Shown here: one piece after another, positions 1 to 10,491 of the stretch
Layout: every line of letters starts with the position of its first letter
Position numbering within the stretch: position 1 is the first letter of the stretch
IMG/VR virus record: IMGVR_UViG_2690316028_000010
Length of the DNA stretch: 10,491 nucleotides
Source of the DNA: a virus
Taxonomy: Duplodnaviria; Heunggongvirae; Uroviricota; Caudoviricetes
Reading direction: 5' to 3' (one strand)
Position numbers and translations under genes: made by a program
The notes under the pieces: model-generated
What the model was told of the DNA's origin: nothing
Seen by the model: only the letters and a program-made list of their open reading frames with translations
Database searches by the model: none

Positions 1-780
1 TTATGGCCTTGTATTTCCTTTTCTTAACTTCTTTTCGCTCTTTTTTACAAGCTTAATTAACCACTCTGGCTCATCCGACAGTTCGGAGTAATAGCAGTAT
101 TCTGGTATTGCTTTCCAAAATGTTGTTATTGCATCAGCAAATTCAACAAACTGTTCTTCTGTTACATGCAGATCATCATGAGTAGGATTGATATGTCTGC
201 CGCATATACCAGTAGGATGAGGGTAATATTCTGGATGAGTTGATGATAGGAGGCGGTGAGAATTTCCATCACCATGTTTGTACACATTTACGACTAATGC
301 GCACGCTTTGAGCTTATCGCCATAATCAGTTTCATCTATCTTGAGACCGATCCACTCGAGCAGTTTCAACAGTTGATCAAAATTTAAATCCCAAACCATT
401 GGTGTAATGATCTCTTTATCACACCAATGAGACAATTCTCTGATCGTTTTTTCTCGTAACTTTTTATCGAACTGGTGATACATACCCGCAGTTACTGCCA
501 AAAGAACAGTTTCTTGCATTTCAATAAGTGACCAGACGTAGTTTACACCCTCCTCATATGCTTGCTCATAGGCTGCCATTGGGTCGTCAAAATCAGGATT
601 GAAATGCTCAGCGGTATACTCCAGAAACTGTTTCTCTCGCTCCTCCGCCTCTTGGGTCAGATCCCCAAACTGAGACAAAAGTCTCCGTCTTGCTTCCGAA
701 ACATAAAATTCGTGAGGTTCAAGAAAATAGGGCCGATCTACTTTAGCAAGCCAAAATGTCACGAAGTTATCTGATGACAT
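1..780 (-). CDS. hypothetical protein, 259 aa (AT-rich accessory gene, family not recognised)
   Basis: Complete ORF on the complement with ATG at 780-778 and TAA at 3-1. An AAGGA Shine-Dalgarno-like motif (complement of 787-791) lies 6 nt upstream. The composition looks like a real soluble protein, and the antisense ORF 562-774 looks like a shadow. No domain recognised by eye. Confidence 0.75.
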   Translation of the reverse strand: MSSDNFVTFWLAKVDRPYFLEPHEFYVSEARRRLLSQFGDLTQEAEEREKQFLEYTAEHFNPDFDDPMAAYEQAYEEGVNYVWSLIEMQETVLLAVTAGMYHQFDKKLREKTIRELSHWCDKEIITPMVWDLNFDQLLKLLEWIGLKIDETDYGDKLKACALVVNVYKHGDGNSHRLLSSTHPEYYPHPTGICGRHINPTHDDLHVTEEQFVEFADAITTFWKAIPEYCYYSELSDEPEWLIKLVKKSEKKLRKGNTRP

Positions 781-798
781 AACTTATCCTTGATAATT

Positions 799-819
799 AT
801 TGTATGGATAGATTATCCA
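799..819 (-). promoter_or_regulatory. candidate -10 element plus adjacent 6-3-6 palindrome (possible operator) upstream of the 259-aa ORF
   Basis: On the complement strand, TACAAT (complement of 799-804) is a 5/6 match to TATAAT and would give a short leader to the ATG at 780. Immediately upstream is the palindrome TGGATA-GAT-TATCCA (805-819). TTATCC recurs at 784-789. I found no convincing -35. Confidence 0.3.
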
Positions 820-924
820 GAAATTTGCGAACTGAGTCGGTCATTTTTTTTTGTGTGCGCGTGATGTAATAAAGGTTCAGGAATATACTGTCAGTTTACT
901 GAAAAACTGGCAACAGAGGCGGTT

Positions 925-1152
925 ATGAGCGAGAGTTACGAGTTCTCAGCAGGTTGTTTTTTGAAGCTATCAATATCTTCAGGGTATTTCACTATCAAAA
1001 TTCAGGGAGATCTCCCCGCTCGTGCAGCTAGTGCCATCTTGGCAGATGATGTCGAGCAGGTTTTATCTCAACTAGACAAATGTTTTCAGCTGAGTAATAG
1101 GCAACGAGAAGGGATCGTTAAGTATCTTATGTCGAAGGGGATGCAGCCTTGA
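925..1152 (+). CDS. hypothetical small protein, 75 aa
   Basis: ATG at 925 is preceded by AGAGG (915-919) with a 5-nt spacer. The TGA at 1150-1152 overlaps the ATG of the next ORF (TGATG), implying translational coupling. No family recognised. Confidence 0.6.
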   Translation: MSESYEFSAGCFLKLSISSGYFTIKIQGDLPARAASAILADDVEQVLSQLDKCFQLSNRQREGIVKYLMSKGMQP

Positions 1153-1610
1153 TGACTTGGATCACCCAAACAGATAACTGGACAGGGATCGCGGCGTGGG
1201 CGGGTTTTGCTTTGTCCGTATTTCAATTACTAAAATCCAGAACATCGCTAAGGCTTTATCTCGGATGTGATCAGCACGAGGACAGGATATACGTTTCGAA
1301 CATAAGCGCACACGATGTAACGTTGAGTGCAGCCGGTGTGGTAACAGCCAGTGGACGCCTTAGAATGTTATCCGACGAATATTCGGACGAGAACATGATC
1401 ACACCGATGCTGCCAAAAAGATTGAAAGCACGAGACGAAATGGTCTTGAACGTGCCATTCATAAATAAGGCTCATCACAACAAAGTGCATCATCGTGGCG
1501 GGGTTTATATCAAAACATCTGACGGCAAGATGTTCAGTGATGTTTGTTGGATCAAACGCCAATGGTGGTGGTTACTGTCTGTAATACTACGAGACACAAA
1601 GCGATACTAA
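1152..1610 (+). CDS. hypothetical membrane-anchored protein, 152 aa
   Basis: I prefer the ATG at 1152 to the TTG at 1149 used in the ORF track. AAGGGGA (1135-1141) lies about 10 nt upstream. There is an N-terminal hydrophobic helix (WTGIAAWAGFALSVFQLL) and a Trp-rich hydrophobic C-terminus (RQWWWLLSVIL). The antisense ORFs 1271-1462 and 1368-1562 look like shadows. Confidence 0.65.
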   Translation: MTWITQTDNWTGIAAWAGFALSVFQLLKSRTSLRLYLGCDQHEDRIYVSNISAHDVTLSAAGVVTASGRLRMLSDEYSDENMITPMLPKRLKARDEMVLNVPFINKAHHNKVHHRGGVYIKTSDGKMFSDVCWIKRQWWWLLSVILRDTKRY

Positions 1611-1690
1611 GTTGATTGATAGTCCGAGGTGATGTTCTGCCCAGCGTAGTTGCTGGGTGATACACCTTCAATGATTCTTGTTAGTGTGTA

Positions 1691-1699
1691 GGGGGGGGG
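1691..1699 (+). repeat. G9 homopolymer directly upstream of ATG 1701
   Basis: Nine consecutive G (1691-1699), then C1700, then ATG at 1701. It is the longest G/C homopolymer I saw in the window. Confidence 0.95.
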
Positions 1700-1700
1700 C

Positions 1701-1919
1701 ATGTTGGATTTTAAAGCTGAGTTTGTTGGCGGCAGCCATAGCGGCGAGGTTATATCACCGATGTCCGAGGTAGAACTTAATAAACTAGGGTATAGAGTCC
1801 ATTTACGTGGTGCCCCCTCTGGCGATGAAATGCCTGTACACGTTGTTGTACCTATTGAATGGTCAGCGGATGAAGCACACAGAGCCATAATGCAGCGCTG
1901 GGGTAAACGCAGACGGTAG
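1701..1919 (+). CDS. hypothetical small protein, 72 aa
   Basis: ATG-initiated ORF with balanced composition. The G-run immediately upstream could serve as an SD-like element. The competing antisense ORF 1607-1930 is Ser/Pro/Thr-rich and looks non-coding. No family recognised. Confidence 0.45.
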   Translation: MLDFKAEFVGGSHSGEVISPMSEVELNKLGYRVHLRGAPSGDEMPVHVVVPIEWSADEAHRAIMQRWGKRRR

Positions 1920-2301
1920 ATGTCGCGCATTTCTCTTAAACTGGCTGCTGTGTTTGGTGCTAATTATCCATGCAAAGTGGCCTAAGCTACGTGGAAGAAT
2001 GATCAGTTTCGCATTATTTGGTTCAAGGAGGGCTCCCCCACAGCCTCACTCTCTGAATGCAAAACAGCCCCACAATCCCACTGTTAAAAGTCCCAGCTTG
2101 AAAATTGCACGCTTATGGTTGCCCCTCCCTCAACTCTATAGCTCGCCCGCGCCCCCGTGTGCATGTGCGTGCCCGCGCGTCAGGGGTCGCTGAGAAACCC
2201 TAAGATTTTGCTCATCCGAGACAAGCATTACCTGCACCTGTAAAACGCGAAATTACCTCTCAAACACCACACATAAACCCACTTTGCATTGAGATCTGAC
2301 A

Positions 2302-2649
2302 ATGACCTTACTGACACCTGAAAACGTGGCAGCGGCTAGGGCTGCCCGTAGCGCGAGGATTGAACACTGGAAAGCCAACGCCAGCCAGCTTAAGCAGGAC
2401 TTTGCTGACGAAGCGCACTGGCGGCGGCTCGCCTCACGCTTCGGCGTGCGTATGCCCTCGGCGTATGTTCCCGGCTCCGAGCTGCGATTGCTGCGCCGGG
2501 CGGCCAAACGCGCGGGCATCTCTGGTGCTGATATGCGCGATGCTTTTGGTGGGGGCGTTGCGCACCTGCACGAGCTTAATCCCCATTGGCCTGCCTTCGC
2601 GCTTATCGGCCTGATTCTTGAGATCGCGGCTGAAAAAGCTGCTGCCTGA
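2302..2649 (+). CDS. hypothetical Ala/Arg-rich protein, 115 aa, upstream of the capsid gene
   Basis: ATG-initiated ORF on the same strand as, and 68 nt upstream of, the capsid gene. It is helical-looking with a hydrophobic C-terminal segment (WPAFALIGLILEIAA). The SD is weak. Other ORFs overlap it in this GC-rich stretch (2360-2614 +, 2434-2679 -), so the frame choice is not certain. Confidence 0.55.
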   Translation: MTLLTPENVAAARAARSARIEHWKANASQLKQDFADEAHWRRLASRFGVRMPSAYVPGSELRLLRRAAKRAGISGADMRDAFGGGVAHLHELNPHWPAFALIGLILEIAAEKAAA

Positions 2650-2717
2650 TTCATCCCATTCTCTTTTCCCCTTTTCCATAAATCGCGCTGGCTAACGCTG
2701 GCGCGGGAGCTATTTCT

Positions 2718-3713
2718 ATGACTGACAATGTTTATACCCCTGACCAATTCCGCCCGCACTGGGGCGGTGTAGATGCTGACAACGACATTCACATTGAAGC
2801 GTATGACCGGGACGTTCAGACCCGCCTTGAGGCAAAGAGCGTGTTTCTCGCCGAGGGGCTGAGCACATACAAGCCGCTGAAAAACAGTAATCAGTATCGT
2901 GTAGACCGCCTGAGCGGAGATCTGGAGGTGAAGGGCAGAACCGCAGGGCAATCGCTGGAGCCTACCGCCGTTAAGTCGGACAAGCTGATTATCTCTGTGG
3001 ATACGCTGAGCTATATCCGCATCCCGATTGACTATCAAGACGACTGGACAGCGCCCACCTTTCGCGCAGAGCTGAGCCGCAACATGGGGACAGCCCATGC
3101 AAAGTTCTACGACGAAGCGCACACTATCCAGCTAATCAAAGCGACTGACTTTGTACCGCCGCCTACGTTGCAACCAACGTTTAACCCGCTGACGGATAAT
3201 GTTGTCTCGCTCGACCTGACAACGGGGAGCGAAGAGGATGCGGCTAACGAACTGGTTCACGCTATTAAAGCTGCTGTTAATCGATTCCTAACTGAAAAAG
3301 ATATTCCGGTGGCGGAGCTGTGCCTTCTCATCGACCCAGCTTGGTTCAGCATCCTGATGGAACATAAGAAGTTGATGAACGTCCGTTACAGCCGGGATAG
3401 TGGCAATGATTACGCATGGCGTCGCGTTGGCTATGTCGCTGGGGTGCGAGTTATTGAGCTGAACAGTTACCCGCAGGAAGCCATTACCGCGCATGAACTG
3501 GGCGCTGATTATGATGTGACCGCAGGGGAAGCGCTGACACGGGCGACGCTGTTCCGGCCTGCGTCTGTACTTGTGACAGTCGAAGCGCAGAGCGTTATCA
3601 ATCGCCAGTGGGATGATGAACGCGAAATGACAATGGTGATGGACTCATATCGCCTGTTCAATGTTGGGCTGCGCCGCCCTGACTGCGTTATAAATTTCCG
3701 ACAAGCTGCATAA
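2718..3713 (+). CDS. major capsid protein, HK97 fold, T7 gp10-like family, 331 aa
   Basis: GGGAG (2705-2709) lies 8 nt upstream of the ATG. Its length is close to T7 gp10A (345 aa as I recall). By-eye collinear similarity to gp10A as I recall it: DKLIISVDTLSYIRIPIDYQDDW..RAELSRNMGTAHAKFYDEA vs EKVITIDGLLTADVLIYDIEDAM..RSEYTSQLGESLAMAADGA; LCLLIDPAWFSIL vs VFYCDPDSYSAIL; GVRVIELNSYP vs GFEVVEVPHL; C-terminal GLRRPDCVINF vs GGLRPEAAGAVVF. Confidence 0.88.
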   Translation: MTDNVYTPDQFRPHWGGVDADNDIHIEAYDRDVQTRLEAKSVFLAEGLSTYKPLKNSNQYRVDRLSGDLEVKGRTAGQSLEPTAVKSDKLIISVDTLSYIRIPIDYQDDWTAPTFRAELSRNMGTAHAKFYDEAHTIQLIKATDFVPPPTLQPTFNPLTDNVVSLDLTTGSEEDAANELVHAIKAAVNRFLTEKDIPVAELCLLIDPAWFSILMEHKKLMNVRYSRDSGNDYAWRRVGYVAGVRVIELNSYPQEAITAHELGADYDVTAGEALTRATLFRPASVLVTVEAQSVINRQWDDEREMTMVMDSYRLFNVGLRRPDCVINFRQAA

Positions 3714-3729
3714 CAAAAGGGGCCGAGCC

Positions 3730-4161
3730 ATGAATATTGATGCTTATGCCCCGGAGCTGTTGCGCTCTTTGTTTCGGTACGATGCGAAGACTGGCCGCCT
3801 GTTCCATGCAGTAGACCGGATCGGAGCCAACAAGCGGATTTACGCTAAAGCCGGGGAACTGGCCGACACGGTAACGGACAGCGCCGGATATAGGCGCGTA
3901 TCTGTCCGCATCAATGGCAAATCTCATGCGCTATACGCCCACCGTGTCGCCTTCATCATTGCTAATGACGGTATCCCTGCCGGGATGCAAATCGACCATA
4001 TCAACGCGGTACGCGATGACAACCGCCTTATCAATCTCCGCACGGTTACGCCACAAGAGAACCAGCACAATTACCGCAAAGCCAAGGGTTATAGCCACCA
4101 TGCCTGCTCTGGCAGATGGGAGGCTTACATTCGCGTTGGTGATCCACCGCGCGATAAATAA
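3730..4161 (+). CDS. HNH homing endonuclease (HNH_3 type) with a truncated AP2-like C-terminal stub, 143 aa
   Basis: AAGGGG (3717-3722) lies 7 nt upstream of the ATG. It has the classic motif AHRVAFIIANDGIPAGMQIDHINAVRDDNRLINLRTVTPQENQHN (His-Asn-Asn metal finger). The C-terminus GYSHHACSGRWEAYIRVG resembles the first strands of the AP2 DNA-binding domain found in HNH-AP2 phage endonucleases, but the ORF stops 8 residues later. Confidence 0.9.
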   Translation: MNIDAYAPELLRSLFRYDAKTGRLFHAVDRIGANKRIYAKAGELADTVTDSAGYRRVSVRINGKSHALYAHRVAFIIANDGIPAGMQIDHINAVRDDNRLINLRTVTPQENQHNYRKAKGYSHHACSGRWEAYIRVGDPPRDK

Positions 4162-4200
4162 GCCGCAATCCGTGAGATAAATGGACACGGTGCGGCTTTT
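4162..4200. terminator. bidirectional intrinsic terminator between convergent HNH and tape-measure genes
   Basis: The left arm GCCGCAATCCGTG (4162-4174) pairs with the right arm CACGGTGCGGC (4186-4196), with a small internal mismatch. It is followed by TTTT (4197-4200) on the plus strand and preceded by A-rich sequence, which provides the U-run for the minus-strand transcript. It sits exactly between the two stop codons (4161 and 4228). Confidence 0.7.
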
Positions 4201-4227
4201 CAGATACTGCAAAGGAATTACAGATTA

Positions 4228-6711
4228 TCAGTCGTAAGCAACCCGGCGCTTACGGGCAAGGATAGCTTCCAGTGCTCTTTCAATCTCAGGAATGGACAGC
4301 TTAAGCGCATTGGCCACATCCGGTGCTGGTGACTTGTTCTTGCCATCAATATAGATATTGTTAATGACGTTAATCCCGCCGCCTGCGCCTGCTGGTGAAT
4401 GAGAGTCCCGGCCTCTGGGTAAGGTAAGGTCGCCGCGCATATAGCGCTCTAATACGGGGGGTACTTTCGGCACATCCGGCACCATCATATCAGCCAGCCG
4501 CGAGGAGGCTTTCAGCGCCAGTGATGCAGACTGACCAATGCCAATCGCCGCCCCTTCTGCGATATTAGACCCGAAGCCCATAAATACACGGCTTGGCGAG
4601 TGAATCCCCAGCTTTTCCTTGAACCAGCCGCCGACACTGTCACCCATCTCAGTGACGGTATTCTTGAGAGACTCCCACTTGTTTTTGATACCGTTCACCA
4701 GTCCATCAATCAAGTGACCACCAAACTCAGTAAACTGGCCGGGAAGGTCGATGTTAAACCACTTCATGACCCCCGCAAACGCCTTGTAGAACAGCCCCAG
4801 CGGCGACCAGTTCAGGATTAGCTTACTGACACCAAGAACCCCGCCGTTAAAGGCTGTTTTCACTTCCTCCCACCGCTGCGAGAACCATCGGCTTATCGCG
4901 CCCCAGTTGCGGTAAATCAGGTACGCGCCCCCGGCGATGATGGTTATCGCAATGCCTATGGGGTTCATTAACAGCGCCCTGCCAAACCAGAGGAAAGCCT
5001 TTGCCACCACCATTACGCCTCTGAACAGTCCACCCGCCAGCGCTTTACCCAGCATTCCGGCTCCCTTCGCCACGGTACTGAATCCGGTAGCCAGCCAGCG
5101 CAGCTTTCCGCCGTCGCTCAGGGCGGTTTTGAGCAACAGCCAGTTAGTGCGCAGCAGTACGGCGTTTTTCCACAACCCGGCGAACGGTGATACCAGCAGA
5201 TTCAGGCCGAGTTTCAGCCCGACAGTGGCGATTTTCAGCCCCAGCAGTACGCCCACGGTTTTTGCCACACCCTGAACAATGCCGGGATGTTGCGCTATCC
5301 ATTGCCCGGTGGAATGAATCAGCGGAATCAGTTGCTGCGTCATTGACACGAACGAGGGAGACAGTTGACTGCCAAGGGTAATGGACAGTTCGCGGGTGCT
5401 GACCATCAGTGCTTTGGTCGCCTCCAGCGGCGATTTCAGTCGCTCCGTGTAGGAGGAGGCCAGCAGGTCTTTATCCGCCGCCTTAAGTGCGCCAGCCCTG
5501 ATTTCGCGGTATTTGTCCATGTTGGCGAGCATCGGACGGACAAACGCCATGACCTGCATATCGGCGAACATCTCACCCAGACCGAAATTCTTTGCCAGTT
5601 CCTGTAACGCAAGGTCGCGGGAGTTATCGTCCTTGATTTTCATTGCTTTCTTGAAGCCTGCCAGTGCTTCCGGGCTTTTGGCCTCCAGATACCTGCCCAT
5701 GACGCTTATCATGCCCTCAATGGGCGAGACGCCAGCAGATTTATAAGCCATGAGTGACCCCTGAAGGTCAATCCCGATATCGGCAAACTGTTTCTGCGTG
5801 TCGCGGGCAAAAATCTTGGTGAGGAAGTTACGGAAGTTGTTACCAGCCTCGTCAGATGACCCGGCACCAATTCGGGCAATCTGTAAACTCGCTCCGATTT
5901 CCGCCATCGCTTCTTTACCTTCGGCAATACCGCGCATCATCGGGGCAAGAGATGGCATCCATTTCACCTGGTCAGGTATTTCAAAAGACCCTTGGTCGCC
6001 TGCAAAGGCCATGATGTTCTGTACTTTGGCAAACTCTTTAGCGCTGCCATCCATCGAGTTTTTCCAGACGGCGGCAACCTTCGCCCATTCCGTCCCTGTG
6101 GTGCGTGTGGCAGTAGCGGCGCGGGCTATATTGGGCATGAAGCTGCCAATTTCGGACACACTGTCGATATTGTCACTGATAAGCGAGCCTACGGCGTCCT
6201 GTAAGTCGCTCTGGTACTGGTTGTACTTGAGCGACCATCCCCGGATTTGCTGCCCCAGACTGGCGCGGGTTTTATCGTCATATTTCGCCGTGATCGACAT
6301 ATCAATCATCTTGTCGTCGAACGTAGCCGACTGCTGAATCGCCGGGGAAACGAGGCTGTAAGCGGCTTTGGCCTGCGCCCACGTCTCAATTCCCTGTCCA
6401 TAAAGCGCCATCCGGTTAGCTCTCAGGGCATCGGTTGTGGCAGACGCTGCCGACAGGCGGGACTGCTGGCGGTTTAGTTGCTCCAGCGTTCTGCCTACCC
6501 GTTGCAGGTCATTGTTCAGGCGTGAGGCCACGCCTGAACCTACCTGACCGTAACGCTGCATGGCGCGTGACAGGCTGCTTTGTTGCTCGGTCAGGCGGCG
6601 TGACGTGTCGCCGAGAGAATCAAGCGCCCGCCGTGTGCCGCTGACGGCGGAACGGAAGCTGCTCCCGACAATACCGCCAATCATCACACCAACAGAAAAA
6701 TTATTGCTCAT
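4228..6711 (-). CDS. phage tail tape measure protein, 827 aa
   Basis: GGAG (complement of 6718-6721) lies 6 nt upstream of the ATG. The N-terminal region is coiled-coil. A central region resembles the TP901-family tape-measure core (..ASLQIARIGAGSSDEAGNNFRNFLTKI..). A block of Gly/Ala/Leu-rich hydrophobic helices follows (GVLLGLKIATVGLKLGLNLL, IGIAITIIAGGAYLIY), then the conserved GIHSPSRVF motif. All plus-strand ORFs inside it are low-complexity shadows. Confidence 0.93.
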   Translation of the reverse strand: MSNNFSVGVMIGGIVGSSFRSAVSGTRRALDSLGDTSRRLTEQQSSLSRAMQRYGQVGSGVASRLNNDLQRVGRTLEQLNRQQSRLSAASATTDALRANRMALYGQGIETWAQAKAAYSLVSPAIQQSATFDDKMIDMSITAKYDDKTRASLGQQIRGWSLKYNQYQSDLQDAVGSLISDNIDSVSEIGSFMPNIARAATATRTTGTEWAKVAAVWKNSMDGSAKEFAKVQNIMAFAGDQGSFEIPDQVKWMPSLAPMMRGIAEGKEAMAEIGASLQIARIGAGSSDEAGNNFRNFLTKIFARDTQKQFADIGIDLQGSLMAYKSAGVSPIEGMISVMGRYLEAKSPEALAGFKKAMKIKDDNSRDLALQELAKNFGLGEMFADMQVMAFVRPMLANMDKYREIRAGALKAADKDLLASSYTERLKSPLEATKALMVSTRELSITLGSQLSPSFVSMTQQLIPLIHSTGQWIAQHPGIVQGVAKTVGVLLGLKIATVGLKLGLNLLVSPFAGLWKNAVLLRTNWLLLKTALSDGGKLRWLATGFSTVAKGAGMLGKALAGGLFRGVMVVAKAFLWFGRALLMNPIGIAITIIAGGAYLIYRNWGAISRWFSQRWEEVKTAFNGGVLGVSKLILNWSPLGLFYKAFAGVMKWFNIDLPGQFTEFGGHLIDGLVNGIKNKWESLKNTVTEMGDSVGGWFKEKLGIHSPSRVFMGFGSNIAEGAAIGIGQSASLALKASSRLADMMVPDVPKVPPVLERYMRGDLTLPRGRDSHSPAGAGGGINVINNIYIDGKNKSPAPDVANALKLSIPEIERALEAILARKRRVAYD

Positions 6712-6742
6712 GGTTCACTCCGGTTGAGTGGTTCGGTGGGCG

Positions 6743-7336
6743 TCATTCAGTCAGGGACAGGCCGCTGATTCCGGTAATCCCGGCAATTTCTTCGCTGACG
6801 GCTGCCAGTTCACTTTCAAGCCCGGTGCGTTCGCTGACCAGTGCCGCCACGGTCTTACGGCGCTCTGCCAGTGAGGGAAGTTTGTCATTACCCCACGTCA
6901 CGCTCTTATCCTTCTTAAGCGCTTCGGTCAGTCGGGTGGCGACCACATCCGGGAAGAAAAAGCAGAGCTTGCGCATTACCGCCATCCCGGTATCAGCCGG
7001 GGGGACGTTTCCTCCCAGCCCCACCAGACGGAACAGACCGGAAATATCGCCGTTCTCATTTTCCAGATTGCCCCAGCGTTCGGCGTTCCCTTCACCGCCG
7101 GAACCGTTGCAAAGAGCACGCTTGAATGACTGATATTCTTCCTGCCCGAATCGCTCAATATATTCAGGAATAAAGGAACAGTAATCATTAAGTGATAACG
7201 GCATATCCTGTAATGCGGTTATTTCGCCATTAATATCACCAATGCGACGAGAGAGCTTTTCTTTCTGCTCATTCAGGGAGGTAAGGTTATTTTTAACGGC
7301 GTTCAGTGCTTCAATGAGGGAAATAACAGGTTTCAT
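6743..7336 (-). CDS. hypothetical coiled-coil protein, 197 aa (between the gpO-like gene and the tape measure gene)
   Basis: GGAG (complement of 7345-7348) lies 8 nt upstream of the ATG. The start is coupled to the upstream stop by TAAAATG. Heptad-like N- and C-terminal segments (LTSLNEQKEKLSRRIGDINGEITALQ; GLESELAAVSEEIAGI) flank a Gly-rich middle. No family recognised. Confidence 0.8.
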   Translation of the reverse strand: MKPVISLIEALNAVKNNLTSLNEQKEKLSRRIGDINGEITALQDMPLSLNDYCSFIPEYIERFGQEEYQSFKRALCNGSGGEGNAERWGNLENENGDISGLFRLVGLGGNVPPADTGMAVMRKLCFFFPDVVATRLTEALKKDKSVTWGNDKLPSLAERRKTVAALVSERTGLESELAAVSEEIAGITGISGLSLTE

Positions 7337-7337
7337 T

Positions 7338-7952
7338 TTAATAACTCCAGATAAAAGGTGTAGTGAGGGTGAGCGCTTCGGAATAGGAGACGTTGCAGGC
7401 TTCGCTTACATCCTTTATTAAAAGGTGCTGCGCTGCCCTCTGGCTGTCGGCTATGCCGTCGAGCTCTGAGAAATAAACGTGTGATTCATTGTGACCAAAA
7501 CAAACCGGGTAAGCGCTTTCCATAAACTCCACCTGCTCAAGCCCCTTTACGGCTGGCGGCTGTGCGCCGAGAAAACCAATATGGCGAAGATACCAGGCAC
7601 CAGTTCCGGCCGGGTTACGCGCTTCTCCCGGCCTGTAGAAAGCGGCAGACACTTTTTTATATAGACCTGACTGAACCATATCCAGCAACCTGTTATCAGG
7701 CTTAACCAGCGCGAAAAGTCTGCCGTTTTTACTTATCAGTCCGGTGGTTTCACCATAGGCGGGACTGTTACTGGCCGGATGCCCCAGGCACAGCGGCGCA
7801 CCATAACCCGCGCGATGATAGCCGTTATAGGCTGCTGCCATGTTGTCGATATCCTCGTCGGAAAAGCTGATTTCCTGCCCCGCCATCGCGGTATGTGTTC
7901 CCGCCCGGAATATCTCAATAGTTTTCCAGTTACCAATATTGATATCTGTCAT
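7338..7952 (-). CDS. P2 gpO / Mu gpI-like prohead protease (capsid scaffolding protein N-terminal domain) homolog, 204 aa
   Basis: By-eye collinear similarity to P2 gpO as I recall it: GQEISFSDEDIDNMAAAY vs GRVISAQDIQEMAETF; YGAPLCLGH vs YGCRINLEH; LFALVKPDNRLLDMVQSGLYKKVSAAF vs LFAKITPTDDLIAMNKAAQKVYTSMEI; PPAVKGLEQVEF vs DPASLGTEYLEF. The start is coupled to the upstream gene by TAAAATG. Confidence 0.82.
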   Translation of the reverse strand: MTDINIGNWKTIEIFRAGTHTAMAGQEISFSDEDIDNMAAAYNGYHRAGYGAPLCLGHPASNSPAYGETTGLISKNGRLFALVKPDNRLLDMVQSGLYKKVSAAFYRPGEARNPAGTGAWYLRHIGFLGAQPPAVKGLEQVEFMESAYPVCFGHNESHVYFSELDGIADSQRAAQHLLIKDVSEACNVSYSEALTLTTPFIWSY

Positions 7953-7953
7953 T

Positions 7954-8481
7954 TTATATTTGTCCCTGTTTCATATCGCGGCACTCTTTGTTTTTCTTAC
8001 GCTCGGCGGCAATAATCTGATAAATCCACTGAATAGAATTGCCATATTTCCTGGCTAATTCCCGATGAGTCATCCCTTGTTTGTAATCGGAAAATATCCT
8101 GGCATTTCTGTCGAAAGAGTTTCTGGCTGCGCCATTAGGTATATAGAAATTGTTACCTTTAAAGACCCTTCTAAGGTGTTCTGTAATTTCCGGGGAAATG
8201 ATTTCGGCCTGAGCCGAAAAGCAATGTATTGTAAGCAAAGCCTGCGCTATCACACCTGTAAGCTCATGCAGAAAAGATGTTGCTTTAGGGGCGTCTTCAC
8301 ATTCTATTGGCATGTAATTCTGGCAACCACCAAGATTATCAGATATATGCAAAACAATTTTATTTGCTGCACTACTTGCCTGAAGTTGTGAATAGCCCGC
8401 ATCAGTCAGAAAATCTTCAATCGCATCCCCCATTTCCCCCAGAGTGTCAGATGTTGCGTACAATCCCTCTCTTGTAATCAT
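7954..8481 (-). CDS. Mor/C-family transcriptional activator (Mu Mor-like), 175 aa
   Basis: I prefer the ATG at 8481 (GAGGT, complement of 8488-8492, 6 nt upstream) to the GTG at 8487 in the track. The C-terminal half matches Mu Mor as I recall it: GNNFYIPNGAARNSFDRNARIFSDYKQGMTHRELARKYGNSIQWIYQIIAAERK vs GGQVYIPRGQALDSLIRDLRIWNDFNGRNVSELTTRYGVTFNTVYKAIRRMRR (HTH region). Confidence 0.85.
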   Translation of the reverse strand: MITREGLYATSDTLGEMGDAIEDFLTDAGYSQLQASSAANKIVLHISDNLGGCQNYMPIECEDAPKATSFLHELTGVIAQALLTIHCFSAQAEIISPEITEHLRRVFKGNNFYIPNGAARNSFDRNARIFSDYKQGMTHRELARKYGNSIQWIYQIIAAERKKNKECRDMKQGQI

Positions 8482-8681
8482 AATCACACCTCGGTAATGA
8501 TAAAGATGTGCGCTAAAAAGGCTTTATAAAGCTTTATGAGGCGTCTTTCTGGTGACAAATCAGCACATACACCATTAACGCTTTAAAATGGCTTACAGGC
8601 TTTTTTAGCGCGGGTTACTAATGTGGATTAAGAATATGGTTTTGGGGCGGGGATGTTTTTTAATGTACTTTAGATATGAAG

Positions 8682-8703
8682 AAGCCCCTCAGAGGAGGGG
8701 CTT
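8682..8703 (-). terminator. GC-rich hairpin downstream of the 96-aa gene (candidate terminator)
   Basis: AAGCCCCTC (8682-8690), loop AGAG, GAGGGGCTT (8695-8703): a perfect 9-bp stem beginning 17 nt after the stop at 8720. The trailing sequence on the minus strand (CTTCATATCT) is only a partial U-run, so intrinsic termination is uncertain. Confidence 0.5.
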
Positions 8704-8719
8704 GCGGGATTACGCCAGA

Positions 8720-9010
8720 TTATTGAGGTCGTCTGTCTTTCCTCAATCCATCAAGTAGCGCCATGGCATCAGTAACCAGTATGCCAGCAGCATCCGTAAC
8801 CATCGAAACATCAGAGGATGCACATGATTTATCCATACCTAATGTTGACGCAAAATCAAGTAGCTTACGAACTGCGTCAAGTCGATAGGTGGCAGAGTCG
8901 TAAATTAACTCCTGATTAGCATCAGTCTTTAAAAACATAATATCATCAGAGGCACCTTGCGAAAATGACGGCATCGCACGGAAAGTATTTTGAGTTTCAG
9001 CCTGTTTCAT
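8720..9010 (-). CDS. hypothetical protein, 96 aa
   Basis: Strong GGAGGA (complement of 9018-9023) lies 7 nt upstream of the ATG. There is a 4-nt ATGA overlap with the stop of the upstream 245-aa gene. No family confidently recognised. Confidence 0.75.
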   Translation of the reverse strand: MKQAETQNTFRAMPSFSQGASDDIMFLKTDANQELIYDSATYRLDAVRKLLDFASTLGMDKSCASSDVSMVTDAAGILVTDAMALLDGLRKDRRPQ

Positions 9011-9744
9011 TGTGCAGTCCTCCGGCTAATAGCGAATTTATTATAAACTTCATAACTGGCAGCATTCAGTCCGGGGTTGTATTTATCAGCCAGAGCACAG
9101 GCAATCATATGTTCAATAAATTTTGTTATTGCGTTAAGTTCAGTTTCGTTTGAATAACGCAATGCCACTTTGAGTAACTCGCGGCAATATTGTTTTTTAT
9201 TCCCTTCGATTTGGCCTGATTTTTTTATTCCTGCCTTTTTATCTGATTCATCCTCAACAGGCAAAGATGGGATATCCTCTTTATTGGTTAGCGTTCTTTC
9301 GCAAATAATATCTTCACCAGATTGAATTACGCGCTGCAACTCTCTGGCGCTCATACGAAGAATATCATCAAGCGTGTGGTCGTTATATGCCCCACCACTG
9401 GCAAGGAGATCCAGTGTCACTTCATCCAGCCGGGCAAGCAGGTTTAACTTCGTTTTGCCGATACTTGTTTTGGCAATTGCGGCTCGGGGGGTATTGGTTA
9501 CGCCAAATATCAGAGCAACCCGCATAGCATTATGGGCTTCACGTTTATTAATTCCCCCCACTGAAAGCGCCTTTGCAAATTCCTCATTTGTTTTTGTTGC
9601 TTCCTTAAGTGCCAGCATCTCTTTACCACGATGCACTAAAGTTTCAGTCGGGGTTGGCAAAAGGAGTACAGCATCTAAAATTTTTTCCCGAAGTACATCA
9701 ACTTGGCTTGCGATGCATGAACGGTTAGACTTGTTGATACCCAT
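9007..9744 (-). CDS. hypothetical protein, 245 aa, possible HTH-type DNA-binding or regulatory protein
   Basis: I prefer the ATG at 9744 (GAGGA, complement of 9753-9757, 8 nt upstream) to the track start at 9765. The segment FAKALSVGGINKREAHNAMRVALIF..IGKTKLNLLARL resembles HTH-like segments of phage/plasmid DNA-binding proteins, but this is only a pattern impression. It is the first gene of the leftward operon at the divergent control region. Confidence 0.8.
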   Translation of the reverse strand: MGINKSNRSCIASQVDVLREKILDAVLLLPTPTETLVHRGKEMLALKEATKTNEEFAKALSVGGINKREAHNAMRVALIFGVTNTPRAAIAKTSIGKTKLNLLARLDEVTLDLLASGGAYNDHTLDDILRMSARELQRVIQSGEDIICERTLTNKEDIPSLPVEDESDKKAGIKKSGQIEGNKKQYCRELLKVALRYSNETELNAITKFIEHMIACALADKYNPGLNAASYEVYNKFAISRRTAQ

Positions 9745-9774
9745 GATTGTTATCCTCAATAACAATGGTGGTCA

Positions 9775-9809
9775 GGCAGGATGTGATACTGAACCTATCA
9801 TGTCCTGCC
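9775..9809. promoter_or_regulatory. imperfect inverted repeat in the leader of the leftward operon
   Basis: GGCAGGATGTGATA (9775-9788) and TATCATGTCCTGCC (9796-9809) are complementary at 12 of 14 positions and separated by 7 nt. This could be an operator or a 5'-UTR RNA hairpin. Confidence 0.4.
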
Positions 9810-9831
9810 GCTTGCGGTTTTACATCTACTT

Positions 9832-9859
9832 AATGTAATGTACGTACCATTGATTTCAA
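9832..9859 (-). promoter_or_regulatory. candidate sigma70 promoter for the leftward 245-aa/96-aa operon
   Basis: On the complement strand: TTGAAA (complement of 9854-9859), a 16-nt spacer, then TACATT (complement of 9832-9837). The spacer contains the left arm of the 12-bp inverted repeat. Confidence 0.4.
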
Positions 9860-9877
9860 TCTAAACAATGGTACGTA
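9841..9877. promoter_or_regulatory. perfect 12-bp inverted repeat (operator candidate) in the divergent control region
   Basis: TACGTACCATTG (9841-9852) and CAATGGTACGTA (9866-9877) are exact reverse complements separated by 13 nt. The right arm abuts the RHH start codon and the left arm lies in the leftward promoter spacer. A third copy of the half-site, AACAATGGT, occurs at 9761-9769 (compare 9864-9872). Confidence 0.6.
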
Positions 9878-9879
9878 TC

Positions 9880-10071
9880 ATGTCAAGAGTAAAAGATAAC
9901 ACGCCTAAAAATTCCGCAGGGCGTTCCCCGACCTTCCAAATACGTATTACACCTGAACTTAGGGAACAGCTTGATAAAGAAGCTCTTAAAGATGGTGTAA
10001 GTTTGGCCAATTGGCTCAAAGGCATTGCACGAGATGAACTACGCAGGAGAGGTATTTCTCCAAAAGGGTAG
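9880..10071 (+). CDS. ribbon-helix-helix (Arc/CopG-like) DNA-binding protein, 63 aa
   Basis: FQIRITPELREQLDKEALKDGVSLANWLKGIARDEL has the canonical beta-strand/helix/helix RHH pattern. The start could be ATG 9880 or in-frame ATG 9868, and neither has a clear SD. It is divergent from the leftward operon, the typical position of a repressor. Confidence 0.82.
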   Translation: MSRVKDNTPKNSAGRSPTFQIRITPELREQLDKEALKDGVSLANWLKGIARDELRRRGISPKG

Positions 10072-10086
10072 GGCTAATCAGGTACA

Positions 10087-10110
10087 AAAAGCGAAAACGT
10101 TTTCGCTTTT
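10087..10110 (+). terminator. perfect 24-bp palindrome after the RHH gene (possible intrinsic terminator; first unit of the palindrome array)
   Basis: AAAAGCGAAAAC|GTTTTCGCTTTT begins 16 nt after the RHH stop. As RNA it would form a GCGAAA/UUUCGC stem extended by A-U pairs and ending in UUUU. Confidence 0.45.
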
Positions 10111-10476
10111 ATGGCTAAGAGAGCGGATGCACTCATTAAAGCGGACAGCGCTGTCCGCCTCCAATCAGCAAAAAAACAAGATGGTTCCTCCAAAACGCTC
10201 AACGTTGAGCGTTACGTTATTCCGACAAAAGCGCAGGCGCTTGCGCTTTTGAAAGGGATCAACACGGCTTTCAAACCGGACAACGTTGACCGCTTTAAGG
10301 AATCACTGTCGGCTGAGCAAAAACGGCAAGCGCTTGCCGTTTTAGATTCGCGGGGCGGTAAACGTTTACCGTTCTGTGTCAATTATGTTCAAAAGCGAAA
10401 GCGCTTTCGCATTTTCTCACCTAAAGCGGCAAACCTCCTCTGTCTTAGCTGGAAAAACGACATCGCTGTCGTTTTT
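10087..10476. repeat. array of nine dyad-symmetric (palindromic) elements with A-run/T-run flanks
   Basis: P1 10087-10110 (24 bp, perfect). P2 10141-10158 (18 bp, perfect). P3 10194-10213 (20 bp, perfect). P4 10227-10250 (11/12 pairs). P5 10273-10296 (10/12 pairs). P6 10320-10343 (24 bp, perfect). P7 10356-10371 (16 bp, perfect). P8 10395-10410 (16 bp, perfect, plus flanks). P9 10453-10476 (10-bp arms, 4-nt centre). All read directly from the sequence. Confidence 0.9.
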
Positions 10477-10491
10477 AATCCGAGGTTCTAA
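10111..10491 (+). CDS. questionable ORF, 126 aa, overlapping the palindrome array
   Basis: ATG-to-TAA ORF with no SD; the 12 nt upstream are the right arm of palindrome P1. A second plus-strand frame (10025-10252) is open over the same DNA, consistent with stop-poor composition rather than coding. Eight of the nine palindromes lie inside it, in inconsistent codon phase. Confidence 0.3.
   Translation: MAKRADALIKADSAVRLQSAKKQDGSSKTLNVERYVIPTKAQALALLKGINTAFKPDNVDRFKESLSAEQKRQALAVLDSRGGKRLPFCVNYVQKRKRFRIFSPKAANLLCLSWKNDIAVVFNPRF

Follow-up and report, generated by a model that had tools for sequence, protein, structure and literature searches.

P2 prophages and P4 satellites reportedly carry defence hotspots in which interchangeable cargo lies between conserved backbone (Rousset et al. 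2022). At the cell membrane, small exclusion proteins such as lactococcal Sie2009, P22 SieA and HK97 gp15 have a single N-terminal membrane helix and are encoded near an attachment site. Among single-gene systems, RAZR (PD-T7-4) is a DUF4145 HEPN-type RNase with experimentally proven abortive anti-phage activity (Vassallo et al. 2022; PMC13017515), and its defence is abolished by the R146A substitution (PMC13017515).

Here we analysed a viral DNA record of 10,491 nucleotides (IMG/VR IMGVR_UViG_2690316028_000010; hereafter the window), at the start of which a preliminary description had placed a three-gene cassette as candidate defence or exclusion cargo. The island that carries this cassette resembles the P2 and P4 hotspots and the accessory regions of PICIs in having a fixed slot with conserved flanks and exchangeable cargo, known defence genes among it, but it is neither P2 nor P4 and has its own backbone. 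Like RAZR, the product of the first gene, ORF1, is a single-gene accessory protein of about 210–260 aa found on mobile elements; in one sister island it is RAZR that fills the tRNA-to-resolvase slot, and at the level of the ORF1 family consensus both have the local pattern C-R-[IL]-V-x-N-x3-H. ORF1 differs from RAZR in lacking the N-terminal Cys4 zinc ribbon (it has no CxxC pairs), in matching neither DUF4145 in Pfam nor PD-T7-4 in PADLOC, and, in the copy studied here, in having Ala at the position of the essential RAZR Arg. In structure it may also resemble the HepT proteins of HEPN-MNT systems, such as SO_3166 (5yep) and 7ae2, but at 7–8% identity and without recovery of the match by Foldseek; moreover, ORF1 is twice as long and lacks both an adjacent MNT nucleotidyltransferase gene and the Rx4-6H motif. 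ORF3, for its part, is comparable to the Sie proteins in being small, island-encoded near an attachment site and predicted to have an N-terminal helix. It has no sequence or profile similarity to them, however, its charge distribution suggests a cytoplasmic rather than a periplasmic domain, and its partner ORF2 has no counterpart in Sie systems.

Three genes in the variable slot of an integrative island

The three ORFs and their starts were confirmed (Table 1). Compared with their Raoultella and Klebsiella orthologues, they had in-frame pN/pS values of 0.15/0.78 (ORF1), 0.27/0.79 (ORF2) and 0.14/0.75 (ORF3), and in the shifted frames pN equalled or exceeded pS. Judged by these substitution patterns, all three are genuine genes under purifying selection. 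The GC content of about 28% first given for positions 1–1610 had to be corrected: we measured 42.1%, and 28% is the value of the lowest single 60-nt line only. By part, GC was 40.6% in ORF1, 36.1% between the divergent genes, 43.9% in ORF2 and 45.5% in ORF3, against 53.6% in the capsid gene and 55.6% in the tape-measure gene (the structural genes had initially been put at about 55–57%). The right end of the window (7954–10491) is equally AT-rich, at 42–43% GC. None of the three proteins matched PADLOC, Pfam or NCBIfam, or any defence, toxin or exclusion family; in PHROGs the sole match was that of ORF1 to PHROG 19541, of unknown function, and profile searches of PDB sequences with alignments of ORF1, ORF2 and ORF3 gave no match. 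A literature search on the protein accessions found nothing.

Table 1. Positions of the cassette genes and flanking features in the window.
Feature	Position	Strand	Description
ORF1	1..780	-	259 aa; stand-alone accessory gene
Divergent intergenic region	781..924		36% GC
ORF2	925..1152	+	75 aa; small, non-hydrophobic, pI 6.1
ORF3	1152..1610	+	152 aa; pI 9.5
72-aa ORF	1701..1919	+	Accompanies ORF3 in E. coli and Kosakonia; no family match
Conserved border segment	2091..2224		About 135 bp; right border of variable slot
Deletion junction	2229..2231		3-nt overlap
Remaining island backbone	2302..4161	+	115-aa gene, head protein homologue, truncated HNH

The divergent intergenic region holds the Shine-Dalgarno sites of both ORF1 and ORF2, as well as a T-tract (844–852) whose length differs among strains. 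A palindrome at 805–819 had been described as operator-like. The 6+6 inverted repeat (TGGATA-GAT-TATCCA) is indeed present, but nothing supported a role as operator: it is one of eight comparable inverted repeats in 300 bp, and Raoultella and Klebsiella lack it in their orthologous intergenic regions. We rejected the operator reading, the palindrome being neither conserved nor exceptional. In the same check, promoter-like sites numbered one against 4.2 expected. A conserved TACTGT considered as a LexA box was dropped on inspection because its spacing is wrong.

The cassette had also been described as abutting phage structural genes. It does adjoin the capsid gene in the window, but only because of a 5.9-kb internal deletion. 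Positions 1–2231 and 2229–4141 both match E. coli LR536431 at 100% identity, in stretches that lie 5.9 kb apart there, and the missing backbone holds the genes for a resolvase and a DEAD/DEAH helicase together with eight or nine small ones. What remains of the backbone is the 115-aa gene (phrog_21723), the gene for a 331-aa homologue of the major head protein (phrog_267), and an HNH endonuclease gene cut short at position 4141 (143 aa rather than 175). In LR536431 the region equivalent to positions 1–2231 begins about 430 bp after tRNA-Gly (glyU), on an integrative island of roughly 13 kb that ends at a tyrosine integrase; the intact backbone consists of the resolvase, the DEAD/DEAH helicase, the capsid homologue, the HNH endonuclease, an EndoVII-like nuclease and the integrase. 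Portal and terminase genes are absent from the island, but a capsid homologue, an HNH endonuclease and an EndoVII-like nuclease are present, and it therefore looks satellite-like. It matched no named satellite family, and a literature search for a matching family found nothing. No att direct repeats were found between the tRNA and the integrase, and an IS1 lies at the far end. A 115-aa ORF between tRNA-Gly and ORF1, considered as an integrase remnant, showed no similarity.

In intact islands the conserved border segment lies just upstream of the resolvase gene. It is present in about 100 E. coli genomes at 95–96% identity and had neither an Rfam match nor a folding signal that would indicate an RNA element. 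Between the tRNA and this border we found at least five different contents, in a small sample of islands that carries no enrichment statistic. In E2348/69 the slot encodes, in this order, a 182-aa protein containing the motif RNITVH, ORF3 and a membrane protein of 253 aa; in strain S1 it encodes proteins of 177, 146 and 271 aa; CFSAN061761 has a single 304-aa gene; and strain 5735 carries PD-T7-4/RAZR (2.4e-102). In Ewingella, a RAZR-like gene is directly upstream of the ORF3 homologue. Of the complete E. coli genomes that have the border segment (roughly 107), five carried ORF3 and one carried ORF1. In Klebsiella, Serratia and Raoultella the modules lie 0.4–0.9 kb from tRNA-Gly(CCC) or tRNA-Thr and adjoin islands with other backbones. 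The differing contents of sister islands bear out the proposal that a mobile element carries the cassette as accessory cargo, at a position whose content varies. The suggested hotspot setting also held, given PD-T7-4/RAZR in a sister-island slot and ORF1 relatives in known prophage defence hotspots.

The ORF1 family and its possible likeness to HEPN proteins

The family of ORF1 (PHROG 19541) is uncharacterised and large, with at least 1,274 clusters at 50% identity, and it ranges over Gamma- and Betaproteobacteria on prophages, plasmids and satellites. Members occur in prophage contigs and on 124 plasmids, but none was present in 50,697 isolated phage genomes; in GenBank phage genomes, neither ORF1 nor ORF3 was found. 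The protein is helical throughout, with a putatively HEPN-like core, and the family has an invariant motif, V-N-x-x-K-H-G-x-G (N165, K168, H169, G170 and G172). C-R-L-V-V-N-V-Y-K-H, the consensus of the family, is spaced like C-R146-IVGNQAV-H154 of RAZR. In 33 of 49 members, as in RAZR, an Arg precedes the His by eight residues (R-x7-H); in the window's ORF1 this position is Ala161. A conserved Rx4-6H catalytic motif is absent from the family. Pfam searches with ORF1 and with 27 and 49 members gave no HEPN, HepT-like or DUF4145 match at E-values up to 1 and 5, and Foldseek comparison of ORF1 with the PDB returned nothing significant. When the family was compared by hhalign with RNxxxH, DUF4145 and RAZR-like proteins, the motif region aligned, not significantly; against four RAZR-like sequences the E-value was 0.06. 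No DNA-binding domain was detected in ORF1.

ORF1 lacks ORF2 and ORF3 as companions on 24 of the 26 viral contigs and in every distant taxon examined (Paraburkholderia, Moellerella and Undibacterium). One solitary homologue occupies a hotspot of a P2-like prophage, with the replication/Ogr genes on one side and the portal gene on the other, two genes from a complete Pycsar system; another, also solitary, follows the tail fibre gene in a lambdoid prophage, and a third, on a plasmid or ICE, adjoins a Gabija-like pair. A census of 129 neighbours on 18 viral contigs, made without a matched control, included the defence matches AbiP2 (2e-173), PD-T4-3 (7e-138), PD-T7-5 (4e-102) and PD-T7-1 (2e-51), together with RES toxins. 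Two matches to Tad2-like anti-defence genes also lay near ORF1 homologues.

The ORF2-ORF3 pair

As first described, the stop of ORF2 and the start of ORF3 overlap by 1 nt (TGATG, 1150–1154); in other genera the overlap is ATGA. From this arrangement the two genes are predicted to be translationally coupled. The pair and its overlapping stop and start are kept in Escherichia, Raoultella, Klebsiella, Citrobacter and Serratia, and across these five genera ORF2 is exactly 75 aa long at 37–52% identity. In Serratia, the pair is present and ORF1 is missing.

ORF3 is modelled, with moderate confidence (pLDDT 67) and only generic fold matches, as an Ig-like beta-sandwich between an N-terminal helix and an amphipathic, Trp-rich helix at the C-terminus. 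The N-terminal membrane anchor and Trp-rich tail originally proposed for ORF3 were partly upheld: an uncharged N-terminal helix (residues about 9–27) and a Trp-rich C-terminal helix are seen, but the anchor is only weakly predicted as transmembrane, because its Kyte-Doolittle peak reaches only 1.15 in a 19-residue window. ORF3 may thus be, on a weak prediction, a weakly membrane-anchored Ig-like protein. It had no homology to the known Sie proteins in PHROGs or PADLOC.

ORF3 also occurs without ORF2, at 92–97% identity, in E2348/69, Kosakonia and Ewingella, and such copies were found directly behind other HEPN genes. A scan of species-representative genomes found ORF3 at three loci only. In one E. 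coli assembly, an IS element splits ORF2 and leaves ORF3 intact. A G-tract (1691–1699) ahead of the 72-aa ORF varies in length (9, 8 or 6).

Defence and its alternatives

ORF1 and ORF2-ORF3 are two independent accessory modules. They fill positions 1–1610, the tRNA-proximal cargo slot of a satellite-like island bearing a capsid gene. Tentatively, at somewhat less than an even chance, we read both modules as serving phage defence; as a reading of the cassette, defence or exclusion is the best candidate, drawn from association. The first module, ORF1, would work on its own, being switched on by infection as an abortive-type effector or sensor and binding or cutting RNA; the single-gene HEPN defences RAZR and HepS provide the analogy. 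In the second module, ORF2 would be a small cytosolic protein and ORF3 an inner-membrane-tethered Ig-like protein, its bulk probably toward the cytoplasm because the positive charges come after the helix; at the membrane, ORF3 might exclude or abort competing phage. We infer the anti-phage activity of both modules, and both mechanisms.

The genes could instead serve the parasitic cycle of the island (helper assembly, lysis timing or packaging) or counter-defence rather than host immunity. The satellite-like gene content is consistent with this, as are the recurrence of ORF3 on such islands in six genera, the lack of the catalytic Arg in this ORF1 copy, as might be expected of a decoy or binder, and, for counter-defence, the Tad2-like neighbours. 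We consider it unlikely, given that the low carriage in E. coli (five and one of roughly 107 genomes) makes neither ORF3 nor ORF1 a core life-cycle gene, that ORF1 is found mostly in ordinary non-satellite prophages and plasmids, and that in a sister island this slot is taken up by a gene whose defence function is proven. Somewhat less probable again is ordinary hitch-hiking cargo, with stress or envelope functions for example, or selfish genes that give the host no phenotype. Island edges normally hold small AT-rich genes of unknown function, these proteins have no family or functional match, and the association evidence is uncontrolled; against this stand the strong purifying selection across genera, the repeated position beside defence systems and in canonical hotspots, and the recurrence of HEPN-type proteins in the slot.

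For ORF2-ORF3 specifically, a type II-like toxin-antitoxin pair that stabilises the island, with ORF2 as labile acidic antitoxin, ORF3 as basic membrane-acting toxin and ORF1 as unrelated cargo, would fit two small, co-directional, coupled genes with the lower pI upstream, kept as a pair in five genera and located on a mobile element. What weakens this reading is that the putative toxin exists without ORF2 in three backgrounds; nor was similarity to toxin or antitoxin families found. The intact ORF3 beside an IS-split ORF2 is a weaker point, because the IS may also silence ORF3. Taken together, we regard a toxin-antitoxin pair as improbable. Least probable of all is one co-operating cassette in which ORF1 regulates or partners ORF2-ORF3 through the divergent promoter and palindrome. 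The trio does recur in the same divergent layout in Escherichia, Raoultella, Klebsiella, Citrobacter and one IMG/VR contig, but the three-gene unit originally proposed was not borne out: ORF1 is mostly found alone, the pair is found without ORF1 and ORF3 without ORF2 (the latter in three genera), the palindrome is unexceptional, and ORF1 has no DNA-binding domain.

A bolder form of the defence reading, which we hold to be quite improbable, is that ORF1 founds an unnamed HEPN-derived family of single-gene immune proteins in which the catalytic Arg is dispensable and N-x2-K-H-G-x-G is active, that ORF3 is a shared membrane-tethered partner of HEPN effectors (the ORF1, RNxxxH 182-aa and RAZR types), and that all occupy the slot of an undescribed Enterobacterales satellite family bearing a capsid gene.

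All of this is at present at the level of candidates, and many comparable unannotated cargo genes exist. If ORF1 does protect against phage, a widespread family would be added to the single-gene HEPN-type defences, and its many members without the canonical Arg would bear on how the HEPN site functions. Two unrelated HEPN-type genes have ORF3 directly behind them, and a divergent promoter separates it from the HEPN-like ORF1; these positions hint at an undescribed membrane-linked step for HEPN RNases. The tRNA-to-resolvase slot itself could be mined as a discovery hotspot, like those of P2 and P4.

The genes of the block and the island that carries them

The first 1610 nt of the window had been described as a block of three genes, and all three ORFs lie where they were placed (see table), with ORF2 ending and ORF3 starting in the overlap TGATG. 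In comparisons with Raoultella and Klebsiella orthologues, the annotated frames gave pN/pS of 0.15/0.78 for ORF1, 0.27/0.79 for ORF2 and 0.14/0.75 for ORF3, and the shifted frames of ORF2 and ORF3 that were examined had no deficit of non-synonymous change. Judged by this substitution pattern, all three are real genes. The GC content of the block is 42.1%, not 28% as first estimated, a value reached only by its lowest 60-nt line; the capsid and tape-measure genes have 53.6% and 55.6%, and an equally AT-rich regulatory region occupies the window's right end. The palindrome at 805–819, proposed as operator-like, does exist as an inverted repeat, but 300 bp contain eight of this kind, and it is absent from orthologous intergenic regions.

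Two homopolymers near these genes vary in length. A T-tract in the divergent ORF1/ORF2 intergenic region (844–852) has 9 T in the window and in E. coli LR536431, and 11 or 12 T in other E. coli islands that are otherwise at least 99.7% identical; the difference could reflect either slipped-strand switching of expression or an error in assembling the homopolymer. The G-tract at 1691–1699, directly 5′ of the ATG of a 72-aa ORF, is 9 nt long in most E. coli copies, 8 nt in two assemblies and 6 nt in Kosakonia.

Coordinates of features in the window and in related loci
Feature	Sequence	Position	Strand	Length
ORF1	window	1–780	−	259 aa
ORF2	window	925–1152	+	75 aa
ORF3	window	1152–1610	+	152 aa
72-aa ORF	window	1701–1919		72 aa
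Tape measure, Mor-type fragment	window	4228–6711	−	
Protease-like gene, Mor-type fragment	window	7338–7952	−	
Mor, Mor-type fragment	window	7954–8487	−	
YlcI/YnfO-like gene, Mor-type fragment	window	9868–10071		
Intact island	LR536431 (L001)	22637–33175		
RNITVH gene	E2348/69 (L002)	11371–11919		182 aa
RNITVH gene	Kosakonia (L033)	9368–9916		182 aa
RSNIIAH gene	strain S1 (L063)	5061–5594		177 aa
RNTIGH gene (weak HepT-like match)	strain S1 (L063)	6049–6864	−	271 aa
RNNVFH gene	Kosakonia (L033)	11368–12378		336 aa
Hydrophobic-helix protein	E2348/69 (L002)	12671–13432	−	230–253 aa
Small gene pair	Kosakonia (L033)	7254–7805		
IS element	GCA_045581885.1 (L005)	~8430–9640		

Window positions 1–2231 and 2229–4141 are each 100% identical to LR536431, where their counterparts are separated by 5.9 kb. 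The window therefore has an internal deletion, with a clean junction at 2229–2231 where 5.9 kb of island backbone was lost. A second junction, at 4141, shortens the HNH gene from 175 to 143 aa, and an unrelated Mor-type prophage fragment follows. The window is a mosaic, and its complete arrangement was found in no complete E. coli genome. In intact copies of the island the block starts ~430 bp after tRNA-Gly (glyU); a resolvase and a DEAD/DEAH helicase come next, then ~9 small genes, the major-head-protein homologue, the HNH and EndoVII-like genes, and finally a tyrosine integrase. Records of the exact ORF1 and ORF3 proteins cover ~1,000 assembly blocks, with the same layout wherever shown. 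The structural genes adjoining the block belong to this satellite-like island, because the intact layout shows them there, and the adjacency emphasized in the preliminary description arose only through the deletion, the resolvase and other genes intervening in intact copies.

The backbone, also present in E2348/69, strain S1 and a further locus (L065), has no portal or terminase gene; its major-head-protein homologue is phrog_267 or, in Klebsiella and Raoultella, Phage_cap_E. The island resembles a satellite that bears a capsid gene. We could not place it in P4, PICI or cf-PICI, and a literature search for a matching satellite family found no match.

The cargo slot

A segment of ~135 bp (window 2091–2224) is conserved at 95–96% in ~100 complete E. 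coli genomes, always between variable cargo and the resolvase gene, just upstream of the latter. It matched no Rfam family, and neither strand gave a folding signal; possible identities are a res site or a promoter. The preliminary description had suggested comparing the cargo of homologous elements, and related islands do differ between the tRNA and this border: ORF1–3 and the 72-aa gene in the window and LR536431; a 182-aa HEPN-motif gene, ORF3 and a 253-aa membrane protein in E2348/69; three other genes, two with Rx4-6H motifs, in strain S1; a 304-aa gene in CFSAN061761; and an integrase, PD-T7-4/RAZR (2.4e-102) and four hypothetical genes in strain 5735. Experiments have established RAZR as an abortive HEPN-type RNase (PMC13017515). 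Because content differs and RAZR occupies the slot in strain 5735, we regard the slot as variable and as holding defence genes at least sometimes.

HEPN-type motifs recur in the alternative cargo (see table), and the HEPN-motif genes examined had no PADLOC match. A few kb upstream of the Kosakonia pair of 182-aa HEPN-motif gene and ORF3, a small gene pair seems, judging by translated sequence, to encode a ribbon-helix-helix antitoxin and a RelE/ParE-like toxin.

ORF1 and the ORF2-ORF3 pair

A search of all retrieved loci with HMMs for the three proteins placed them together in Escherichia, Raoultella, Klebsiella, Citrobacter and one IMG/VR contig. In Serratia, ORF2-ORF3 occurs without ORF1; E2348/69, Kosakonia and Ewingella have ORF3 without either partner; and ORF1 homologues lacked ORF2 and ORF3 nearby on 24 of 26 viral contigs and in Paraburkholderia, Moellerella and Undibacterium. 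The length of ORF2 is 75 aa throughout, and in every case it overlaps the ORF3 start. From these occurrence patterns the units are therefore ORF1 alone and an ORF2-ORF3 pair with ORF3 as the constant member. The single three-gene cassette originally proposed is not supported, since each module occurs without the other.

ORF1 belongs to PHROG 19541, of unknown function, and no Pfam, NCBIfam or PADLOC model matches its family. An exhaustive profile search returned 1,274 representative clusters, the best 150 of which are nearly all stand-alone proteins of 130–340 aa, mostly 225–265. Among 49 diverse members, H169, G172, F221, W222 and P226 are invariant and V164, N165, K168 and G170 nearly so. 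A HEPN-type fold match was not reproduced by Foldseek against the PDB (best E 0.5), the family has no Rx4-6H motif, and hhalign against RAZR-like sequences was not significant. RAZR has the spacing C-R146-IVGNQAV-H154 of the family consensus C-R-L-V-V-N-V-Y-K-H, but Arg occupies the R146-equivalent position in only 33 of the 49 members and is Ala in the window copy. Because Foldseek did not recover the fold, Rx4-6H is absent and the resemblance to RAZR is incomplete, we call ORF1 HEPN-like and do not class it as a HEPN RNase.

Relatives of ORF1 lie in a Paraburkholderia P2-like prophage, flanked by the replication/Ogr genes on one side and the portal gene on the other, with a complete Pycsar system (PycC 4e-79, PycTM) two genes away; 3′ of the tail-fibre gene at the end of a Moellerella lambdoid prophage; and on an Undibacterium conjugative element, adjoining a Gabija-like pair of OLD-like ATPase and UvrD helicase. 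An uncontrolled census took in 129 neighbouring genes up to 4.5 kb away on 18 viral contigs; among them are AbiP2, PD-T4-3, PD-T7-5, PD-T7-1 and RES toxins, and also Tad2-like anti-defence genes. None of 50,697 isolated phage genomes has a member of the family, but 124 plasmids do.

Near its N-terminus ORF3 has a segment of 19 uncharged residues whose hydropathy peaks at only 1.15; the basic residues after this segment suggest a cytoplasmic domain. The protein adjoining ORF3 in E2348/69 resembles it in architecture: an N-terminal helix, there strongly hydrophobic (hydropathy 1.92), leads into a beta-rich region; this protein matched no family. In loci lacking ORF2, ORF3 lies directly behind a HEPN-type gene, either the 182-aa protein with the RNITVH motif (E2348/69, Kosakonia) or, in Ewingella, a gene 67% identical to RAZR.

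Candidate functions

ORF2 has no detectable relatives outside the ORF2-ORF3 context. One less likely reading makes the pair a toxin-antitoxin system. An IS element (DDE_Tnp_1 transposase) inside ORF2 of GCA_045581885.1, at about window position 1028–1031, leaves ORF3 intact; this bears on the toxin-antitoxin reading but is not decisive, as the IS may also silence ORF3. Genes of the block may instead serve the satellite life cycle or counter-defence, or the block may be neutral cargo. The preliminary observations were right in part, and there is partial support for their interpretation as defence or exclusion cargo. We favour a reading in which the block consists of two accessory modules, independent of each other, within a cargo hotspot of a satellite-like island. 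Going by position, association and fold, ORF1 would probably act as a HEPN-like abortive effector or sensor, and ORF2-ORF3 probably as an exclusion or abortive module at the membrane.

Follow-up and report, generated by a model that had tools for sequence, protein, structure and literature searches.

A non-autonomous BcepMu-like element inserted in a degraded capsid island: a candidate helper-dependent transposable satellite

Background

Why do a capsid gene, a prohead protease gene and a tape measure gene share a short stretch of DNA in which no portal, terminase, tube, sheath or chaperone gene lies between them? This is the question raised by positions 2302-8481 of the window (the whole stretch of DNA analysed here, 10,491 nucleotides). 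An earlier note took these positions as one locus and offered two readings: a decayed or rearranged prophage, or a satellite that keeps the three genes together. Its remark on the missing genes is correct, and the genes it named are all real, being present in the list of open reading frames (ORFs) at the coordinates and on the strands first described, and intact except for an HNH endonuclease gene. Comparison with related loci, however, indicates almost beyond doubt that 2302-8481 is not one locus but a junction between two unrelated, independent mobile elements.

Two mobile elements meeting at position 4140

The features of the left part of the window are as follows.

1-2231, no strand: left arm of a capsid island, 100% identical to LR536431 (locus L003, 15001-17231) and adjoining tRNA-Gly
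1-780, minus strand: 259-aa cargo ORF of the left arm, which also has cargo ORFs of 75, 153 and 72 aa
2229-2231, no strand: deletion junction with 3-bp microhomology (TAC), where 5,889 bp of the island are removed
2302-2649, plus strand: 115-aa island protein, phrog_21723 (E 1.3e-52), function unassigned
2718-3713, plus strand: major capsid protein, 331 aa, phrog_267 (E 2.8e-67)
3730-4139, plus strand: HNH endonuclease gene, interrupted, PF13392 HNH_3 (E 7.6e-14)
4134-4139, no strand: predicted left target-site duplication CGTTGG, with the right copy beyond the window
4140-4227, no strand: terminal end of the inserted element, beginning with TG and containing the repeats GCGATAAAT (4151-4159) and GAGATAAAT (4174-4182)

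In the alignment with LR536431, the window is 100% identical save for the 5,889-bp deletion and an insertion at 4140; its blocks correspond to positions 15001-17231 and 23121-25033 of L003. In a metagenome contig (L014) the HNH gene has the same insertion, but the island is undeleted. Each side of the junction also exists alone. The capsid/HNH side is found without the tape measure side in LR536431 (100% identical there) and in E2348/69. The tape measure side occurs without the capsid side at five further sites, each of which has been duplicated over 6 bp at the insertion, and it is a transposon end that forms the boundary at 4140. The combination of island and element is present in 19 contigs from several samples and is missing from all 5,426 complete E. 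coli genomes. The flanks consist of chromosomal genes and a tRNA gene, with no phage head or tail modules there.

The capsid island

The intact island is about 13 kb long and is integrated at tRNA-Gly in E. coli. It encodes a tyrosine integrase, a serine recombinase, a DEAD-box helicase, a weakly scaffold-like protein, the 115-aa protein, the capsid protein, the HNH endonuclease and endonuclease VII. On the source contig of the window (L013), tRNA-Gly(CCC) is located about 430 bp upstream of the window, and the left arm has a low GC content (39-47%). The deletion took out the genes for the serine recombinase and DEAD-box helicase as well as seven small ORFs, one of which encodes the weakly scaffold-like protein (228 aa). 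The 115-aa ORF sits just upstream of the capsid gene, in the same place as in the island of LR536431. In E2348/69 the corresponding position is occupied by an ORF of 137 aa.

By sequence similarity the capsid protein is of the Autographiviridae (phiKMV-like, podophage) type, with 56-58% amino acid identity to the major capsid proteins of Lidtsur, J8-65 and related phiKMV-like Autographiviridae. A sequence search of the PDB matches it to 23sf, 8eld and 8vb0 (E 1e-60 to 1e-78). It had been called T7 gp10-like, which is right at the family level, but T7 gp10 itself is absent among the PDB matches with E <= 1. Compared with the E2348/69 copy, the capsid gene has a dN/dS of 0.11.

The HNH gene, whose truncation went unnoticed in the earlier note, is cut by the insertion after codon ~137 of 175. 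Its product is identical to the intact 175-aa LR536431 protein through ...EAYIRVG and diverges exactly at 4140, and the ORF reads on into the element to 4161. With its 5.9-kb deletion and disrupted HNH gene, the island in the window is a decayed copy; in its intact form the island is itself satellite-like.

A transposable element that lacks a transposase

The remaining features of the window belong to the inserted element.

4228-6711, minus strand: tape measure protein, 827 aa, PF10145 and phrog_28
6743-7336, minus strand: p197, a 197-aa coiled-coil partner protein, conserved companion of the short protease
7338-7952, minus strand: short-form prohead protease, 204 aa, phrog_976 head maturation protease
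7954-8481/8487, minus strand: Mor-family transcription activator, 175-177 aa, PF08765 (E 1.7e-25)
8658-8672, minus strand: motif TAAAGTACATTAAAA, 171 bp upstream of Mor
8720-9010, minus strand: 96-aa protein of the leftward operon, ORF kept in all copies
9007-9765, minus strand: DUF3102-like protein, 245-252 aa, phrog_1748, annotated as DUF3102 in E. hormaechei
9868-10071, plus strand: small divergent protein, 63-67 aa, HicB-family antitoxin or YlcI/YnfO family in RefSeq
10111-10491, plus strand: 126-aa ORF in a variable region

All copies of the element begin at the base equivalent to 4140. They have TG...CA ends and are 6.9-7.9 kb long (~7.8 kb). Five independent copies, inserted in chromosomes and plasmids, are flanked by perfect 6-bp target duplications (AGTGAA, ACTCAT, GCCGAA, ATTGCA, and CCAGAG). 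The duplication CGTTGG in the window is predicted from these and from the intact target in L003. Complete copies are found at 20001-27809 of L001 and at 1-7799 of L009, the latter being a 7,799-bp IMG/VR contig that begins and ends exactly at the element termini; since it comes from a metagenome of unspecified type, it is not proof of encapsidation. The copy in the window runs about 1.4 kb past the window, and its source contig stops 19 bp after it. In this part beyond the window the element has a gene for the N-terminal domain of Gp27 (small terminase), followed by the second TG...CA end. The similarity of the Gp27-like protein (114 aa) to the DUF3486 small terminase of the helper is confined to the N-terminal 55 aa of the latter.

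The element moves by transposition, and the repeats GCGATAAAT and GAGATAAAT are presumed to be transposase-binding sites. However, ORF lists and HMM searches of the two complete copies contain no transposase. An element of this kind must depend on a helper, and we are confident that it is a helper-dependent transposable element.

The element is rare, being found in 33 of 5,426 complete E. coli genomes. Twenty-three of the 33 are ST131/O25:H4 and related clinical isolates, whose near-identical copies have 87.4% identity to the query. These 23 genomes have lost the greater part of the tape measure gene by deletion, as shown in strain ZH063, so some copies of the element are decaying.

Relation to Bcepmuvirus

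The element can be assigned to the BcepMu-like (Bcepmuvirus) lineage. Both of its ends correspond to those of full-length E. coli Bcepmuvirus prophages. The prophage of JJ1886 has TG...CA termini, is flanked by a 6-bp duplication (GAAGAA), and carries the G.GATAAAT repeats of the element at identical spacing. The protease had been described as P2-like and the tape measure and Mor as Mu-like, as if from different lineages, but all three come from BcepMu-like transposable myophages, a lineage that combines Mu-type heads with P2-type tails. Identity to the helper proteins is 33% for Mor, 34% for the DUF3102-like protein (JJ1886), 45% for the small terminase N-domain, 46% for the protease, and 71% for the tape measure. 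Because these identities are only 33-71%, the element appears to have been long separated from its helper. The helper transposase is found in 639 of the 5,426 genomes. Of the two strains compared for co-occurrence, ZH063 has both the mini-element and a full prophage, and JJ1886 has the helper without the mini-element.

One copy of TAAAGTACATTAAAA is found in each of 14 mini-element-bearing loci examined and in each of seven full prophages or phages (KP12, PhiKM, JJ1886, and four from Photorhabdus), against a chance expectation of 0.01 per window. The spacing differs, being 171 bp to Mor in the element versus ~60 bp to the protease/scaffold gene in full-length enterobacterial Bcepmuviruses. Since it matches this head-gene motif, TAAAGTACATTAAAA is probably part of an activator-responsive late promoter. 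A sigma-70-like promoter is predicted for the leftward operon at 9886-9858, and the small divergent protein is probably the regulator of the element. The helper homolog of the DUF3102-like protein is an early-operon product, encoded just upstream of the transposase gene. Profile searches gave no family match for the 96-aa protein.

The tape measure and the Mor/short protease/p197 module

Over 699 aa the tape measure is 71% identical to its homologs in PhiKM and in the JJ1886 prophage (983 aa in the latter), whereas its C-terminal ~90 aa are only 26% identical to their counterpart. Helper tape measures are 821-983 aa long. The gene is intact (825-827 aa) in six copies, with dN/dS of 0.02-0.11.

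The short protease consists of an assemblin-fold protease domain and a C-terminal two-helix tail. It lacks the scaffold segment found in the middle of the phage protein, and its C-terminal motif is common to the long forms. Its partner p197 has no Pfam match and no defence-system match. In an AlphaFold2 model (pLDDT 76) both termini form long helices, and the fold matches generic coiled-coils only. As there is no specific fold match, the idea that p197 may be an alternative scaffold is only a guess. It has 142 cluster representatives among 1.84 billion proteins and is 39% identical to the 201-aa partner in a Salmonella mini-Mu (L019), and no counterpart was found in full-length phage.

In a survey of 80 protease loci from different species, 51 were of the phage type and 29 were not. 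Phage-type genes (median 374 aa) are located between MuF/portal and capsid genes, and none of them has a p197 partner beside it; ten of the 29 others do. Short proteases (~195-245 aa) come after Mor in small elements without portal or capsid. The module of Mor, short protease and p197 thus recurs in mini-Mu-like elements across Proteobacteria and in no full phage (0 of 51 loci). Some of these mini-elements, in Salmonella, Pseudomonas, Dechloromonas and others, carry a transposase, and an element in Comamonadaceae has the same reduced, transposase-less layout.

The element genes are under strong purifying selection. Their dN/dS values are 0.02-0.36 at dS up to 0.78, including 0.13-0.26 for p197, and for Mor 0.15-0.22 with dS up to 2. 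The intactness of genes across copies, a point raised in the earlier note, holds for the element genes in the copies compared, but not for the HNH gene or for the tape measure gene of the 23 genomes.

A proposed helper-dependent transposable satellite

Taken together, the best explanation, which we hold to be somewhat probable, is a non-autonomous BcepMu-like element inserted in a degraded capsid island and living as a helper-dependent transposable satellite. That it is a true satellite which remodels the virion is a narrower proposal, to which we give slightly less than an even chance. The element appears to be a phage satellite of a kind not described so far, and no account of the class was found in the literature.

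A resident or infecting Bcepmuvirus would provide the DDE transposase and its ATPase partner in trans, and these would replicate and mobilise the element. A Mor-family late activator, of the helper or of the element, would fire the helper-type late promoter upstream of the operon for Mor, protease, p197, and tape measure. The short protease, which retains the catalytic domain and a presumed C-terminal docking tail without the scaffold core, may enter helper procapsids with its coiled-coil partner, and head assembly would be altered or sabotaged, plausibly giving small heads that fit a 7.8-kb genome. Small capsids are not indispensable, since a laboratory mini-Mu of this size is packaged by the headful along with ~30 kb of host DNA. 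The 827-aa tape measure would be incorporated in helper tails, as with PLE satellites, and the small terminase N-domain protein may steer or block recognition of the packaging site.

Alternative explanations

Another reading, unlikely but the strongest of the alternatives, is that the element serves as a mobile cassette for anti-phage defence, which a helper transposase moves now and then but which is not packaged as a satellite. The host would then be protected because the protease domain, p197, the tape measure and the N-domain of the small terminase poison the assembly of heads, tails or the packaging machinery in Mu-like or P2-tailed phages. As diverged helper assembly parts, these proteins could act as dominant-negative subunits, purifying selection is compatible with a benefit to the host, and the near-identical copies in 23 clinical-isolate genomes suggest stable vertical inheritance. 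Such interference is a known strategy. SaPIs, P4 and PLE combine it with a satellite life style, so that the two are compatible. Tai systems defend by interfering with tail assembly (PMC11364771), and Rta of PLE11 does so by blocking the tape measure of the helper (PMC12987554). However, no PADLOC defence model was matched save for the unrelated HNH, and a selfish satellite would better account for the retention of the two transposon ends, a late promoter of helper type and a packaging-related gene.

It is improbable that the element is an internally deleted, defective Bcepmuvirus prophage, that is, a passive non-autonomous transposon with working ends and relic morphogenetic genes. Every recognisable gene does have a counterpart in the full phage, and the variant in ZH063, an ST131-type clinical isolate, lost its tape measure gene by deletion. 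But relics would not be expected to remain intact under the selection described above, and most genes are just 33-46% identical to the helper, which argues against a recent deletion. In addition, p197 has no phage counterpart, the reduced layout is also found in Comamonadaceae, and the module recurs in Salmonella, Pseudomonas and Dechloromonas mini-elements.

The two readings of 2302-8481 as a single unit fare worse. One decayed or rearranged prophage is very improbable: the island copy is indeed damaged by deletion and a broken HNH gene, but the halves are found independently at many loci, they are divided by a transposon end, the flanks are chromosomal, and the element genes are intact and selected. 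Least credible is one composite satellite purposely joining capsid homolog, protease/scaffold homolog and tape measure, since each half exists alone elsewhere; the 19 contigs do suggest that the combination persists in a lineage, but it came about when the element inserted into an island gene and inactivated it, it is absent from the complete E. coli genomes, and it would join the capsid of a short-tailed podophage to the protease and tape measure of a contractile-tailed myophage, which are incompatible virion architectures. The satellite idea survives for each half separately, the element and the intact island, but not for both as one.

Comparison with known systems

The helper-dependent satellite proposed here resembles laboratory mini-Mu, which has Mu ends without A/B and is complemented by a helper Mu. 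Both have two ends with repeated sites and no transposase, and movement leaves short target duplications. Transposition of mini-Mu and packaging from Mu ends need the helper, and the same is expected of the element. Unlike mini-Mu, the element is natural, conserved and diverged from its helper, has BcepMu-type ends and a 6-bp instead of a 5-bp duplication, and encodes a regulator of its own (Mor) along with selected morphogenetic genes that are under purifying selection.

With Bcepmuvirus (the PhiKM/JJ1886 prophage and Klebsiella KP12_2) it shares end sequences, 6-bp duplication, late-promoter motif, and homologs of Mor, DUF3102, protease domain, tape measure and Gp27 small terminase. It lacks the transposase, ATPase, lysis genes, large terminase, portal, MuF, capsid, sheath, tube, baseplate and fibres. 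Its protease has no scaffold segment, and the phage has no p197.

In P4 and SaPI, several parallels are by analogy. It is well established that P2 Ogr and P4 delta belong to one late-activator family, that SaPI CpmB contains the capsid-docking C-terminus of the 80alpha scaffold, and that such satellites have their own small terminase-like protein; Mor of helper and element, the short protease, and the Gp27-like protein may be comparable. Profile searches found no sequence homology in the element to Sid, Psu, delta, CpmA/B or integrase/primase modules. While P4 and SaPI use site-specific recombination and are known to redirect capsid size, the element integrates by transposition, and capsid redirection by it is a proposal.

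Like cf-PICIs, the capsid island is chromosomal, is integrated at a tRNA gene and encodes an integrase, an HNH endonuclease and a capsid protein of its own. Genes for portal, protease, head-tail connector, small terminase, AlpA and primase were not detected in it. Its capsid is of podophage (phiKMV-like) type, and it has a serine recombinase and DEAD-box helicase instead.

A tape measure carried by a satellite, which the earlier note thought would be new, is no longer so. EPIPs have one (PMC12822802), and PLE11 of Vibrio cholerae has its own tape measure, tail chaperone and baseplate hub, and it is shown experimentally that its tape measure gives chimeric tails 10 nm shorter (PMC12987554). The window's element encodes no tail chaperone or hub; a related mini-Mu (L021) carries a hub homolog and a tape measure. 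PLE also differs in having its own recombinase for integration, circular replication and a lytic myophage as helper. As in PLE11, the predicted tape measure of the element differs in length from that of its helper.

Two mobile elements joined in the window

The right part of the window, from position 4140 onward, belongs to a non-autonomous element with Bcepmuvirus ends, which moves by transposition and retains a set of genes on which purifying selection acts. Contig LLYK01000102.1 of the E. coli assembly GCA_001484375.1 contains the window at 100% identity and ends 19 bp past it. Every ORF listed in an earlier note on this DNA was confirmed at its coordinates, and so was the absence of portal, terminase, sheath, tube and chaperone genes between the following features.

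Features of the window around the junction
2302-2649, plus strand: 115-aa ORF (phrog_21723)
2718-3713, plus strand: capsid, 331 aa (phrog_267, E 2.8e-67)
3730-4161, plus strand: HNH (PF13392)
4228-6711, minus strand: tape measure, 827 aa (PF10145, phrog_28)
6743-7336, minus strand: coiled-coil partner protein p197, 197 aa (no family match)
7338-7952, minus strand: short protease, 204 aa (phrog_976 head maturation protease, N-terminal part only)
7954-8487, minus strand: Mor (PF08765)

BLAST against 5,426 complete E. coli genomes divides the window into three segments. The first two (1-2231 and 2229-4141) are each 100% identical to one island, which adjoins tRNA-Gly in LR536431. There they are separated by 5,889 bp more (17232-23120 of locus L003), which code for a serine recombinase, a DEAD-box helicase, and seven small ORFs, one of them weakly scaffold-like. 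The deletion junction in the window has a 3-bp microhomology. The third segment, from 4140 onward, matches another element, which is found at unrelated sites in other strains. The island HNH protein follows an intact 175-aa version to residue ~137 and diverges exactly at 4140. Since a metagenome contig (L014) has the insertion without the deletion, the insertion hit an intact island and the deletion came later. On this sequence evidence, what the earlier note described as two convergent operons is the outcome of a transposon landing inside a gene of another element.

Element ends and insertion sites

Complete copies of the element are 6.9-7.9 kb long. They start with TGATCCACC (TGATTACCC in one variant) and end with TCTAATCA. 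A perfect 6-bp target duplication is found at each of five independent insertions examined.

Insertions of the element and their target duplications
ynbC: AGTGAA
dacD-sbmC spacer: ACTCAT
PTS gene: GCCGAA
Citrobacter IncF conjugative plasmid: ATTGCA
Enterobacter IncFIB plasmid: CCAGAG
island HNH gene: the copy in the window

When the right end and the second duplication of the window copy were searched for, every contig with the island/element junction was found to break within the element. A 7,799-bp IMG/VR contig is bounded exactly by the element termini; as a hint of a packaged element this is suggestive only.

Autonomous Bcepmuviruses and other Mu-like transposable phages have a DDE transposase and an ATPase. 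The complete element copies in AW1.7 (L001) and in the 7,799-bp contig (L009) have no ORF for a transposase or for a MuB- or ExeA-type ATPase, and HMMs built from the helper and Salmonella transposases matched full phages and transposase-bearing mini-elements only. The TG...CA termini, the repeated transposase-binding sites, and the short target duplication of the autonomous forms are all present. The complete head, packaging, tail, and lysis modules of an autonomous phage are absent, only a protease domain, a tape measure, and the N-domain of a small terminase being found. The element thus has what defines a non-autonomous element of the mini-Mu type: the two ends of an autonomous relative and insertions with duplications at multiple sites, but no transposase.

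No Rfam family was found in the window or the complete element, and no tRNA within the element. A PADLOC scan for defence systems returned nothing but a homing-endonuclease model on the HNH gene, and predicted promoters and terminators were not more numerous than in shuffled sequence.

Several further observations concern individual copies. Just past the position of the window end, the AW1.7 copy (L001 26340-26560) has a run of perfect GC-rich palindromes (e.g., CCGCTCAGCGCTGAGCGG, CCCAGCGCTGGG, and GCGCCAGCGCTGGCGC) in a stretch of ~1.1 kb without annotated genes. At this run the source contig breaks off, as do several metagenome contigs, which suggests a repeated sequence. In NZ_CP073624 and NZ_CP072539 (AW1.7) and in NZ_AP046542 (SK0832) two sites match the p197 and protease genes, and two element copies may be present. 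One end of an IMG/VR element copy has a pair of 114-aa Gp27-like ORFs at a distance of 1.3 kb (L008 12206-12550 and 13531-13875), an arrangement that may be tandem or nested. The E. hormaechei plasmid pFJMB80002_2 (NZ_AP025769, 119 kb, IncFIB; L026), with a 6,924-bp copy, also codes for a RecA with an intein, for a 5'-3' exonuclease, and for a NUMOD4 HNH endonuclease. The plasmid resembles a phage-plasmid; if it is one, the element is inserted in another phage-like replicon.

Element genes and selection

A leftward operon runs from a divergent promoter region near 9800 and encodes a DUF3102-like protein, a 96-aa protein, Mor, the short protease, p197, and the tape measure. The DUF3102-like protein is 34% identical to an early protein of the helper (a full-length, BcepMu-like Bcepmuvirus), and the two Mor proteins are 33% identical. 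Past the window, a 114-aa protein matches only the N-terminal 55 residues of the helper small terminase (DUF3486/Gp27) at 45% identity.

The short protease aligns to residues 4-134 of the 371-aa protease/scaffold protein of the helper (46% identity). His58, Ser102, and His124 are invariant in 56 homologs, and the protein has the assemblin fold of prohead proteases (the herpesvirus and T4 gp21 type of fold) with its conserved His and Ser catalytic residues. Its last two helices contain the motif H...P.(L/M)SY.EA, which also terminates the long phage forms. Because the aligned protease part and the C-terminal motif are common to both, the short form is, by alignment, the phage protein minus its central scaffold segment of ~170 residues. 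The adjacent p197 is helical and of the coiled-coil kind; its fold matches were uninformative, and it is not similar to the helper scaffold. The tape measure is 71% identical to that of the helper across 699 residues; it is 156 residues shorter than the protein of the E. coli JJ1886 prophage, and its C-terminal ~90 residues have diverged.

dN/dS among copies of the element (dS up to 0.78)
tape measure: 0.02-0.11
protease, diverged copies: 0.07-0.14
protease, near-identical copies (dS <= 0.05): 0.20-0.36
p197: 0.13-0.26
Mor: 0.15-0.22

All ORFs are intact across the copies compared. With every ORF intact and dN/dS low, decay is excluded as a general explanation. A near-identical variant is shared by 23 clinical-isolate genomes (ST131/O25:H4 and related), for which the ZH063 copy stands (L004 20001-20229, between tRNA-Ser serW and infA; window equivalents 4277-6655). 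In ZH063 this variant has lost ~2.4 kb of the tape measure gene; the element end is retained, and of the gene ~55 nt at its start and ~49 nt at its close. Near the other end of the ZH063 copy there is an IS5 element. The ZH063-type lineage seems to be inherited vertically and to have decayed in part.

Relation to the proposed helper

The full-length prophage of JJ1886, which is of the type of phage PhiKM, is likewise bounded by TG...CA, with GAAGAA as its 6-bp duplication, and each of its two ends can be aligned to its counterpart in the element. The prophage and element ends share TGAT, the repeat G.GATAAAT at positions 12-20, and GTG.GATA at positions 33-40. Since the ends are similar and the helper transposase gene is found in 639 of the 5,426 E. 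coli genomes, mobilisation in trans by the helper transposase would be the obvious reading. ZH063 has the small element together with a full prophage, which sits in ssuB; JJ1886 has the prophage, and its site is empty where ZH063 holds the element. The JJ1886 (ST131) prophage has an IS66-family insertion (ISEc23; L011 23863-26279) just upstream of the holin gene and late operon, and this copy may be defective for late gene expression.

Another link is the motif TAAAGNANATTAAAA, present in exactly one copy in each of the 14 mini-element-bearing loci examined, at a chance expectation of 0.01 per window. The window has it on the minus strand at 8658-8672, with 171 bp between it and the Mor gene downstream. 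All of the enterobacterial full-length Bcepmuviruses examined (KP12, PhiKM, JJ1886, and four Photorhabdus prophages) likewise have exactly one copy, in their case ~60 bp ahead of the protease/scaffold gene. We infer that the motif is part of the head late promoter of the helper, which would tie the morphogenetic operon of the element to the helper late programme. Such control can be likened to that of P2 Ogr and P4 delta, which activate each other's genes.

A wider class of miniature elements

Homologs of the short protease are found in other small Mu-like elements. Two types in Salmonella have the genes for repressor, ner, MuA, MuB, GemA, Mor, Gam, the short protease, and a p197 homolog (39% identity), and then end; one of the two types is found at two different sites. 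A distant metagenomic mini-Mu (L021) additionally has a gp44-like hub, a tape measure, and Gp27.

One genome per species was scanned, and the best 80 loci were annotated with home-made HMMs. The protease lies between MuF/portal and capsid, as in phages, at 51 of these loci; its median length there is 374 aa, and none of the 51 has a p197 partner. The partner is found at 10 of the other 29, of which ~14 are miniature elements. In these the protease follows Mor directly and is mostly short (~195-245 aa, up to 311). The hosts of the miniature elements include Pseudomonas, Dechloromonas, Rhodocyclaceae, and Oceanospirillaceae, and a Comamonadaceae element has the same transposase-less layout as that of the window. 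A profile search of 1.84 billion cluster representatives found 142 relatives of p197, nearly all about 175-240 aa. In a 4,900-aa protein (P0159), 21 separate stretches match residues 16-71 of p197, where the N-terminal helix lies; this is probably an artefact of repetitive coiled coil. The module of Mor, short protease, and p197 is old, conserved, and specific to reduced elements.

In three other Mu-like elements (L090, from a Conchiformibius MAG, L065, and L092) a long protease comes right after Mor and is followed by the capsid and, in L090, by sheath, tube, and tape measure. Between Mor and the protease there is no gene for terminase, portal, or MuF. These may be an intermediate grade of reduction from full phages to miniature elements.

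The capsid island

The 331-aa capsid of the island is homologous over its full length to the major capsid proteins of the phiKMV/T7 group of Autographiviridae. It is 56-58% identical at 98% coverage to those of Lidtsur and J8-65, phiKMV-like coliphages of this family, and it matches 750 phage records at >= 80% coverage and capsids in the PDB (E 1e-54 to 1e-78). A dN/dS of 0.11 indicates purifying selection. With window 1-4200 as query, 178 of the 5,426 E. coli genomes were matched, most via the capsid/HNH module. The island adjoins tRNA-Leu in E2348/69 and tRNA-Gly in LR536431; it contains genes for an integrase, a serine recombinase, a helicase, HNH, and endonuclease VII. The copy in the window is damaged.

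Because portal, protease, connectors, AlpA, and primase were not detected in intact relatives, the island falls outside all defined satellite families. A direct-repeat search for attL/attR gave no convincing pair. A 228-aa island protein was considered as a scaffold on a weak PHROG match (E 5e-5), but it has no tblastn match in 50,697 phage records and is kept as weakly scaffold-like. The left arm (window 1-2000) has a GC content of 39-47%, compared with 53-56% in the capsid module. It codes for a 259-aa (phrog_19541) and a 153-aa protein, its content varies between island copies, and it may serve as a slot for cargo or defence genes. That an integrative island should have a lone podophage capsid gene itself deserves follow-up.

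Possible functions of the element

The gene content of the element, with most virion genes absent, fits a satellite. Helper enzymes would replicate and move it, and activators of the Mor family would switch on its operon late in infection. The scaffold-less protease would dock in helper procapsids via its conserved tail and, together with p197, would alter head assembly. The outcome might be small heads, which would suit a genome of 7.8 kb, or else interference with the helper. The tape measure would enter helper tails, as by analogy with PLE satellites, whose own tape measure has been demonstrated experimentally in helper tails (PMC12987554). The small terminase N-domain would bias the recognition of the packaging site. 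Candidate factors for redirecting helper assembly or interfering with it are thus the short protease and p197, as well as the tape measure and the Gp27 N-domain.

Taken together, elements with Mor, short protease, and p197 may be a widespread and unrecognised class of transposable satellites in Proteobacteria, a reading that we put forward tentatively. Some have MuA and MuB; others, among them the element of the window, have lost the transposase. Replication and integration would proceed by transposition, partly or wholly with helper enzymes. The elements would be turned on with the helper late programme, would make small heads by means of the scaffold-less protease and its coiled-coil partner, and in some lineages would have a tape measure (and hub) of their own for building chimeric tails. 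Much of the evidence is compatible with another reading of the element, a mobile cassette for defence that poisons phage assembly; this does not exclude a satellite life style, and we consider it rather unlikely. That the element is a functionless deletion remnant is improbable, as selection, divergence, and the class-level pattern all oppose it. Finally, the earlier note treated 2302-8481 as a single locus, but the two halves occur independently of each other, which refutes both of its readings: a decayed or rearranged prophage is hardly credible, and a composite satellite even less so.

Significance and comparison with known systems

Mu-like phages are very common prophages, and the proposed satellites would be their first known parasites. 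A satellite with the life style of a transposon, dependent in this lineage even on a borrowed transposase, would be a different route to molecular piracy. Elements of this kind insert almost at random. If they are packaged by a headful mechanism, neighbouring host DNA would be carried along, which could make them relevant to gene disruption and transduction; the same is suggested by the copies on IncF plasmids. For a new mechanism of capsid redirection or assembly interference, the protease and p197 are a candidate pair that is compact and can be tested. For annotation, "orphan" tape measure, Mor, and capsid genes should not be called prophage debris before element ends have been checked.

To our knowledge, integration by their own recombinase and replication as episomes are common to all established families of satellites (P4-like, PICI, cf-PICI, PLE, and others). 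Searches of open-access papers and preprints on Mu-like or transposable satellites, natural mini-Mu, BcepMu in ST131, and satellites of Autographiviridae yielded no description; one may exist elsewhere. A satellite-borne tape measure, which the earlier note expected to be new, is already known from PLE11 and EPIPs (PMC12987554, PMC12822802), and from some cf-PICIs too.

The element differs from these families in its genes. No psu, sid, delta, alpA, alpha primase, or integrase of the P4-like type is among the Pfam and PHROG matches of any window ORF. Of the integrase, AlpA, primase-replicase, packaging-redirection genes, and full capsid module of PICIs and cf-PICIs the element has none, and the island has integrase and capsid only. 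The chimeric-tail module of PLE is represented by the tape measure; the window's element has no ORF for a tail assembly chaperone or hub, and a hub homolog is found only in the distant mini-Mu L021. The closest functional analogue of the element is the laboratory mini-Mu. The closest natural analogues are PLE, which has its own tape measure, P4, which shares late activators, and SaPI, which has a scaffold mimic and its own small terminase.

Follow-up and report, generated by a model that had tools for sequence, protein, structure and literature searches.

A heterotypic palindrome array on a small mobile element as a candidate set of sites for gp10 of BcepMu-like helper phages

The window (the whole 10,491-nt stretch of viral DNA analyzed here) ends in a dense array of palindromes that probably forms a multi-specificity tandem set of double-stranded DNA sites for dimers of the helper-phage protein gp10 (DUF3102). 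Each unit would be the cognate palindrome of one gp10 specificity variant found among BcepMu/KP12-like phages.

Results

The nine palindromes listed in the first-pass annotation are real and their positions correct (Table 1). They lie within 390 bp, where 0.26 would be expected. Counting dyads whose arms are 8 nt or longer and contain no more than one mismatch, the final 420 bp hold 9 palindromes and the rest of the window (10 kb) holds 3. In the dinucleotide-shuffle test of palindrome density called for in that annotation, 2000 dinucleotide-preserving shuffles averaged 0.26 and never exceeded 3. The array is cut off by the window end; its counterpart in Escherichia coli AW1.7, whose locus is 98.6% identical to that of the window, comprises 14 units over about 615 bp. 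The units run from an A-tract through a GC-rich stem to a T-tract. The direct-repeat families in the array are the palindromes themselves, mutually only 63–83% alike, and cas genes are absent, which agrees with the earlier view that this is not a CRISPR. The earlier impression that it is not REP/BIME holds as well, since the units differ from one another and, among 5426 E. coli genomes, just 35 contain matches to the array region, 36 places in all with one or two in each genome. Searching phages and plasmids with this region by BLAST returned one partial plasmid match and nothing more. The overlapping 126-aa ORF against which the palindromes had been phased is spurious: the AW1.7 copy is interrupted by a TCG-to-TAG change, the frame is closed in Citrobacter, Erwinia, Intestinirhabdus and metagenome relatives, none of which keeps it open, and Pfam and PHROG searches gave no match.

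Table 1. Features of the window and the closest phage gp10-gene sites of the array units. A dot between arms marks the dyad center; matches are out of 24 nt; handles beginning with L are those of this analysis.
Feature	Coordinates	Strand	Sequence or remark	Closest phage site
Element left terminus	4140..4200		TGATCCACCGCGCGATAAATAAGCCGCAATCCGTGAGATAAATGG; homology between independent insertions begins here	
Tape-measure gene	4228..6711	-	Pfam and TIGR01760 matches	
Gene for a 204-aa protein homologous to the N-terminus of a Mu-type head protease/scaffold protein	7338..7952	-	PHROG 976	
Mor-family activator gene	7954..8487	-	Pfam Mor, E=1.7e-25	
gp10-like gene (245-aa; phrog_1748, DUF3102-related)	9007..9744	-	PHROG E=1.7e-20	
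Inverted repeat	9841..9877		TACGTACCATTGATT / AAACAATGGTACGTA; in divergent promoter region, candidate operator	
RHH (HicB/YlcI-like) gene	9868..10071	+	Upstream of array; divergent from minus-strand operon	
P1	10087..10110		AAAAGCGAAAAC·GTTTTCGCTTTT; perfect 24-bp palindrome	L269/L272, 24/24
126-aa ORF, not a gene	10111..10491	+	Spans array; stop in AW1.7, frame not conserved	
P2	10139..10160		Core GCGGACAGC·GCTGTCCGC, 18 bp	phiE255, 20/24
P3	10194..10213		AACGCTCAAC·GTTGAGCGTT	L295-type site AAAACGCTCAACGTTGAGCGTTTT, 22/24
P4	10227..10250		AAAAGCGCAGGC·GCTTGCGCTTTT; one G/T imperfection	L311/L324, 24/24, G/T imperfection included
P5	10273..10296		AAACCGGACAAC·GTTGACCGCTTT; 10/12 positions complementary	Best match 20/24
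P6	10320..10343		AAAACGGCAAGC·GCTTGCCGTTTT	L263, L285, L304, L305 and L333, 24/24
P7	10356..10371		CGGTAAAC·GTTTACCG; perfect 16-mer	No close counterpart among sampled sites; best match 15/24
P8	10391..10414		AAAAGCGAAAGC·GCTTTCGCATTT	L322, 23/24
P9	10453..10476		AAAAACGACA-TCGC-TGTCGTTTTT	L308, 22/24 (AW1.7 version: L265, 23/24)

The Gp10-Gene Palindrome of BcepMu-Like Phages

Relatives of the array were sought by pattern. Scanning metagenomes for exact occurrences of the P2 core brought up chance matches for the most part, along with four real arrays, and a parallel scan of viral contigs added one more array. The generic pattern AAAGCG...CGCTTT recovered mostly single terminator-like hairpins from viral contigs; it also led to L190, a viral contig that is a real transposable phage, in which a comparable array follows the repressor gene on its 3′ side. 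L190 holds one extra palindrome, located in the gene that immediately precedes the transposase gene and belongs to the BcepMu gp10 family (DUF3102, phrog_1748). A single perfect 24–30-bp palindrome lies 345–390 nt into the gp10 gene of L190, BcepMu, phiE255, Phi06_2974B, PhiKM and the BcepMu-like transposable phage KP12, with arms that differ from phage to phage; it recurs at the same gp10 position in 78 of 80 IMG/VR relatives of KP12, as 21 distinct 24-mers. The array of L190 itself is made of variants other than its own site. A pac site was considered for the phage palindrome and rejected, the site being ~7 kb from the nearest genome end.

We define the Bcepmuvirus gp10-gene palindrome family as 24–28-bp dyads identical or nearly identical to a phage gp10-gene variant, with the pattern CAAA(A/T)-variable 5–6 nt-(A/C)A(A/G)C·G(C/T)T(G/T)-variable-(A/T)TTTG. 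Over 26 phage variants, 95.2% of the cells are complementary, and 63 cells have changed on both sides versus 17.4 ± 3.1 in shuffles, none of 500 shuffles reaching 63; the pairing score is 0.583 for the true alignment and at most 0.086 for slid controls. The pair flanking the central CG is complementary in all 26 variants. Phages of the same variant differ at 0 of 24 nt in the palindrome while 15–20 of 34 adjacent codons differ synonymously (for example L263 vs. L333, L257 vs. L320 and L265 vs. L330); the 24-mer sequence itself, and not pairing alone, is under purifying selection. The arm covariation described in the first-pass annotation is real, and two half-sites that track a single protein specificity account for it better than base pairing does.

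These data bear directly on whether the units act as RNA or single-stranded DNA hairpins, be it as a cascade of weak bidirectional terminators that shield the regulator gene from the genes downstream, as structured or sponge RNA, or as cruciforms. The A-tract/GC-rich stem/T-tract shape invites such a reading, as do the position of the array, which in the element as in L190 immediately follows the 3′ end of a regulator gene, the nonpalindromic centers (TCGC, TCTC) flanked by intact arms in some units, and a folding energy slightly lower for the minus strand in five of six arrays. Taking a terminator as a GC-rich stem-loop with a T-rich tract behind it (5 or more T in 8), however, a scan of the full AW1.7 array flagged only two of the 14 units, at 12593-12611 (+) and 12903-12872 (-), so that the array falls outside the terminator class; the T-tracts of most units are no longer than TTTT and pair with a 5′ A-tract. 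The combined terminator and promoter scan of the array gave few matches, and Rfam 15 gave nothing in the array, its other hits lying elsewhere at E≥0.05, far below the gathering score. A hairpin under selection for structure should show compensatory change with sequence drift and a loop of at least 3 nt free of pairing constraint. Here the CG-adjacent pair is always complementary, symmetry up to the central CG would leave a 2-nt loop, and the 24 nt stay frozen within a variant, with neither compensatory nor wobble changes, although synonymous change around them is saturated; the phage site, moreover, sits in a translated ORF, and reuse of specific phage sequences in the array exceeds what composition predicts (see below). 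We consider hairpins an unlikely explanation, and neither of the hairpin hypotheses first put forward is supported, whether the one invoking transcribed RNA hairpins or terminators or the one invoking single-stranded DNA.

Arm mismatches are strand biased. A manual tally of independent mismatches over the array variants, read on the plus strand, gave 14 A·C, 4 G·T and 6 others. The bias runs opposite to the plus-strand-only G:U pairs that had been taken as a hint of RNA; it remains a point for the hairpin explanation, and the excess of A·C over G·T counts against reading the units as gp10 sites.

Array Units Match Individual Phage Variants

The array belongs to the family just defined through P1, P4 and P6, which are identical to phage sites, P8 (one difference) and P3 and P9 (two differences). 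Over all arrays, the mean best match of units to phage sites is 21.9/24, against 20.5 ± 0.28 for a control that keeps position-specific composition, the control value being already this high on account of the small sequence space; 14 of 42 units reach at least 23/24, whereas the control averages 3.3 such units and never exceeds 9. The AW1.7 array comes within one mismatch (at least 23/24) of the sites of 39 of the 76 sampled phage loci. Flanks of 25 nt on each side of the units match phage gp10 at random level, and the idea that units were captured together with their gp10 flanks was rejected on this basis.

Arrays of 9–14 units have been retained in six or more diverged lineages spanning several genera, and across six lineages palindrome columns are 85.4% conserved versus 74.0% for spacer columns. 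The 18-bp P2 core is found in 12 of the 12 arrays compared, and the P5 asymmetry GGACA/TGACC is kept in all arrays and recurs in the phage sites of L278/L312. The P3 unit has decayed in the L043/L047 lineages, as have some other units in some lineages. Homologous units swap centers: that of P8 reads GCGC, ACGT or ACGC in relatives and that of P9 TCGC, ACGT, GCGC or TCTC, the AW1.7 counterpart of P9 being a perfect palindrome with an ACGT center. The alternation of AACGTT and AGCGCT cores pointed out at first reading is true within the window but is not conserved; it reflects a symmetric position with two states, which switches from one relative to another.

Unit decay is also what one would see if the array were nonfunctional debris of gp10 fragments left by recombination, with the perfection of the palindromes maintained by quasipalindrome correction through template switching, a known mutational mechanism. 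Array indels have their endpoints in shared palindrome cores, and the upstream flank of P4 (RYVIPTKAQALALL, vs. KYLSPKLEPKAQALALL in gp10) still resembles gp10 coding sequence, both of which suit that explanation. It is nevertheless improbable, given the persistence of the arrays in so many diverged lineages, the conservation of palindromes above spacers, flanks that outside the P4 stretch lack gp10 homology, and the enriched match to phage variants.

The Site Variant Is Paired with a Helix of Gp10

Each site variant is accompanied by one version of a helix encoded ~30 codons upstream of the palindrome, and similar helices accompany similar sites. The pairs include SKRTAQV with GCGCA, AERTARL with ACGGCAAGC, PYRTSVR with ATGTGCC, HVRAAQR with CGACA, APQVARR with CGCTCA, and PKSTAHR or PKTTAYR with TCCCAGC; within a variant the helix is kept (AERTARLVMQAA, SKRTAQVMMQAS, HVRAAQRMMKAS and others). 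Like the symmetry up to the central CG and the frozen 24-mers, this pairing speaks for double-stranded sites recognized by a symmetric dimer rather than for hairpins. Variant type is independent of overall phage relatedness (r=0.09) and shows no association with any other segment from -3 to +4 kb, by which a specificity partner in the transposase N-terminus or the repressor region was dismissed. The helix-site association decays symmetrically within about 150 nt, so that the co-variation could partly be physical linkage. The helix is putatively HTH-like, to judge from the pattern QLGL-x-x-R-T-A-x-x-M-M-Q-A. Searches of gp10 against Pfam (weak threshold included) and PDB sequences and profiles returned no HTH family, and a single-sequence AF2 model had a pLDDT of 41; the homologues returned from the database were all at least 97% identical, which precluded a deep alignment.

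The Array Is Carried by a ~7.8-kb Element

The array is housed in a discrete ~7.8-kb element whose left end is window position 4140, with bounds established by comparing independent copies in E. coli ynbC, near serW, on a Citrobacter IncFIC plasmid and on an Enterobacter phage-plasmid; further insertion sites are in Erwinia and Intestinirhabdus, and the hosts comprise E. coli (several O25:H4 strains included), Citrobacter, Enterobacter, Erwinia and others. The sequence starts TGATCCACCGCGCGATAAA... and finishes ...ATTTATCTCATGTCTAATCA, and independent insertions share the ends TGAT...ATCA with 6-bp target duplications (AGTGAA, ATTGCA, CCAGAG). No transposase or integrase was found in the element. 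AW1.7 also harbors a KP12-like prophage, in adiA, with the 6-bp duplication AGCTAC; both of its termini, left and right, are homologous to the element termini, the left terminus of the window copy included, and its gp10-gene site is identical at 23/24 positions, compared by eye, to one unit of the AW1.7 array. Its helper-type termini and duplications, the lack of a transposase and its insertion at several independent sites place the element among nonautonomous derivatives or putative satellites of transposable phages. Most simply, given these ends, the 6-bp duplications and the lack of a transposase or integrase, it would be a derivative that relies on the transposase of BcepMu/KP12-like phages for its mobilization.

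The element carries, in order, a tape-measure gene, two head protease/scaffold-related genes, a Mor-family gene, a gene for a 96-aa protein, a gp10-like gene and the RHH gene, then the array and, outside the window, a Gp27-family gene; RHH lies on the opposite strand to the other listed genes preceding the array. The tape-measure gene has 73% nucleotide identity to that of Klebsiella phage KP12. In full transposable prophages, the region homologous to the 204-aa protein is the N-terminus of a 382-aa protein whose gene lies between portal/MuF-sized ORFs and a major-head-sized ORF. The gp10-like protein of the element is 32% identical to KP12 gp10 over 154 aa, and neither of the two gp10-like genes belonging to the element contains a palindrome. 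In a sister form, which keeps an RHH gene, a full-length gp10-like gene occupies the locus of the array in place of it.

The position of the array between the RHH and Gp27-like genes raises the alternative that the units are sites for one of the element's own proteins (RHH, the Gp27-like HTH or the 245-aa gp10-like protein) in an operator, centromere or packaging array, and for this the P2 core present throughout the arrays could be a self site and the encoded gp10 homologue a binder. All 38 IMG/VR loci with RHH relatives that we examined are without an array, however, as is the sister form, and RHH was rejected as the array binder on these grounds; the helper phage also ends with a Gp27-family gene, yet without an array. 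ParA/ParB (partition ATPase), replication initiator and helicase-loader genes were searched for in the element and none was found, which together with the heterotypic units sets the array apart from partition centromeres. Nor would a single protein explain a dozen different arms, each matching another phage variant. Binding by an own protein of the element is thus quite unlikely. RHH is instead a probable regulator of the element, its likely operator being the inverted repeat in the divergent promoter region, whose sequence is unrelated to the array units. Of the explanations first proposed, an array of dimer-binding sites comparable to the λ origin in gene O was right in kind, but its choice of RHH as the binder is unsupported by the array-less RHH loci.

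Discussion

We propose that gp10 binds the palindrome as a symmetric dimer, in which case both arms would change together when specificity shifts, since a single recognition helix has to fit the two half-sites, and intrastrand pairing would be unnecessary. By carrying many variants, the element could capture the gp10 of whichever helper activates. Capture would most likely mark element DNA as phage DNA for the step in which gp10 acts, and we favor transposition-replication as that step, since gp10 shares a transcript with the transposase genes A and B. These genes are present in the helper family, which replicates by transposition and whose transposase is annotated as Tn552/IS1604-type. Titration of gp10 away from the helper may be a side effect or an alternative purpose, and sensing of helper induction is another live alternative to recruitment. 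The substitution at the array locus in the sister form suggests that the two forms target one and the same function of the helper. In L190, at least, an array of nonself variants fits a decoy or exclusion role. Several points weigh against the proposal: any single helper would meet one or two cognate units, from which a single-copy decoy would have no evident benefit; the element's gp10-like genes lack the palindrome; and among the sampled phage sites P7 has no close counterpart and P2 a distant one.

More broadly, and with rather less assurance than for the reading of the array itself, the sequence comparisons raise the possibility that BcepMu-like phages maintain a diversifying “lock and key,” the gp10 helix and the palindrome in the same gene, and that a satellite of a kind not described before, mobilized by the helper transposase, carries a “key-ring” of a dozen heterotypic locks able to capture or titrate almost any gp10. 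Full-text literature searches returned nothing on DUF3102 function, the BcepMu palindrome or satellites of transposable phages. If the proposal is right, gp10/DUF3102, a conserved early protein, gains a proposed function and a cognate site, and protein and site together constitute a specificity module split into many discrete types. There would also be a family of small elements that parasitize transposable phages by way of the helper transposase, and a new array design, with many different sites for different helper variants as opposed to many copies of one; the array would be a DNA-encoded library of helper specificities. The case carries a caution too, in that covarying arms can stem from dimer symmetry and specificity diversification without nucleic-acid structure. 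The system is directly testable, as AW1.7 carries both helper and element.

Several known systems share features with this one. REP/BIME sequences are likewise clustered imperfect palindromes outside genes; unlike the present units, which all differ and occupy one or two places per genome, REPs follow one high-copy consensus chromosome-wide. F sopC, parS clusters, plasmid iterons and datA are clusters of short protein sites on a mobile element or chromosome, and some titrate their protein, but each presents one sequence to one protein; here every unit differs, and partition and initiator genes are absent. The satellites P4, SaPI/PICI, cfPICI and PLE resemble the element as small elements without mobility or virion genes of their own, with helper-derived ends and a co-resident helper, carrying modified helper-like structural and regulatory genes, and they imitate cis sites of their helpers, cos and pac among them. 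The element departs from them in that its mobility would come from the helper transposase and not from an integrase, its dependence on the helper being presumptive.

Two phage systems come nearer. In Mu and D108, the operator-enhancer (IAS) is matched by the N-terminal domains of repressor and transposase, and there too a variable cis site near the transposase gene is matched to a variable DNA-binding domain; in contrast, the phages studied here have a Tn552/IS1604-type transposase, and the site shows no association with the transposase N-terminus or anything else beyond gp10. Lambda-type ori iterons sit inside gene O, whose product pairs type-specifically with ori through its N-terminal domain, and this O-ori pairing of lambdoid phages appears to be the closest known parallel: in both cases dyad sites lie inside the gene of their putative binder, beside the segment encoding its DNA-binding part, and site and segment differ together between phages. 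The gp10 phages differ in having one site versus four homotypic iterons, no AT-rich unwinding region, and replication by transposition. The array itself is not one of λ-type iterons, in line with the first reading, since its sites are heterotypic, the element has no initiator or helicase-loader gene and the helper replicates by transposition; what appears new beside O-ori is a heterotypic array of such sites on a separate, parasitic element.

Architecture of the element

The ~7.8-kb element that holds the palindrome array has phage-type termini and 6-bp target duplications, and its insertion sites are unrelated to one another across several genera. No transposase was found in the ~7.8 kb. The element has the appearance of a non-autonomous derivative, or a satellite, of transposable phages related to BcepMu and KP12. 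The first base of the element falls within the 3′ end of an HNH endonuclease ORF; the sequence to the left of it (window 1-4139) is a different mobile region, which resembles a capsid-forming island.

Positions of the element, its variants and neighboring features (L-numbers are compared loci)
Feature	Position	Remark
phrog_19541 gene	window 1-780	
Major head protein gene	window 2718-3713	
HNH endonuclease gene	window 3730-4161	
Element (~7.8 kb)	window 4140-10491; L040 6339-14145	continues past window end
Inverted repeat	window 9841-9877	15 bp, 7-nt gap
Inverted-repeat region	L040 12964-13460	outside window, about 70 bp to 550 bp past array end
Small Gp27-family gene	L040 13663-14007; L250 34523-34852	element, beside right end; KP12-like helper
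Sister form	L042 14595-15758; L044 and L046	L044 and L046 in reverse complement
Truncated copy	L041 4685-9100	E. coli SK1144 plus 26 further genomes
Phage array	L190 5990-6470	~7 palindromes

A small Gp27-family gene lies beside the right end of the element, and KP12-like helper phages likewise have it as their rightmost gene. Because these helpers carry a terminase small subunit separate from it, the Gp27-family gene probably does not serve the element in packaging. A sister form exists in which a 58-aa RHH gene and a full-length gp10-like gene (316-321 aa) replace the array and the Gp27 gene; no palindrome was found in this gp10-like gene in any of L042, L044, and L046. Both forms of the element are present in Erwinia tracheiphila, one copy each. 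In 27 complete E. coli genomes, several of which bear the label O25:H4, the truncated copy sits beside a tRNA-Ser gene in the clpA-infA interval; this copy has lost the tape-measure gene and carries an IS5 at its right side.

Variation among arrays

Indels between arrays start and stop within shared palindrome cores, for example CCCAGCGCTGGGA (window, L040, L041, L001, L043, L045, and L047), and hybrid units are the product of these core-bounded events. Independent arm mismatches are biased on the plus strand, with 14 A.C vs. 4 G.T pairs by manual tally. L190, a genuine transposable phage, has its own array directly 3′ of the repressor gene; since its variants are unlike the phage's own gp10 site, this array may serve as a decoy against competing phages.

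Regions flanking the array

The RHH gene and the gp10-like operon diverge from a shared promoter region, where the inverted repeat is found together with overlapping TACGTA motifs; it is a likely operator of the element's regulator. To the right of the array, two 34-bp inverted repeats, spaced by 218 bp and near-identical in all copies having them, flank a promoter-like site and a hairpin of terminator-like form. A hydrophobic ORF of 27 codons (MKGFLQIAVIALKAIVAFIELILACLP) begins ~70 bp farther downstream, and a strong hairpin comes after it. The region resembles a type I toxin-antitoxin module and has no Rfam match.

Follow-up and report, generated by a model that had tools for sequence, protein, structure and literature searches.

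The replication origin of phage lambda lies inside O, the gene of the protein that binds it, and type-specific O/ori pairs occur among lambdoid phages. ParB and KorB are helix-turn-helix proteins that act on palindromes of 13-16 bp; parS is often located inside parB/spo0J, and RK2 carries multiple OB sites. In Mu and D108, the transposase and the repressor each recognize the enhancer (IAS, operator region) through an N-terminal domain that is type-specific.

The window analyzed here (the whole stretch of 10,491 nucleotides) ends in a 126-aa ATG open reading frame (ORF; 10111-10491, plus strand), which is called a hypothetical protein and stops on the last base of the window. A sequence-only reading had regarded it either as an artefact over structured DNA or as a gene that is simultaneously constrained by internal palindromes, as lambda O is by ori. 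Based on our comparisons, the ORF is almost certainly not a gene; it overlies a non-coding array of dyads that probably belongs to a helper-dependent satellite and would form a multi-specificity site for the gp10 proteins of its helper phages. The lambda-type arrangement, a cis site in a conserved gene with matched types, was absent from the window ORF and present one step away, in phage gp10, which holds one dyad in its coding sequence. As in lambda, phage gp10 thereby carries the site within the coding sequence of its predicted binder, and the site and the DNA-binding segment diversify together in Bcepmuvirus-like phages. Unlike in lambda, gp10 has one perfect dyad instead of four iterons and an AT-rich tract, the modelled fold of p252 (the gp10 homologue encoded beside the array) is ParB/KorB-like and not O-like, and Bcepmuvirus-like phages replicate by transposition.

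Coding status of the 126-aa ORF

Both features that had cast doubt on the start codon were recovered: palindrome P1 stops one base ahead of the ATG, at 10110, and the 12 nt upstream of the ATG (TTTTCGCTTTT) are without a purine-rich Shine-Dalgarno sequence. The interior of the ORF contains eight dyads with coordinates from 10139 to 10476, which cover approximately 180 of its 381 nt (47%), so that the earlier description of eight elements filling about half of the ORF was accurate. The second plus-strand frame reported as open (10025-10252) is present in the ORF listing as a 75-aa TTG ORF, and plus-strand frame 2 contains only 2 stops across the ORF region. The suggestion that composition simply explains the open frame was partly right: the composition of the region favors ORFs, yet a frame of such length is not typical, and 126 or more consecutive open codons were seen in 4.6% of dinucleotide-preserving shuffles of the 420-nt region 10072-10491.

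If the ORF were a real gene, its product would be built of dyad-encoded peptide repeats (K-x-x-A/S-L/V-x-x-L/F) and its sequence would be constrained at two levels, as in lambda O. The rarity of so long a frame among the shuffles speaks for this reading, as do the occurrence of the intact, identical ORF on 81 contigs, its being called by several annotations, and the in-frame translation of dyad P4, TKAQALALLKG, which resembles PKAQALALLG in gp10 of phage KP12. The comparison with relatives speaks against it. In relatives that are about 77% identical, the ATG is gone and the indels include +1, -2, -1, +23, -49 and +7; the individual alignments gave the sets +1, -2, -1, +23, +1 or -1, -24 to -30, -49, +7. 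The ATG is lost in the alignments of ZH063, L046 and L035 and reads AAA in the first two. Codon 79 has changed from TCG to TAG in AW1.7 and CX21, a nonsense codon interrupts the ORF in 8 of 8 complete E. coli genomes with a close version, and the reading frame is kept in no relative below about 98% identity. Substitutions were evenly spread over the three codon positions of the ORF (20/21/23, 20/22/23 and 24/24/20), whereas the neighboring genes in the same genome pairs showed a clear third-position bias (16/15/58, 9/11/48 and 38/33/85). Codon-position GC content did not discriminate, with a GC3 of 0.50 for the ORF versus 0.29-0.65 for neighboring genes.

The dyads themselves are also at odds with a repeat protein. 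The centers of the eight internal dyads fall in codon phases 2, 2, 1, 2, 1, 0, 0 and 2, i.e., all three phases are used, and a peptide repeat would therefore be out of register. Moreover, the array runs past the ORF stop codon and continues for approximately 200 bp beyond it in AW1.7. A search of 5.8 billion proteins with the ORF product returned 8 matches, seven of them copies or truncations with 90-100% identity and one a partial match with 48%. Pfam and PHROG contained no family for the 126-aa product, and PGAP, the NCBI annotation pipeline, annotated nothing at the array in ZH063 or in the Citrobacter plasmid. Neither a conserved frame or start, nor third-position bias, nor a ribosome-binding site with a wider protein family was found for the ORF. 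Frame-breaking indels and the loss of the ATG, combined with the retention of the palindromes, indicate that the gene call is an artefact and that the DNA beneath it is non-coding and constrained. Hence, the doubt about its coding status was justified, and the 126-aa ORF is almost certainly not a conserved protein-coding gene, and is instead a by-product of the dyad array; the alternative of a real gene constrained by internal dyads failed on frame, start and codon-position bias, and we consider it very improbable. On sequence evidence, lineage-specific translation of the intact ORF may occur.

The dyads of the array are under purifying and compensatory selection

Nine zero-loop dyads (P1-P9) lie within 10087-10476. 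When zero-loop dyads were required to have 8 or more matched pairs and no more than 1 mismatch, region 10072-10491 contained 8, as compared to a mean of 0.09 and a maximum of 2 in 1000 dinucleotide-preserving shuffles; the remaining 10 kb of the window contained 7. P1-P9 are the first nine units of the array, and the window ends inside it. The array consists of 8-14 different perfect dyads of 16-32 bp with the design YCAAAA-N7-C/G-N7-TTTTGR (here and below, a slash between half-sites marks the center), at an irregular spacing of 32-62 bp and with no direct-repeat family. P2, P4 and P5 were found in every array, and arrays from E. coli through to Erwinia and Intestinirhabdus share the order P2-P3-P4-P5.

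P1 (10087-10110; AAAAGCGAAAAC/GTTTTCGCTTTT, i.e., AAAAGCGAAAACGTTTTCGCTTTT) is 100% complementary and lies just past the stop codon of a ribbon-helix-helix (RHH) gene. P2 (10139-10160; AAGCGGACAGC/GCTGTCCGCCT) has a core that is invariant in all arrays examined, and 9 of its 12 pairs never vary. P3 (10191-10216; AAAACGCTCAAC/GTTGAGCGTTAC) has a perfect core at 10194-10213, and P4 (10226-10251; CAAAAGCGCAGGC/GCTTGCGCTTTTG) is an inverted repeat, as is P7 (10356-10371; CGGTAAAC/GTTTACCG). P5 (10273-10296; AAACCGGACAAC/GTTGACCGCTTT) is imperfect: its GGAC/GACC asymmetry is kept in all arrays, and pair 223/232 is unpaired in 7 of 7 sequences. P6 (10320-10343; AAAACGGCAAGC/GCTTGCCGTTTT) is 100% complementary. 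The center of P8 (10391-10414; AAAAGCGAAAGC/GCTTTCGCATTT) goes through the compensatory series AGCGCT, AACGCT, AACGTT among relatives. For P9 (10453-10476; AAAAACGACATC/GCTGTCGTTTTT), the window has the center ATCGCT, AW1.7 has AACGTT and ZH063 has AGCGCT.

In array alignments, 5.6-8.9% of dyad positions differed versus 25-28% of spacer positions, and the dyads evolve 3-5 times slower than the spacers. Complementary cells amounted to 88%, as compared to 32-41% when partners were slid, and 14 pairs had changed on both sides versus 6.4 ± 1.7 in shuffles, with the observed value reached in 0 of 500. The dyads are under purifying and compensatory selection, and we infer a functional role for the array. 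These data also bear on the reading that the array is functionless debris, the scars of repeated recombination with the gp10 genes of successive helpers. Such scars would fit the gains and losses of whole units by which close relatives differ in array content and the absence of the array from some family members. The slow evolution of the dyads, the double changes that restore symmetry, the conserved order P2-P3-P4-P5 and the sharing of dyads only, without flanking gp10 coding sequence, all argue against it, and we regard debris as a highly improbable explanation.

A further reading is that the palindromes act as RNA or single-stranded DNA hairpins, i.e., as bidirectional intrinsic terminators, structured non-coding RNA, or signals for single-strand initiation or recombination. 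Each unit has the bidirectional-terminator shape of A-run, GC-rich stem and T-run, P1 directly follows the RHH stop codon, and compensatory changes are likewise expected from stem pairing. A promoter/terminator consensus scan flagged only a few array units as terminator-like, and Rfam contained no family at any useful score for the array region. The units are zero-loop dyads in which complementarity runs through the center: the ±2 positions, which a 4-nt loop would leave unpaired, show complementarity in 96 of 104 units, with symmetrical switches from A:T to G:C, so that a loop of at least 3 nt was not found. Moreover, the phage counterparts of the dyads lie within a coding sequence that looks essential and in which termination would do harm, the dyad sequence co-varies beyond pairing with a helix-turn-helix segment, and the one asymmetric unit stays imperfect in all arrays and in phages. 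Hairpins are thus quite unlikely. As to the earlier description as structured DNA, the complementarity through the center and the co-variation with the helix-turn-helix segment make the palindromes probable protein-binding duplex dyads and not hairpins.

Two further candidates were considered and set aside. Array units as mimics of host LacI/GalR-family operators were entertained in view of their central A-R-CG-Y-T, which we take to resemble PurR, RbsR and cre boxes, and were dropped once exact matches to phage gp10 dyads were found. Array units as MuA-type end-binding sites ('CGAAAA') were rejected, as the ends of the element bear a different box, GAGATAAAT. DNA searches with the array region gave no match in the phage collection and one match in the plasmid collection, which proved to be this element again as an insertion in an IncF plasmid, and a literature search on palindrome arrays yielded nothing relevant.

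The gp10 dyad and its predicted binding protein

Of 80 related viral contigs, 75 had a single perfect dyad of the array design inside the early gene gp10 (DUF3102), with no change in codon position from contig to contig; PhiKM, KP12 and BcepMu have one each. These phage dyads are hypervariable, with 19 distinct sequences. Five array units were identical to phage dyads (24/24), and 39% matched within 2 mismatches, as compared to 3.3% of permuted controls. P1 has the sequence of the dyad in gp10 of 4 viral contigs (24/24), and P6 is the commonest phage gp10 dyad (24/24; 11 viral contigs). The P4 24-mer is identical to the gp10 dyad of one viral contig and differs by 1 base from that of KP12, which encodes the peptide given above. 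P3 is 2 mismatches from the phage type AAAACGCTCAAC/GTTGAGCGTTTT, found in 9 viral contigs, P9 is also 2 mismatches from a phage type, and the asymmetry of P5 recurs in the phage type CGGACAGC/GCTGACCG. Several units have no counterpart in the sampled phages, among them P2 and P7, the latter being without a match among the 80 contigs. What array and phages have in common is limited to the dyads; the gp10 coding sequence on either side is not shared.

The dyad type co-varied with gp10 residues 81-130 (identity difference 0.31-0.47); for the Ner/IclR-like regulator and for the transposase N-terminus, which did not co-vary, the difference was 0.10 or less. To every dyad class belongs a separate class of predicted recognition helix, which is encoded adjacent to the dyad. 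Physical linkage within a hypervariable recombination cassette could account for part of this co-variation, dyad and helix being 30-90 nt apart; the co-varying block is asymmetric (approximately 35 codons 5' and approximately 10 codons 3'), which argues against pure linkage. In the window, p252 is the gp10 homologue (9007-9744, minus strand; 245 aa from the likely start), and the dyad has been lost from its gene. The best structural neighbors of the p252 model were the DNA-binding domains of ParB, Spo0J and KorB, and domain searches of p252 and gp10 returned DUF3102 only. A gp10-like gene is present in approximately 12% of complete E. coli genomes, and a search of the DUF3102 literature gave nothing relevant. 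From the matched dyad and helix classes, gp10 is predicted to bind the dyads.

The ParB-parS and KorB-OB systems are alike in fold, the p252 model having a DNA-binding fold of the ParB/KorB type, and also in site layout, with palindromic sites that have a central CG, one within the own gene and several multiplied in an array. They differ in that no ParBc (ParB/Srx CTPase) domain was detected in p252 or gp10 and no ParA-like gene, or ParA/KorA partner, was found in the element or adjoining gp10. Furthermore, their sites copy one consensus, whereas here the unit cores differ and each matches another phage. The gp10 dyad is like the Mu/D108 enhancer in being a cis element that is internal to a transposable phage, lies in its early region and differs with phage type, and a mini element would likewise need a copy in cis for efficient mobilization by a helper transposase. 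Unlike in Mu and D108, the Bcepmuvirus transposases belong to the Tn552/rve type, and the dyad shows no co-variation with their N-termini. By this analogy, it is a speculation that the gp10 dyad might act as an enhancer.

The array might instead be bound only by the satellite's own p252 or RHH protein, as a centromere-like, operator or silencing site, with the likeness to phages reflecting common descent. The position of p252 beside the array, its homology to gp10, its modelled fold, the use of multiple dyads by KorB-type and ParB-type systems and the presence of P2, P4 and P5 in every array are compatible with this. One protein, however, needs no set of some 15 different, individually conserved cores, and the cores correspond to specificity classes that are found in different phages, with five exact matches. 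In addition, the helix-turn-helix alleles of p252 differ between satellites that share array units, and satellites without an array still have p252. We consider binding by the satellite's own proteins alone unlikely, and favor the reading in which the array addresses the gp10 proteins of helpers.

The element that carries the array

The array is hosted by an element of approximately 7.7 kb with no transposase or integrase and no rve gene between its ends. Its left end (4140-4200; TGATCCACCGCGCGATAAATAAG...GTGAGATAAATGG) is a transposon end of the Bcepmuvirus type, and the similarity among the window, AW1.7 and the Citrobacter plasmid begins exactly there. Compared with the ends of BcepMu and PhiKM, the element ends likewise show TG...CA and two boxes of the GAGATAAAT type per end, and the right end is nearly identical to that of PhiKM. 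Target duplications of 6 bp (AGTGAA and ATTGCA) were observed, and the element occupies at least five independent insertion sites. Helper-like ends, target duplication, several sites and the lack of an own transposase are the features of a non-autonomous element. It encodes homologues of Bcepmuvirus Mor, head protease, tape-measure protein, Gp27 and gp10 without a full virion gene set; its tape-measure protein shares 71% identity with the one from Escherichia phage PhiKM (Bcepmuvirus). The element is therefore described here as a presumptive satellite of transposable phages that is moved by a helper transposase, and mobilization by the helper is inferred from these features. In SaT040, an E. 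coli of the ST131 type, satellite and Bcepmuvirus prophage are co-resident. No description of a satellite of transposable (Mu-like) phages was found in the searchable literature.

The RHH gene (HicB/Arc-like, 63 aa; 9880-10071, plus strand) is the first gene of a rightward unit running into the array. Its homologues start at the ATG at 9880 and not at 9868, and its substitutions are third-position biased. An operator-like inverted repeat (9841-9877; TACGTACCATTGATT/AAACAATGGTACGTA) in the divergent promoter region is 93% complementary and unrelated in sequence to the array dyads. The RHH protein showed no homology to the first early protein of the phage. Loci with RHH relatives (n = 80) were mostly P4-like satellites or other array-less contexts, with L004, L035 and L046 being useful. 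Three satellites of the same family (L090, L092 and L094) lack the array and have a gp10-like gene instead; hence, members of the element family can do without the array.

Like the phage satellites known as P4-like elements, PICI, cfPICI and PLE, the element is small and has regulators and morphogenesis genes of helper origin (Mor, protease-like, tape measure, Gp27/TerS-like), and P4-like satellites house relatives of its RHH gene. It differs from all four in having no integrase, helper-like transposon ends, 6-bp duplications and scattered sites. In the correspondence of each array unit to a different phage type, the array recalls CRISPR; the units, however, are themselves variable palindromes, and no constant repeats, cas genes or regular spacing were found.

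In the mechanism we propose, gp10 of a helper phage would most likely bind as a symmetric dimer to the one dyad within its own gene. Recognition helix and dyad would have co-diversified into ten or more specificity classes; for the example helix classes SKRTAQVMMQAS, AERTARLVMQAA, YRTSVRMMQAS and APQVARRMMQAS, the predicted cognate cores are GCGCA, CGGCA, GTGCC and CGCTC, respectively. The satellite array would gather many of these classes side by side, and gp10 of any helper variant could then find a cognate site on the satellite, serving as landing pad or decoy. Candidate outcomes are that the satellite is marked as 'self' for helper-driven transposition or packaging, that the helper is sensed, or that gp10 is titrated. 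More tentatively, and with somewhat less than even confidence, we suggest that a ParB/KorB-like protein with a dyad in its own gene may form a Bcepmuvirus-type self-recognition module, and that the satellite array may catalogue its specificities as an adaptor or decoy; both appear to be undescribed.

For annotation, what is called a 'hypothetical protein' on many enterobacterial contigs would become a repeat or binding-site feature. For DUF3102, an uncharacterized family, the comparison provides a clear predicted DNA target and a readable helix-to-base code with about ten classes. The array points to a class of satellites that uses the transposition machinery of a helper in place of an integrase, and to a phage-parasite strategy in which the recognition sites of many helper variants are kept together. 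If this is true, the array would be a multi-allelic adaptor or decoy at the DNA level, and the satellite would be recognizable by almost any helper variant, or would act as a sponge for the gp10 of almost any helper.

The 126-aa frame at the window's end

The 126-aa ATG ORF (10111–10491, plus strand) reaches its stop codon at the exact end of the window, and P1, a perfect 24-nt palindrome (10087–10110), ends one base before its ATG. As the sequence-only reading had it, no Shine-Dalgarno sequence can be fitted upstream of this ATG, and palindromes take up about half of the frame, with eight dyads (10139–10160, 10194–10213, 10226–10251, 10273–10296, 10320–10343, 10356–10371, 10391–10414 and 10453–10476) covering ~47% of its length. 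The second open plus-strand frame described there (10025–10252) also appears in the ORF listing and overlaps the first third. The dyad excess is real and far above chance, with 8 zero-loop dyads in 10072–10491 versus a mean of 0.09 and a maximum of 2 in 1000 dinucleotide-preserving shuffles. Open frames are favoured by composition, though not strongly: the earlier explanation of the open frame by composition holds in direction, but only 4.6% of the same shuffles stayed open for 126 codons or more.

The ORF product matched no Pfam or PHROG family and had eight matches among 5.8 billion proteins, namely copies 98–100% identical, 79-aa truncated forms at 90–95%, and one partial match at 48%. The ORF DNA is also present in E. 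coli chromosomes. AW1.7, the CX strains and MS 115-1 (98% identity) have TAG as codon 79, and the NCBI annotation pipeline PGAP calls only 79 aa. ST131-type strains (ZH063, for example; 77% identity) have AAA in place of the ATG and a frame disrupted by indels of +1, −2, −1, +23 and +1, and the region is without any annotated gene. Indels of −1, −24 to −30, −49 and +7 were found in the arrays of an Erwinia tracheiphila genome, an Intestinirhabdus genome and a metagenome-assembled contig. Frame-breaking indels with preserved palindromes, which the sequence-only reading had taken as the mark of non-coding DNA, are what the relatives display; divergence was 5.6–8.9% at dyad positions and 25–28% at spacer positions.

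Purifying selection on the protein was not borne out by codon comparison. Substitutions in the ORF were spread evenly over the three codon positions (20/21/23, 20/22/23 and 24/24/20), whereas neighbouring genes in the same genome pairs showed a third-position excess (16/15/58, 9/11/48 and 38/33/85). Dyad centres occupy all three codon phases inside the ORF, and for this reason the ORF does not encode a repeat protein either. The AW1.7 array continues with five further units past the ORF's stop codon. Given the indels, the loss of the ATG, the TAG at codon 79, the lack of third-position bias and the array beyond the stop, we rejected the ORF as a real gene; it is very probably an annotation artefact.

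Symmetry and design of the dyads

In a seven-sequence alignment, 88% of dyad cells were complementary, compared to 32–41% with the partners slid, and changes on both sides of a pair numbered 14 versus 6.4 ± 1.7 in shuffles, none of 500 reaching 14. Ten arrays yielded 56 distinct units of some 15–18 types. Each unit is built from an A-run, a variable 7-bp core and an invariant central CG, followed by the mirror image. Complementarity extends through the centre: 75 of 107 units have AGCGCT or AACGTT as their central hexamer, and bases at the ±2 positions complement each other in 96 of 104. One unit can have either centre version in different lineages, and single-mismatch intermediates were seen, which indicates that the would-be loop positions of a hairpin are under symmetry selection. 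The units fit less well as RNA or single-strand hairpins, in which these complementary positions would form the loop, and the array matched no Rfam family. Judged from these patterns, a duplex site for a symmetric dimer would be the better fit.

A putative satellite carrying the array

The array lies in an element of ~7.7 kb (window 4140–10491, continuing past the window; 12001–19812 in locus L001). Sequence shared between the window and AW1.7 or a Citrobacter IncF plasmid is confined to the part rightwards of 4140, and the right boundary is common to AW1.7, CX21 and this plasmid. One strand encodes, in order, a tape-measure protein, a 197-aa protein, a 204-aa protein resembling the N-terminal part of a Mu-type head protease, Mor, a 96-aa protein and p252. 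On the other, a ribbon-helix-helix (RHH) gene is followed by the array, which is separated by ~700 bp of unannotated DNA from a Gp27-family (TerS-like) gene. The tape-measure, protease-like, Mor, DUF3102 (p252) and Gp27 genes resemble helper genes. No transposase or integrase was found in the element. It has inserted independently at five or more sites, including an IncF plasmid (ynbC, beside sbmC, the serW–infA interval, the IncF plasmid leading region, and others in Enterobacter), with 6-bp target duplications AGTGAA and ATTGCA.

The tape-measure protein shares 71% identity with its counterpart in Escherichia phage PhiKM, whose group, Bcepmuvirus, comprises transposable, Mu-like phages; identities of the other element proteins to PhiKM are 33–46%. 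At the right end, TGATTAGACATGAGATAAATACAGGG...GTGAGATAATTATGGGA differs little from PhiKM's Mor-proximal end, and the element ends are of the Bcepmuvirus TG...CA type, both with the two-box layout of BcepMu ends. The element reads as a non-autonomous satellite that would be mobilised by a helper-phage transposase. Our literature search found no description of such a transposase-less satellite of transposable phages, and the element looks like an undescribed one.

Window 1–4140 is unrelated to the element. It encodes a major head protein (2718–3713) and an HNH endonuclease (3730–4161) beside other ORFs, matches scattered E. coli islands annotated with capsid and HNH, matches no sequenced phage, and may be part of a capsid-forming island beside which the element inserted. 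Outside the window, between the array and the Gp27 gene of L001, a perfect 34-bp inverted repeat (18629–18662 and 18881–18914) encloses 218 bp with a terminator-like hairpin; this segment could be a miniature inverted-repeat transposable element (MITE) or an invertible segment.

The RHH gene starts at 9868 as a mechanical ORF and at ATG 9880 in all homologues and PGAP, giving 63 aa. An operator-like inverted repeat, TACGTACCATTGATT / AAACAATGGTACGTA (9841–9877), is placed within the divergent promoter region, with an overlap into the gene start; in sequence it bears no relation to the dyads of the array. P4-like satellites (integrase, Psu, primase-sized ORF) encode relatives of the RHH protein widely across Enterobacterales. 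The P4-like satellites with such relatives, which include that of Pantoea stewartii (L005) and make up most of loci L005–L083, had no dyad array.

The gp10 dyad of putative helper phages and a proposed role for the array

PhiKM, KP12 and BcepMu each contain exactly one long zero-loop palindrome of the array design, inside the early gene between a Ner/IclR-like regulator and the transposase. In BcepMu this gene is gp10 (Pfam DUF3102), homologous to the element's p252. One perfect dyad lies at the same codons in 75 of 80 viral contigs encoding gp10 (L095–L174, about 1846–1876 of each; 57–100% identity), and the dyad is located at 28403–28430, 27917–27948 and 7035–7064 in L085, L086 and L087, respectively. 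Its 7-bp core is hypervariable, with 19 distinct 24-mers, and symmetry is always kept. In phage gp10, a genuine gene is doubly constrained. The likeness to lambda gene O and its ori, raised earlier for the 126-aa ORF, fails there but would hold for helper-phage gp10 as a binder with its site inside its own gene.

Five array units, including P1, P4 and P6 of the window, equal phage dyads at 24 of 24 bases, and 39% of distinct units lie within two mismatches of a phage dyad, compared to 3.3% for permuted-core controls. The imperfect P5 (GGAC/GACC) is likewise mirrored in the phages, by a dyad asymmetric in the same way. Where phage gp10 has the dyad, p252 retains an 8-nt remnant, GCAATTGC (window 9440–9490, codons for TPRAAIAKTSIGKTKL). 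The p252 peptide at these codons is conserved, not hypervariable, and its N-terminal helix-turn-helix region occurs in several allelic types.

In the phages, residues 81–130 of gp10 co-vary with dyad type, with identities of 0.90–0.97 in same-type pairs and 0.47–0.63 in different-type pairs. The co-variation is weak in the rest of gp10 and absent in the regulator and transposase residues 1–480 (difference 0.10 or less). The co-varying block comprises a predicted helix-turn-helix segment and the dyad directly 3' of it, and each dyad class goes with its own helix class (for example, GCGCA with SKRTAQVMMQAS, CGGCA with AERTARLVMQAA, GTGCC with YRTSVRMMQAS). The ±2 base pair flips from A:T to G:C symmetrically with the helix unchanged. 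From this co-variation, to which physical linkage could contribute, we infer that gp10 binds the dyad inside its own gene.

The array would then offer, downstream of the RHH gene of the satellite, a row of cognate sites for many gp10 specificity classes. Its position corresponds to the place of the regulator–gp10 pair in the phage early operon, and related arrayless satellites have a gp10-like gene there (310–318 aa, MARTKS...; L090 6729–7661, L092 6445–7395, L094 6706–7662). These Yersinia, Salmonella and Pectobacterium versions have neither array nor Gp27 gene, and the L092 gene has a different internal dyad, AACTCCAAACCGTTTGGAGTT. A gp10-like gene was present in 634 of 5426 complete E. coli genomes. 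SaT040 has a Bcepmuvirus-type prophage and the satellite in one genome, and the prophage dyad differs at two symmetric positions from a unit found only in SaT040's satellite lineage and in one array-carrying relative (L046). On the simplest view, helper gp10 would bind the satellite at its cognate unit. Such binding could mark the satellite for helper-driven transposition or packaging, or signal helper presence, or the array could drain gp10 from the helper. We regard this binding-site model, taken as a whole, as fairly probable. The array itself is a selected non-coding dyad feature tied to Mu-like helper phages, and as such is more interesting than the coding question behind the check.
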